This document shows, piece after piece, positions 1 to 64,000 of a stretch of DNA of 64,000 nucleotides. The translations under genes and the position numbers were made by a program. Origin of the DNA: an uncultured Chthonomonadaceae bacterium (GTDB taxonomy: Bacteria > Armatimonadota > Chthonomonadetes > Chthonomonadales > Chthonomonadaceae). Under the pieces are notes generated by a model. That model saw only the letters and a list, made by a program, of their open reading frames with translations, was not told where the DNA came from and made no database searches. The stretch covers positions 352,001-416,000 of the forward strand of contig CAWFQB010000006.1 of the NCBI GenBank assembly GCA_963817895.1. The letters are read 5' to 3'. The stretch's first letter is position 1; each line of letters opens with the position of its first letter.

Positions 1-216
1 CGCGAGTTGTATGTGAAAGTGTGGCAACCATCAGAAAACGGCGCTACATCTCCTCGTTGAAGTACCGTAAATTCCGGCTGCCTCTGAACCGGCGCGATAC
101 AATAACCATAATCCTTGCAGGATACAGCGGTTATTTAGATTTTCGGTATTCAGGTGTCAGAAACTCAGGTATTTTTTTCATGCCTCGCGAACATCTGATG
201 CCTGTGGAGCAGGGCC

Positions 217-1365
217 ATGCAGTTTGTAGTGTCGAAGGATGCGCGCGAGGGGATGTGCGTTGCGGAGGATATTTGCGATCCGCAGGGGCGCGTGCTGATT
301 GCGCGCGGACAGCGGTTGGGGATGCACCATATCATTCGTATGCGCAAGTTTCGCATCCTTTCCATCTTCATTGATCCCGCCAATGGCGAGACTTTAGTAA
401 AGCCAACTCGCTCCGATCTGCGCGACCAGTGCCGGCAGGTCTTAGGCCAGTCTTTCGCGCAACTGCAACAGGAGTTTGCGAACAAAAAGGTGGTTCTGGA
501 TGCCGCCGCGATCAAAATCGCGACCGACAGCCTGCTCCAGGCCCTGAGCCGCGCCAACAAGCCGCTGGTGACGCTGTGCAATGTGGCGGCCAGTTCCGAC
601 CGTCTGATGCAGCATTCCGTCAATGTGGCCGTGCTGGGAATTGTGCTTGCCCTGGATTTGCGCGCCCCGCGCGACATGCTGCACGATCTGGCCGTAGCCG
701 CGTTGTTTCATGACACGGGCATGATTTTTCTGCCCGACGAGTTGCAGCGCAGCGCCACACCGCCCACGCCGGAGCAATGCGCGGAAATTGAATGCCATTC
801 TCAAATGGGCTTCGAGCATCTGGTACATTCGCAGGCGGTGAGTCAGACATCCTGCGGGCTGATTTTGCGCCACCATGAGCGGCTGGACGGCAGTGGCTAT
901 CCACAGCATCTGCGCGGCGATAAATTGAGCCTGCTGGCCTGCATCATCGCGGTTGCGGAAACATACGATTCGCTGACGGGGGCGCGTTTCGGGATTGCGC
1001 CCGTGCTGCCGGATGCGGCCATCTCCTATATTATCAGCCATGCTGACACGCTTTTTGAGCGTCAGGTTGCGGTGGCTTTATGCAAGCGGGTCGCGCTGTA
1101 CCCGGTAGGCGCAGCGGTTCAGTTGACCACCGGGGAGTACGGCATTGTGGCCGGTTTGCTTCCCGATCAGCCGCATCGTCCTGTTGTACTGGCGCATCTG
1201 GATCGCCGTCGCCTTCCATTCAAGCAGCCGCTGATCGTAGACTTGACAGGAGATAGAGACAGAGCTATTCTGCGCTCCGCCGCAACCCTGCCGGAATTGC
1301 TTCAGGCGAAAAGCAAGGACTTTGTGCCACCCTCCGTAGACCCGCGCTATGCCAATATAGGGTAG
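217..1365 (+). CDS. HD-GYP domain protein (c-di-GMP phosphodiesterase family, possibly degenerate)
   Basis: HSVNVA, LFHDTG and HHERLDGSGYP motifs; N-terminal DPQGRVLIARG segment typical of this architecture. Confidence 0.9.
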   Translation: MQFVVSKDAREGMCVAEDICDPQGRVLIARGQRLGMHHIIRMRKFRILSIFIDPANGETLVKPTRSDLRDQCRQVLGQSFAQLQQEFANKKVVLDAAAIKIATDSLLQALSRANKPLVTLCNVAASSDRLMQHSVNVAVLGIVLALDLRAPRDMLHDLAVAALFHDTGMIFLPDELQRSATPPTPEQCAEIECHSQMGFEHLVHSQAVSQTSCGLILRHHERLDGSGYPQHLRGDKLSLLACIIAVAETYDSLTGARFGIAPVLPDAAISYIISHADTLFERQVAVALCKRVALYPVGAAVQLTTGEYGIVAGLLPDQPHRPVVLAHLDRRRLPFKQPLIVDLTGDRDRAILRSAATLPELLQAKSKDFVPPSVDPRYANIG

Positions 1366-1366
1366 C

Positions 1367-1405
1367 GAAGGATGAAGGCGGAAGGATGAAGGATGAAGGA
1401 TGAAG
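1367..1405. repeat. Heptamer tandem repeat (GAAGGAT)n
   Basis: gaaggatgaaggcggaaggatgaaggatgaaggatgaag directly after the HD-GYP stop. Confidence 0.85.
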
Positions 1406-1624
1406 ACAATGCTGTTTTATCGCTTCCTGCGCGCAAAGTTTGGGCGCATCTTTTTTGATGGCGTGTATTCGGGGAAAATATGCGGTATAATAGGTCTAAG
1501 TTCAGGACGGCGCCTGTGATTGTATCGCGCCGCCATCCCTCTTATATACCCCGGCTTTTGGCCGACGCGCATGTTGACAAAACACATACCCGTGATACGG
1601 GACATCGAAAGGAAGTAGGCACAT

Positions 1625-1834
1625 TTGGCACAAGTATCCGTGAAGCCTGGCGAAGGCATCGAAGGCGCCCTGCGCCGCTTTAAGAAGCAGACGATGGAGA
1701 GTGGCATCTTAAAGGAAGCCCGCGCCCACGAGCATTATGAGAAGCCCAGTGACAAGCGCCGCCGCGAAGCCGCCGCGCGCCTGCGCAAAATCGCCAAGGC
1801 CAAGCGCCAGGCGGAAGGCCGCGAAATGCGTTGA
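1625..1834 (+). CDS. rpsU: 30S ribosomal protein S21
   Basis: 69 aa basic protein, EGIEGALRRFKKQ...EARAHEHYEKPS; TTG start after aaggaag. Confidence 0.95.
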   Translation: MAQVSVKPGEGIEGALRRFKKQTMESGILKEARAHEHYEKPSDKRRREAAARLRKIAKAKRQAEGREMR

Positions 1835-1877
1835 TCGTTCGCGCGTGAACTGCCTCAACCCAAAAGTAGTGAAACAT

Positions 1878-1912
1878 AAAGGAGCGTACCTGTTGTCAGG
1901 TGCGCTCCTTTT
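1878..1912 (+). terminator. Intrinsic terminator after rpsU (possibly bidirectional)
   Basis: aaaggagcgtacctg-ttgt-caggtgcgctcctttt hairpin between convergent rpsU and LCP genes. Confidence 0.8.
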
Positions 1913-1937
1913 CATCTCCGCTATACAAATATACGTC

Positions 1938-2059
1938 CGTATGGACACAACTTGTTGTGTCCGCATGAGCGGCGTATGTCCGCGTTGGCAGTGTGTCCGC
2001 ATGGGCGGCGTGTCCGCGTAATTGTTCATGGAGGAGGGCATGACATGTTATGCCCCTAC
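1938..2059. repeat. GTAG-type REP pair with internal gtccgc repeats
   Basis: Palindromes gtatggacacaacttgttgtgtcc and gggcatgacatgttatgcccctac flank repeated gtgtccgcatg/gtccgcgt units. Confidence 0.6.
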
Positions 2060-2073
2060 GCCATTGTTTTTCG

Positions 2074-3682
2074 TTAGAGTGTGCCGCCGGTTTTATCGCC
2101 GGTGGTGTCGGTCTTATCGCCGCCGGTTTTGTCGCCTTTGTCGCCACTGTCTGTTTTGGTATCGGTGTCTTTGGAACCGCTGCCGCCCTTGTCCGTCTTG
2201 TCGCTCTTGTCGCCGGAATCTTTGCCACTGTCTTTGGAACCGGCATCGCCTGAAGAGTCTTTGTCTTTGCTCTTCTGAGTGTCGTCGGACGTATCACCGG
2301 AATTCCCATTACGCTTCCGATGCGCGCGTTTCCCGTCCGAAACTCTCTCTTCAGTCACGCCGTCTACGGGCGTCAGATCACTTGTTGTCTCTGAGCCGTC
2401 TTTGGTATCCGTGAGGGGGTTGCCGCTATCATCGCGGGGAAGGCTGGCTTCAGAGGCTGCGGAACTGTGCCGCCGTGAACGCCGACGCCCGGAACCTTCG
2501 CTGCCGCCGCCGCCCTCCCCGGAACTGTTCAGACCGCGCGAATTGTTGAGTGACGCCACCTGTTCCCAATTGGGCAAATCCAATAGCACCCTTGTCTGGT
2601 CGCCCTCATAGAACAAATCCGCGATGACTTTGGTGGCCTTGTCCTGATAAATGTAGCAGTAACTGCGGCCCTCATAGTTCGGCAGGGTAATCAGCTGTAT
2701 CTGTTCCGGCTTGAGTTTGCGGGCGAAGTTGGCGAGCGCAGATCATTTGGTCCTGGTTCAGATTAGAATGCAGGTCCGAGGTGATCGCGTTAAATATGCC
2801 CGGCAATTTTGTAATAATGGTTGGATTGACTTTGCTGCGGACCGCTTCCAGGAACTCATGCTGGCGTTCCGAACGGGCAAGGTCGCTGTCGGAGTGGCGA
2901 ATACTCACGTAGCCCATCGCCTTATACCCATTCAGATGCTGCATACCCGGCTGTAGATGAACGTGCAAGTTGCCCCAGTTGTCGTCATAGTTGAGGGGTT
3001 TGTGAATGTTGACATCCACGCCGCCAAGTTGCGTTGACGATTTTCTGAAAACTCTCGAAATCCAGCGTGACGTAGTAATCGCTGTCAATTCCAAAGCGTT
3101 CCTTGATGGTGCGAACCGACAGGTCGTTGTCACCGAATTCATGCGCAGCGTTGATTTTATGCAGGCCACGATGGTCGGGAATGGATACGGCAGTGTCCCG
3201 GGGGATGGTCAGGCACTTGATCGTACCGGCGGCAAAATCTACATGCGCGAGCAGAATACTGTCGCTGCGGCCCGGAGTTGTCAGGATGGGCTTTTGCGTC
3301 CGGTCATCATAATCATGATCACAGCCCATAATCAGGACGTTGATCGAGGTACCCTTGGCCGTTAATCCTTGTCTTTCCGGTGTCCAGGGCGCGGTAATAT
3401 CGCGGTCCCCAAACACTTCCCTGGGATGGAGGCAATTTGATTGATCGCGCTGGCAATCTCCTTGCTGTTGTGATAGAGATACCCGAAGGCAGTTCCGGCA
3501 ACCAACGCTCCAACCGTGACAACGGAAACCACGCCCCATTTGAGATAGGTCCAGACGTTGCGAGGCCGCGCCGTTTTGGTGGATGCGGCAGCCGCAGGCT
3601 TGGCCTCGAAAGAGGATGCGCCTTTGGGGACGTTGTTCGTCAGCGGAAACTTGCTATTGTCAGGTTGTTCCGGGTCTTTCAC
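2074..3682 (-). CDS. LCP (LytR-CpsA-Psr) family protein with Asp/Lys/Gly-rich tail; several frameshifts
   Basis: TM helix, NVLIMGCD, GRSDSILL, TIPRDT, KINAA, GGVDV, RHSDSDLARSERQ spread over ORFs 3362-3787, 2985-3539, 2672-3169, 2074-2616; GTG start after aaggag. Confidence 0.85.
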
Positions 3683-4097
3683 GTTTGGGGTTCTCCTTGA
3701 AATCGCCCATATTAAAGCATACAGGAGTTCGTCGAATATGTTGGCGCATACACCGCTAATGTAAGCCTCCCGATGGAGCGAAAACACAATCAGCCAAGAG
3801 TATCAAATTCATCATAGCATGAGAGATACCATGCTGTCAAGAAATGGTTTAGCGCTATCCTTGCATACGGCGTTTTAAGCCATTCCTTTGCGCATCTATT
3901 CGTCATTGTTGAACATTTAGAAGATAGGCGCGTCAACAATCTAAAAAACCGTAAAATATGTGCAACTCGCAGGCATGGGCGCGTGTCCAAAGCGGAATAA
4001 GTCGGTGTTTGGTATTTGGTATTCGGTGTTGGGAACATCGCTTTGATAGATTTGCACAGGGCAACTCCTTTTCTTCGGAACTACTGAGGCTAATTTT

Positions 4098-6536
4098 ATG
4101 CGCTTTGTTCGGTTCTCCCTTTTGTCTACACTGGTTGTTTGGAGTGGCGTAACTTCTGCCGCGTTTGCCGCGCCACCGACTCCGAAGGCCGACGCGAAAG
4201 CCTCTGCTGCCCCCGCAAAGATTGTGGCGAACGGTTCTGCCGCTGTCACCGCTTCTAAAGCTGCCGTCGCTTCTAAACCCATTGTGAAACCCGTCGAGTT
4301 TCTGCGGGATGTGGCGCCCATTCTGGACCGGAACAGCTGCTCCACCGCGGCGTGTCATGGCAAGTTCGGCGGCCGGGGCGGGTTTCAGATTTCTCTCCTG
4401 ACCCTCAGCCCGGAAGACGATTACGAGCCGCTTATCTATGGCGCGCGGGGGCGGCGCATCAATTTCGCCGAACCGGAAAAAAGTCTGCTGCTCCTGAAAG
4501 CGGCGGGACAGGTTCCGCACGGCGGCGGGCCGCGCTTTCGCGCCCGGTTCGCCCGATTACAACACGCTCCTCAACTGGATCAAGCAGGGCGCGCCATTTA
4601 GCGAAAAAGACCCGCGCCTTGTCTCCCTGACCATTACGCCCGCCAAAGTGACCCTGCATCAGCCCCGCTACCGACGCCGATTGTAAAACCAGCCGCCGAT
4701 CAAAACAGCGCAGGCACAAAGCCACGCGGCAAGAACGGCAAATCGATTGTAGTTGTCGCGGCAAAGCCTGTCCGCTCCGTCCCGCGCCGAAGCGCCGCAA
4801 ACGCAACTGCGCGTATGGGCCACGTACACGGATGGCAGCAAGCGCGACGTGACCAGCGCAGACCGTGTTTCAGTCCACCAATAGCGGCGTTCTCAGTGTC
4901 GCGGCGGGCGGCGAAGTGACCGGGCTAGCGCTGGGGCGGGGGCGCGATTTTGGGCCGCTATCTGGGAACCATTGCCGCCTCGTTCGTCACCTTGCCGCAG
5001 GAGCGCAAGGGCGCGTACCCGGCGCTGCCCGCCGGCAACATCATTGACAAGTTACGTGTTCGACAACCTGAAAGCGCTCAACGTCGTGCCGTCCCGCCAT
5101 CAGCGACGGACCTGGAATTTCTGCGCCGCGTCACGCTCGACACGCTGGGACGCCTGCCCACGCCCGAAGAGATCACCGCGTTTCAGGCAGACACCGCCCC
5201 TGACAAGCGCGCCAAACTGATAGACGCGCTGCTGGAAAAGCCGGAGTTCGCCGATTATCGCGCCATGCGCCTGTCCGATCTGCTGCGCGTCAATCCGCGC
5301 AAAATCGGCAACGGCAACGATCCTCTCGCGAACGCGAGCGCGGTGCTGTTCTACGAGTGGATCTGGAACAGCGTCCGCGACAACAAGCCGTAGGACCAGT
5401 TCGTGCGCGAGCTGATTACGGCGCGGGGCAGCACCTATCAGAACGGCCCGGCCAACTTCTATCGCATCGAGCGGCAGGCCAACGACCGCATGGAGAACAT
5501 CGGGCAGGCGTTTCTGGGCGTCCGCATGTCCTGCGCCCGCTGCCACAAGCACCCGTTCGACCGCTGGACCACCGACGACTACTGGAACTTCGCCGCCTTT
5601 TCGCAGAAGGTGTCGGGGCGGGGCGGGCGTCTGTACGACGAGGAGATCATCGGCTACAATCACAGGCGCGCAATTGACGCAACCAGTCGGTGACAGGCCG
5701 CAACCGGGGCAAAATCGCGCCCGCCACCTATCTGGGCGACAAGCAGCCCGCGCCCGATCAGCCGGACATGATCGACGGGACTGGCGAACTGGATGACCGA
5801 GTCCGAAAAACCCGTTCTTCGCCCGCGCCACCGTCAATCGGCTGTGGTCGTACTACTTCGGCAGAGGCATCATTCACCCGGTGGACGACATGCGCGCCAC
5901 CACGCCGGAAAGCGTTCCCGGCCTGCTGGACGCGCTGGCGAAAGAACTGGTAGATCACAAGTACGACATCAAGCACGTCATTCGCCTGATCCTGAACTCG
6001 CAAAACCTATCAGACTTTCCTCGGTTCCCAACGCCTCCAATCGAGCAGGACGACCGGTTCTTCTCGCACTTCATGCCGAAACCGATGCCCGCGCAGGTGC
6101 TGCTGGACATGATAGATCAGGCGTGCGGCGTCAAGGAGCAGTTCGGCAATTTCCCGGAGCGCAGCCCGCGCCGTGCAGGCCGCCATTCCCATCGGCAACA
6201 GTTTCCTCGACGCCTTCGGGCAGTCGCACCGCGAGTTCCTGACCGAGATCGACCCGAAACTGGAACCCAATCTCGTCCAAACCCTGACGATGATCAACTC
6301 GCCCTACATCGAGGACAAAGTGGACAACGGCACAACGACGCGAACCATCGTGAAAGACGCCAAAACCGATGAGGATGTGGTGCGCGACTGCTATCTGCGC
6401 ACCTTCTGCCGTCCGCCGACACCGACCGAAATGACCAAAGCGACCGCCCTGATCTGCAAAGCCAAAAACCGCGCCGAGGGCGCGCAGGATTGCTCTGGGC
6501 GCTGCTGACTCCCGCGAATTTTATTTCAATCACTAA
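4098..6536 (+). CDS. DUF1549/DUF1553 (PSCyt2/PSD1) exported protein; frameshifted, one in-frame TAG
   Basis: Signal peptide, VEFLRDVAPIL..CSTAACHG, FLRRVTLDTLGRLPT, FLGVRMSCARCHKHPFDRWT, VNRLW..FGRGI, LLDALAKEL, ends REFYFNH. Confidence 0.85.
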
Positions 6537-6563
6537 TTTAACCATACACCCCGGAGGGCTTCC

Positions 6564-7886
6564 ATGGAGCTACAACTGGCTGAGCGACTGCGAGAACTTT
6601 CATCGGCGCGATTTTCTGAAGGTCGGCATGTTGAGCATGCTGGGCCTGTCCTGTCGAAGTACTACGCGCTGGCGGACACGACCAACAAAGCCGCGCTGCC
6701 CAAAGGGGCGGGAACGGCGGACTCGTGCGTGCTGATCTGGCTGGGCGGCGGGCCGAGCCATCTGGATACATTGGACCGAAGCCGGACGCGCCGCTGGAAA
6801 TCCGGGGCGATTACAAGCCCATCAACACGACGGCAAGCGGGATGCAGATTTCCGAACACATGCCCAAAACGGCGAAAGTGGGCGACAAAATCTGCGTGGT
6901 CCGCAGCGTCACCAGCCCGACCGGAGCGCATGAGATCGGCACGCACTATATGCTGACCGGCTTTCTGCCCCTGCCCGGTTTCGCGGTTCCCAGTTACGGC
7001 GCGGTCGCGTCCCAGCTGCTCGGCCCGCGCAGCGCCCTGCCGCCCTACATCTCCGTGCAGCAGCCGATGGGCGAGCAGGGCGCGGGCTTTCTGGGCGCGG
7101 CCCTGAACCCGTTCTATCCCGGCGGCGACCCGGCCAACCCCAACTTCAAGGTGCAGAACCTGGAAGCGCCCGGCAACATGACCGTAGAGCGTCTGGATCG
7201 CCGCAAGTCCCTGCGCGAAGCCGTTGACAGCGCGTTCAAGGCGCAGGAAAAGGGCAGCGACACGGCCCGCGCCGTAGACAGTTTCTACAATCGCGCCTAC
7301 ACGCTGCTGTCTTCGACCGAGGCCCGCGCCGCCTTCGACCTGAAGAAGGAAAAAGAAGAACTGCGCAACGCCTACGGGCGCAACAACTTCGGGCAGAGCC
7401 TGCTGCTGTCGCGGCGGCTGGTGGAAGCGGGCGTCCGCTTCGTCACCTGTTTCGCTCGGCGGCTGGGACAACCACTCGCAGATTTTCAACCAGCTTGAAG
7501 AACGGCGTCCTGCCGACATTCGATCAGGGCTTTGGCACGTTCATCGCCGACCTGGCGCAGCGCGGCCTGCTGGAGCGCACGCTTGTCGTGGTCATGGGCG
7601 AGTTCGGGCGTACGCCGATCATCAACAAGGACGGCGGGCGCGACCACTATCCCCGCGTCTTCTCGCTCGTGCTGGCGGGCGGCGGCGTCAAGGGCGGCAC
7701 GGTCGTCGGCGCGTCCGATGCGCGGGGCATGGAACCGGCCTCCGATCCCGGTTCGCCCGGAAGACCTCGGCCGCGACCATCTACCACTGCCTGGGCATCG
7801 ACTACACGCAGAGCATCGCGTCCCCGGAAGGCGTCCGCATCACCCTGGCGCGCGGCGGCTCGCACATCCGCAAGGCCGTAGGGTAA
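6564..7886 (+). CDS. DUF1501 domain protein with Tat-like RRDFLK; frameshifted
   Basis: RRDFLKVG, LIWLGGGPSHLDT, YGRNNFGQSLLLSRRLVEAGVRFV, GEFGRTP, GRDHYP. Confidence 0.9.
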
Positions 7887-7894
7887 GAATAGTA

Positions 7895-8054
7895 AACCAC
7901 GAAGAACACGGAGGACACGGAGAAATGCAGTTGGAGAGAACAGAAACAGAGTGTGAAAAGCGGAGGCAGGATGTCTGCAAAAGTGAAATCATGGCGAAAT
8001 ATTCTGCGCCTTTCTCTCCTGTGTTTCTCCGTGTCCTCCGTGTTCTCCGTGGTT
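7895..8054. repeat. Inverted repeat element of 9-nt units whose right arm overlaps the WD40 coding start
   Basis: aaccacgaagaacacggaggacacggagaaa (7895-7925) pairs with 8024-8054 at 30/31. Confidence 0.85.
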
Positions 8055-9281
8055 GATACCGCAAATGCGCAGGCAAAGCCGGACGTAAAACCGGCGGTCT
8101 CGACGAAAGCGGTTGCGCCTGTAAAGCCGGACAGCAAGACGGTTGTGCCTCCTGTGGCTGTCCCCGCCAAGACGCCACCGCCTGTGACTGTAAAGCCGGG
8201 AACGCCAGTAACGGCAAATTCAGCGACACAGACAACGCCGCCGGTTCCAACCGGTCCTACGCCGATTGTCGTAGATCATCCCGTTGCGGCGATTACGTCT
8301 CTGGCGTATAGCCCGGACGGGAAGAAGTTGGCGCTGGGGACGTAGGGGCAGGTTGTTGTTTACGATACTGATACGTGGCAGCCAATTGGATTGACGCGGC
8401 AGGTGGAGGACGCAGTTCGTTCGCTCGCGTTCAGCCCGGATGGATTGACGCTTGCGATTGGCTGCGGGCTGTCGGGACGGGATGGCGTTGCCCTGACATG
8501 GGATATGAACTCTGCGAGTAAGCCGCGTTCGTACCCGGCGCAAAAGGACACGATTGAGGCGCTCGCGTTTCGCAAGGACGGCAAAGGCCTGCTGTGCGGC
8601 GCGGACGATAACAAAGTCCGCTACTTCGGCAGTTTCCCCGATGCCAACGGAACCGTTCTGGATGAGCATAACGGGCGCGTACAGGCCGTCGCCTTTTCTC
8701 CCAAAGCCGATTACATATTTATTACGGGCGGGCTGGATCAGATCGTAAAAGTGTGGGATATGGCAACCATGCACACCGTCGTCAATTTCGATCAGAGCGA
8801 GGGCGGCATGACCGGGCTGGCGTTCATCAACGAGGGGCAGTTTGTCGGCAGCAGTCTGGACGGCAAATTGTACTGGTGGGGCATCGGCTACGACACCAAG
8901 AAGCAGACTTACAGCGGCTACCACTTCCGCACGGTTGGAGCGCACGACGGCGGCGTCTTGTCGCTGAACAATTCCACGGATGGCAGGCGGCTGATAACCT
9001 GCGGCATGGACAAGTCCGTCATCATCTGGAACCCGGACGGCGGGCGCGTTCGCGAGTTCAAAAATCTGGCGCAGCCAATGTACGCGGTCGCCCTCAGTCC
9101 CGACGGCAAAACCGCAACGGGCGGCGGTCGCGACGGCATCCTGTACGTCTGGGACGTGGACGGCAACAAACTCATCAACAACCTCCTTCCCCCCGAATTG
9201 CCCAAACCCCCTGCGCTCAAACCCGTTGCGCCTGTGAAAAAGATACAAGTGGGTACAAAATCAGTAGCAAAGCGCAAGTAA
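7971..9281 (+). CDS. Exported WD40 beta-propeller protein, interrupted by one in-frame TAG at 8343-8345
   Basis: ORFs 7953-8345 and 8391-9281 share a frame; repeated SLAFSPDG / D..VKVWD motifs; signal peptide and Pro/Lys linker; ggagg RBS. Confidence 0.88.
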
Positions 9282-9618
9282 GGGAGAAGGAGATACTGTT
9301 ATGTCGTGGCATAACTTTGAGAACGGTAAACAGTATTCGCTCAACCAAATTTTGGAAACCTGTGATAAACATATACATTCCGGCGGGGTGAAGAACGAGC
9401 TACAGAAACTAAAGTATCTGCGGGTAATTAGTGATTGCCGCCAATCGAACCTCGTGTACAACCCAAAGAGTGATGGATGGGGCAATTCACCGCTCAATCC
9501 CAATAGCTGGGATACGACTGGCGGTGAACCCATCAGCGGCGTATCAAGCGCGTTGGAAGATACGACGCTGCAAAAGCGGACGGCGGTTCCTATGATATAC
9601 TGTAGGCGGAGGAAGAAA

Positions 9619-9843
9619 ATGGACGAAACTGTTACAGGACAATCAAACCTCAAAACGACAGCCGATTACAAAGCCGCTTTCACGCAATTGCTCGTTGAGA
9701 TGGATCGTGTTGACGAACGGATGGACAAAGACCGCGCCGAAATCGAGCGGTTGAAGATCGAAACACAGGTTATTAAAGCGCGAACCAGCGCGAATCTCGC
9801 CCGCTTGCAGGAGCAGATCAACCATCTGTCGAGGGCCGTATAG
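9619..9843 (+). CDS. Small coiled-coil hypothetical protein
   Basis: ggagga RBS and extended -10 TGATATACT just upstream; heptad pattern. The in-frame segment from 9301 may be a separate gene remnant. Confidence 0.6.
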   Translation: MDETVTGQSNLKTTADYKAAFTQLLVEMDRVDERMDKDRAEIERLKIETQVIKARTSANLARLQEQINHLSRAV

Positions 9844-9846
9844 CCG

Positions 9847-10134
9847 ATGTGGAAACAGCTGATTGACATTGGCAACAAACTGTTCACTCTGATGCGAAGA
9901 GTAGAAAAACTTGAGGAAGACAGCAAGGCGATTCATCAGGACATCAAGGAACTTAACCAGAAAGTAGACCAACTCACCGAAGCGGTTCAACGTCTCGCCT
10001 ATGAGTTCCAGCGTGACCGGGAGAACGCCGAACGCGACCGAGAAATACAGCGTCTGCGGTTGGAAAATATTCTGCTTCGCTTCGAGCGCGGTTTGCCACC
10101 CGGAAATAAACCGGACGGCGAAGGCGAGGCATAG
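9847..10134 (+). CDS. Coiled-coil hypothetical protein
   Basis: 95 aa, long heptad helix, ends LRLENILLRFERGLPP; starts 3 nt after the previous stop. Confidence 0.7.
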   Translation: MWKQLIDIGNKLFTLMRRVEKLEEDSKAIHQDIKELNQKVDQLTEAVQRLAYEFQRDRENAERDREIQRLRLENILLRFERGLPPGNKPDGEGEA

Positions 10135-10300
10135 CGGTAAAACTATGAAGCAAGGAGAAGGCAGTGGGGATAGCGTTTAATGGGTTGTCCTTACTCGGTA
10201 TATTCTGTGTGGTACTTGGCCGTGCAGAAAGAGGCAACAGCCCGACTGCTACCCCTGTCTTCAGCAACCCGTCCAGTTTGCTACTGTACCCGGTGCGCAA

Positions 10301-10702
10301 GTGACGCGACCCGAAGCCACGCGGCCTTCCAAACCCGTTAGGAGTACGGTCACGGCTGAACTCGGCAAAATAACACAGAAGCCAGAGGAGTACCCTGCTG
10401 GCGACCGTGAGGCGGTTCGCGCAATGGCGAAACTCCTACGGAAGAACCCGAAAGCCACCGACTACATCGTGCGATACACAAATGTTTGGCCCCCAAACAA
10501 TCCGCTTGACAGGTATATCCGCTATGACCGGCCCTCGAAGACACTGTATGAGTCGAAGCACGGGGGCGCGGATTGGGTATATCGCGGGGTGACGCCTGAT
10601 ATACTGGTGAAACTGGCAAAGGTGTCGTACAGCAAATATGTGACTGTGGAAGAACTAGAAACCATGTTTGGCTGTAAGCCCGGTCGGAGCGCGACGAACT
10701 GA
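10301..10702 (+). CDS. Hypothetical protein (start uncertain)
   Basis: Protein-like composition, co-oriented with neighbours. Confidence 0.45.
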   Translation: MTRPEATRPSKPVRSTVTAELGKITQKPEEYPAGDREAVRAMAKLLRKNPKATDYIVRYTNVWPPNNPLDRYIRYDRPSKTLYESKHGGADWVYRGVTPDILVKLAKVSYSKYVTVEELETMFGCKPGRSATN

Positions 10703-10759
10703 TACAAGATGCGTCTAAACAATCCTGTGCGCGAATAAGACAGCCTGCTGAAGAATGGT

Positions 10760-11137
10760 ATGAGTATGGACTTTAAAACTACACTGCAAAGCGCGGTTCC
10801 TGTTGGCACTATCCTCCAGAACCCCGGCGGTGGAACATCTGAAGTTGTGTGCATTTCTGACGAAGTGATTACCTATCGGCGCGGTAACACCAATATGAAA
10901 GTGTCACTGCAAAATTTATTCGATGCATACTGGAATTTCAGGGGACGCGCTATGTCCTCAACCGAGTTGAGAAAATTTCGGCCTTTCGTCTTTGATTCCA
11001 GCGCGCGACCGGCTGGACATTCATGCAACTGTACGTTCCTATTTTTGGTGCTGCAACGGCTTGGAATTGTCAATGCTATTGAGGGCAAAGGAATCAGCGG
11101 CAACCCATTCTTTGTCAATGTAAATGGATCAAACTGA
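10760..11137 (+). CDS. Hypothetical protein with GHSCNC motif
   Basis: 125 aa AT-richer ORF overlapping the xisI-like start. Confidence 0.6.
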   Translation: MSMDFKTTLQSAVPVGTILQNPGGGTSEVVCISDEVITYRRGNTNMKVSLQNLFDAYWNFRGRAMSSTELRKFRPFVFDSSARPAGHSCNCTFLFLVLQRLGIVNAIEGKGISGNPFFVNVNGSN

Positions 11138-11462
11138 ACGCTACCGAACCGTGATCAAAGAGTTGCTTGAAGAAGTGGGAGGTTATGTACCCTCCACAGA
11201 CAGCGTTCGCACGGAACTTCTGTTTGACGATGAGCGCGGACATTACCAACTCTGCGTTGTCGGACGGGAAGTGAACAGACGCGTTTATAATATCATGATG
11301 CACTTTGACCTCATAATAGATGGCAAGATATGGGTTCAGGAAAACGCGACGGATATTGATCTCGAACACTACTTTTTTCAGGCGGGTGTTCTTTTTGAGC
11401 ATATCATGCCGGGAATGGTCCCACCTGAGCAGCGGCAATACTCTGACTTCGCCATTGCCTGA
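11124..11462 (+). CDS. XisI family protein
   Basis: MD..ERYR..I..LL, LFDDERGHYQL, HFDLIIDGKIWVQENATD, PPEQRQYSDFAIA. Confidence 0.9.
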   Translation: MDQTERYRTVIKELLEEVGGYVPSTDSVRTELLFDDERGHYQLCVVGREVNRRVYNIMMHFDLIIDGKIWVQENATDIDLEHYFFQAGVLFEHIMPGMVPPEQRQYSDFAIA

Positions 11463-11520
11463 CCGGATGTAATCGTCTGTGCGTCTTCGTTTCAGAGGCG
11501 CACAGAAAGACTTCTTCACT

Positions 11521-13741
11521 ATGCAAACCAACAAAAACTCTGTAGCGTTCGCTTTACTTCTTGCGGGAATGGCTGTTTCCTGTCTGTGTCAGGCGCAGTT
11601 GCCGCGTATCAACACCTTTTTTCCGATTGGCGGGAAGGCGGGGGAAACGGTTGATGTCGAGATACGCGGGTCGAGTTTGACGGGCGCGGACAAGCTGATT
11701 GTGCAGGGCGCGGGCGTGACCGGGACTATCAATCCGGGTGGCGTGAAAGCGGATGACACGTTCAAGCCGATCTTTCAAAGCAAATGCGCCTCATGCCATG
11801 AATTGCGTTCGCCGTCCAACCGCAGCATGACGCCCGCGCAGTGGGCCGCAACCGTTGATCGCATGGTGAAAGTGCGTCAGGCCCCGCTTTCCGCCGATGA
11901 AACGACAAAAGTGACGCAGTATCTAACGGCTTTGGCGCGGGCGGGTAAAATTACGGCGCAGATCAAAATCGCGCCCGATACTCTGCCCGGATTGTGCGAA
12001 CTTCGGGTTGCCACGCCCAAAGGGGTTTCCACAGTCGGCCTGTTTGAAGTGGGACGGCTGCCGGAACTGCTGGCGGTCAACAACACGATGCAGCAGCCAC
12101 TCGCGGTGACTCTGCCCTGCGTGGTCAACGGCAACATGGCGGCGAACGGCGAACGGCACTATCTCAAATTCGCGGCACAAAAGGGTAAGCGTTATGTTTT
12201 CAACCTGAAGGCGTACCGCTACAACGAACTGTCGCAGGAGTTTTTCAATCCCAATCTGCGCCTGTACGACGCGCAGGGCAAACAGCTTGTGGAAAATCAC
12301 GGCTATTACGATCTCGACCCGCTGATTGATTGGACCTGCCCGGAAAACGGCGATTACACTCTGGAAGCGCGCGATCTATTGGGTAAAGGCAATCCGGGCA
12401 GCGTGTACCGGCTGGCAATGGGCAATGTGCCGTATGATACAGCGATTAATCCGCCCGCTGCAACCGTAAACGCGCATATCAACGCAAACGTAATCGGCAG
12501 GAATATCGAAGGCGCGAAGACCGTTTTCGCAATGGATACGCCGCCCCGCGCAGGCATTATCACGGTGAGCAGCCCGCTTGGGCCGGCCCCTATGTATGTG
12601 TCCGCGTACCCGGTGGTTCGCGCCGACAGCAAGCCGAGCGCGAATACCACGCTGCCCGCCGCGTTCACCGGACGACTGACCAATGACGGCGACGCGCAGC
12701 AGTTTTATGTGCAGGGGAAAGGCCGCTTCGAGTTTAGCGTGTATTCCACCCGACTCGGCTCTCCCTCTCGCGTCCGTGTGACCCTGCTGAATGAGAAAAA
12801 AGGCGTGGTTGCGAACATGGGCGGCGTGGGGCGCAACGACGGGCTGAGACGTTTGGAAGTGGATGGCCGAACTCGTGGCCGATCTGCAAGCCGACAAAGT
12901 GTACACGCTCAAAGTGGAAGCGCCCAAAGAGAAGATGCAAGACCCGGAGGATGACAGTTCGGGAACCAGTTATGTGTATTGCGTGGAAGCCAAACCGTCC
13001 GCCGCCGTTTTGGAGTGCGTTATGCGTCCGGCAAGCGTAACCCTTCGCCCCGGCATGTCCACGCCCGTTGAAGTGACGCTTGCGCGGCGCGAGGGAACGA
13101 CCGGCGACATTACCGTGACGGCGACAAACCTGCCTCCCGGCGTCACCGCGTCCCCCGCCATTATTCAGCCGGACCGTCAGCGCGCGTATGTGATTTTGAC
13201 AGCAGACGCGGGCGCGATGCCTGCCGAGCAGCCGATTGAACTGACGGCAAGCGGGCAGGGGCCGAACGGCGAAGTGACAACCCGCGCCGTGCCGCAGGAA
13301 GAGTACCGAATTCAGAACAATCCGCGCTATCTCACGCGCTCCGAGTGTCTCGTCGTCGTGCGCGGGCAGCCGGAATTCAGCGTCACGATTGAGGATAACG
13401 GCCCGATCAAAGCGCATCCGCGTAAAAGCGTGGACGTGAAAGTGAAGATACAGCGCAAGGGCAATTTCAAGGGCAATGTGACAATTCAGATCGAGAACCT
13501 GCCCTCCGGCTGGGTTGCCAATCAGGAAACCGCAGGTCCGAACCAGACGGAAGTAATCATGCGGGTACGCCCGGACGGCAACAATCCCCTTCCGTTTCTA
13601 CAGCGTGATCCGAAGTGGACGACGATTAACGCGCTTATTATTGCCACTGTGGACGAGTATTCTTTTGTTATGGCGACCCGCCCTGTACAAAAGTCGGAAA
13701 CGGCGGAAGCGGACTTGAAGAAAGAACAACAGCAGAACTGA
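11521..13741 (+). CDS. Exported PPC-domain (pre-peptidase C-terminal repeat) protein with inserted c-type heme motif; frameshift near 12850
   Basis: PRINTFFPIGGKAGETVDVEIRG start, CASCH, LPCVVNG, DPLIDW...GDYTLEARD...YRL, NLPPGVTA; two overlapping ORFs. Confidence 0.8.
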
Positions 13742-13912
13742 ACAGTTGATAGTTGATGGGAATACAGTTTTTCGCAGCCAGCCGGAACTTTCGACTGGCT
13801 GTTTTTAGTTGTATCTGGAAATCATAGAGGAGTCGGAAACGCGGATAGCGAACTGTCACAACAATGAATGTACGAGACGCGTTGCGCGTGTTTGCGCGTG
13901 AAGGAGGGCGTT

Positions 13913-14701
13913 GTGAAGCAAAATCTAGGAAGGATTGGCGTGGTTATCGCGTTGTCTTGTGGGTTGGCAACCGCGCATGGGTTGGGAAAGCAGGAGGCGC
14001 AGGTTCCGGTGGGCGAGGGGACTCTGATATTGCCCCCTGCCGTCCATGATGTCGCCGTGCTGTTTTCCGGCAAGCCCGAAGAGATTGCTGCCAACTGGAT
14101 ACAGGACAAACAGCCCGGACACTGGAAGGTGGAAGACGGGGCAATGGTCGCGAGTGGCAGCACTCTGAGTACCAAAGCGACATTTACGGATTTCCAACTG
14201 CACATTGAGTTCAAAGTGCCGAACAAGCCGAACGCGAAGGGGCAGGCGAAGGGCAACAGCGGCGTGTTTTTGCAGGGACGCTACGAGGTGCAGGTGCTGG
14301 ACTCGTATGGCATTGCCGATCCCGGCACGGGCAATTGCGGCGCGATTTATACCATCGCTTCGCCCCTCGTCAACGCCTGCAAGCCGCCCGAAACATGGCA
14401 GACGTATGACATTACGTTTCGCGCCCCCCGCTTCGATACGGCAACCCATGACATGAAAGAACCGGCCCGCGCTACCGTGCTGCTGAACGGCATTACGGTG
14501 CAGAACGCGACCGAAATCACGCGCAAAACACATCGAGAAGCCGCGAAAAAGGGCGCGAACGGCGAACTGATACCACCCAAACCCGACACGGAAGACCTGA
14601 GTACGCCCGGTCCCATCTCCTTGCAGTACCATCAAAATGCCGTCGCGTACCGCAATATCTGGATTCGCCCCCTCAAAGACAAAGGCGCAACGCACTATTG
14701 A
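13913..14701 (+). CDS. DUF1080 (3-keto-disaccharide hydrolase-like) exported protein
   Basis: FTDFQLHIEF, GNSGVFLQGRYEVQVLDS, WQTYDITF, GPISLQYH...YRNIWI; GTG after aaggagg. Confidence 0.92.
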   Translation: MKQNLGRIGVVIALSCGLATAHGLGKQEAQVPVGEGTLILPPAVHDVAVLFSGKPEEIAANWIQDKQPGHWKVEDGAMVASGSTLSTKATFTDFQLHIEFKVPNKPNAKGQAKGNSGVFLQGRYEVQVLDSYGIADPGTGNCGAIYTIASPLVNACKPPETWQTYDITFRAPRFDTATHDMKEPARATVLLNGITVQNATEITRKTHREAAKKGANGELIPPKPDTEDLSTPGPISLQYHQNAVAYRNIWIRPLKDKGATHY

Positions 14702-14901
14702 TACTTTAATGACCGATGTGCAGGAACAAGCCGTCACTATTGCCGTTCGCGCAATTAAATCTGTATGAGCCTTGTAATTGCCAACGGGATTTGCTATAAT
14801 TGCCGCAGAATGGTATGGCGCAATCCTCCCCTGCGCCCCGCCGAATGTTCTCCTTTCGGACGCCTCCCCGTCGTCTGCTTTCTGTTTTGGAGGTCTGACT
14901 C

Positions 14902-16482
14902 ATGGTTCTCAAACGCCTTTCACTTCTGACGCCGTTCGCGCTTGCTTCTCTGTCGTTATGGGGATGCGGCGGCGGCTCATCCTCATCCACCGGCGCGAGC
15001 GGCACATCCCTGACACGCGCCAATACACAACTCAATCAAATCACGTCAGGACAGCAGCCGACCAACGACACGACGCTGAATTCTACCCTTGCTCTGTTTA
15101 CGTCCGCCCTGAAACAAGACCCCACTAATCCCGGCGCGCTGTTCGGGCAGGCGGTGTGTCAAACCGGGATCACTGCCGGAACCTTGACGGATCGACCTAC
15201 CATTCAGGTGGGAGTCGTTGTACCGACGCCCGTCAGCGCTGATGCAAACGGCACGGCGGATTCGACCGGGCAATCGCTGCCGCCCGCGCCGCCGAACGGG
15301 GCTTCCGGTGCGCGGCCTGTACCACCCTCCTCACAGCTTGGCCTGCTGTGGCATCTGCAAGATGGCGTCAGCAATCCCTACACGCTTTTGACTGCGCTTG
15401 CGCCTATAGCCAATCTGCGCTACGGCCTGATTCCCTTCAACGGCTACGCGGGGGATGATGTGGCAACCCGGCAGCAGGAGTTAGCGACACTGGATACGGT
15501 TGCGCAGAAGTTGCAGACGCTCGAAAGTAATCCCAATTTCGCCACTACACTGACCCTGCCCGCTTCGCAGGGCGGCGTTGTGAACATTGGCCTGCCGGAA
15601 GTGTATCTATTCGAGGCGTATGTACAATCGCTGCGCGTTCAACTCTCGCTTTCCCTCGCATACAATCGCGACCCCGGCGTGAACAATCCCCTTCCCGGCC
15701 CGCCTCTGGCAGCAAACAGCGCGCAAAATGTGATTACCGTTGCAGGCGCCGGCGCAACCGGAACGATTGGAAGCCTTCCCTATGGGCCGCAACCGATTGG
15801 AAGTTCCTTTGCCGGCTTGGACAAAAACGGCGATGGCAAAATATCCCCGGATGAGTATCTGCCGGCAAGCCCCTATCTTACTCTGCGAGATGCGAGTTTG
15901 CTCCAGAAAGCGCAACAGGCGCTGCAAGCGGTTGCAGATCGGGAAACAAAGGGGATTCAGGGCGTGTTTGCCCGTCCCGCCGATGGCAGCGGCAGATTCC
16001 TGATTCCCAACAACAGCAACATTCATACCACCCTGGACAACGCGCTGAACAATGTCGTGCCACTGGTGCAGCAGGCGGCAAATGGCCCCGTAACGCTCTC
16101 CGTTCCCGATTATGCGCCGCCGGTGGGCGGCTATCTTCTCGGCAACGCTGGTGTCATTCCCGGCAATAATCCCGGTTCGCCTGGCAAAAGCGCCGCCAAA
16201 ACCGGCAGCGCGAAGACGCGGCGCGTGTTTCTGCTTGGCAGTGTGAGCATCGGTTCCGATGGCACGCTCGGTACGCCTGTTGCGCCTCCGCAGCCTACAT
16301 TCGTGAGCGTGACCTTCAATCTGGCCGCGTGGTTCGCCAATCCGCCTGCCGATTTGAAGGCGTTCGCCCCAACGTATACGCTCGACAGCAACAAAGTGCC
16401 CGATTTAAGCAAGACCACGTATCCTGACCCCACTTTTGGCGGGCTGTTTCCCAACGGTCTGCCCGCCACCCTGATGCTGTAA
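14902..16482 (+). CDS. Lipoprotein with EF-hand-like Ca-binding loop
   Basis: Lipobox LWGC followed by GGG; DKNGDGKISPDE loop. Confidence 0.8.
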   Translation: MVLKRLSLLTPFALASLSLWGCGGGSSSSTGASGTSLTRANTQLNQITSGQQPTNDTTLNSTLALFTSALKQDPTNPGALFGQAVCQTGITAGTLTDRPTIQVGVVVPTPVSADANGTADSTGQSLPPAPPNGASGARPVPPSSQLGLLWHLQDGVSNPYTLLTALAPIANLRYGLIPFNGYAGDDVATRQQELATLDTVAQKLQTLESNPNFATTLTLPASQGGVVNIGLPEVYLFEAYVQSLRVQLSLSLAYNRDPGVNNPLPGPPLAANSAQNVITVAGAGATGTIGSLPYGPQPIGSSFAGLDKNGDGKISPDEYLPASPYLTLRDASLLQKAQQALQAVADRETKGIQGVFARPADGSGRFLIPNNSNIHTTLDNALNNVVPLVQQAANGPVTLSVPDYAPPVGGYLLGNAGVIPGNNPGSPGKSAAKTGSAKTRRVFLLGSVSIGSDGTLGTPVAPPQPTFVSVTFNLAAWFANPPADLKAFAPTYTLDSNKVPDLSKTTYPDPTFGGLFPNGLPATLML

Positions 16483-16652
16483 ACAGGCTGCGCCATAACG
16501 GATACGCGCAGAAATAATAGGCTAAAATCGGGCCGCGCTTGTAACATCGCCTTCTGCGCGTTACGAGCGCGGCTCGATTTAGCGTATGGACAACCCATTT
16601 CGATACAGTGGGAAACCATGCGGGCAAAACAGGAAAAGGCGGAGCAACGACA

Positions 16653-19600
16653 ATGGCGTTTATCATACGGGATTTCGATTGGGAGGATGAGGAGCAGGCG
16701 GCGAAAGCGGCGACGATGTTCAACGATTGGGACAGCGTCTGGCCGGGAGGGTTTACGCGGGGCGTGCCTTCTACCGCCGCTAAAGTGCAGGAGGAGCATC
16801 GCCGCGCTTCCCATCTGGCCGTGCTTGTCGTGGAGCATGAGGGCGAGTTTGTCGGCTACTGCAATCTGGAAGCCGCGCCGGGGCAGAAAGACGTTTCGTA
16901 TATCGGCTTGCTCGGCGCGAACGAAAAGGTACATGGCAAGGGCGTCGGCAAGATGCTGCTGCGCGAGATGATACGCCGCGTCACCGAATTTGGTTATAAA
17001 CAGGTGACGTTGGGAACGTGGGCAGGCAATACCAAAGCGGTTCCCCTGTACAAGAAGACCGGCTTCAATTGGATTCCCGAAACCGATGTGTTCATGCGCA
17101 ACTTCATTCCCGGCCTGCTGGCTATGCCGCTTGTGCAAACGTTTTTGGATGGCAGGGATTGGTACGACTGTCTGGAGCGCGACTTGACCGTTGCGCCGGA
17201 TGATGTGACATGGAACGGCATGAAGGTGTACCCCTATCGGTTCCGCAACGGCGAACGCACTCCTGGAACTCTGGTTCGACCGGGCAGGGGAGGGATTGAC
17301 CGCGCTGGAAACGCCCGAAGTCGCGCTGGCCTGCCTGTTCCCGTTCGAGGACGCGCCGGGAGGACAGGCGTATCCGGTTATATGGGAAGCAAGAGCCAAA
17401 AACGGCGCGAGTTTGGACGCTGTATTGATGGCCGAGGGGGAAACCGGACTGGCATTGAGCGTTCAGGAGCGATTCAGCGGGACGGATACAATGCGAATTG
17501 AACGCGAACTTGCGCTCGGACAGCAGCCTTGCGCCGAAAAAGGGCGACGTGTCCACATACGCCATTAAAACGACGTTTCTGCTGCATGGACAGCCGCTTG
17601 TTTTTTCCACGGGCGTTCATGTGGTTCGGCCTGTGGAGATTGGCTATACGGGACAGCGGCTGTTGCCCGGACGCGAGGAGCAGATACGAGTCAGTCTGCG
17701 CAACCGGCTGGATCGCGATCTGGAAGGAACGCTGACGCTTGCGGCGCATCCCGATTTGCAATGCGCCGCGCCCTCGCAGCCGCTGCTTCTGCCCGCGAAA
17801 TCGTGGACGGAGTGTGTTTTTGCCGTCACCGCCAACACGCCGGGAGTGAAACAAACGCGCCTGATTTGCGAGGCGGAAGAGGTTCGACTGGAACATCCGC
17901 TCACATTCCGCGCCCTGCCTGACAATGGCGTGCTTGGCAGCGTGGATGCGCCCAACGAATACGCGGTACTGGAATCGCGGGAACTGCACATTGGCGTAAA
18001 TATGCGCGGCGGGGGCATGAGCGTCAGCCACGCGCCTAATATGCAAGGATTGCTGCACCTGTCTATGCCCACTGTGGGGCCGCCATTTACGCATGGCTGG
18101 CTGCGCAAGCGACTGGTGGAGTGTCGCGTGGAAAGCGCATCGGGCGGCGACAGCCTGATTGTGACGGAAGCCGTTCAATCCCTGCCGAATTTACAGGTGG
18201 AGCGGCGCATTACATTGTTGGGCAATGTGGCCCGTCTGGATTGCATCGTGAGGAATAGCGGCAGTGTTGCCGTTCCGGTCAAAGTTCGTATCCGTTCCTC
18301 ATCATGGTTAAAAGAATTCATCACGGCTCCGCTGGTATCGGGGCTGATACGCGAACCCATGCAAACCCTGAGCGAGTACCCGATGGACGAACACGACATA
18401 CTGGCGCAGGGAGCAACCCTTGCCGAAAACTGGATCGCGTGTGAAGGGGAAGGCATGGTATCGGGGCTTGTCTTCGAGGGCAGTCCTGAACAGGATATGG
18501 AGTGGACGGAACTGGTTCAGCCCACGTACGATCTGGGCGAAATTCCTCGCGTATGGCGATGAAGACCCTGCCCACGATGTATGCGGTTGGAGGCGCGGGA
18601 ACATGGAAAACCGTGCGCGATGCGTGGAAAATGCTGGTGCAGCCGTCCGGCGTGATAGAAACGGAAGCGCCACAACCCGAACGTGTCTTGCAGGTGAAAA
18701 TTACGCCTGATTTGCTCACGGAAATAGAGCAAACAGTGAATGTAACCGTGACCAACAATCGCGAAGCCGGTTTGAGCGGAACCTTGCGATTGACGGGTAC
18801 GGTTCATTGCGAACCTGAAGAAATCGCGCTGAACGATGTAAACCGGGATCGGCCTATGGTGGCTTCCGTTAAAGTTGGTTTGTCGAACATACCGGGGGCG
18901 CGGCTGATAACGGCGCAGATTGACGCGGTTCCCGTGCCGCAAACGCGCGTGATTGGCGTGGCGAACCTGGGACGGGGCAGTCTGGTTCGCGTGTCGCAGC
19001 CGGATGCCGCGCATATTGACGTACATAACGGGCATCTGAGTTTTCGGGTCGCGCCCGCGTATGCGGGCGCAATAGTCAGCCTGGAACGGTTGGGCGTCAA
19101 CCATTTACGCTCGTCTTACCCCACTCCCCAACCCCTCCTGTGGGTGAATCCCTGGTATGGCGGCCTGCATCCGTATATCGGCTGGATAGGCTACCCGCGT
19201 TTGACGCGTGAAACATTCACGGGCGAACCCATAGCGCGAACGGGAGAAACGGGACTGGCGTGGCAGGGAGCGCGAGTGGTCTGCGAACCCAAACACAAAG
19301 ACCTGACATGGCTGCGCGTGGAAGCCGAGTACCTGACATGCGGCGGCAGCAATGTGGTCGCCCTTGTCACGCGCTGGACAAACAAGACCACTGCAACGAT
19401 GCAGGTTCCGGGTAACGGCGGCATCGGGGCGTGGCTGCAAGTGGGCGGCACACATGAAAACGCCGTCGTACACGCGGACATCAGCGGCGAACGGCAGATA
19501 CGGCGGCGCGGCGGCTTCGGCTTGAATACCTATCAGGGCGCGTGGAAAGCGGTGGAAAACGGCCAATCCGGGCAAACGCTTCTCATGGTAACGACCGGGA

Positions 19601-19779
19601 ACAGCAAAGCGGCAGTACACGATTTCGCAGGCGAGGGGGCGCACCTGAGCGCGGAATTCGCCCTGACCCTACAGCCCAACGAAACGCGGGAGCATCTGGC
19701 ATGGCTCGTCCTGATGCAGAATACATACGAATTGGATGCGTATGTTGCCGCCTTATCTCTGCACAAGAGGCTGCCGTAG
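16653..19779 (+). CDS. Large multidomain GNAT N-acetyltransferase (about 1000 aa), frameshifted
   Basis: HGKGVGKMLL...TWAGNTKAVPLYKKTGF acetyl-CoA motifs; overlapping co-oriented ORFs to 19779 with no intervening RBS seen. Confidence 0.75.
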
Positions 19780-19837
19780 GGTGTTGGCGCTGTTTATTCC
19801 TTAACGGAACCCCCTGTCCTCGCTTCAAAACATCACA

Positions 19838-20027
19838 GTAGGGGCGCTGCTTGCTGCGCCCTCTATCACTCTTCCGTTGCGCTTTGCTGCGCCCTCTATC
19901 ACTCTTCCGTTGCGGTTTGCTGCACCGTGTGACATTCTACTGTTGCTGCTTGCTGCGCCCTCTATCACTCTTCCGTTGCGGCTTGTTACGCTCGTTGGCA
20001 GCAGGGCGCAGCAAGCAGCGCCCCTAC
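19838..20027. repeat. GTAG-type REP doublet with internal triplicated unit
   Basis: gtaggggcgctgcttgctgcgccct ... agggcgcagcaagcagcgcccctac; ctgcgccctctatcactcttccgttgcg three times. Confidence 0.85.
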
Positions 20028-20032
20028 TCTGA

Positions 20033-20692
20033 TTACGTGACTTCGACGATGCCAAGCGGTATCATCGTTGTCATTTGCCCGGTGTTGCTGTTGACGAAGC
20101 GGCAGGCGCAGGCGTACCAGCCGGGGGCAGTGGGCAGGGCATGGGTGAGGAGAGTGGACGTGAACGCGACGAACGCGGCGGATTTATAAAAAGGGACGGG
20201 CGAACGGCGGGGCGTTTTTAGTTTCTGGACGAGCAGTTCTACGCGGGTATCAGGCGAATTGGCCGCGCTTGCCGTAAAGAGGAGTTGGCCGGTTTCGCCG
20301 GTTAAAATGAGGGTTACGAGATCGCCAAAGTAGGGGGATATGGGCGGCGCGGGGGGTACGGTTCCGGTCGGATTGATCTGTAAGAACTTGGACGCGAGGC
20401 CGACAAAGACGTTCTGCCCGGTGGGATGATAGGGCGCGTTGTCCGGGTCCCCGGAGCGCGTGAGCGTACTGGCATAGGCGTTCCACTGCATCGCCTGTTC
20501 GCGTGTCAGCGTGTTGTATGAAGCCATAACCTGCGCCATGCGGTTCTGAATCGTCTGCTGAATGGGCTGCGTGGGGCGTTTGTAGGTGGGACGCCCGCGC
20601 AGCACAAGGCCGTTCCGCCCTTCAACCGCAACCTCATTGCCAATTTTACCCCGTACCTGCGTTAGTAAGGGGCCGGGTGTCGCTTTTGCCAT
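20033..20692 (-). CDS. Basic hypothetical protein, DUF6266-like N-terminus (paralog of 29347-30009)
   Basis: RGKIGNEV...G.VLR...PT..QQ.IQNR; shares VFVGLA.KFLQINPTGTVP and RFVN..TGQ with the paralog; ggag RBS. Confidence 0.8.
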   Translation of the reverse strand: MAKATPGPLLTQVRGKIGNEVAVEGRNGLVLRGRPTYKRPTQPIQQTIQNRMAQVMASYNTLTREQAMQWNAYASTLTRSGDPDNAPYHPTGQNVFVGLASKFLQINPTGTVPPAPPISPYFGDLVTLILTGETGQLLFTASAANSPDTRVELLVQKLKTPRRSPVPFYKSAAFVAFTSTLLTHALPTAPGWYACACRFVNSNTGQMTTMIPLGIVEVT

Positions 20693-20901
20693 GTCGTAAT
20701 TCTCCGGTAAATGTCAGGCTGAAAGGCTGTGTTACGGGGAATTATGGCGAAATGCGCGGGCGACTTTAGGATTGAAAACCGGTTTCACTCCGATTAACCG
20801 CCCACTCAACGCCGTATCAACTCCCTATTAAACGTGTGTTAAACAGGGAGTTCACAGGGAAATGAATGGGTGGTGAATGGGTGTGACGGGAGGTTCGGGA
20901 T

Positions 20902-21603
20902 TTAGCGCGGGGAGCGACGACGTAGCCGCCGCGTCAGGAAACCGGCTGCCGTCAGGCCGCCCGCGAACACAAGCGCCACGCTGCCGGGTTCGGGCACGGC
21001 AGCCACGTTGAGGCGCACCGTGTTGATGGCGATGTTACCGAGAGATCCGGGCGGATTGACGAGGCCGAAGGTAATGCTGGCAATGTTGGGCGTAGTGTCC
21101 AGAATGCCGATGAAGATGGCCGAACCGTCGTTGTTGTTGTTGGATACACCATTTTCCGTCACAACGCCCAGGCTGTTGCCATTCGCGTCAAAGGCTTCTA
21201 AGGAGGCCGTGAAAGCGCCTAACCTATCTTGCTGAATGTTTGCGCCCGCGCCCATAAGCGGCGCAGTAAACGTCAGGGTGATCGGGAAGTAGTTGAGCCG
21301 ATTGGTGGAAACCACATGGTCACCGGGCGTGAAGTTACCGCGAAAACCGCTGCCCTGATCCACACGGATGAATCCGGTTGAATCGGTTGTGCTGAGGGAA
21401 GCGGACAGGCCGTTGGTCGAAGTGACGGCGGCGGGGGTGGGAAAGGCTGTGCCATCGGGGCCAAGCTGTCCGAAGTCAATGGTGTCGTTGACGCCGAGGG
21501 CGGCGGGCGCGGTGACAAGAACCTGCGCGCGAACGGGCGTGGCAAGCGCGAGGGCGGCCAGGCCGAGCAGACCGGGCAGAAGCAAAGCAGAGTGGCGGTT
21601 CAT
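20902..21603 (-). CDS. PEP-CTERM sorting domain protein
   Basis: Signal peptide; C-terminal AVPEPGS + TM helix + RRLRRR. Confidence 0.92.
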   Translation of the reverse strand: MNRHSALLLPGLLGLAALALATPVRAQVLVTAPAALGVNDTIDFGQLGPDGTAFPTPAAVTSTNGLSASLSTTDSTGFIRVDQGSGFRGNFTPGDHVVSTNRLNYFPITLTFTAPLMGAGANIQQDRLGAFTASLEAFDANGNSLGVVTENGVSNNNNDGSAIFIGILDTTPNIASITFGLVNPPGSLGNIAINTVRLNVAAVPEPGSVALVFAGGLTAAGFLTRRLRRRSPR

Positions 21604-21821
21604 AAGAGCAAACATTCCTTTCATCAGGAGAATCGCACGGGAAGGGAAACGCTCTTGCGGCGCGTTCGCCACAAGGGACGCATCGGCGCAGCCGCAGGCG
21701 TTTGGGGCGGGCGAAGGCTTCTACGTATTACTATTGCAAGAATCGTGCCAAATCATGCGAAAGGGAGGCGAACGGAGCAAAAACGCGCAAAAGCCTGTCT
21801 TTTTGCGAGGTGGGAGCCTGG

Positions 21822-22013
21822 ACCCTCATCCGTCGGGGGCCACGCTTCTCCCTTTCAGGGCGAAGGCAAGTATGGTAGTTGAGTGCGTAGATAAGGAGGT
21901 ACGGAGTGAACATAGAAAAAGCGCGCGTCATTCCAGGCTTTCATCAACGCGCCCGATGAGCAATTTAGCCTTCGCCCTTGCAGGGAGAAGGTGGCCGGAG
22001 GCCGGATGAGGGT
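21822..22013. repeat. Palindromic REP-pair element, copy 1 (left arm diverged)
   Basis: accctcatccg...ttctccc..gggcgaaggc arm and inverted gccttcgcccttgcagggagaaggtggccggaggccggatgagggt. Confidence 0.8.
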
Positions 22014-22018
22014 AGAGC

Positions 22019-22714
22019 CTACCGTTTTGCCCGCAGCAGCGTCTCAATGTCGGAACGGCGGTACCATTGCGCAAGTATGAGGGGAGTCCTGTCATACTGA
22101 TTACGCGCATACGGGTCGGCTCCATACGCCAAGAGCAGACGTACAATTTCTCTATCGGAGCCAATCCTGGCGGCGTAATGCAAGGCTGTACTTCCTTCTC
22201 TATCCGTCGGCGTTACGCTTGCGCCATGCTCCAGAAGAAAGCGCGTGGTATGCGGATGCTTGTTGAGGATGGCATAGAACAGAGCCGTATATTTGTCTTC
22301 GCTTATTGCTTCTATATCCGCGCCATGGGCAATCATCGCCTGCACGAGCGGCACATCGTCCGGGGACAGAGAAAGCGTTAGGTGCTGTGTTAGTTCCTGG
22401 AAACTCACACCTCCGCAGGCAAGTTGAAGCGCGGTAGGACTGTCATTAGCAACAGGTCGCGAGCGGCGCAGGAGTTGGCGGAACAGTTGCGGGAGAGTGG
22501 GAGGCGGCGACGCTTCCCGACGAGTGTTCGGGTCGGCTCCAGCATTGACGAGTGCGAGCGCGGCTTTGCTGTCGTGGTGGGCAAGGGCGGCAATCAGTTG
22601 CCGATTAAGCGCGTACTGCCGTTTCGCCTGCCACACCCAAACGCCGCTCGCGCCGACAACCGCCAGAACGAGTATCAACAACAGCAGTAACGAACGTCGC
22701 GCTTTCTTCATCAT
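22019..22714 (-). CDS. N-terminally membrane-anchored ankyrin repeat protein (ANK1)
   Basis: Basic residues + TM helix; TALFYA, GSTALHYAA, LLAYGADP, RTPL repeats. Confidence 0.92.
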   Translation of the reverse strand: MMKKARRSLLLLLILVLAVVGASGVWVWQAKRQYALNRQLIAALAHHDSKAALALVNAGADPNTRREASPPPTLPQLFRQLLRRSRPVANDSPTALQLACGGVSFQELTQHLTLSLSPDDVPLVQAMIAHGADIEAISEDKYTALFYAILNKHPHTTRFLLEHGASVTPTDREGSTALHYAARIGSDREIVRLLLAYGADPYARNQYDRTPLILAQWYRRSDIETLLRAKR

Positions 22715-22767
22715 CGGTTCCTCCACACGTATTGTACCCGCAGTTTCATGTGGAAACCGGGGATTGG

Positions 22768-22959
22768 ACCCTCATCCGGCCTCCGGCCACCTTCTCCCTG
22801 CAAGGGAGAAGGCGAATGTGGCAGTCTGGCGCGAGGAATAGGGGATTGCTTTGTGCGCAGCACCGCCGTACTTACAGCCCAAGTCTCCGTCCAACCGGGC
22901 ATTGAACAATTTCGCCTTCGCCCTTGCAGGGAGAAGGTGGCCGGAGGCCGGATGAGGGT
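22768..22959. repeat. 192-bp palindromic REP-pair element, copy 2
   Basis: Inverted arms accctcatccggcctccggccaccttctccctgcaaggg; differs from 23802-23993 at 4 positions by eye. Confidence 0.92.
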
Positions 22960-22964
22960 AGAGT

Positions 22965-23756
22965 CTACCGTTTCCCCCGCAGCAGGCGCACAAGGTCGGA
23001 ACGCTGTTCCTTTTGCGCAAGTGTGAGAGGGCTTTCACCATCCTTGTTACGCGCATTGGGGTCGGCTCCATGCGCCAGAAGCATACCGATAATACGAGGA
23101 TCGGCGTCATCAGCTATCGCGCAATACAAGGCTGTGTTTCCTGGCCCATCCGCCATATCAACATTTGCGCCATGCTCCAGAAGGCAATGCATGGTGTCCA
23201 CATCACAGCCCGCAACAGCAAACATCAGCGGCGTTTCGCCGTATGGTTCAGGCGCATTGACGTTCGCGCCAGACGCCAGCAGTAATTGCGCGATATGTGG
23301 ATGCTTCCACCGAACGGCATAGAACAGTGCCGTTCGTCCGTCCTCATCTGTTGCCTGAACATCCCCGCCATGAACCAGCATCGCCTGCACAAATGTCGCA
23401 TCGTCCGGGGAATGGTAATCCGTTATGTCCTCTGGCGTCCACTCCGTAGGTACGCCTCCGCAGGCGATGTGAAACGCAGTGGTACTGTCATTGACAACGG
23501 GCGGCGAGCGGCGCAGGAGTTGGCACAACAGTTGCGGGAGGGTGGGAGGAGGCGAGGCTTCCTGACGAGTGTTCGGGTCGGCTCCGGCATTGACGAGAGC
23601 TAGCGCGGCCTTGTTGTCGTGGCGGACAAGGGCATCAATGAACTGTCGGTTGCGGGTGTATTGTCGTTTCGCCTGCCATATGCACAACCCTCCCGCGCCG
23701 ACAACGGCCAGCACGATTACCAACAACAGCAGTAACGAACGTCGCGCTTTCTTCAT
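22965..23756 (-). CDS. N-terminally membrane-anchored ankyrin repeat protein (ANK2)
   Basis: Paralog of ANK1 with one more ankyrin repeat; GRTALFYA, GETPLMFA, GNTALYCA, GESPL. Confidence 0.92.
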   Translation of the reverse strand: MKKARRSLLLLLVIVLAVVGAGGLCIWQAKRQYTRNRQFIDALVRHDNKAALALVNAGADPNTRQEASPPPTLPQLLCQLLRRSPPVVNDSTTAFHIACGGVPTEWTPEDITDYHSPDDATFVQAMLVHGGDVQATDEDGRTALFYAVRWKHPHIAQLLLASGANVNAPEPYGETPLMFAVAGCDVDTMHCLLEHGANVDMADGPGNTALYCAIADDADPRIIGMLLAHGADPNARNKDGESPLTLAQKEQRSDLVRLLRGKR

Positions 23757-23801
23757 TGTCGGTTCCTCTCCACGTATTGTACCTGCGAACCAGGAGTTTC
23801 T

Positions 23802-23993
23802 ACCCTCATCCGGCCTCCGGCCACCTTCTCCCTGCAAGGGAGAAGGCGAATGTGGCAGTCTGGCGCGAGGAATAGGGGATTGCTTTGTGCGCAGCACTGC
23901 GGTATTTACCGCCCAAGTCTCCGTCCAACCGGGCATTGAACAATTTCGCCTTCGCCCTTGCAGGGAGAAGGTGGCCGGAGGCCGGATGAGGGT
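23802..23993. repeat. 192-bp palindromic REP-pair element, copy 3
   Basis: Near-identical direct copy of 22768-22959. Confidence 0.92.
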
Positions 23994-24075
23994 CCAATCT
24001 TTCGTCCGCACCCTCCCGCAACCGTCACAATGCACACAAGGGAAAAAGAGAACAGAACGGGTGTGCCATAAGAAC

Positions 24076-27000
24076 TCACCCGGACGCCGCAGCAGAAGCC
24101 GAAGCCTCCACATACGCGCAAACCGTCCACAACGCGTCCCATATTGCATCGGCCACAGAATGATACGGTGTAAATCCAGGCATAGTCTCGTTAATAGAAG
24201 CTCCCATTGCCTGAAACAAAAATTGTTGAACGCTAATGAAGTTGACCGCATCACACGAGGTAGAACGTCGTGTGAAAAGTTTCGTGAGTGATTCGGCGGC
24301 AGAAGCGCGCACATTTTTGTCTTCATCCTTGCAGGCGTGGAGCAGGGCGCTGACCACTTCCCCGGAACTCTGTCCCGTCTGTCCCAGGGCTTGTACGGCA
24401 GAAGCGCGCACATTTTTGTCTTCATCCTTGCAGGCGTGGAGCAGGGCGCTGACCACTTCCCCGGAACTCTGTCCCAACCGCCCCAGGGCTTGTACGGCAT
24501 ACCGGCGCACATTTTTGTCTTCATCCTTGCAGGCGTGGAGCAGGGCGCTGACCACTTCCCCGGAACTCTGTCCCAACCGCCCCAGGGCTTGTACGGCAGA
24601 CCAGCGCACATTGTTGTCTTCATCGTTGAGGGCGTGGAGCAGGGCGCTGACCACTTCCCCGGAACTCTGTCCCGTCTGTCCCAGGGCTTCTACGGCAGAC
24701 CAGCGCACATTGTTGTCTTCATCGTTGAGGGCGTGGAGCAGGGCGCTGACCACTTCCCCGGAACTCTGTCCCGTCTGTCCCAGGGCTTCTACGGCAGAAG
24801 CGCGCACATTTTTGTCTTCATCCTTGCAGGCGTGGAGCAGGGCGCTGACCACTTCCCCGGAACTCTGTCCCGTCTGTCCCAGGGCTTGTACGGCATACCG
24901 GCGCACATTGTTGTCTTCATCCTTGCAGGCGTGGAGCAGGGCGCTGACCACTTCCCCGGAACTCTGTCCCAACCGCCCCAGGGCTTGTACGGCAGAAGCG
25001 CGCACATTTTTGTCTTCATCCTTGCAGGCGTGGAGCAGGGCGCTGACCACTTCCCCGGAACTCTGTCCCAACCGCCCCAGGGCTTCTACGGCATACCGGC
25101 GCACATTGTTGTCTTCATCGTTGAGGGCGTGGAGCAGGGCGCTGACCACTTCCCCGGAACTCTGTCCCGTCTGTCCCAGGGCTTCTACGGCATACCGGCG
25201 CACATTGTTGTCTTCATCGTTGAGGGCGTGGAGCAGCAGTCGGGTTGTTTCCCTGCCTGCTTCCGTGTCGCCCAAATAGGCCATACGCGCCAGGAGGCGT
25301 TCGCGTAATGGCCGGTATTTGCCTGCGCCAGTCCTATCCATATACAGGGACACCAGTTTCCCCGCCACATCACGAATCAAACTCGTTTCGGCTCCGGCGC
25401 AGTCGCCCAGACAGTGCGCGGCGAACAGCAAATCGCGGTGCAGCACATTCTCGTAAGCGCCTGGCTGAAACCCTTCCTCCTGCGCTTCTTCCCCTTGCGC
25501 AAGAATGGCCGAACGTATCAGGTCACTGGCATATTCCGGGCGGCTCTTGCTTTCATAGCCGATGGCAAGCAGTATTGGCTCCTCCCAACGGGGCTGATGC
25601 CGATGCTTATAAATGGTTTTTGCAGTGGTCTTATAGCGCCGCAGCAGTTCGCGCCCGACATAATATTCCTCAAACGTCAGGTGCATGAAGCCAAAGTAGC
25701 CCGGCGCGCGTTCCACAAACAGGCCTGTATGCTCCCGAACGCGCCGCAAAAAGTCGTCAACCGCTTTCGTTACCTCTTCGCCGTCCGGTTCCTTGCCCCG
25801 CTGCTTTGCCAGCAGGTCGGCGAGATGCTCCTGCACGTCGCGCTTGCTCGCCATTCCCGTCGGCTTTGTCTCGTGCAGCCACAGGGCGAGGGGGCCGAGC
25901 AAGCGCAATGCCTCGTCTTCTTCCACGCACTGTACGCCCGGAATCCCCCGGTGCAGCTGCCAATCCCGCAGCAGGGTTTGCGTGGCGAGTTCGTACAACT
26001 CCACGCGACGACGAGGCATGTGCGCGCCGTTGCGCTTGATAAGACACAGAATCGTCAGCAGGAGGGGATTGGTTGCCAGTCGGCGAACACCAAGATTGTC
26101 TTGCAGTGCGCGTTCCACGTCGGCCACTTCCACCGTCGCCCTATCCTGTACATCGCTTTCGGGAGCATCGGGCGTCAGATGGCGTTCGTAGGCGAGGCAC
26201 CAGCGTTGCAGGAAGCGATGGATTTGCTCCGTCTCCATATCCTCTAGCGTGAACTCGGCAAACTCACTGCCAAGCGGCGCGATGCGATACCCGGCAATGC
26301 GGCTTGTCACCAGAAAGCGGTTGCCCGGATTGGCGGATACAAATTCGTCAATGCGGGTGGCAATCTGCGCCCGGTCGCCGGGAGCAATGACTTCATCCAG
26401 GCCGTCCAGAAGCACAAATGCCCGTTTTGCGCGCAGGGCATCATCGAACAGCCTTTGCAGCTTCTCCGGCGCCATATTCAGTTCATCAAATGCGAGGGGC
26501 AGAAACCGGCGCAAACTCGTGGCGGGATGTTCCCTGAGATATTCGGCGTAGCGGGAAATGCGAACGAAAATCGGCAGGCAGGCTTCGCCATACTCCTCGT
26601 TTTCCGCATCCCGCACGATTGTTTCATTCTGCTGCACCGCCCGCGCGAAATGCAGTGCCAGAAAGCGCATCAGCGTAGTTTTGCCCGCGCCCGGATCGCC
26701 CAATACCACCATACGCGCATTGGCCTTCACCGCTACGGGCAGTTCGACGCTTTCCGTCCGCTTCTCCTGCGCTTTCAGTTGAAACCGTTCTAACTCCCGC
26801 TGCTCCCATTCGTCAAACAATTCCGTCTCATAATCGCGCCCCGGCTTGTTAAAGCGGTCGCGCGTCCACGTTCGTTCCACCTGCCGTTCCGCTTTGAGCG
26901 ACACGTATACTTCGTCCAGTTTCAGCATCGCCGAGCGCGTCGTCTGCATCACGCCGCGCGGGTCCATGTACTCATTGCGCCGAAGGATGTAGTCGAGATA

Positions 27001-27723
27001 GAACGCGCTGTCAAGGGTCAAAAACCGGTGAAGGTCGCCTGAGAAGGAAACGACCGGGTTACTCTCCTCTTCGTCGCAGTTGCGGCCAAGCGCGGCAAGC
27101 GCGATATTACGCTGCTGTCGGAACTCGCTGACGTGGTAGGCAGGCAGATTGGGACGGGTCAACATTTCGTCATAGCGGCGCACATCACGGCGGTAATCTT
27201 CAGCCTCTTCCAGCGTCAGCCTGCCAATGGCCGTTGTCGCAATTTCTGCATTACAATCCAATGGCAGTTCAATGGTCGCATCGCGCCACGCGGCGAAGTC
27301 GGGAGCCTGTTGCAGTAACTCTTGAAAAATCTGACTTGAAACCCAGAGGATTAACGCTGCCTGTGAATCGCGGACATCCTCACGATGGTTGTTGAGCAGT
27401 TCCAGTGCGGTCTGATAGTCGTCCGTGGGGCGATCCGCGAGGGCTTCCAGACCATACGCGCAGACGCATACCGGCAACTCGCGGCGTGGGATACTGCGGC
27501 AAAATCGGGGCAGGCTGCGCTGTTCCGTCTGCGCGTAATCGAATTCGCGCAGATACCGCTGCCCGCTGAGACGTTCCCCCAACTCGGCGATAGCTTCCCG
27601 GCGCAGCATCAGGTTTTCAACCAGGACAAAAACAATATGGGAACGCTCTTCATCGCGCAGCGCGTTCTCAATCTGCTGCATGGCCTCGGCTATCTGTGGA
27701 TTTGTTGTAAAAACAGGGTTCAT
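24076..27723 (-). CDS. NACHT (STAND) NTPase with C-terminal HEAT repeats and an N-terminal APDF..WR domain
   Basis: LGDPGAGKTT Walker A, LLDGLDEV Walker B, LVTSR, NPLLL, FMHLTFEEYY, PRWEEPI; 31-aa HEAT/PBS-lyase-like repeats. Confidence 0.93.
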   Translation of the reverse strand: MNPVFTTNPQIAEAMQQIENALRDEERSHIVFVLVENLMLRREAIAELGERLSGQRYLREFDYAQTEQRSLPRFCRSIPRRELPVCVCAYGLEALADRPTDDYQTALELLNNHREDVRDSQAALILWVSSQIFQELLQQAPDFAAWRDATIELPLDCNAEIATTAIGRLTLEEAEDYRRDVRRYDEMLTRPNLPAYHVSEFRQQRNIALAALGRNCDEEESNPVVSFSGDLHRFLTLDSAFYLDYILRRNEYMDPRGVMQTTRSAMLKLDEVYVSLKAERQVERTWTRDRFNKPGRDYETELFDEWEQRELERFQLKAQEKRTESVELPVAVKANARMVVLGDPGAGKTTLMRFLALHFARAVQQNETIVRDAENEEYGEACLPIFVRISRYAEYLREHPATSLRRFLPLAFDELNMAPEKLQRLFDDALRAKRAFVLLDGLDEVIAPGDRAQIATRIDEFVSANPGNRFLVTSRIAGYRIAPLGSEFAEFTLEDMETEQIHRFLQRWCLAYERHLTPDAPESDVQDRATVEVADVERALQDNLGVRRLATNPLLLTILCLIKRNGAHMPRRRVELYELATQTLLRDWQLHRGIPGVQCVEEDEALRLLGPLALWLHETKPTGMASKRDVQEHLADLLAKQRGKEPDGEEVTKAVDDFLRRVREHTGLFVERAPGYFGFMHLTFEEYYVGRELLRRYKTTAKTIYKHRHQPRWEEPILLAIGYESKSRPEYASDLIRSAILAQGEEAQEEGFQPGAYENVLHRDLLFAAHCLGDCAGAETSLIRDVAGKLVSLYMDRTGAGKYRPLRERLLARMAYLGDTEAGRETTRLLLHALNDEDNNVRRYAVEALGQTGQSSGEVVSALLHALNDEDNNVRRYAVEALGRLGQSSGEVVSALLHACKDEDKNVRASAVQALGRLGQSSGEVVSALLHACKDEDNNVRRYAVQALGQTGQSSGEVVSALLHACKDEDKNVRASAVEALGQTGQSSGEVVSALLHALNDEDNNVRWSAVEALGQTGQSSGEVVSALLHALNDEDNNVRWSAVQALGRLGQSSGEVVSALLHACKDEDKNVRRYAVQALGRLGQSSGEVVSALLHACKDEDKNVRASAVQALGQTGQSSGEVVSALLHACKDEDKNVRASAAESLTKLFTRRSTSCDAVNFISVQQFLFQAMGASINETMPGFTPYHSVADAIWDALWTVCAYVEASASAAASG
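24297..25237. repeat. 93-bp tandem repeat array (9 full copies plus a partial one) encoding HEAT repeats
   Basis: Constant block gtggagcagggcgctgaccacttccccggaactctgtccc recurs every 93 bp. Confidence 0.97.
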
Positions 27724-27735
27724 CGTCTTGCCATT

Positions 27736-29046
27736 CTATACCAACTCATCCCATATAAGCGGATGCGCGTCGAACCAGGTGCGGGAATTCTGATAGGCGA
27801 CAATCAGCAAAGCGTGAAGCAGGTCGGCGCACTCCTTGTTTTGCGATGGCTTTTTGGCCTCATGTACCCTTTTCAATTCCGCCGTATTCTCGATGGTCAG
27901 GCGGCGCGTGTATTCGGCAAGCAGTTTGTCTACCGCTGTCTGCGCCGCCTGCATGGTAATGCTATCCAAGCCCTTCTGTTCGGCGTAGCGGCAGGCGTCT
28001 TCCACGAGACGAATCAGCCAGCGTAGCACCCCTCCGCTTTTGAAGATCAACAAGTCGAGGGTATCTTTCTCGAACAACTTCTCCTCAGTCAATCCGACAG
28101 TCAGCAGCCGCTTGGTCACAACTTCGCGCAGTTCCGCATACCCCTTCTCATAGCGCGTCTCCTGATTAGTGCGATGATAAAGGCGAATGTTGGGCAGAAA
28201 GTAACATTCCGCGCTGGTTTCCACTTCGCCGAAAGCCAGCGATGTGTAAACCAACATGGGAACTGTGTAGATGATACGGCACAGAGGAGATTGAAGCGCG
28301 GTGCTGTTGATAAACAGTTCATTGGCCTGTTCCTGCCGCTGTATCTTGTCCAGGTCGTCTACGATAACCAGCAAAGGCTTCCCGATGACATCTTCCACTT
28401 CGGCAATAATCAGGTTGATGCGTCTGAGAATATTCGGAATTTGCGGCTCGACCGGGCGGGTACGCAGAATTTCTTCCGTCACGCCGGAGGAAATTTTGAA
28501 TATTTTACCCATCCCATCCGCCAGCATTTTACCTACGCTAGACCCTGCCATTCCGGCTGTCACTATTAACAACTTCTGCGCCAACTCTACGAGATTGAGA
28601 GATTGATCCCTTACTGTCTCTTTGTCGTTATAAGTGATGGCATAAACGGCTTCGCCCAGGTCTTGCAGCAGTTCCTTGTTGATTGCGTAACCTTCCTGTA
28701 CAGCTGCCTGAAAAATTGTCGTACCGAGAAGTAACAGCAGGTCAATGAGATTGGCTTTGGGACTATCGAGATTGTGCGTGATGTTCACGTAAACGACAAA
28801 ATAGTCCTCATTGAAGTGGTCGCGCAGCTTAAACAGCAGAGAACTTTTGCCGCTTCCACGATGCCCAGTAAAGAAAGCGACAGGCGGCTTTGTGGGCTGT
28901 TCTTCCTTCCGCAATACCATAACCATATCGTCAAATGGGCTATGTTCTCGTGGGCAGTACAGAGTTCGGCTACGCTCTCCTGCAAGAACCTCCGAAGGGT
29001 CGAACGCTCGGTAAAGCTGTAACCAGAACTGTGTAGGGTGAGGCAT
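27736..29046 (-). CDS. P-loop ATPase (AAA+/STAND-like) directly upstream of the NACHT gene
   Basis: GHRGSGKS Walker A, LVIVDDLDK Walker B, IIYTVP, SGGVLR, C-terminal HPL; 12 bp gap to the NACHT ATG. Confidence 0.88.
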   Translation of the reverse strand: MPHPTQFWLQLYRAFDPSEVLAGERSRTLYCPREHSPFDDMVMVLRKEEQPTKPPVAFFTGHRGSGKSSLLFKLRDHFNEDYFVVYVNITHNLDSPKANLIDLLLLLGTTIFQAAVQEGYAINKELLQDLGEAVYAITYNDKETVRDQSLNLVELAQKLLIVTAGMAGSSVGKMLADGMGKIFKISSGVTEEILRTRPVEPQIPNILRRINLIIAEVEDVIGKPLLVIVDDLDKIQRQEQANELFINSTALQSPLCRIIYTVPMLVYTSLAFGEVETSAECYFLPNIRLYHRTNQETRYEKGYAELREVVTKRLLTVGLTEEKLFEKDTLDLLIFKSGGVLRWLIRLVEDACRYAEQKGLDSITMQAAQTAVDKLLAEYTRRLTIENTAELKRVHEAKKPSQNKECADLLHALLIVAYQNSRTWFDAHPLIWDELV

Positions 29047-29346
29047 GGCAAGGTTCCTTTGCAACAGAGGATTTGATAATAGTCCTGAACACATTATACT
29101 AAAATGGTTGAGTCCTGTCAATGAGAGCAAGCGCTGTTCCAAAATCAAACACATGGCTCTATTTCTATTATGTTGTAAACGAACAGAGTACGAAACTTCA
29201 ATGTCGTGGTTAAGCGCGAAATTACCTACACTGCCTGCTTCTTCCGAACATTTGTAGCGTCACCCTCAAGAGAAAACGATCATTAGCCACAATCTAATGC
29301 AATTCGCTCAACAGGGAGCAATACAGTAATTCTGAGGAGGAAAATC

Positions 29347-30009
29347 GTGGCGAAAGTGGTGTTTGCTGCCGACATTCAGGCGATGCGGGGCAAGATGGGC
29401 AACAGTGTTTTCAGTCGGGCGCGGAACGGCAACACCGTGCGTACCCGCGTCAAGGGCAAGAACCCGCGCACGTCTGCGCAGACCGGCGTTCGGTCGAATT
29501 TCAGCAAGGCCGCCACGTCGTATAAAAACATGACGCCGGCACAGGTGAGCGCGTGGCAGGTGTACGCGGCGGGGCAGATCAAGCACGATAGCCTTTCCGG
29601 GCTGAGTTACGTGCCGTCCGGCAATACGGTCTTTGTAGGACTGGCAGCCAAGTTCCTGCAAATCAACCCGACCGGAACCGTACCCGTCACGCCGCCCACA
29701 GCCGCCTTTTCCGGGGACAGCATCACGGTCACGGCAGCGGGAAGCAGCGGCAAAGTGATCTTTACGGGCAGCGGCAACAACAGCGCGAACATCAAAACGG
29801 AATTACTGCTCCAGCCACTGAAAAGCCAGAACCGAGCCGCCGCCAATAATGGCTACCGCAGCAAAGGCTTTATCGCGTTTGCCGGTACCAGCCTGGCACA
29901 GAATGTCACCGTACCCGCCGGCTTTTACGTGCCTGCGTATCGGTTTGTGAATACGCTGACCGGACAGGAATCGCTACTCGTCACCCTGCCTGTCGCGCAG
30001 GCTACCTGA
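29347..30009 (+). CDS. Basic hypothetical protein, DUF6266-like N-terminus (paralog of 20033-20692)
   Basis: MRGKMGNSVFSRARNG..VR...KNPRTSAQ..VR..F; GTG after gaggagg. Confidence 0.85.
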   Translation: MAKVVFAADIQAMRGKMGNSVFSRARNGNTVRTRVKGKNPRTSAQTGVRSNFSKAATSYKNMTPAQVSAWQVYAAGQIKHDSLSGLSYVPSGNTVFVGLAAKFLQINPTGTVPVTPPTAAFSGDSITVTAAGSSGKVIFTGSGNNSANIKTELLLQPLKSQNRAAANNGYRSKGFIAFAGTSLAQNVTVPAGFYVPAYRFVNTLTGQESLLVTLPVAQAT

Positions 30010-30124
30010 TCCACTTCAACGCAGTGGCCCGTAATTTCGCGCCTTCTCTCTCTCTCGCCCGGATGAAAACCATGAGCGAACATGAGAGAGGGCGCGGAAC
30101 CGTTTAGAGGATTCTTGCGGATTT

Positions 30125-31912
30125 TCATGCCTCATTGTCGGGAACGGTGGCGGGGAAGGTGACGACAACGCGCCCGCCATGGGCAGAATTCTCAAAAAGA
30201 ACGTCGCCGCGCAGGTCCCAACGGGCGGAGCTTTCGATAAGTTCCACTCCCGTATTGGCGTGTCGGCGCGCATCGAAATCGGGCGGGAAGCCGGGGCCGT
30301 TGTCGCATATCTCCAATGTCGCCACATCGTTCGCGACGCGAAGCGTGATGTCAACCTCGCCTTTGCTGTGCTTGATGGCATTGCTGACACACTCGTTGAT
30401 GAGAAGCGCGAGGGAAGCGGCCTGATGCGCGCTGAGAGTCATATTCTCTATCTCTGCGCTGACGCGGCGATTGCCTGCCGTCTGCTGAAGCCTGTCAATG
30501 AGCTGACGCAGCACGTCTCTGGCGGGAAGATGCGTGTCTTCGCCTCCCCGTTTGATTTGCAGCGTAAGCAGATCGTGAATCGCGGCGAGCGCGCTGACGT
30601 GCAGCTTGATGCGCTGCATCTCCGGGGTTTCGCCCCTGTCGTCTGCCTGTATCTCGATGAGCGCCTGAATCACCTGAAGATTGTTTTTAACGCGGTGGTG
30701 TGTCTCGCGCATGGCCCGCGCGAGTCGGAAGTTGACGGCCTCTATCTGCTCCTGATGGCGGCGCAGCGTGTTTTCCGCCTGCACGGCTTCGGTGACATCG
30801 GCAACCACGCTGATATAGCGCAGGAGCGCGCCGTCCGCATCGAGTTCATGGCGACCGGAGAAGCGCAACACGGCGAACTGCCCATCATCGCGCGTGATGC
30901 GGCAGTTGATATGAAAGGGCTGCCCGGTTTCTCTGCTGTCGTCGGCAACGCGGGCATAGGCGTTGGCATCATCAGGGTGCAGGACGCGCCCGAAAAACTC
31001 TTCCCGCGTATAGGGGCCGAGGGCAGGGGCGCGCCCAAACAGCGCGTACATGCGGGCGTTGTCCCAATGGGCGCGTTGCGTGGCAATGTCCCAGGTGAAA
31101 ATGCCGAGTTCCGCGCCGTCTATCGCGATGCTGAGGCGGGTTTCGCGGTCCCGCAATTCGGCAATGGCTTTATTGCGCGCCGTAATATCGTGGGCAATGC
31201 CAAGCAGTCCAATCAAGCCGTTCTGGTAGTCGCGCAGGGGTGTTTTGGCAATGACAAAGGCGCGGTCTTCTCCCTCCTGCGACACGACGGACTCCAACAG
31301 GCGCGTTTCACCGGACTGCATGATGTCATGGTCAAGCTGCATCATGGCCGCCCCAATGTCTGTCTGGCGAATCTCGGCGTCGTTGCGGCCCAGTATGGCG
31401 TGAGGCGGGCAGCCGATGATGGTGGCGGCGGCGCGATTACACAGCAGATAGTTGCCCTGCGGGTCCTTAAGCGTGATGGGATCGGGAGATTGGTCGAGGA
31501 TGGCGTTCAGGAGATAATTGGCGTTTTTTAGTTCCTGCTTCGCCTCGTATTCGTCCATGCGGTTGCGGATAAGGCGGACGTAGCCACGCTGATCGCCCTC
31601 GCCTACCGCGACCAGAAGGGCGCTGCCCCAGAAGCGCGAACCATCTTTGCGCAGATGCCAGCGTTCGGCTTCGGCGCGTCCCTGTTCGCAGGCGACGCTC
31701 TCTTCAATAAGAGGCACATTTTGCGCGCGGTCTTCGGGCGTAAAGAAAATGTCGGAGAATTGTCCGATGATCTCGGCTTTTGTCCAGCCAAGCAGGTGTT
31801 CCGCGCCCGTGTTCCAGAGCAGAACGCGGCGCTCGAGATCAAGCATGAAAATAGCGTACTCCGGCGCATTCTCAAAGAGGAGGCGCAGAGTTTCGGGGGG
31901 CATTTGCTTCAT
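30125..31912 (-). CDS. Cytoplasmic multi-PAS sensor histidine kinase (HisKA_2/HWE type)
   Basis: Three PAS/PAC-like units (WNTGAE, RKDGSRFW); ETHHRVKNNLQVI H-box; ECVSNAIKH, DNGPG. Confidence 0.93.
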   Translation of the reverse strand: MKQMPPETLRLLFENAPEYAIFMLDLERRVLLWNTGAEHLLGWTKAEIIGQFSDIFFTPEDRAQNVPLIEESVACEQGRAEAERWHLRKDGSRFWGSALLVAVGEGDQRGYVRLIRNRMDEYEAKQELKNANYLLNAILDQSPDPITLKDPQGNYLLCNRAAATIIGCPPHAILGRNDAEIRQTDIGAAMMQLDHDIMQSGETRLLESVVSQEGEDRAFVIAKTPLRDYQNGLIGLLGIAHDITARNKAIAELRDRETRLSIAIDGAELGIFTWDIATQRAHWDNARMYALFGRAPALGPYTREEFFGRVLHPDDANAYARVADDSRETGQPFHINCRITRDDGQFAVLRFSGRHELDADGALLRYISVVADVTEAVQAENTLRRHQEQIEAVNFRLARAMRETHHRVKNNLQVIQALIEIQADDRGETPEMQRIKLHVSALAAIHDLLTLQIKRGGEDTHLPARDVLRQLIDRLQQTAGNRRVSAEIENMTLSAHQAASLALLINECVSNAIKHSKGEVDITLRVANDVATLEICDNGPGFPPDFDARRHANTGVELIESSARWDLRGDVLFENSAHGGRVVVTFPATVPDNEA

Positions 31913-32007
31913 TAGGTAAACAGAGCGTGGGCAATCCGTCGTCGCATAAAATAGTTTTCAGCTTATTATAACACACGTTGGGGCGGGATGCGGGCTGTAA
32001 AATGAGT

Positions 32008-32694
32008 CTACCGTTTTCCTCGCAGCAGCGCCACAATGTCAGGGCGATGTGCCGCCTGCGCGGCGGTGAGGGGCGTTTGTCCCACCGTGTCAAGATGAGT
32101 CGGGTCGGCTCCATGCGCCAGCAGAAGACGCAGAACAGGGATTTTGTTTCCACTGTATACCGCATAGTACAGAGGGGTATAGCCCTTTTTATCTTCAAGG
32201 GTAACGTTCGCGCCCTGTTCCACAAGCAGCCGCGTCAGCTCCTCATCATTGCGCAGAATGGCAAACATGAGCAGGGTATCGCCTTCAAAATCCTGCTGGT
32301 CAATGTTCGCGCCATGCGCCAGCATCGCGCAAATCAGGGGCGTATCTTCCAGCGGTTGGACGTTTGCGGTCCAACTGACCGGGGATGCGTAACATGCGGT
32401 TGCATCCGTCAGCAAAAACGCCGTGTAACTATACTCTTCAGGCGCAGGCGAATGGCGCAACAGTTGACCCATAAGCGATTTCAGGGTCGGGGCAGGCGTC
32501 GGGTTGTAGCGCGTGTCGGGGTCGGCGCCCGCATTGACGAGGCCAAGCGCCTGTCCGATGTCCTTGCGGTCAAGGGCGGCGATCAGTTGGCGGTTGACCG
32601 CGTACTGCCGCTGCGCCTTCCACACCCACGCCCCGCCCGCGCCGCCAACCGCAAGAACCAGTGTCGGCAGCAATAACCAACGTCTTCGTTTCAT
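32008..32694 (-). CDS. N-terminally membrane-anchored ankyrin repeat protein (ANK3, same family as ANK1/2)
   Basis: RQY..NRQLIAAL, LVNAGADP.TR, ends LLRGKR; same upstream GGTACAATA..GGAGGAACCG leader. Confidence 0.9.
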   Translation of the reverse strand: MKRRRWLLLPTLVLAVGGAGGAWVWKAQRQYAVNRQLIAALDRKDIGQALGLVNAGADPDTRYNPTPAPTLKSLMGQLLRHSPAPEEYSYTAFLLTDATACYASPVSWTANVQPLEDTPLICAMLAHGANIDQQDFEGDTLLMFAILRNDEELTRLLVEQGANVTLEDKKGYTPLYYAVYSGNKIPVLRLLLAHGADPTHLDTVGQTPLTAAQAAHRPDIVALLRGKR

Positions 32695-32744
32695 GGCAAC
32701 CGGTTCCTCCAGCGCTATTGTACCTGCAATCATATTCTGTTTCT

Positions 32745-33742
32745 CTACATATTGCTTTCCCGGTTTATCTCTTCCTTCAGCGCATCGCCTGCCTGCGTGT
32801 CGGGATGAATTTCCCAGTAGCGGTGCGGAAAGTTGAAGTAGGTCATCATTACAAAGTGGTGTGACGCTGCCGAATTGAAACGCTTCTCGCAGCCATTTCG
32901 CCCGCTGCGCATCGGACGCCTGACTGGAAATGCCCATTTCCGCAATCGCAAGCGGAATGCCTTTATGCCGCGAATGGGCCAGAACGTTCATCCACGTATG
33001 CGCCAGATCGGCAAAGGGAATCGGTTCCGCGCCGTTGCCTCCGTACGCGCTGCGGGGGCGGGAATACAGGTTCATGCTGAAAGCGTCAATACCGCCCGAG
33101 AGGGATACGGTTGAGCGCGTCCAGTACCTCGTCTTGACGATGAACGCCATTCGCCGCAAGCGGGCTGAAAATAAACAGGGCATTGGTCGCGCCCTCCTCA
33201 TCGAACACGCGGCGCAGCAGCATCCACGCGGCAGCAAGGTCGGCGGGCGTGTTGTGGTATTTCCGGTTTCCGAACTCCCACGGCGTATTCAGCGTAGCGT
33301 CGTTCATTTCAGAAAACGGGCGGATGAAAAACCATTTGTTCTGATCCCGATACCGCGCGATTTCGGAAGCCAGCAGGCGCGCGTTGCGATCCAGTGGACT
33401 GCCGGAACGCGACAGTTCGCGGGTGAAAGCGGGCAGGCTGAGGTGTTCGGTTTCCAGCGCGATCTGCGGGGTAAAATCACGATGCGCTTCCGCCTCAATG
33501 GATGCCTGAACGCGCAAATCGCGGATCAACGCGCCCGCGTCCATGCTGTCCATTTTGAAGTAGGAGAGGATGGCGGTTCGGCTGCCCGGATAATCTCGTA
33601 AGTAATCCGCGATGTGCAGCAGCTTGCCCATGCCGACTGCCATTCCCCGCAACTGCGAGGCGCGGGTAACAGGAGGCGCGGCGAAGGCAGGCGTTACAGC
33701 AATAAACGCGAACAGCAAGACAGAGTTGAGAGCGCGAAGCAT
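32745..33742 (-). CDS. Secreted GH26-like glycoside hydrolase; frameshifted
   Basis: Signal peptide; FIRPFSEMN (acid/base), AAAW..LRRVF..EGATNA.FIFSP, PLAIAEMG (nucleophile) across three frames. Confidence 0.7.
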
Positions 33743-33987
33743 ACGCTGAAGTTTCAATACAACCCCCGTAACAGAGAACACGATCACGCTCCGAATCTGC
33801 GCGGAATGCCAAAACGACTTTTCGGCAAAGAGACGGCGCGTACAGTCTGCCTGTTCCACAGGAAAATCCTGCGGTTTGGCTCGAAAAGCAGGAAATCGCC
33901 CCTCACCTGTACAATGCTCTCCTCGACACGGATTACTGTTGAATGGGCTTTTGAAAAGCCAATCTTTTTGATTGTGAGGCGCTTGCT

Positions 33988-34929
33988 ATGCTATTGTACC
34001 GCTCATGCAGGTTTGCTGTGGTTGGCGCTGTTTGTTGTCTGATCGCGTTGAGCGGTTGGCAACCAACAGCGGCGTATGCGGACGATTTCAGTCCTAATGC
34101 TTCCATGCTCAAAGAGGCGCGAGAGAGTAAAGGCAGCCCCTTGTATAAAGCCGCGCTGACAGGCAACGTAGCGAAAGTAAAAAGATTGATTGCTGCCAGG
34201 GCCAAAGTCAACGCAGGCGATGTCAGACACCGAACACCCTTACACGCCGCCGTATTAGGTGGCAATATTGAAGTGGTGAAATTGCTGCTAACGGCGGGGA
34301 GTAAAGTAAACGCTGTCAACGATACCCGTAACGGCGGCTGTCTAATTTTCGACGATGGCATGACCGGGACGCCCTTGCACTGGGCGGCGCAAACGGGAAA
34401 CGTGGCAATCGCCCGTTTATTGATTCAGCATGGCGCGAATGTCAACTCACCGGATGCGCGCTGGAAAGAAACGCCGCTTCATCTTGTGGGCTGGCAGGGC
34501 GGGGCGCGAATGGCGGAACTGCTGATCCAACACGGCGCGCGCTTAGATCCTGTAGGCGGTTTTACGGACGCGACGCCTTTGTATTGCGCCTGCGAATTCG
34601 ATAAAGTGGAAACAGCGGGCGTTCTGCTGGCGCATGGGGCGGACGTGAACGCCGCTGCCGAGTATGGAGATACGCCTCTGCATACGGCGGTTCGAACGGG
34701 AAATGTGGCGCTGGTCAAACTGCTGCTGACAAAGAGGGTGAATCTGAACGCCGAAAGCCACATCGGGACAATGAGGTTGATGCCTTCGGGCTTCAGCAAT
34801 GAAATCGGCGGAACGCCCCTGCACATCGCCAACCAGATGCAAAAGTGGGGAATCGTGAGTCTCCTGCAAGCGAAAGGCGCAACAGACACCGAGCGCGACG
34901 AACGCGGTTTCTCGCATCTACGTCCGTAA
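33988..34929 (+). CDS. Secreted ankyrin repeat protein (unrelated to the ANK1-3 family)
   Basis: Signal peptide; repeated TPLH.A / LL..GA.VN motifs. Confidence 0.93.
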   Translation: MLLYRSCRFAVVGAVCCLIALSGWQPTAAYADDFSPNASMLKEARESKGSPLYKAALTGNVAKVKRLIAARAKVNAGDVRHRTPLHAAVLGGNIEVVKLLLTAGSKVNAVNDTRNGGCLIFDDGMTGTPLHWAAQTGNVAIARLLIQHGANVNSPDARWKETPLHLVGWQGGARMAELLIQHGARLDPVGGFTDATPLYCACEFDKVETAGVLLAHGADVNAAAEYGDTPLHTAVRTGNVALVKLLLTKRVNLNAESHIGTMRLMPSGFSNEIGGTPLHIANQMQKWGIVSLLQAKGATDTERDERGFSHLRP

Positions 34930-34991
34930 AACACATGTCAATCTTTTTCAGGAAAATACAAAATTCCCAACGTCGCTAATCCCACTTCCGC

Positions 34992-35387
34992 TCAGGCCAC
35001 CGATTGCACCGACTGTCCATAGGCTTGCAGAGTTTCGCGTTGCTGTTGGCGCAGTCGGGCCGCCAGAAACAGGGCATCTACTTTGTATTGTCTCGGAATG
35101 GTTTGTTCTCTCCCCAACGCCTCGAACAGCTTCAAAGCATGACGCAGGCTGCCCGATTTCATATAGCATACCGCCGCGCTGAATCGGTGCAGTGCTGCCA
35201 AATCTTTTTCTTTGTTTCGGGCGTAATATCGGGCAATTCGCTCTTCCATCGGCGCGGCCTGCGCGTAGCGTTCCACCGCTTCATCCGGGCTGTCGGTCGC
35301 GACGAGCATTTGCGCTTCCAACAGCAAAGTTGATTTCTGCCCCTGCACTTCACGAATCATTTCTTCCGTGTCCGATGTTTTTCTCAT
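34992..35387 (-). CDS. Helical (TPR-like) hypothetical protein
   Basis: Ala-rich amphipathic helices; ATGA overlap with the upstream gene. Confidence 0.7.
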   Translation of the reverse strand: MRKTSDTEEMIREVQGQKSTLLLEAQMLVATDSPDEAVERYAQAAPMEERIARYYARNKEKDLAALHRFSAAVCYMKSGSLRHALKLFEALGREQTIPRQYKVDALFLAARLRQQQRETLQAYGQSVQSVA

Positions 35388-35956
35388 AGTTGTTTGTCTT
35401 CCTCATGTACATGGTACGAGAGAAGTATCTCACGGCGGGTGAACCCAACTACAGCGACATAGCCGCCCCATCGCATCGGGTTGTCAAGCAATTGCCGTGT
35501 TTTTTGCAAATGCCGGTCCCGCAATATCTGTTTGTCTTCCGTTTGGCTGCCACTGATCTCGATTCCGCAAAGAACGCCGTTTTCGGAAAGAATGTAATCG
35601 AAGCGGTCATTCCGATCTGCCACGTTCACCAAAGCCGCAGAAGTAAAAATCGGCAGCAAGGTAAATGCCAGCGCATAGGCCGCTGCTTCTGTAACATACT
35701 CTCGCTGTGCCGCCAACGGTGTCCGCGGTATTATGGCATCTGTCCATGTCCATTTGACTGCCACAAAACGCAATCCCTGACTGCCAATGTCCTGCAAAGT
35801 CACTCGGTAATTCAGCGTGTTTCCAATCCGCGCGGGATGCTCCATTAATCGCGCTATGACAAACGGCGCGTAGATTTCAGTATTCACCGGATGATATTGA
35901 AAACTTTCCTCAAGCGCAATCTCTATCACCGGAGAACTCTCTGCGGAATCACTCAT
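35384..35956 (-). CDS. Hypothetical protein, possible PD-(D/E)xK-like nuclease
   Basis: TEAAAY...RFDY.L......IEISG...K..QL pattern. Confidence 0.6.
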   Translation of the reverse strand: MSDSAESSPVIEIALEESFQYHPVNTEIYAPFVIARLMEHPARIGNTLNYRVTLQDIGSQGLRFVAVKWTWTDAIIPRTPLAAQREYVTEAAAYALAFTLLPIFTSAALVNVADRNDRFDYILSENGVLCGIEISGSQTEDKQILRDRHLQKTRQLLDNPMRWGGYVAVVGFTRREILLSYHVHEEDKQL

Positions 35957-36179
35957 GGCAACAAACCTTTTAAGGAAAGCAACTGGCCCAGCTTGCAACC
36001 GCTTCGCATAAGATTCACTTGGATTTCATGTCTTTTGGTTACGTCAGGCGAAAAAACATGCAATTTGATGCTATTCCGATGAAGTAAAGTTTTTCGGTAC
36101 TGCTCGGAAAGTTGATCCGCCAGTTATTCGATGGCTTCCAGTGTCGGTGTCATAAGTCCTGCTGTGTCGAAATCTCAGA

Positions 36180-36223
36180 AAATCGCAACTCCCCCTTCAT
36201 TTATGAAGGGGGAGTTGCGATTT
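36180..36223 (-). terminator. Intrinsic terminator after atpC
   Basis: aaatcgcaactcccccttcat-tt-atgaagggggagttgcgattt perfect hairpin, followed by T-run on the minus strand. Confidence 0.9.
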
Positions 36224-36231
36224 GAACTCTG

Positions 36232-36639
36232 CTAATGCGACATCTGCGCGATGCGGATGCGGTTGAGCGCGCTTTCCAAATCCTCGCGCAGTTTCTCGGC
36301 TTCCGCGCTGTTGCCCGGAACGTCCAATGCCTGCCTCATGCGCGCCACTTCCGCCTGTTCGCGGGCCAGATCAATCTCGCTCACCCGCTGCGCCGAATCC
36401 GCAAGGATAATCACCTTTTCGCGGCTCACCTGCATAAAACCGCCGCCCGTCGCGATTAACTCTTCGCTGCCATTGGCGAGCGTGATTTTAATCAATCCCA
36501 CCGTAAGCTGCGTGAGCAGGGGCGCGTGTCCCGCCAGTACGCCGAATGAGCCGTCAATACCCGGCGCGCGCACCGCCTGCACCTCTTCAGAAAACAACAG
36601 CCGCTCCGGCGTCACCAATTCGAGCGGAAAAGTAGCCAT
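36232..36639 (-). CDS. atpC: ATP synthase F1 epsilon subunit
   Basis: LELVTPER, PGIDGSFGVLAGHAPLLT, GGFMQV, ILADSA. Confidence 0.96.
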   Translation of the reverse strand: MATFPLELVTPERLLFSEEVQAVRAPGIDGSFGVLAGHAPLLTQLTVGLIKITLANGSEELIATGGGFMQVSREKVIILADSAQRVSEIDLAREQAEVARMRQALDVPGNSAEAEKLREDLESALNRIRIAQMSH

Positions 36640-36653
36640 GTTCATCTCCAAAA

Positions 36654-36763
36654 GGTGTCAGGTGTCAGGTATCAGGTTTCAGGAAAGACCTCTTACTTGC
36701 GAACTGTCGCCGCAAAGTAGAGGATGATGTTTCTGACACCTGACACCTGACACCTGACACCTG
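36654..36763. repeat. Inverted pair of heptamer tandem repeats (TCAGGTG)n/(CACCTGA)n
   Basis: Occupies the atpD-atpC spacer. Confidence 0.85.
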
Positions 36764-36764
36764 C

Positions 36765-38192
<1,428 letters not shown>

Positions 38193-38381
38193 TTATGCGC
38201 CAACACCCCGCGTATTCGCCCTTCCGACATTGCGCAAATCTTCACAAACTGCGCTGTTGTCCTTCGGAAGGCGAACGGCAAGGGGAAATCATACACTATT
38301 TTAGCAGGTTTCGTATGCCAAATGCAAGGGGATTCGAGGCGCGTCGTCTAAATACTGCTGCTTGCCGCAAGCGCGGCTATG

Positions 38382-39557
38382 TCAGGGTTGTGGACACTCC
38401 CGGTCAATGACCGTGAATATCTGCTGCATTTGCCGCTCGACGTTGTAGAATTTTTCGCAGGAAGCGCGGGCCGCCAGTCCCAACTTGCGGCGCAGCGTGG
38501 TATCGGTAATCAGGGTTTCCAGTCGCGCCTGCAAATCGTCGCCATCCCCTGATTTTGCCAGCAGCCCCGTTTCGCCATCCTGAATCAGTTCGGGAATGCC
38601 GCCCACCGCGCCCACAAGCACGGGCAGGCCGCTCGCCATCGCTTCCAGCGAGGCGATACTGCTGCCGTCCGCCTGCGTGGGCAGGCAAAATATGTCCGCC
38701 TGCCCGTACAGGCTCATCAATTCGGGCGTGTTCGCCCGGACACCGCAATGGATACGAACATTGGGCAGGCGCGGGGCGAGACTCGCGCAGACGGTCGCAT
38801 CGGGCGCGGGATTTTGCAGCCGCTCTTTGACCCACTCCGGCAAATCGCCCGGCCAGGTTACAATATCGAGTTCCCAGTTGGTCAATTTGGTGCGCTCGGC
38901 CCATTCGAGCAACAGCAGCCCGCCTTTGCGCAGGAATTCGCCCCCGACCATTAAAATTCGCGCCGGGGCGTTGGTGGAACGGGCGGCTCTGTCCACAAAC
39001 GGCCAGCGGTTCAGATTGGCTCCGGGCAGGGTGACGTGAACCCGCTCCCGTTTCAAATGATAATCGGCGCACAGCCCCTGCGCGGCCCATTCCGACATGG
39101 CGAAAACGCCCCTGCCGGATTGATACAATCGGGCTTTGAGCCGTGTTTGCAGACCGGTATAAACAGGATTTTTAAGCTGATGGTTGTACCAGGGCGCGAG
39201 GGCGAGTTTCAGGGATGGGGAAAAGTCCAGATAGAAATAGCAGGGGTGTTGCCGTGTCATGGGCAGAAAGTTCAGTTGTTCGCCCGCGATAAACAGCGCC
39301 TGCCAGTCCTCACATCGCGCCACGCCCTGCTGCGCGTGCCACAGCGTGTGGCGACCGTAACGCAGGTTGTGCGGCAGCCACTGAAGGTTGGCAAGCGCGT
39401 CGGTGGAATCGCGGCCATACAGCGCGATCCACTCCGCCCGGTCCGCATACGCGGGCGGCAAGCACTCCTGAAAGTTGGTGAATTGCGCGGCGTGTCCATG
39501 CCCCATCAGAAACATAAAGCCAATCTTCGGTTGGGTCGTGCCGGTCATCAAAGCCAT
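38382..39557 (-). CDS. Glycosyltransferase family 4 (start uncertain)
   Basis: ADIFCLPT..DG..IASLEAMASGLPV...VGGIPELI.DGETG. Confidence 0.9.
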   Translation of the reverse strand: MALMTGTTQPKIGFMFLMGHGHAAQFTNFQECLPPAYADRAEWIALYGRDSTDALANLQWLPHNLRYGRHTLWHAQQGVARCEDWQALFIAGEQLNFLPMTRQHPCYFYLDFSPSLKLALAPWYNHQLKNPVYTGLQTRLKARLYQSGRGVFAMSEWAAQGLCADYHLKRERVHVTLPGANLNRWPFVDRAARSTNAPARILMVGGEFLRKGGLLLLEWAERTKLTNWELDIVTWPGDLPEWVKERLQNPAPDATVCASLAPRLPNVRIHCGVRANTPELMSLYGQADIFCLPTQADGSSIASLEAMASGLPVLVGAVGGIPELIQDGETGLLAKSGDGDDLQARLETLITDTTLRRKLGLAARASCEKFYNVERQMQQIFTVIDRECPQP

Positions 39558-39716
39558 ATCTGGTTCATACCCCGTGCCGAAACAGGCCGCATCGCAACTG
39601 TCGAACGTCACCATTTCCATAGTCGAATGATATTAGAGGGAATTACCCATTGTTTGTTACGCGCAGAAGGGGCGCGGCGTTCGGCAATATCGGTGATTGC
39701 GCCTCACCCCAACCCC

Positions 39717-40937
39717 TTAAAAGCGGCGCGGCCCCAATGATTTCCGTCGCGCAATAGCGCGCGCGTAACCCGCTTCCTGAAGCTCGGCAACCCGTTCTAC
39801 GTTGTACATATCGAGTACGCGCTGTCTCGCCATCTGCCCCAACGAAATACGCAGCGCGGGGTTTTGCAGCAATTCCACAACGGCAGACGCGATTTCCGTG
39901 GGACATTTGGGCGCGGTCAGGCGTCCGGCTTTGCCGCCGTCCAGCATTTCCGCCATGCCGCCTGCGCTGCTGCCCACCACGCCGCGCGCCGCCGACATAG
40001 ATTCGAGGCACACCAGCGGGAAATTCTCCCACAGACTGGGGAACACGCAAATGTCGGTTTCGGCAAGCATCTGCGGAATACTGTCCAGCGGCACTTTGCC
40101 CGCGAATTCACAACTGGCTGCGGCAGTAGACAATTCGCGTTTCAGGTACTGCTCCATATTCAGGGCGGGATCGGGCGACGCCTGCGCTTCGCCCACAAAG
40201 CGGAACTTCGCGTGGGGACACTGTTTGAGTACCAGTGGAATGGCGCGTCCCAGATCCACAACGCCCTTGCGCACTTCCAACCGGCCCATAAACGTGACCC
40301 GGTTGGTAACGGTGTCGCCGGGAATAGCGAGCATGGCCGGGGCGGGCGTGTAGGGGTAGGGGATGGCGACCACGCGGGAACGGTCCAGTTTCCATTCGCG
40401 GGTCATCATGTCCGCCAGCGATTGCGAAGGCGAAACCACTTCATCGGCTTGCAGGGCATGGACATGTTCCCAATCCCGCATCGGCATGTTGGGGAAAACG
40501 GACTGCGCGCGCCGACGCGCCACCCCAAGCAGCGTTCGGCTCTGACTCAACCAGCCCTGTTCCATGCGCCCCAACGCCCCGCACAGATAAAACGGCGTGT
40601 GCAGCTTGACGACAAGCGGAATATCCGGCACAAGGCGAACCGCTTCCAGCGCGTCGGCGCGAAATTCCGGGCCTTCCAGAACGTCGAAGCGTATCTGCGC
40701 GTGTCTTTGCGCGAACGCGGTTCCCGCATTGCGGGTAAAAAGCCCCTCCTGCATCGGGATACGGTGTACCACAATGCCGTCTTCGCAATGCGTTTTTTTC
40801 TCGCCGTTCGTGCCGGCAAATACCTCGACCAGATGCCCGCGTCCTGCCAGCATCCGCGCCGCCTGCCGCACATACGTGGCGATGCCGCCATACGCGGTTT
40901 CCGGCGGATATTCCAAACTGATCAACGCGATATTCAT
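39717..40937 (-). CDS. Glycosyltransferase family 4
   Basis: EYPP...GGIATY, GRLEVRKG, PSLWENFPLVCLESM. Confidence 0.93.
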   Translation of the reverse strand: MNIALISLEYPPETAYGGIATYVRQAARMLAGRGHLVEVFAGTNGEKKTHCEDGIVVHRIPMQEGLFTRNAGTAFAQRHAQIRFDVLEGPEFRADALEAVRLVPDIPLVVKLHTPFYLCGALGRMEQGWLSQSRTLLGVARRRAQSVFPNMPMRDWEHVHALQADEVVSPSQSLADMMTREWKLDRSRVVAIPYPYTPAPAMLAIPGDTVTNRVTFMGRLEVRKGVVDLGRAIPLVLKQCPHAKFRFVGEAQASPDPALNMEQYLKRELSTAAASCEFAGKVPLDSIPQMLAETDICVFPSLWENFPLVCLESMSAARGVVGSSAGGMAEMLDGGKAGRLTAPKCPTEIASAVVELLQNPALRISLGQMARQRVLDMYNVERVAELQEAGYARAIARRKSLGPRRF

Positions 40938-41104
40938 AAGACGACTTTCAGGCAATCAGGATATGTCGGTTACTAAGAGCCTCTCCCAATAGGCGATTGC
41001 ATTTGCGTCCGAAGGACGCTTGGCCGCAGGCCACTCAGACGGGTACGTTCTCTGTACCCGGCCTATTGGGAGAGGCTCTAAGCAAGGACTTACGCCGTAG
41101 CGCG

Positions 41105-42037
41105 CTAAACACGCGAAAAGTAGCGCAAATGGAGTGCGCGAAAATAGTGAATCAGGGCGTGTTTGACGTGTTGCAGGGTCAGCGGCAGATTTTTCTGGGA
41201 CGCGGCATCCCGCGCCCACCGGCGTCGCCCGCTGTATAAACCCTGTTCATGGTTCCACCCGCCGGATCGCGCCATTCGCCTGCGCTCGGTGTCCAATTGC
41301 GGCGATTCCATCAATTTGCGATAAAAGGCGCGCTCGCCCCGTTTCATCTTGCCGGATTGTTTGGAAGCGTTGTTCCCGTGCATCCGGTAGCGGAGCGTGA
41401 CGCGGGGAACGGTCAGAATGGGGCCATGCAATGTGAGACGCGCCCATATATCCCAATCGTCGGCAGGGGCAACGGCCTGATCCCACGGACCAATCTGCTC
41501 CAAACATTCGCGCCGTATCAGCACCATGCCGGGGGAGATGATCGGATTCTGGCAAACGATCACATCATACGTAATCGTCTCATTCGCCGCGCAGTGTTCG
41601 ATTTTTCCGGCCCGCGTTCGCTCCATTTGCCACGCGGTGGGCGCGTCGTTAAGAAACGCGCCGTCAGCGTCTATGTTGCGGCAAAATCCGGCTGCCGCCG
41701 TCGCGCCCGGATGTTTTTTAAGCGCGTCACACAGAATTTCCAGCGCGTCCGGTTCCCAGGTGTCGTCGTTGTCCAGAAAGATGATGTATTCCGCTTCAGG
41801 GTCGCTTTCCTGCCAACCCCGGTTGCGGGCGGCGGCCACGCCGCCGTTCGGCTGCGTGACCGCGCGGATACGCCGGTCCTGTTCCGCAAACCGGCGCATG
41901 ATTTGCGGCGTGTCGTCGGTGGAACCATCATCCACAATCACGAGTTCCCATTCGGAAACCGATTGCGCGAGGACGCTTTCCACGGTTTGCGCGAGAAACC
42001 GTTCCGAGTTGTAAGCGGGTATAACGATGGAAATCAT
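41105..42037 (-). CDS. Glycosyltransferase family 2
   Basis: ISIVIPAYN, VDDGSTD, NGGVAAARNRG, FLDNDD. Confidence 0.95.
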   Translation of the reverse strand: MISIVIPAYNSERFLAQTVESVLAQSVSEWELVIVDDGSTDDTPQIMRRFAEQDRRIRAVTQPNGGVAAARNRGWQESDPEAEYIIFLDNDDTWEPDALEILCDALKKHPGATAAAGFCRNIDADGAFLNDAPTAWQMERTRAGKIEHCAANETITYDVIVCQNPIISPGMVLIRRECLEQIGPWDQAVAPADDWDIWARLTLHGPILTVPRVTLRYRMHGNNASKQSGKMKRGERAFYRKLMESPQLDTERRRMARSGGWNHEQGLYSGRRRWARDAASQKNLPLTLQHVKHALIHYFRALHLRYFSRV

Positions 42038-42045
42038 GTGTTGTT

Positions 42046-42966
42046 CTATGCGCCACTTCGCCGCTGAAGCAGTCCCTGTTTGTCCACGCAGAACTCGCGG
42101 ACACACTCCTGATACGCCTTATCGAAGGCAAGTACCCGCCGCGCCGCAATCGGATAGCGATGCGGACGGCTAAGATTGCGCTGAATTTTGCCCTCGCCAA
42201 GCGTGATGCTGCGCCATTCCGCGCCGCGCGGATCGCCAAGCAGCGTCAGTTTCGCGGCCATCGCGCCATTGCCCCGCGCATAATTTGTAGAGTTCTTCAT
42301 TAAATTGCGCAACCCCAGGCGCGTGCCATAAGTATGATTCACGATGCTGCGATTTGTGGACAGCATCCGCAAATGCGCGCGCTCCATGCGAAAACCAAAA
42401 TCAACATCATCGGCAACGGGAAAATGCGCGCCCGGTCCCAGAAACGTATCGAACGGCCCCACCTGTTCATACGTTTCACGACGCAGGGCGAAATTGCCTC
42501 CCACCCATCCCCAGCCTTTGGGCGGTTTTGCAAAGGTCTGGGCGGGATCATACACCACCTCATCGGGCAGCACCTGCGGACAACTCCCAATCTGCCACGC
42601 AGGACGCGGGGGAGCCACGAGCGCGCCGCCCACCAGTCCAACATCGGAATACGTTTCAAAACACTCCAAAACCACGCTGATCCAGTCCTCCTGCGCCTCG
42701 CAATCGTCGTCCGTAAACAGCGCAATCGGGTATTTGGCCGCCGCCATACCCGCGTTACGGGCCAGACTCAGGCCACTTTCCCGCAAATGCAAAAATCGTA
42801 TGCGCGTATCGGGATGCCCTCTGTCCACAAAGGCTTTCAGTTCAGGATTGCTGCCCTGCGCGACCACGATCATCTCCCAGTCGGTGTAGGTCTGCCTGCA
42901 AATCGAAGCAAGGGTGTCGCTCAGATGCGTGGCCCTAACGGTTGGAATAATAACGGAAACAGGCAT
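42046..42966 (-). CDS. Glycosyltransferase family 2
   Basis: VSVIIPT, GLSLARNAG, FTDDDC. Confidence 0.92.
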   Translation of the reverse strand: MPVSVIIPTVRATHLSDTLASICRQTYTDWEMIVVAQGSNPELKAFVDRGHPDTRIRFLHLRESGLSLARNAGMAAAKYPIALFTDDDCEAQEDWISVVLECFETYSDVGLVGGALVAPPRPAWQIGSCPQVLPDEVVYDPAQTFAKPPKGWGWVGGNFALRRETYEQVGPFDTFLGPGAHFPVADDVDFGFRMERAHLRMLSTNRSIVNHTYGTRLGLRNLMKNSTNYARGNGAMAAKLTLLGDPRGAEWRSITLGEGKIQRNLSRPHRYPIAARRVLAFDKAYQECVREFCVDKQGLLQRRSGA

Positions 42967-42990
42967 GTTGGTTCTCAATCCTCAATTTCT

Positions 42991-43911
42991 TCAGTCGCAG
43001 GGCTGCAGCAGGCCGTGTTCGTTGACCCGGAAATGGGTGACGCACTCGCGGTACGCTTCCCGAAAGCGCCTCATGCGATGGATGGCGAAAGGCAGGCGGT
43101 GCGGGCGCAGGGTTTGCAGCGATTCGAGCCACCATTGCCCCGCCGTTTGCCGCAGCCATTGTTCGCCGCGCGGGTCGCCCATCAGCGTTAGTTTGCCGGC
43201 AACCGCCCCATTGCCCCGCGCATACGCCCGCGACATTTGCATCACCGCCTTCATGCCATAGCGGACGCCATACGTGTGCGTGACAACCGAACGGGAGGTC
43301 ACGGCCATTTTTATCTTCGCGCTTTCCAGTCGCAGCCGCCAGTCGGTATCCTCGCCCGCGCTGAAATGGCTGCCTGTGCCGAGATACGGATCGAAATCGC
43401 CAATTCTTTGCGCCAGTTCGCGCCTTACGGCCACATTTGCCGTGATAAAGTCCCACCCTTTTGGCGGATGGTGCAGACTCAGGGCCGGGTCGTACACGCT
43501 GTCGCCGGGTTCCAGCAGGGGACACATGTGGATACGGCGCTGCGTGGCAGGCGGCATACGCACCGCGCCGCCCACAACGCCGATTTCCGGCTGTTCCGCG
43601 AACATCTCCGCGATCACCTCCAGCCAGTCCTCCTGCGCCTCACAATCATCATCCATCATGGCGATAATGTCGCCGTCCGCGCCCGTCACGCCTGCCGTGC
43701 GGGCGTGACTGACGCCGTATTGAGGCATACGAAGGACGCGGATGCGCGGGTCGTTGTGGCCGGCCTGCGCAACCGTCGCTTCGAGCGTGGGATATGGGCC
43801 TTGCGCCACAATGGTCAATACCCAGTCCGGCCATGTCTGCCGTAAAACGGAGCGAATGGCAAAGGGCAGGGTATCCGGGCGAATACTTGGCACGAAGACG
43901 GAAATTCTCAT
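42991..43911 (-). CDS. Glycosyltransferase family 2 (tandem paralog of 42046-42966)
   Basis: DDDCEAQEDW and YARGNGA.A.KLTL.GDPRG shared with the neighbour. Confidence 0.92.
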   Translation of the reverse strand: MRISVFVPSIRPDTLPFAIRSVLRQTWPDWVLTIVAQGPYPTLEATVAQAGHNDPRIRVLRMPQYGVSHARTAGVTGADGDIIAMMDDDCEAQEDWLEVIAEMFAEQPEIGVVGGAVRMPPATQRRIHMCPLLEPGDSVYDPALSLHHPPKGWDFITANVAVRRELAQRIGDFDPYLGTGSHFSAGEDTDWRLRLESAKIKMAVTSRSVVTHTYGVRYGMKAVMQMSRAYARGNGAVAGKLTLMGDPRGEQWLRQTAGQWWLESLQTLRPHRLPFAIHRMRRFREAYRECVTHFRVNEHGLLQPCD

Positions 43912-44072
43912 CGTGCTTACATTATACGCAAATTCGGCGTTAATTTGCAGGTTAGACGAAACAAAACCGCTATGTTCTTCTGTTGCGCAGAGGCCATAGC
44001 GGTTTTGCAGCCGCAACCCGGCTGAGTCATCGCCGGTTGGTAGCATATTCCTCGCTACCAACCAGCAACTCC

Positions 44073-45293
44073 TCACGGGTTCAGCGTCAGTTTCACATTC
44101 TTCAAGCCCCAGCTCTCATCCGACTTATCCTGAGTCTGATTGGACGTAAAGTTGAAAAGGATGGTGGACGCGGTGTGCGGGAACGTATATTTCAGATGGT
44201 ACACTGCGTCTGTAATGCCGCCCTGAAAGGTATATCCAAGCGTATCCATTTCCGCCGCGCCTGTTTGTAAGGGGTGTTCGCCACCCGGAAACGAGTCAGG
44301 GAACGCCTGGAAGAAGCCCTGCGCGAAGCCGGGGTGGTTGCTTGCCAGGCTGGAAGTGATGTTGGAGAACGTTGTGTGCAGAAGCGTGGGACCGCCATTG
44401 ACCGACAAATCCCAGATATCCGGGCCAACCCCACCCACCGTCGCGCTGCCATCCATGCTGCGCAGGATAAACAGATCGAACTCCATAGTGGCTGTGGTGT
44501 GCGCCGCCAGGTCCTTCAAGTTCAGCTTCACGGTTCCCGCGCCGAACTGGCCGAGGAAGGGCGTTGCCGCATGTTTCGCGGTTCCCGGCGTGGTTTCCGT
44601 GTGCGTATCCGACCATTCCGAGCCGGCGCCATTGGAGAAATCGTTGGCATAAACGACTGTGCTGCCCGTCGCGCCGCCCGTGCCACCGGAACCGCCCGCG
44701 CCTCCTGTGCTGCCAGGATCGCCGCCCAACCCGGAACCGCCCGGATTGCTGCCGCTGCTGCTCCCAACCGCCGTTACCGTGATGGGAACCTGCGCGACGA
44801 CATGAGAACTACCTTCAAGCGCGGTGATAACGACGGTACCCGCGCTGACGCCGGAGATGGTAGCTGTGGCGCCCTGCGAAGTGAGAACGGCCACGCCCGG
44901 ATTGCTGCTCGTCCATTTCCAGTTTTCAGGCGGAACCACAATAGGGTTGCCAACCGAGTCCGTGCCGAGCGCAGTGAGCGTAATGCGGCGGTTGACTTCC
45001 AGAGAAGCGCCCGCCGGGGAAATATTCACGACGGACACGGTCGCGCTTGTGGGGGTTGCTCCTCCGGTTCCGCCAGACGCTCCCGCCCCAGACTCGACGC
45101 CGGGACCGGTATTGCTCTGGCTGAACGTTGGGCTGACAATGGGCGTGGCAACGCTAACCGCTCCGTTGCTGGAACCGGTAGTGCCGGTAGTGCCGGTTCC
45201 GCCCGTTGTTACCGGCTTACTGCTGCCGCCACCGCCGCAGCCGCTCAACAGCGACAGACACAAAAATGCCAATACAGGCTTCACTGTTCGCAT
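44073..45293 (-). CDS. Lipoprotein with Ig-like (Big_2-like) domain and C-terminal beta-sandwich domain
   Basis: Lipobox LSGC; WTSSNPGVA motif; Gly/Thr linkers; ends DESWGLKNV. Confidence 0.82.
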   Translation of the reverse strand: MRTVKPVLAFLCLSLLSGCGGGGSSKPVTTGGTGTTGTTGSSNGAVSVATPIVSPTFSQSNTGPGVESGAGASGGTGGATPTSATVSVVNISPAGASLEVNRRITLTALGTDSVGNPIVVPPENWKWTSSNPGVAVLTSQGATATISGVSAGTVVITALEGSSHVVAQVPITVTAVGSSSGSNPGGSGLGGDPGSTGGAGGSGGTGGATGSTVVYANDFSNGAGSEWSDTHTETTPGTAKHAATPFLGQFGAGTVKLNLKDLAAHTTATMEFDLFILRSMDGSATVGGVGPDIWDLSVNGGPTLLHTTFSNITSSLASNHPGFAQGFFQAFPDSFPGGEHPLQTGAAEMDTLGYTFQGGITDAVYHLKYTFPHTASTILFNFTSNQTQDKSDESWGLKNVKLTLNP

Positions 45294-45814
45294 GAAGTCC
45301 CTCCTCTAAGGAAAACATAAAATTTGGACAACAGAAATGTTACTGCCGGATGCCAAAGGTGAATGATACAGGGAGATGACGCGCAAATGCCATGAGCATT
45401 GAGAATGGCCGTCGGCAACACAGGAAGCAGAAAGGGGCTTGTGTTCTAATACCGCCGGCGGGGGCAGCTCAATGCAAATCAACCAGTCATACGGTCGTTA
45501 CGCGCAATTAGACGAATGATTCCTTTCCAATGTTCCCCTTTGCTATCTATTGCGCGACAAATAGTTGATAGTCCCATAGATATGCGGGGGCGTACACAAA
45601 CAGGATGGAGGAAGCGCGCGCCGTAAATAGCGGGTAGGGGAGGATGAAATTAATCCCGCGTGAAAAAATAGTTGCATCAGGAAGAGGATTCATGCAGGGT
45701 TTCGTAAGGAAATGTCAAAGTGTACTGTGAGTGGTGATCGCGCCGCGAACGTTATAGCGAGAATTGTAAAATTCGCTATTCGCGGCACATTCCGGTTAAG
45801 AAGGAGAGAAACCC

Positions 45815-46531
45815 ATGCCCAATCCGATAGTTGCCATCAGCGTTGATTGCGTGTGCGCCGGCAGCGGCAAATGTTATGTTTCCGAACTTGTGTCCGTGAC
45901 CGAACAGGCCAATGTACCCTGCACCTGGCTGCTGGGCGTCAGCGAACACGATCCGATGTCCAACCTCACCCTCTACTACAACGAGTATTTCCACCGCATC
46001 CCCTCCTGGCATGAACTCGGTCTGCACGTCACATTCGATACGGGAACTTCCAACACAGTTGCGCGCGGCGATCTGATTCGCGTGGGCAAAGACCTGCTCA
46101 AACAGCACCGGATCAAGCCAACCGCTTTTCGCGCCGCGAACGGCGATCTGGAAGCGGGTGACCTGCGCGCGCTGGAAGACTGCGGCATCCTGGTGGACAG
46201 CACCCCCGGATCAAGCGCGGGCCGTCCCCTGAGCGCGCCCAAATCGCCCTATCATCCCTCCTATACCAATGTGCATGAGGCCGGGGACGCGAAATTGTGG
46301 GTTGTGCCTGTCGCCAATGTGAACGGGGCGCGGGGCTACATTGACGAAGGATTCGACCGGATAAAGCCCGTCATCGAGGCCAGCCTGTCACAGGCCGCCG
46401 ACACGCCCATCTTGAGCCTCGCGCTTTGCGACTGCGTAGACAACGCGGATAACCTGCGCCATGTCCTCAGCTACTTGAAGCAGAGAAACGCCCGCTTCGT
46501 CACCCTGACGCAACTGGCAATGGAACTCTAA
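45815..46531 (+). CDS. Polysaccharide deacetylase-like (NodB fold) protein
   Basis: ISVD, PCTW, HELGLH, PTAFRA, DST, FVTL motifs; aaggag RBS. Confidence 0.7.
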   Translation: MPNPIVAISVDCVCAGSGKCYVSELVSVTEQANVPCTWLLGVSEHDPMSNLTLYYNEYFHRIPSWHELGLHVTFDTGTSNTVARGDLIRVGKDLLKQHRIKPTAFRAANGDLEAGDLRALEDCGILVDSTPGSSAGRPLSAPKSPYHPSYTNVHEAGDAKLWVVPVANVNGARGYIDEGFDRIKPVIEASLSQAADTPILSLALCDCVDNADNLRHVLSYLKQRNARFVTLTQLAMEL

Positions 46532-46554
46532 AAACACCGACATCCAATGCAATA

Positions 46555-46739
46555 GACAGATTTTCAGGATTAAGCAGGATTTTTCAAGAGGTCGTTAGAT
46601 CGTTTCGGTTCCATGTAGCAGTCGTTCCATAGGGGAGCAAGCCCCGTTCGACTTCAGTACATGTTCAGCAACAGGCCTGTATAGTTCGTTGCTCCAAAAA
46701 TAATCCTGTTTAATCCTGAAAATCTTGTTAATCCTGTCT
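46555..46739. repeat. Inverted 9-nt-unit repeat (caggatt/aatcctg family)
   Basis: gacagattttcaggattaagcaggatt ... aatcctgtttaatcctgaaaatcttgttaatcctgtc; a related arm lies near 59077-59113. Confidence 0.7.
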
Positions 46740-46772
46740 ATTTCTTCATGATTTTCTTTGGGAGGTTTGCGC

Positions 46773-47517
46773 GTGACGGACGAGAAACGAGTGGCGGTGG
46801 TGACGGGGGCGAGCAGCGGCATCGGGGCGGCGACGGCGATTGCGCTACGCGGGGCGGGCTTCGAGGTGGTGATGGGCGCGCGGCGCGTGGACAAGATGCG
46901 CGAGATTGCCGAGCCGATAGGGGCGAGGTTTCTGCCGCTGGATGTGACCGATCTGAATTCTATAAAAGCGTTTTGCGCGGCATTGCCACAGGTTCATGTC
47001 TTGATCAACAACGCGGGCGGAGCGTTGGGACTGGACACGATTGCGCAGGCAAAAGACGAGGACTGGCAGCGCATGTACGATACCAATGTACTCGGCCTGA
47101 TGCGAATCACGCGGGAACTTCTGCCCGAAACTGGAAGCGTCCGGGGCAGGGCATGTGGTCAACATCGGCAGCGTCGCGGGGCGCGATCCGTATCCGGGAG
47201 GGGCGGGCTACAACGCTGTGAAATTCGCGGTCAACGCCATAACCAAAGTAATGCGGCTGGAACTGGTCGGCAAGCCCATTCGCATTACGGAAGTGGCTCC
47301 GGGCATGGTGGAAACCGAATTCAGCGAAGTGCGTTTCAGCGGCGACGCGGAGCGGGCGTCCAAAGTGTATCAGGGCTTACAGCCGCTGGTTGCCGAAGAT
47401 ATTGCCGACATCATTCAATACGTGGTCACGCGCCCGCCGCACGTCAATATTGATGAGATTGTCGTGAAACCTCTGGCGCAGGCGTCGGCAACGGTCGCCG
47501 CCCGCAAACCATCGTAG
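46773..47517 (+). CDS. SDR oxidoreductase (YdfG-like); frameshift near 47130
   Basis: TGASSGIG, NNAG, YNAVK, PGMVETEFS. Confidence 0.9.
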
Positions 47518-47607
47518 TTGTTTTAGCCGCGAATGAACGCGAATGAACGCGAATATATGTGGAATATCAGGCGGCAAATGTCGCGCGGAATGACAGGGCA
47601 ATACTTG

Positions 47608-48624
47608 ATGACAGATATAGCAGCGCAGTATCAAGCCGTGCGGAGTAGGATAGGACTGATTGACCGCTCGGATGCGGGCAAAATCGGTATTAGTGGCGAA
47701 GATCGTTTCACATGGCTACAAGGTATGGTCAGCAACGATGTCCGCCTGCTCGAAAAGGGCGTGACGCATCGCTTGCAGGCTTGCGTTCTGGATGCTACCG
47801 GGCATGTGCTGTCAGATTTCACGCTGATAAGCCCGCAAGGGGCAAGCAGAATTCTGATTGATCTGCCACGCGCAAATGTCACGAAGATACTGTCTCTGTT
47901 CGACCGCTACATTATCACCGAAGATGTGGAAATATCGGATTTGACGGCTACGTTGGGGTGCTTCTCATTACAGGGACCGGATTCGATGCGCTGGATGATG
48001 GTGATGGAAAACGACCGAATGTTCAGCGAGGCCTGGGACAACTTAGAGGTCTTGATGGATGCTGATCATACCGGCAGCGGGGGCTTTGATGTTTACTTTG
48101 GGAGTGAGGCCGCCGAACAAATCAGGCAAACAAACGCGCTGAAGTCTGTGCCTGTGGTTGGGCCGGAAGCGCAGGAGATTTTGCGTGTCGAGGCGGGAAT
48201 TCCCAACTACGGCGTGGATATGGACGAAACCACGCTCGCGCCGGAAGCCGGACTGATGGCGACGCATATCAGTTTGACGAAAGGCTGCTATGTGGGGCAG
48301 GAGATTGTGGCGCGTATCCACTCGCGGGGACACACCAACCGCGCCCTGACCGGTCTGGTGTTTGCAGCCGGTGACGCGCCCGCTTGTGGTGACAAAATCG
48401 TGGTGGAGGAGGACGGCAAACCACGCGAAACCGGGCGGATTACCAGCGTAATTGCCGCTTCGCCCGCCATGAATGGACTCCCGATTGCGCTCGGCTACGT
48501 TCGGCACGAACACCGCGCCCCCGGAAGTCCGGTTCAAGTCGTGGGCAGCGACCAAACGCGCCCTGCCAACGTTGTCGAACTCCCCTTCTACAAACCGTCA
48601 CATGAAGGGGCTGTAAATCTTTAA
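47608..48624 (+). CDS. YgfZ/GcvT-family folate-binding protein
   Basis: WLQGMVSND, LRVEAGIP, KGCYVGQEIVAR signature. Confidence 0.92.
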   Translation: MTDIAAQYQAVRSRIGLIDRSDAGKIGISGEDRFTWLQGMVSNDVRLLEKGVTHRLQACVLDATGHVLSDFTLISPQGASRILIDLPRANVTKILSLFDRYIITEDVEISDLTATLGCFSLQGPDSMRWMMVMENDRMFSEAWDNLEVLMDADHTGSGGFDVYFGSEAAEQIRQTNALKSVPVVGPEAQEILRVEAGIPNYGVDMDETTLAPEAGLMATHISLTKGCYVGQEIVARIHSRGHTNRALTGLVFAAGDAPACGDKIVVEEDGKPRETGRITSVIAASPAMNGLPIALGYVRHEHRAPGSPVQVVGSDQTRPANVVELPFYKPSHEGAVNL

Positions 48625-48635
48625 TTCTCCGAATA

Positions 48636-50372
48636 TTAGATGTTTCGCGCGTTGGCTTCTACCGTTTGCACAACCTCGTCAATGTGGCCGGACAAAATCA
48701 ATTTGCCCATCGTAAGCGCGAATCCCTTTGCCTGATTGAAATTGATGTGCGGGGGCATGGAAAGCGCGTTCGGGTCCGTTACCACATCCACCAGGGCTGG
48801 ACCGGGATGCGCGAAAGCGCGCTGTAGTCCCTCGCGCAATTGCGTGGGGTCTTCGATACGAACGCCCATAACGCCTATTGCCTCCGCCATCTTCGCGAAA
48901 TCGGGATTCTTGAGATCGGTCTGCCAGTCGGGATAGCCCGCAACCTCCATCTCCAGTTTCACCATGCCCAGCGCGCTGTTATTGAAGATTACGATTTTGA
49001 CGGGCAGATCGTATTGCAGCAGCGTCAGGAAGTCGCCCATCAGCATCGCAAACCCGCCATCGCCGGAAAGAGAGAGTATCTGCCGTCCCGGATACAACAA
49101 CTGCGCGCCAATCGCCTGCGGCAGCGCGTTCGCCATCGAGCCGTGATTGAACGAACCGATCATCCGCCGGTTGGGGGTCGCCTGCAAATAGCGCGCCGCC
49201 CAGACCGTACTCATCCCGGTATCCACCGTAAAAATCGCGTCCTCGTTTGCCAGTTCGTTAATGGTCGCCGCCACATATTCGGGATGAATGGGGCGGCGAG
49301 GCCCAACATGGTTGACATAAACGTTGAGTTTCCGCAGCGCCTCCTGATACTGCTTTTGCGCGTGTTCCAGATGAGAGGCGTCGGTCTTCTGGGCAAGCAG
49401 AGGCAGCAGCGCCCGGAGCGTTTCCCCCGCGTCGCCGCACACCCCCACATCCACCCGGCAGCGCCGTCCCAGAACTTCGGCGCGGGTATCCACCTGCGCC
49501 ACTTTCGGCTGGCTAGGCAGATAGGCGTCATAGGGGAAATCGGTTCCGAGCAGCAGCAGAACATCGCAGTTGTGCATCGCGTCGTAAGCCGCGCCGTACC
49601 CGATCAGGCCGGTCATGCCGACATCGTAGGGATTGTCATAGGCAATGGCGTCTTTGCCGCGCAGGGTGTGTCCCATCGGGGCTTTGAGTTTAGCCGCGAC
49701 CGCAAGCAGTTCCTCATGCGCTCCCGCGCAGCCGATGCCGCCGAAGATCGTGACCCGTTTCGCGCCGTTGAGCAGATCGGCCAGGCGGTTTATATCCGCA
49801 TCACCAGGGCGGGTCACGGCGCGGGCCATGAGAACGCCCTTCGAGGATGCGGCGGCGTTGTCCGGCATCGGCATGGCGGCCACATCCCCCGACAGCGTAA
49901 CCACGCTGACGCCGCCCTTACTGAGCGCGGTCTGCATCGCTATGTGCAGAATACGGGGCATTTGCTGCGGGACCGCAATAGTTTCGCTGTAGTGGCTGCA
50001 CTCTCGGAAAAGCTGTTCCGGGTGCGTTTCCTGAAAATACTGCGAGCCGATTTCGTTGGTGGGGATGTGCGCGGCAATGGCAAGGACCGGCGCTCCGCTC
50101 CGATGCGCGTCGTACAGCCCGTTGATGAGATGGACATGGCCGGGGCCGCAGCTTCCCGCGCAGACTGCCAGTTGTCCGCTCAACTGCGCTTCGGCTCCCG
50201 CCGCGAACGCTCCGGCCTCTTCATGCCGGACGTGAACCCATTCGATCTGCTTACTGCGCCGAACGGCATCCGTAATGGGATTGAGACTATCGCCGACGAC
50301 CCCGTAAATGCGCCGAACGCCCGCGTTTTCCAGATTTGCAATGAACTCTTCTGCAACGGTTGAATGTGGCAT
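48636..50372 (-). CDS. poxB: Pyruvate dehydrogenase (quinone) / pyruvate oxidase
   Basis: GVVGDSLN, VRHEE, GSCGPG, GSFNHGSMANALPQ, GDGG TPP motif. Confidence 0.93.
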   Translation of the reverse strand: MPHSTVAEEFIANLENAGVRRIYGVVGDSLNPITDAVRRSKQIEWVHVRHEEAGAFAAGAEAQLSGQLAVCAGSCGPGHVHLINGLYDAHRSGAPVLAIAAHIPTNEIGSQYFQETHPEQLFRECSHYSETIAVPQQMPRILHIAMQTALSKGGVSVVTLSGDVAAMPMPDNAAASSKGVLMARAVTRPGDADINRLADLLNGAKRVTIFGGIGCAGAHEELLAVAAKLKAPMGHTLRGKDAIAYDNPYDVGMTGLIGYGAAYDAMHNCDVLLLLGTDFPYDAYLPSQPKVAQVDTRAEVLGRRCRVDVGVCGDAGETLRALLPLLAQKTDASHLEHAQKQYQEALRKLNVYVNHVGPRRPIHPEYVAATINELANEDAIFTVDTGMSTVWAARYLQATPNRRMIGSFNHGSMANALPQAIGAQLLYPGRQILSLSGDGGFAMLMGDFLTLLQYDLPVKIVIFNNSALGMVKLEMEVAGYPDWQTDLKNPDFAKMAEAIGVMGVRIEDPTQLREGLQRAFAHPGPALVDVVTDPNALSMPPHINFNQAKGFALTMGKLILSGHIDEVVQTVEANARNI

Positions 50373-50676
50373 CGTGAAACTATCCTCCTGTGGCTTTGCC
50401 GTGTAACATCGTCGCTATGTCGCAACTTCTGCTTTTACACGCAGGAGGAATAGCCATGTTCTCGCTCGAAAGGACTGTTCTGGCGTCCACCTTTCGTAAG
50501 CCTGTTGCTTTCCCCGGAACCGCGCAAGCAAACGCGCCCTCAGCCATAGTGGCGAGGGTGCGCAGTAAAACCGGCAGCAGCGTTGCTTACCTATGTCACC
50601 TGCACCTGTGGCAGAACGGTCAGTCCGACGGCAGAAGTAGAAATGTACCTTTCAGTTCAATCTTGACGGAGTACTA

Positions 50677-50798
50677 CTAGTACTCCGTCAAGGTAGGATA
50701 GTTAGTAGGGGCGTTGCTTGCTGCGCCTTGTATGAGGAGGGTTCAGCAAGCAGAACCCCTACAACGTACCCCTCTATCCTACCTTGACGGTGTACTAG
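50677..50798. mobile_element. MITE-like element (25-bp terminal inverted repeats including CTAG) enclosing a GTAG-type REP doublet
   Basis: ctagtactccgtcaaggtaggatag vs ctatcctaccttgacggtgtactag (24/25); REP pair 50705-50762; extra orphan end 50662-50676. Confidence 0.7.
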
Positions 50799-51525
50799 GC
50801 TATCTCCATAGAATAGTTGATTCCTCTACTATTTTATCTTTTTTGAGATTGATGAAAGTGCCTTGACGTTGATATGTTGTGTCGGCTCCATTATTCGGAG
50901 GTTCTTCTTTTGATCTTCTTGGAAAATGCGTCGAAGTTCTTTGAGAACTTCTTTAGAGTGTCGATAACGAGTTGGATTAGCTTCAAACGTCTTGGGGGCT
51001 TCTATAGCTAGATGCCCAAGATTCAGTTTCGCAAAATTCCCCATTTTTTTCTCAATATCTGTCCTGCCATTCACATATTTTTCTATAGAAATGTCCTTTG
51101 CAGATTCTGTTGATTTGTCCAAAAAGTCTTTCATGGTATCGATGTCTAAGTTATTTAACATCGCTAAATGTTCGACATTTAGAAAATGCGACTCAATATC
51201 AACGCCCTCTGTCAGAAATGGTTCAGCATTCATATTGCGAATTTTTATTTCCCATTCTTGAGCTTCATCATCTGTCAAGTAATCTCGATCTCTATGAACA
51301 ACAATCTTAGTTGAGGGGTTGGACGCCCGTATAAGTTCAAGTAGTGGGCGTAGATTGTGTGGAGATGTGCAGCCATAGTAGGCAAGTACTAGTGACTCGT
51401 TCATTGGAAAGCCGGAAACTCTAGAAGTACCTCCAATCCTCTTTTGATTGAATCTTCAGTAAGCACTATGCATTTGGCACCAGACTGCGAAATCATCTCC
51501 TTTACGTCCAAAGCACCAATATCTA

Positions 51526-52956
51526 GTGGGTCAGTTGCCACGCTGAGGAACAAACTCGGTTTTTGCCTCGTCACTTCTGTTGCGTGGAGCGCATTGGCTC
51601 CCGCAGGAGAAGGAGCATGGCACGTCCACCGAAAGAACCGTTACGACCATTAACGCAGGCCGAGCGCACAGAACTCTCGGCTCTGGCCCGTTCGCGCAGC
51701 GCTCCGGCAGATCGCATTGCCCGCGCGAAGGAACTTCTGGCCGTTGCGGAGGGCCAGTCTTTTGGACAAGCGGCTCACCAAGCCGGACGCACCTCGCGTC
51801 AAGCGGTTGCCCGCCTGGTACGCCGGTTCAATCAGGAAGGCATGCCAGCCGTGGCCGGACATCACGGCGGTGGTCCGGCGCTTGCCTACGGCTCTGAGGA
51901 GCAAGCCCGCATCCTCCAAGAGTTTGCTCGTCCGCCTGACCGGGAAAAAGACGGAACGGCTACTTGGTCGTTGACGACGTTGCAGCGCGCCTTGCGCCGT
52001 GCCCCGGATGGTCTGCCGAAGGTGAGCACCTATGTCATCCTGCAAACCCTCCACCAGGCGGGCTATTCTTGGCAGCAAAGCCGCACCTGGTGTCACACGG
52101 GAACCGTGCAACGCAAGCGCAAAGAAGGCGTCGCAACCGTACAGGATCCCGAAGCCGACCTAAAAAGGGGCTGATCGAGCAGGCGTACACTTGCGCGGAA
52201 CAGGCGGGCATTCCCGTCTGGAACCAGGACGAAGCCGGACCCTACCAAGCCATTCCACAGCCAGGAGCCAGTTGGCAACCCGAAGGCAAGCCGGCTTGTC
52301 AGCCGCACGAGTATATTCGGCAGGGCACGGCCAAGTTGCTGACACTGTTTCATCCCAAAAGCGGTCAGGTACGCGCTTTGCCTGTCGAGCAAGCGACCAA
52401 TGCGATCCTGCATCCCTGGCTCAAGCAGGAGTTGAGCGCTATTCTCGACGCCCTCCCGGATTTGCCTCCCGAAGCACAAAGCGGTTGGGGCCGGCATTGG
52501 GTGGATTGGGGCTTTCCCGCCTCCGCTTTTGCCGATGGCTTGGGACCGCTGGTGCGCCTGATCCTGATCTGGGACAATCTGGCCGGCCACTACACGCCCG
52601 AAATCGTAGAATGGTGTACTCAGCACGGCATCCTTCTTTTATATACGCCCCTGGGCGGTTCCTGGCTCAACATGGCCGAAGCCATTCAGCGTATCCTGGT
52701 ACGCCGTGCGCTTTCGGGGCAACATCCCGAAAGTTCGGAACAGATTCGGGAATGGTTGGCTGCTACGGTACGCGGCTGGAATGCCGATCCGACGCCGTTT
52801 GAATGGGGCGGCAAACGCTGGCAGCGGCGGCAACGGTTTCGGGAGCGCCATAAGCTCGGCGGTAGCCGCGCCTTTACTCGCCGACCGGTGCGCAGGCGTT
52901 GGCAGAGCAAGGAATAGCCCGTTTGTATTTGTTCCTCAGCGTGACAACTGACCCAC
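51526..52956 (+). mobile_element. IS630-family insertion sequence, 1431 bp
   Basis: TIR gtgggtcagttg(c/t)cacgctgaggaacaaa (29 bp, 1 mismatch); duplicated TA (51524-25, 52957-58) at a CTAG target. Confidence 0.95.
51617..52917 (+). CDS. IS630 transposase, orfA/orfB joined by probable -1 frameshift at AAAAAGGGG (about 52162-52170)
   Basis: HTH orfA 51617-52174; DDE in orfB (QDEAG, WDNL, SWLNMAE). Confidence 0.92.
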
Positions 52957-54086
52957 TAGTAGTACAGCAAGATCCTGAGACTTAGCAAATGTTTCAACCG
53001 TACCGTTGCGTACCCACAAAAAGTTTGCCTGTCCACTCAGGGCATCTACGACATGCCGCGAGTGTGTTGTGAGAAATACCTGAGTATTTCTATCTTCTGC
53101 GACTAACTGAAGTAATTTGCATAACAGACGTTGGTTGTTCGGATGCAGGTGTGAGTCAGGTTCGTCAAGAATTATGATGGATGGATGAAAGTAGTGAATG
53201 TAACCTAGTATCTGTACTGCTTGCAAAACCCCTGTACCAGCAAGTTCAATTGGTACTAATACAGACCCCGAATTTACCATTACCGTGATGAATTCATCTG
53301 TTCCATCACGGTATTCAACTTTAATATCTATGTCAGGGAATATCTTCCGCAGAATTCTTCAAGAAATTGTGACCAAGAGGCTGAATGATCATTATCAGAG
53401 AGACGGCGTAAAATATTTCTAAACACCAGATTCGCGTCCCCACGCGCAATTGTTCGTAGAAGTACGCCGTTCGAAATAAAATTTTCATGCCTGGCTATAC
53501 CTGCAAGCCCTGGAGAATATATTGTGAAGGGCTTTTCAATATTACCAAGATTGCGTGCTGCTTTAACATTATCAACAGCAACAACAATATTACCATTTTT
53601 GCCTTTCCGAATGTAGAGGTTTATTTTCTCGCCATTCTTGAGAACGAATGAAAATTCTATAGCCGTAGCACGGCTTTCAAAAAGCTTCCCACCAAAACCT
53701 AGAGCATACAAATCAACACATGGAGCATAAAGAATCTGTTCGGGAGTCAAACTTACACTAACAGTTTGTTGGTTTCCCCATCTCCCAGCAAGTTCAATTG
53801 ATTGGAATAGACCAATCCCAAAATGGATTATTTGAGCAAGCGTACTTTTTCCTGCGTTATTTGCGCCTATGAAGACGTTAATATCGGAAGCATCAAAAGG
53901 GGCATCTTTGATACCCTTAAAGCGTTGGACGCTGACAGATTGTAATGAGTTGTTCATATTCCCTTTCTTTTGGCTATCGCAATAACCTGAAATTCGGAAT
54001 TCGCGCATAACTAAGCCGAACAAACTGATGAATGTAGTACTGCAATCCATAGAAGCGTTGCTAGAACTGCTCAGATACAGGATTTT

Positions 54087-54287
54087 TCAAATCTCTGTTG
54101 CCTTCCCTGCGCGATACTCTGCCAGCGCTTCTTCCGCCAGCGCTTCCAGCTTGCCCGTACCGGCATCGGCTTCAGTTTGCTCATTCCATACCTTGCCGTC
54201 AAACTCCAAAAACCATTCGCGAAAGCGGGCTAGTTCGTCAGGAGACAGTTGCTCGACCACCTGCTCCGCTGTTTTCAGCATTGTCAT
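54087..54287 (-). CDS. Small acidic antitoxin-like protein
   Basis: LSPDELARFREWF...W..Q.EAD...GKL..LA.EAL.E...G pattern resembling antitoxins found upstream of RelE/ParE-like toxins. Confidence 0.65.
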   Translation of the reverse strand: MTMLKTAEQVVEQLSPDELARFREWFLEFDGKVWNEQTEADAGTGKLEALAEEALAEYRAGKATEI

Positions 54288-54515
54288 TATCACTCTCCCT
54301 GTGTCAATGACGGTCACACTCTCAACGCATAATGTCTGCCATTATAGCAACACGCGTTGCTCCTGTCAATAGCTGATTCAGAAGTATGGCAGCCCGATTG
54401 AGAAACCAGCCGAGCGCACACGCCCCAAACGATATAATGCAGGAATTAATTTCTGACGTACCGAATTATCACATAATGCCAATCACCCATTTCAGCCTCT
54501 GCGAGAAAACAGTCT

Positions 54516-54752
54516 GTGAACAAGCCACCCAAAAACAAGCGTAATTACGCGGTCATTCGCCTCGAAGAGGCGATGCAGTTGATCCTCATCACGCGCTTCA
54601 CGTCCTGGAACCTCAACGCGCCGCCGCGTCCGCCGAGTGCAGGGTTGCAGGAACATCTGCGCCGCCTGCAAGTATTCGATACGCAAACAACGGAAAGGGC
54701 GAAAACCCTGCTCATAGACGCGCTGTTTGCTGAAATCGTGCCGCCATCATAA
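54516..54752 (+). pseudogene. Probable truncated gene fragment ending next to a REP element
   Basis: Protein-like ORF that stops just before the palindromic element at 54774. Confidence 0.3.
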
Positions 54753-54773
54753 CCCCGTAGCGCGGAAGCCTCT

Positions 54774-55020
54774 ACCCTCATCCGGCCTCCGGCCACCTTC
54801 TCCCTGCAAGGAAGAAGGCGAAACTGTTCAATGGGTGGTTCAACGGGGGATTGAGAAATACCAACAGGAACTCCACACCGGAACACAACCCCTATCCAAC
54901 CCACTCAACTCCCACATCAACCTTCTCCCCAATAACAACCCATCCCATAATGAACCCACCCAACTACCACATTAGCCTTCTCCCTTGCAGGGAGAAGGTG
55001 GCCGGAGGCCGGATGAGGGT
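54774..55020. repeat. Palindromic REP-pair element, copy 4 (different spacer)
   Basis: Same accctcatccggcctccggccaccttctccctgcaagg arms as the 22-24 kb copies. Confidence 0.9.
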
Positions 55021-55358
55021 AGAAACTCCCAATTCCACCCAACCCTACATCTAGTGTTTGCGCATATTCTATTTGTCTCTGTTTGCAGCCTGCCTTCAGC
55101 ACATGTTGACACCAGTGTAACATGACTATTGCGCCATGTTTGCACCAGTGCGGCACAGGGGTTTTGCCGGGTTCCCGCCGGTGTGACGTACCCCTATATC
55201 TAGTGTCTGACCGAATTGGAAGTAGGCGTTCAGAGGTATTACAAAATCTGTCTTTTCGGTCAGGCGGAAAAGAGCGTTCACGCTGTCTTACGGTTACAAA
55301 ATTTGCGCCGCCTGAACATAGAGAGTTTACGTTCAGGTTGGACTTGGGAAAGACACTG

Positions 55359-57856
55359 ATGATTCGTATTCACACGCAACGCTACGTCCCTGTCGTCGGG
55401 ATAGGGCTTTTTCTCACGCTTGCGCCATCCGCCGGTTACGGGCCAGCGCGGGCGCAAAACACTGCCGCTACGCCTGCCCCCGGTTTGCAGGACGCCCTGC
55501 TGACCCAATGGCCGCGCCAGATTGCCAGCGGAACCGCGACCCTCACCGTGTATCAGCCACAGCTTGACCGCTGGCAGGGCAACCGGCTGACCGGGCGCGC
55601 GGCGGTATCCGCGCAGGCCAGCGCCGTCGCCACTCCCGTTTATGGCGTCGTCTGGTTTTCCGCCCGTACCGACGTGGACAAGGAAGCCTCCCTCGTCACG
55701 CTCAACGATATTCAGATCACGCGCAATACCCTGCCCAACGACCAGAACTATGTCCGCATACTACAGCAGGATGTGGGCAATCTCACGCGTACCCTGCCGC
55801 TGGAGCAGTTGGAAGCCAACCTTGCCATCACGCAGGCCGAGCAGCGACAAACACAGCAGCCCATCCGCAACGATCCGCCGCGCATCATTTACAGCAATCG
55901 CCCCGCCGTACTCGTGCTTGTGGACGGTACGCCCGCCCTGCGCCCCGTTGCCGGAACCAATCTGCTGCGGGTCATCAACACCCCCGCCCTCCTGTTGCTC
56001 GATCAGGCCAGCGGAACCTACTATCTGTACCTGATGGATCGCTGGATGCAGGCCGCTTCCCTGCAAGGCGCATGGAAGGTCGCCGCCAACCCGCCCGCCG
56101 CCCTCGAAACCGCGCGCCAGGCCGCTGTCGCCGCGCAGAACGTAGACTTGATGGACAACCCGACGCCCGACGTGAAGCAGGCGCTGGATACCGATGTCGT
56201 GCCCACCGTCTATGTCAGCGAAACGCAGGCGGAGTTGATCCAGACGCAGGGTGCGCCCAACTTCTCACCCATTGCCGGAACCCGCCTGCTGTGGGCGCAA
56301 AATTCACAAAACAGCCTGTTCCTCAATACCGCCGACCAGAACTATTATACGCTGATTTCGGGACGCTGGTATCGTTCCCGCTCGCTGACAAACGGGGCAT
56401 GGACATTCGTTGCGGGCAACGCGCTGCCCCGCGACTTCGCCCGTATTCCCGAATCGCATCCCGCCGGTGACGCCCTCCCCTCCGTTCCGGGAACAACACA
56501 GGCGAAACAGGCCCTTATCGCGCACAACATCCCGCAAACCGCGACGGTACAGCGGAGTTCCGCGCACCTCGATGTGACCTACGATGGCGAACCACAATTC
56601 GCGCCCGTTGAAGGTACGACGATGCAGTACGCCACCAACACGGCCATGCCCGTCATTCTCATCAGTCCCGGCGTGTACTACGCCTGTCAAAACGGCGTGT
56701 GGTTTACGGGGGGGGCGCCCATCGGTCCCTGGACGATCACGGACTCGGTTCCGCCCATAATCTATACCATTCCCGTCACATCCCCGATAAACTACGTCAC
56801 CAATACCTACGTGTACGGGGCTACGCCGGATTCGGTCTACGTCGGCTACACGCCCGGCTACCTGGGCACGTATGTGGAACCCTACGGGACAGTCGTTTAC
56901 GGCTCCGGGTATCGCTATCGGCCCTGGGTCGGCAGCCTGTGGATCGGCGCTCCCATCACGTATGGTCTGGGCGTGGGCTTTGATTTCAACATCGGCAGCG
57001 GGTGGTCTATCGGGTTCGGGTTCGGCTATGGCCCGATCTGGCATCCCTGGTGGGGTCCTTGGTGGGGCGATTGGCGCTGGCGTGACCGCGTTCGCTGGAC
57101 GGATGGCTTCCGGCGCGATCATGGCGACTGGCGCTGGCATGACGCGAATTTGAACCACTTCAATGTGTATCATCGCTGGCCGCAGAATGTCGCCGTCAGC
57201 CGCCCGCGCGCGGGAGTACGACCCGCGTATACGCTTGGCAATCGGGGCAGGACGGGCGGCAATACGGTCTTTGCCGGACGTGACGGCGGCGTGTACCGCC
57301 GTACTCCGACAGGATGGCAGGCGCGAACGGGCAATCAATGGCGTCCCCTGTCCACTGCGGGCGCGGCGGGCCGAACCGCAGCAGGCGCGAATGTCCGAAC
57401 GGCGCGGACAGGCATCGTGAACGCGCCTGTGGAAACACCGGCGCGTCTTAACAGCGAACAAAGCGTGCGCGCCTTCGGAGGCGCGCGAACGGCTGCAAGT
57501 CCGTACCATATCGGCGCGGAAGCGGGAACAGCGGGCATTGGAACGTACCGCCCGCAAACAGGTATCAGCGCCTACCGTTCGACGCCGATTGTCGGTTCTT
57601 ATAATCCGGTAGCGGGCATTGGCGCGGTTCGCCCGGTCACGCCTACGTTCCGCGCGCCTTCACCGGTCTTCCGCGCTCCGTCGCCGCAGATCAGCAGACC
57701 CTTTCCCTCCATGGGCGGCAGTTTCGGCGGGTATGCGCGGCGTGGAAATGTCAGCGTTCCAACAGGCGGCTTCGGGGGCGCGCGTCCCGGCGGATTTAGT
57801 GGAGGCGGAGTCCGTGTTGGCGGTTTCGGAGGCGGCGGAATACGAGGTGGACGACG

Positions 57857-57860
<4 letters not shown>
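55359..57860 (+). CDS. Large secreted hypothetical protein with Trp/Gly-rich segment and Arg/Gly-rich tail
   Basis: Signal peptide, WPR...YQPQLDRW, GRWYRS..L.G.W repeats, GYTPGYLG, ends GGFGGGGIRGGRR. Confidence 0.85.
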
Positions 57861-58984
<1,124 letters not shown>

Positions 58985-58991
58985 ATGATGC

Positions 58992-59164
58992 TTTCACCAC
59001 AGAGACACAGAGACATCGAGGTTTCACAGAGGGAGGAAAAGGAGAAGAGGAAGCCGAAAACGTTTGCCCGATGTGTAATCCTGTTCCTCCTGAAAAATCC
59101 TGTTAATCCTGTCTATTCTCCTCTTGTTCTTTCTCTGTGAAACCTCGGTGTCTCTGTGGTGAAA
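58992..59164. repeat. Inverted repeat element (accacagagacacagag family) with a nested aatcctg arm
   Basis: ttcaccacagagacacagagacatcgaggtttcacagag pairs with ctctgtgaaacctcggtgtctctgtggtgaa. Confidence 0.85.
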
Positions 59165-59168
59165 ATTC

Positions 59169-59861
59169 CTATCCTACCGCATCCAGCGCGTCTTTGATGG
59201 ACATTTGGACGCAGGTGAAAATCGGCGTGTCGCGCAGGGTGAACAGGCTCGATTCGGTTTCGCGCAGGGCCATCACCAAATCCAGAAAGTCGGCCATGAT
59301 GTCCGTTTCAAACGCAACCACGAATTCCTGATCGTCAATGCCGAACGAGTACGTCGTGTTCAGCTTTACGGTGGGGAATTTATGTCCCACTTCGATGTGC
59401 GTGGACATGGCCTTCTGGCGCTCTTCCAGCGATTTCAAGTACCACTGGCGCGTTTTGACGAAAGGGTACACGAACAGGTATTTGCGCCCGGTGGGACGAA
59501 TCACCAGTCGGCGGCCTTCGGGGGAGCCTTTCTCCGTTGGGTCTATGTACTGCGAGTTCTTGGTCATGGCAAGAAAACAGTAGGGCTGCGTGGCCCACTT
59601 GCCCATACCCGTATTCAGCAGTTTCGAGCCGTGCTTCTGAATAATATCCAGCTCCGGGCTGGCGTTCCACAGCAGCAAATCCACGTCGCCGCGTATGCCG
59701 ACAAGGGAGTAACTGCGCACCATCATCTCATCTGCGGCCTCTTCCACCGCGTTCGCGAACGCCGCCTTATCCTGCGCCCGAACCTCGTCCGGCTGCCGCC
59801 GCCACGCCGCATCAAACTTATAAAACGCAAACTGCACCATCGGGCGTCCGCGATTGTCCAT
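59169..59861 (-). CDS. Chlorite dismutase family protein, probably coproheme decarboxylase (ChdC/HemQ)
   Basis: YSLVGIRGDVD, VYPFVKTRQWY, HIEVG, YSFGIDDQEFVVAFE, DTPIF. Confidence 0.85.
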   Translation of the reverse strand: MDNRGRPMVQFAFYKFDAAWRRQPDEVRAQDKAAFANAVEEAADEMMVRSYSLVGIRGDVDLLLWNASPELDIIQKHGSKLLNTGMGKWATQPYCFLAMTKNSQYIDPTEKGSPEGRRLVIRPTGRKYLFVYPFVKTRQWYLKSLEERQKAMSTHIEVGHKFPTVKLNTTYSFGIDDQEFVVAFETDIMADFLDLVMALRETESSLFTLRDTPIFTCVQMSIKDALDAVG

Positions 59862-59877
59862 GAAAATACTCCTTCGG

Positions 59878-59970
59878 AGTGGGAAGTAGGGAGTAGGGAG
59901 TAGGGAGTAGGGAGTAGCAAAACCTTGCTTGATCCGTGCATTGTCACTACTCCCTACTCCCTACTCCCTT
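59878..59970. repeat. Inverted pair of heptamer tandem repeats (TAGGGAG)n/(CTCCCTA)n
   Basis: Between the WD40 and ChdC-like genes; one arm overlaps the last WD40 codons. Confidence 0.85.
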
Positions 59971-61114
59971 ACTTATGGCGACTACCAAAAGCGTCTGTAC
60001 CGTGCCGTCGTGGGCGGCGATGCGGGCGATCTGATGGCCGTTGCGGGTGTTCCAGTAGCGCAGGGTTTTGTCGCTGCCGCCGCTGACCAGCATCTCGCCG
60101 TTCGCTGTCCAAGCAAGGGTGGTCACGCCCCGGTCATGGCTGCCCGTAAACGCCAGTCCCATGCCGGTTTTTACATTCCACAACCGTATTTTACCCTCTT
60201 CGTCGCCGGTTGCGATGGTTTTGCCGTCCGGGGAAAACGCGACGGTCGAAAACGCCCTTGTTCGCCACTTTGATACGCCGCATCAGACTGCCGTTGATAG
60301 CCCAAATCTTCGCGAAGCCGTCCATAGAAACGCTGGCAATCAGATCGCCGGCGGGAGCCAGGGAAATGGCCGTAATGCTGCCCTCATGCGCCACAATAGT
60401 GGACTCATAATCCAGCAAACGACCCTGCGCGCCGGGTTTCCAGATACGGATTTGCCGGTCATCGCTGCTGCTGACCAGTATTTTACCGTCCCCGGAGAAT
60501 TGCAGGCTGCGAATGGTATCATCGTGCGCCTTCACTTCGGCAAGCAGGCGTCCATTAGCGCGACTCCACAGGCGAATAAAAGCGTCCGCGCCTCCCGTCG
60601 CGACAATCAGGCTATCGGGCGAAATGCCAAGGGCTGTAATGCCGCCCTCATGCGCTTTTACGCTCCGCAGGGGCATTGCGTTCGCCGTCTCTTCTTCGGC
60701 CATGTCCCACCACTTCAGCGTTCCATCCGCCGCCCCGGAAAGGAGCAGGGGCAGGGACTTGCCGTTCAGGACGGGAACATACGTCAGGGCCATAACGGAA
60801 ACCGAAGCGTCATGCTGGCCGATAAACCCGTTCAGTTTGCCCGTCGCGTCCCAGTGCTTCAGGCTGTGATCGCTGCCGCCCGATAGAACGACAGGCAAAA
60901 TGGCGTTGATCTCCTCAGCGGATGGGGGAACGGCGCGGGGCGGAACAGCCTGCGCGGGCGCGGCAGGGCCGGAAGCCGGAGCAGGAGTAGCAGGAGCGGT
61001 TGTGACCGGTACGCCGGTGGAAACCTGCGACTGCGCGGCGCGAACCGGCAGGAGCAGCGCAAGGCTCAACAATCCTGCGACTGGACAAAGGCAAAGTGTA
61101 CGGTTGAAAGTCAT
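59947..61114 (-). CDS. Exported WD40 repeat protein; frameshift near 60240
   Basis: Signal peptide, Pro/Ala linker, repeated AH...V..L..S.DG..L.SG..D...R.W. Confidence 0.88.
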
Positions 61115-61447
61115 GGGCATTTTGGAAGACGCGGAAAGAAATGCAAGCAAACCCAATCGGGACACGCAAGAAGTATAGATGGCGCGAGGGCTTGACATTA
61201 TGTTGATCTTGCGAAAGTTGGGCGCGATACCCTGTGCAGTATTGCGCAAAGGAAAAATTTCGGCTATGGCGCGGTAGAATGTGCCGGGTAGTCCGGCGAA
61301 TCATGCCCATGCAGTCATTGCTTCTGCATGGTAATAACGGGCGCAGTTGGCGCGGTATTCACGCGATAACCGGTATGACAACGCTTTCACGCAAAGGTTA
61401 CGGTTATCCTGTCAGGAACAAAGGCAATGAACACAGGGAAATCGGGC

Positions 61448-61476
61448 TTGACAAATTTTTGCGGCGAATCTATACT
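61448..61476 (+). promoter_or_regulatory. Sigma70-type promoter upstream of ssuE
   Basis: TTGACA-17 nt-TATACT. Confidence 0.75.
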
Positions 61477-61550
61477 ACCCGGAAAACACTTCTTGCGCCG
61501 TATTTCTATGCGCCGCAATCAACTTCTAAAACACGGCAGGCGGCAAACGC

Positions 61551-62078
61551 ATGGCAGATATATTGATGATTGGGGGCAGCCCCTCGCGGGCAGGGAAATC
61601 GGCGGCGATTCTGACCCATACTCAAACCGCATTGACGGCAAAAGGCCGGACTGTAGACACCATTTCGGTGCGCGACCTGCCTGCTGAAGCGCTGCTTCAT
61701 GCCCGACTGGATAACCCCGAAATTATCGCCGCTCACGCGAAAGTGGAGCAGGCGCGGGGGGTGATTGTCGCCACGCCGATTTACAAGGCGGCGTACAGCG
61801 GCATCCTGAAAACGTTTCTGGACCTGCTGCCGCAAAACGCGCTGGCAGGCAAGGTCGTGCTTCCCCTTGCGACGGGCGGCTCGCCCGCGCATCTGCTCGT
61901 GATTGATTACGCGCTGAAGCCCGTTTTGGGCGCATTGGGGGCAACCCATATTTTGCGCGGCGTGTACCTGCTCGATACCCTTGTGCAGTTGGAAGCGGAC
62001 GGCGGTTTTCAAATGGAACCCGCGCTGGAACTGCGCCTGACAGAAGCCCTCAACGAATTCAGCGAACTGGTTTCCTGA
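61551..62078 (+). CDS. ssuE: NADPH-dependent FMN reductase
   Basis: GSPS...KS, ATPIYKAAYSGILKTFLDLLPQ, LPLATGGSPAHLLVIDYALKPVL. Confidence 0.9.
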   Translation: MADILMIGGSPSRAGKSAAILTHTQTALTAKGRTVDTISVRDLPAEALLHARLDNPEIIAAHAKVEQARGVIVATPIYKAAYSGILKTFLDLLPQNALAGKVVLPLATGGSPAHLLVIDYALKPVLGALGATHILRGVYLLDTLVQLEADGGFQMEPALELRLTEALNEFSELVS

Positions 62079-62142
62079 TTTCTTCTCATTACGATAGTGA
62101 AACCCTCATTAGCCAAATCTGATTTTTGAGGAGAATTTCGAC

Positions 62143-63237
62143 ATGACCGATACATTGAACCCTTCCGCCCTGAACCCTGCCACCTCTACGGCCCTCCCTT
62201 CCGCTTCGCTGTACTTTCGCGAGGCGGGAAGCGACAAAGAGTACCATGCGCGTATCGAAGCCGGGGAGGGCGGATACGTTGTGAATTTCGCGTATGGCAG
62301 GCGGGGCGCTGCGCTGACGGCGGGAACCAAAACTTCCAAACCGACCACGCTGGAAGCCGCCACCAAAATCTACGACAAACTGATTACCGAGAAAAAGGCG
62401 AAAGGGTACACGCCCTCCGACGATGGCAAGGCGTTCGCCATGACCGAAAAGGCAGGCGAGGTTTCGGGACTGTTGCCGCAACTGCTCAACCCCATTGACG
62501 AGAGCGACGTAAGCCGCTATCTGAATGACGACGATTGGGTGATGGAAGAAAAGCACGATGGGCGGCGATTGATGGTACGGGTTGTATTGGGCAATGTGGA
62601 AGGCGCGAACCGCAAAGGGCTGCTCGTGAGCCTGCCCAAAGAGATTGAGGATGCGCTGAAGGACGGGCCGGACTGCGTTTTGGACGGCGAACTCATCGGC
62701 GCGAAACTGTACGTGTTCGATGCGTTGTCTTATGCGGGCGAAGATTTGAGCGACAGGGGCTATTTGCAGCGCGTGGCCGTCCGCAATGCAATTCCGTTCG
62801 CCAATCGCGCTGCTGTGGATGGTGTAGAAACCTTTGTCGGCGCGGACGCGAAAACCGCCGCTTATCAGCGGCTTCACGCGGCGGACAAAGAGGGCGTCGT
62901 GTTCAAGCGGGCGGACGCCAGTTACAAGGTGGGACGCCCGACAGTGGGCGGTTCGCAGGTGAAATTCAAATTCTACGCGACATGTTCCGCCGTTGTCGGC
63001 ACGGTCAACCAACAGCGTAGCGTGGGCCTGCTTCTGGACGGCGTAAGCGTGGGCAACGTAACGATCTCCTCTAATTTTGACATGCCAAAAGCAGGAGAGG
63101 TCGTGGAAGTAAGATATTTATACTACAACCCGCAGGGCGCATTGTACCAGTCCTGTTTTCTCGGCGTCCGTGATGATATTGACGCGAACGAGTGTACGCT
63201 GTCCCAACTCAAGCACAAAAGCGCGATGGAAGAATAA
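62143..63237 (+). CDS. WGR domain + ATP-dependent DNA ligase (nucleotidyltransferase + OB fold)
   Basis: SDKEY...AYGRRG...KKAKGY WGR-like domain; EKHDGRR, LDGEL, YVFD, EGVVFK, KFK; VVEVRY...GVRDD. Confidence 0.88.
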   Translation: MTDTLNPSALNPATSTALPSASLYFREAGSDKEYHARIEAGEGGYVVNFAYGRRGAALTAGTKTSKPTTLEAATKIYDKLITEKKAKGYTPSDDGKAFAMTEKAGEVSGLLPQLLNPIDESDVSRYLNDDDWVMEEKHDGRRLMVRVVLGNVEGANRKGLLVSLPKEIEDALKDGPDCVLDGELIGAKLYVFDALSYAGEDLSDRGYLQRVAVRNAIPFANRAAVDGVETFVGADAKTAAYQRLHAADKEGVVFKRADASYKVGRPTVGGSQVKFKFYATCSAVVGTVNQQRSVGLLLDGVSVGNVTISSNFDMPKAGEVVEVRYLYYNPQGALYQSCFLGVRDDIDANECTLSQLKHKSAMEE

Positions 63238-63266
63238 ACGACGTTCGGCAGGAGAAGAAAGCGCTG

Positions 63267-64000
63267 ATGGAAGACAACGATTTGCCGATAGAAGACGCGA
63301 AGGTAGCTTTAGAGGCTGTGTTTCACAGCATTACTCAGGTGCTGGAAGAGGCCCGCGCGACTGCTTACCGGGCTGTCAACAGCGCGATGACGCAGGCGTA
63401 CTGGAACATCGGGCGCATTATCGTTGAGGAAGAGCAACAGGGGAAGGCTCGCGCTGAGTACGGCGCGGCGCTTATTCCCGCCCTTGCCAAACGCCTGACC
63501 GCGCAGTTCGGCAAGGGTTTCACGGAAACCAACCTCAAGTATATGCGGCTTTTTCATATTGCCTTTCCAATTCGTCACGCGCTGCGTGACGAATTGAGCT
63601 GGACGCACTACCGGCTTTTGCTGAAAGTGGAAAAGGAGACTGCGCGGCAGTTCTACCTTGAGGAAACCATTGCGTCAAAGTGGAGTACCCGCGAACTGGA
63701 ACGGCAAATCAGTTCCCTCTTTTATGAACGGCTGCTGTTAAGCCGTGACAGAAAAGGCGCGCTTCAGCTTGCCTCGGAAGGCCAAATTTTGCGCGCGCCG
63801 CAAGACCTGATCAAAGACCCCTATGTTTTGGAATTTTTGGGAGCGCGGGAGAACCCGTTCGCTCAGGAGAAAGACCTCGAACAGGGGCTGATGAACCGTT
63901 TGCAGGAGTTTCTGCTGGAATTGGGCAAAGGTTTCGCGTTTGTCGCGCGCCAGAAGCGCATCACCATTGGCGGCGACCACTTCTATATTGATCTGGTGTT
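63267..64000 (+). CDS. YhcG/DUF1016 PD-(D/E)xK nuclease family protein, runs off the window end
   Basis: YWNIGRIIVEEEQQG..RAEYG, FGKGF...NL.YMR, LSWTHY, WSTRELERQI, KDPYVLEFL, ELGKGFAFVARQ. Confidence 0.93.
   Translation, partial: MEDNDLPIEDAKVALEAVFHSITQVLEEARATAYRAVNSAMTQAYWNIGRIIVEEEQQGKARAEYGAALIPALAKRLTAQFGKGFTETNLKYMRLFHIAFPIRHALRDELSWTHYRLLLKVEKETARQFYLEETIASKWSTRELERQISSLFYERLLLSRDRKGALQLASEGQILRAPQDLIKDPYVLEFLGARENPFAQEKDLEQGLMNRLQEFLLELGKGFAFVARQKRITIGGDHFYIDLV

Follow-up and report, generated by a model that had tools for sequence, protein, structure and literature searches.

A putative two-gene NLR-type conflict module with a pseudo-ATPase receptor N-terminus in an uncultured Chthonomonadaceae bacterium

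In the 64,000-nucleotide stretch of DNA analyzed here (the window), four successive minus-strand ORFs at 21822..29046 encode an ATPase, a NACHT-HEAT protein, and two ankyrin proteins, ANK2 and ANK1, in agreement with the preliminary description of the locus, which raises the question of which of these genes form a system, and of what kind. The four genes and both repeat features previously noted are real, yet they are not one system. Instead, the conserved unit is a pair of genes, the first encoding an ORC/CDC6-fold ATPase and the second a NACHT-HEAT receptor whose start codon lies 12 nt past the ATPase stop (Table 1). The main feature of the locus, absent from the preliminary description, is a dead AAA+ domain at the receptor N-terminus (iN). 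The explanation we favor, at a little under an even chance, is a two-tier NLR-type conflict module with output via the partner ATPase.

Table 1 Features of the locus, with positions numbered along the window
Feature	Position	Strand	Remarks
Candidate sigma-70 promoter, perfect consensus 12/12	29093..29121	-	47 nt before ATPase start; consensus match
ATPase, 436 aa, stand-alone ORC/CDC6-fold (STAND-superclade)	27736..29046	-	
Glycine-rich hydrophobic part of clade-specific insert, ~residues 155-183 of ATPase	28498..28584	-	Low model confidence
NACHT-HEAT NLR-like partner, 1215 aa	24076..27723	-	Dead AAA+ domain, linker, NACHT, HEAT array
iN, pseudo-ATPase domain, residues 1-155 of receptor	27259..27723	-	AAA+ alpha/beta core
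NACHT NTPase core, residues 337-509	26197..26715	-	Intact Walker A, D-G-h-D-E Walker B signature
HEAT array, 99-nt unit, 9.4 copies	24307..25236	-	
REP-like doublet a	23802..23999	.	Between NACHT stop and ANK2 leader
ANK2, 263 aa, N-terminal membrane anchor and ankyrin repeats	22965..23756	-	Own TACAAT leader; outside conserved module
REP-like doublet b	22762..22959	.	98% identical to doublet a
ANK1, 231 aa, ANK2 paralogue	22019..22714	-	Outside conserved module
REP-like doublet c	21819..22013	.	More diverged; spacer differs

That the unit excludes the ankyrins is highly probable. The earlier proposal that all four genes act together, in which membrane ankyrins and the ATPase-NLR pair would jointly serve non-self recognition (phage or contact-dependent), now appears very improbable. 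The ankyrins do adjoin the pair in the same direction here, and three membrane-ANK genes are found 1.3-6.6 kb upstream of the closest orthologous pair (L021); however, these lie on the opposite strand, past a xylose-isomerase-like gene, with an N-terminal part just 29% identical, and the ANK gene at another locus (L024) is convergent and past a GH44 gene. Of 39 related pairs that were complete and had ≥2.3 kb of sequence beyond them, none was followed by a co-directional ANK gene; no ANK gene lay within 29 kb of the other four ATPase pairs of this genome, and in a same-genus genome only 1/16 ANK1-subfamily matches fell within 10 kb of any ATPase pair. A same-genus genome does contain an ANK1-subfamily pair adjoining another, REP-flanked NACHT gene (L151), and REP-like elements occur near both gene types more often than genome share would predict (4 and 5 of 26 elements, vs. 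genome shares of 1.2% and 0.4%), albeit confined to two clusters for each type. Against this, the genome encodes 75 ankyrin ORFs, with 15% of its length within 10 kb of one, and a 198-bp hairpin and a separate leader stand between the NLR gene and ANK2. This leader, described earlier as promoter-like, is borne out by a TACAAT motif 10-20 nt before the ribosome site, common to ANK leaders and exact in 5/10 paralogue leaders. The four-gene linkage, contradicted in related pairs, paralogous pairs, and the same-genus genome alike, is thus rejected and largely refuted. Judged by their sequences, the ankyrins appear to be transcribed as separate units and to belong to a large family spread across the genome (an atlas look-up of ANK1 returned generic ankyrins only), and to co-occupy a REP-marked variable spot with the module.

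Within the two-gene unit, the ATPase displays an AAA+ core, a helical lid, and a winged-helix-like C-terminus, as in the ORC/CDC6-STAND superclade, with an intact Walker A, an acidic Walker B, and conserved sensor residues Thr261 and Arg342. It includes no conserved arginine finger (Arg ≤37% in every column between sensor 1 and strand 5) and no recognized catalytic effector part. The best fold matches were Cdc6, TnsC, and Orc1 (Z 15.5-16.9), including Cdc6 at Z 16.9 (rmsd 3.4, 251 aligned) and archaeal Orc1/Cdc6 at Z 15.5 (rmsd 4.7, 271 aligned, model residues 7-436), and Foldseek supported the same ORC/CDC6 fold (E 1e-7). In a quick tree, one ATPase clade comprised 16 rows, 15 of them with NACHT partners, whose sensors were HEAT, WD40, FGS, or TPR. 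Most members of this NACHT-partnered clade carry an extra hydrophobic hairpin: a long insert between Walker A and B was found in 12/16 NACHT-partnered ATPases and in 0/39 other ATPases, the hairpin being missing from the remaining 4/16. A hydrophobic insert at this position is also a feature of KAP NTPases such as PifA. Profile similarity to this family was borderline, with the ATPase scoring 19.9 bits against KAP PF07693 (cut-off 20), 14/57 ATPase relatives matching PF07693 at E 1e-4, and a weak profile match to PifA (E 9e-5). Unlike KAP proteins, however, the ATPase falls below the family cut-off and matches ORC/CDC6 and TnsC in fold, and its insert, of just moderate hydrophobicity (17-residue mean 1.43), falls short of true membrane helices in both length and hydrophobicity.

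The iN domain is confidently modeled (pLDDT 93), with Cdc6/Orc1 as its best fold match (Z 11.8, rmsd 3.9, 152 aligned). Both Walker motifs are missing from iN, and Walker A is absent across the 60 family rows compared, while Arg114 is invariant in all 60; a second arginine, at the classical finger position, is present in 35/60 only. No Pfam family corresponds to iN, and atlas look-ups returned unnamed clusters only, although the family comprises 7,297 protein clusters at 50% identity. Profile comparison linked iN to the ATPase only weakly and solely within the Walker B region (probability 4.9%, E 0.008); the assignment of iN to the AAA+ fold rests on the fold searches.

Genomic context ties iN closely to the ATPase: both here and in relatives, the inactive NTPase gene comes after the active one. 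The ORF following a full-length ATPase ORF contained iN in 92 of the 97 cases where such an ORF was present; conversely, 34/37 iN sites in 61 whole genomes had an ATPase match directly upstream, and the other three were located at contig starts (two sites) or next to a 21-residue ATPase remnant (one site). Pairwise identities of iN and ATPase were also correlated (Spearman 0.56; best of 1000 permutations 0.21). A model of the ATPase-iN complex scored 0.66, vs. 0.00 for the best control, above a mark reached by 116/157 solved pairs and 2/215 mismatched pairs, with iN docked on the nucleotide face of the ATPase, at least 81% of contacts agreeing between runs, and partner pLDDT of at least 86. 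Modeled contacts include ATPase residues 63-64, 231, 234, and 342 and iN residues 111-116 and 137-150, and the best-listed contact of iN Arg114 was residue 18 rather than the P-loop in this complex, modeled without ATP. Since AAA+ heterodimers have already been solved, the complex score may reflect model memory of AAA+ interfaces. Overall, modeling suggests that the ATPase and iN very probably bind each other directly.

Downstream of iN, the receptor has the characteristics of a bacterial NACHT protein: a NACHT core (PF05729, 42-47 bits, cut-off 26.7) with an intact Walker A and a D[GAS]hDE Walker B, and a C-terminal sensor of ~10 repeats (HEAT_2, E 1e-110). Its N-terminal slot is filled by a folded domain, the predicted pseudo-AAA+ iN. 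Across the best 120 NACHT-core relatives, this slot contained iN in 8 cases, PF13271 in 16, TIR_2 in 4, PF00149 in 2, and PF01048 in 1, so that TIR-type or phosphoesterase effectors occupy in close NACHT relatives the position that iN fills here. No catalytic effector domain was detected in either the ATPase or the NACHT-HEAT protein.

The HEAT array is a tandem repeat with 93% matches, in which full units 2-9 differ at 13 variable nucleotides forming 5 blocks; the variable codons are 8-9, 13, 17-18, 21, and 24-26, in mosaic combinations. Nine of the ten block pairs include every allele combination and all 8 units are distinct, hence the intragenic repeat shuffling noted previously is real in this assembly. 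Variation between units is weighted towards amino-acid changes (pN 0.085 vs. pS 0.042). With its five recombining allele blocks, the array illustrates in compact form how a sensor can be diversified combinatorially in nature. Separately, sequencing runs for the locus included no listed RNA run and one low-share DNA run, from which a 129-nt contig with a swapped repeat allele was obtained at a depth <3; it was unphaseable and was not used.

How might such a module operate? Under the favored explanation, the shuffled HEAT ridge would bind an invader protein, the NACHT switch would oligomerize and cluster the iN domains, and clustered iN would recruit the ATPase, donating the trans-acting arginine that the ATPase lacks. 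The assembled ATPase would then be the output, arresting or killing the infected cell via DNA binding, as with ORC/TnsC-fold ATPases, via insertion of the hydrophobic hairpin in the membrane, or via drainage of ATP. We lean slightly towards the ATPase being an output rather than a mere regulator. The most specific version, in which iN completes the partner active site in trans, the ATPase acts through a glycine-rich hydrophobic hairpin that the NLR-partnered clade acquired, and iN is a general sensor plug, seems unlikely, but if true would constitute a new route for NLR signal passing, with a pseudo-ATPase socket (~7,300 protein clusters) attaching any sensor to an ATPase. Many bacterial NLR-like proteins are missing a recognizable effector, and this locus suggests that a pseudo-ATPase may serve as adaptor and relay the signal to a partner ATPase. 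The NACHT-bearing clade makes the role of the module testable, as its two live switches are separable and its one invariant arginine is mutable.

The diversity of partners leaves room for another reading of the same two-gene complex, in which the ATPase would restrain or reset the receptor via iN, whether as safety catch, chaperone, or threshold switch, and the output is a fused domain (TIR, CHAT) or a product encoded elsewhere. A TPR-only type, in which the ATPase is the sole live switch, accounts for the other four ATPase pairs of this genome and for most related loci, and 67 of 84 distinct partners showed no NACHT match (contig ends truncate 29 of the 84). At the present locus, by contrast, the partner has an intact NACHT of its own, so a split NLR to which the ATPase simply supplies an absent switch does not fit. 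Domains fused in 18 long partners included NACHT, TIR, HEAT, WD40, FGS, TPR, CHAT, and nSTAND1. Two relatives have a TIR between iN and NACHT (L034, L035) and one TPR-type partner has a CHAT (L064), and all three keep the upstream ATPase; these loci fit a regulator role equally well, as does the lack of a recognized effector part in the ATPase itself. However, no fused effector is seen here or in most of the clade, iN occupies the effector position of sister NACHT proteins, and the neighbor scan revealed no third gene common to the clade. Weighing both sides, we consider this regulatory reading doubtful.

Regardless of which component delivers the output, sequence features suggest that the pair probably has a role in conflict. 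A signaling module for a non-immune cue (stress, development, or cell contact) would be consistent with the defense library, which returned no ATPase match at E 1e-5 and 3 weak family matches among 57 members, and with the neighborhood, as 103 ORFs from 13 loci included no consistent defense system (one locus had Cmr genes and two had methyltransferases, the rest being generic matches). The presence of five ATPase pairs within one genome points the same way. Yet the module is patchy (16/61 genomes) and absent at the syntenic site of a same-genus genome, its sensors are swapped, and its repeats are shuffled with amino-acid changes, all of which are marks of conflict genes. In addition, bacterial NACHT proteins are described as protecting against phage (Kibby et al., 10.1101/2022.07.19.500537). 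A non-immune role is thus rather improbable, and the conflict module remains our preferred reading.

The preliminary description also presented the locus as a candidate undescribed one, which appears to hold for the tightly coupled, conflict-type ATPase/NACHT-HEAT pair but not with the ankyrins as members. Searches with PADLOC and NCBIfam yielded no full-length component match, only repeat-level or short P-loop matches, with NCBIfam matches far under cut-off save one repeat-level domain model. Bacterial NACHT systems (10.1101/2022.07.19.500537) share the NACHT core with its D[GAS]hDE signature, the C-terminal HEAT sensor, and the variable N-terminal slot, but the descriptions compared mention neither a dead AAA+ domain in this slot nor an obligatory ATPase partner encoded upstream. 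The closest published theme is the nSTAND2 two-gene operon (Kaur et al. 2021, PMC8195603), where an active STAND-type NTPase gene likewise precedes an inactive one fused to variable parts, and where a hetero-oligomer was proposed. As portrayed in that paper, both nSTAND2 chains have an arginine finger, which is not conserved in the ATPase here, and the inactive module bears a winged helix plus an effector (GT4 or HEPN), whereas iN consists of the 155-aa core alone, joined to a NACHT that is itself a second live NTPase, with no winged helix, GT4, or HEPN. PF20702 (nSTAND2) had no match in 60 iN rows (E 0.05) or 57 ATPases (E 1e-4), nor in the genome, where controls were silent too. Orc/CDC6 pair neighborhoods (Rakesh et al. 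2024, PMC10853773) also feature two ORC/CDC6-like proteins, one degenerate, in a mobile operon, with fusions to NACHT, pentapeptide, or TIR. In the main-text description of these pairs, the fusion sits on the active copy, Walker A is retained in the degenerate one, and the third component is a KAP NTPase; here, the dead copy bears the fusion and lacks Walker A. Neither PF24389 (ORC-CDC6-like) nor nSTAND_NTPase5 (PF25199) matched at the locus.

In EAD (PMC8195603) and amyloid-motif (10.1101/2020.01.06.895854) systems, as outlined in these sources, an NLR likewise relays its signal to another protein by means of a non-catalytic N-terminal module, but the adaptor here is a pseudo-AAA+ and the receiver an ATPase rather than a protease, TIR, or known pore protein. 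Grafting of ParA on STAND N-termini provides a parallel theme (10.64898/2026.10.19.760177). The ATPase/iN-NACHT pair is undescribed in the available portions of that source, PMC13581612, and PMC10907252, and the literature search returned no description of the pair or of its NACHT-bearing form; the 2016 CR-ATPase paper and some supplements, outside this search, could bear on novelty. The NACHT-bearing form with a pseudo-ATPase N-terminus thus appears new in the literature searched.

Beyond the module, the second diversification signature reported for the locus, REP-bounded gene duplication, stands in part: three inverted-repeat doublets do flank the ANK genes, but a role for them in driving the duplication is not supported. 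ANK1 and ANK2 share 79% amino acid identity over the first 95 residues and 44-54% beyond, ANK1 having one repeat fewer, with a pS of 0.33-0.46. As doublets a and b are 98% alike, the REP copy is far younger than the ANK split. A 552-aa ORF extending ANK2 into the HEAT array (22965-24623) was discarded as a repeat by-product, the shorter ANK2 start being preferred because the ribosome site and conserved leader are found there. Doublet a is one of 26 REP-like elements in the genome, a 94-nt spacer is found in doublets a and b only, and the middle doublet (b) folds at z = -12.2.

The four minus-strand genes of the preliminary description, encoding an ATPase, a NACHT-HEAT protein and two membrane-anchored ankyrins, are present as claimed, and a perfect sigma-70 consensus match 47 nt 5' of the ATPase gene represents a candidate promoter. 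Comparison across genomes indicates that the real unit is two genes, the ATPase and a partner beginning with a 155-residue domain (iN). The ATPase family was present in 16 of 61 related genomes; a further 28 and 79 loci came from two collection scans. Where a full-length ATPase ORF was followed by another ORF, the iN profile (partner's first 155 residues) matched the latter in 92 of 97 cases, collapsing to 84 distinct partners; the exceptions were two tandem ATPases, two cases with iN in another frame, and one cut short. In a reverse check comparing two search results by eye, 34 of 37 iN sites from 15 genomes had an ATPase match directly upstream (one merely a fragment), while two lay at contig starts and one retained a 21-residue ATPase remnant. 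This test is partly circular, since the profiles derive from pairs of this kind, in part from the same genomes, but orphan iN genes would still have surfaced. At that last site (L158, G012:C673), the ATPase upstream of an iN-NACHT gene is reduced to ~21 C-terminal residues. The genome of the window (14 contigs, 81% complete) encodes five ATPase-iN pairs.

Features of the four-gene block and its surroundings (window coordinates)
Feature	Coordinates	Strand	Remark
33-nt repeat, ~4 copies	19832-20033		inside 31-nt inverted repeat
Basic 220-aa gene	20033-20692	minus	brackets block
Membrane-anchored ankyrin gene (ANK1)	22714-22019	minus	
Membrane-anchored ankyrin gene (ANK2)	23756-22965	minus	
NACHT-HEAT protein, 1215 aa	27723-24076	minus	starts 12 nt past ATPase
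P-loop ATPase, 436 aa	29046-27736	minus	
Basic 220-aa gene	29347-30009	plus	brackets block
Third ANK1-subfamily gene	32008-32694		same TACAAT leader
Unrelated ankyrin gene	33988-34929		signal-peptide-like start
Two small uncharacterised genes, 204 and 131 aa	34992-35998	minus	overlapping

The ankyrins, which had been proposed to act together with the pair, showed no conserved linkage to it in homologue neighbourhoods. Of 39 complete pairs whose downstream DNA extended for 2.3 kb or more, none was followed by a co-directional ANK gene, a count weakened by the many hosts from other phyla, which may lack the ANK family; within-order loci showed the same absence. The other four pairs of the window's genome had no ankyrin ORF within 29 kb, in a genome with 75 ankyrin ORFs and 15% of its length within 10 kb of one. 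Across all related loci, the ankyrin profile matched only two distinct loci, with three ANK genes upstream on the opposite strand past a xylose-isomerase-like gene (L021) or a single convergent ANK past a GH44 gene (L024). In a same-genus genome, 1 of 16 ANK1-subfamily matches had an ATPase pair less than 10 kb away, and the syntenic site lacked both the pair and the ankyrins, with just a short NACHT-like fragment 9 kb further along. Counting against a reading of the ankyrins as separate, that genome (G002) carries a convergent ANK1-subfamily pair beside a different NACHT gene, which is REP-flanked and frameshifted and has near-identical leucine-rich repeats (L151:7540-13064). Overall, a four-gene system including the ankyrins appears very improbable. 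The 26 REP doublets of the window's genome have conserved arms and mostly unique spacers, and occur near ANK and NACHT genes above chance, yet in two clusters for each, which we read as shared variable spots rather than a shared machine. Flanked by REP doublets on both sides, a gene for a DUF559 nuclease (L156:225-1040; G000:C1:437724-438539) is a candidate mobiliser of these elements. The topology of the ANK membrane anchor is ambiguous by charge, and two further ankyrin genes lie 3-6 kb upstream of the ATPase.

The iN domain matched no Pfam family across 60 rows checked, and its profile detected 7,297 clusters at E 0.001, or 4,142 at the stricter 1e-10. Its model (pLDDT 93) is an AAA+ core without Walker A or B, closest to Cdc6/Orc1 (Z 11.8, rmsd 3.9, 152 aligned) in a tie with TnsC and other AAA+ domains. 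Arg114 is invariant (60/60 rows) and also kept in the 150 best iN representatives, a set chosen by the iN profile itself. The ATPase has an ORC/CDC6/TnsC fold with Walker A intact, and its usual finger region holds no conserved arginine (at most 21 of 57 rows). A modelled ATPase-iN complex scored 0.66 vs 0.00 for the best control, a mark met by 116 of 157 solved pairs and 2 of 215 mismatched pairs, with at least 81% contact agreement between runs and partner pLDDT of at least 86; this pass may reflect likeness to known complexes, as AAA+ heterodimers have already been solved. The model places conserved iN motifs 111-116 and 140-147 toward the ATPase P-loop, Walker B and Arg342. Because it was built without nucleotide, we only infer that Arg114 may act as an arginine finger.

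By the features tested in its sequence, the second gene of the pair encodes a bacterial NACHT protein. A NACHT core was found in 17 of 84 partners (14 of the 55 complete ones), and a quick tree of 56 ATPases, leaving out two further NACHT loci, recovered a 16-row clade (SH-aLRT 99) with 15 NACHT-partnered rows and one whose partner is cut off by a contig end; one NACHT-partnered ATPase falls outside. Sensors in this clade are HEAT, WD40, FGS or TPR, with TIR added in two members (18 long partners scanned). Clade ATPases carry a longer glycine-rich hydrophobic insert, with a length of 65 residues or more in 12 of the 16 NACHT-partnered rows vs 0 of 39 others, and in 31 of 31 close ATPase homologues whose partners were outside this comparison; since kin are not independent, this may be a single gain. 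Among the best 120 of 2,607 NACHT-core relatives, N-termini included iN (8, with the window's protein), PF13271 (16), TIR_2 (4), PF00149 (2) and PF01048 (1), the others being mostly unannotated; the three PF families are DUF4062, metallophosphoesterase and nucleoside phosphorylase, respectively. A NACHT-HEAT paralogue in the window's genome (G000:C2:726940-731387; core 41% identical, frameshifted in the assembly, same REP doublet on both sides) has an N-terminus that, by its motifs, is presumably phosphoesterase-like. Given these alternative domains, iN sits in the effector slot of NACHT proteins. In G054 the orthologous pair is preceded, at a distance of 5 kb, by an additional NACHT-HEAT gene whose N-terminal domain is a different one (L032:838-4551 and 11324-15295).

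The intragenic repeat shuffling described earlier is borne out, on the basis of a single assembly, by the mosaic HEAT array (9.4 copies of a 99-nt repeat). Full units 2-9 differ at only 13 nucleotides grouped in five blocks, with all allele combinations in 9 of 10 block pairs, 8 of 8 units distinct, and pN (0.085) above pS (0.042). Variable codons 13, 17, 21 and 25 are spaced four apart and thus lie on one helix face, presumably the ligand face as in HEAT-repeat structures. Near-identical arrays occur in some relatives (L033, 89%; L034, 93%) and not in others. Our most likely, if tentative, reading is that the HEAT ridge would bind an invader protein, NACHT would oligomerise, and clustered iN domains would recruit and complete the ATPase, whose assembly would stop the infected cell. 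The main rival, with the same predicted docking making the ATPase a safety catch or chaperone, seems rather unlikely.

The nSTAND2 operon (PMC8195603) is comparable in its working, but its finger and fusion features are absent from the pair. The nSTAND2 profile (PF20702) matched none of 60 iN rows at E 0.05 and none of 57 ATPases at E 1e-4; a genome-wide search with it gave no hit, for the controls either. In the Orc/CDC6 pairs of PMC10853773 the fusion is borne by the active copy, whereas in the window's pair it is borne by the dead one. We found no description of an ATPase plus iN-NACHT pair in the literature searched, which covered part of the relevant sources.

The defence context of the pair is weak, with no shared defence system among 103 neighbour ORFs at 13 loci. 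Service to a non-immune signal appears unlikely, more so than the safety-catch or chaperone role. Two mutually unrelated loci (L037:3835-14134; L070:327-7474) each carry a dCTP-deaminase-like gene and a tandem of three thymidylate-kinase-like genes immediately 5' of ATPase and iN-NACHT-FGS, which could provide the module with an arm for nucleotide depletion; L037 also contains a separate gene for iN alone and three paralogous ATPase genes. Elsewhere, an orthologous pair is directly followed by genes matching Cmr1 and Cmr6 of type III CRISPR (L031:15213-21304). In the window, the 204-aa and 131-aa products, nuclease-like and TPR-like by eye, had no match in the libraries searched. The 220-aa genes bracketing the block in opposite orientations are paralogous and without Pfam or PADLOC match, and their family has several copies in same-genus genomes.
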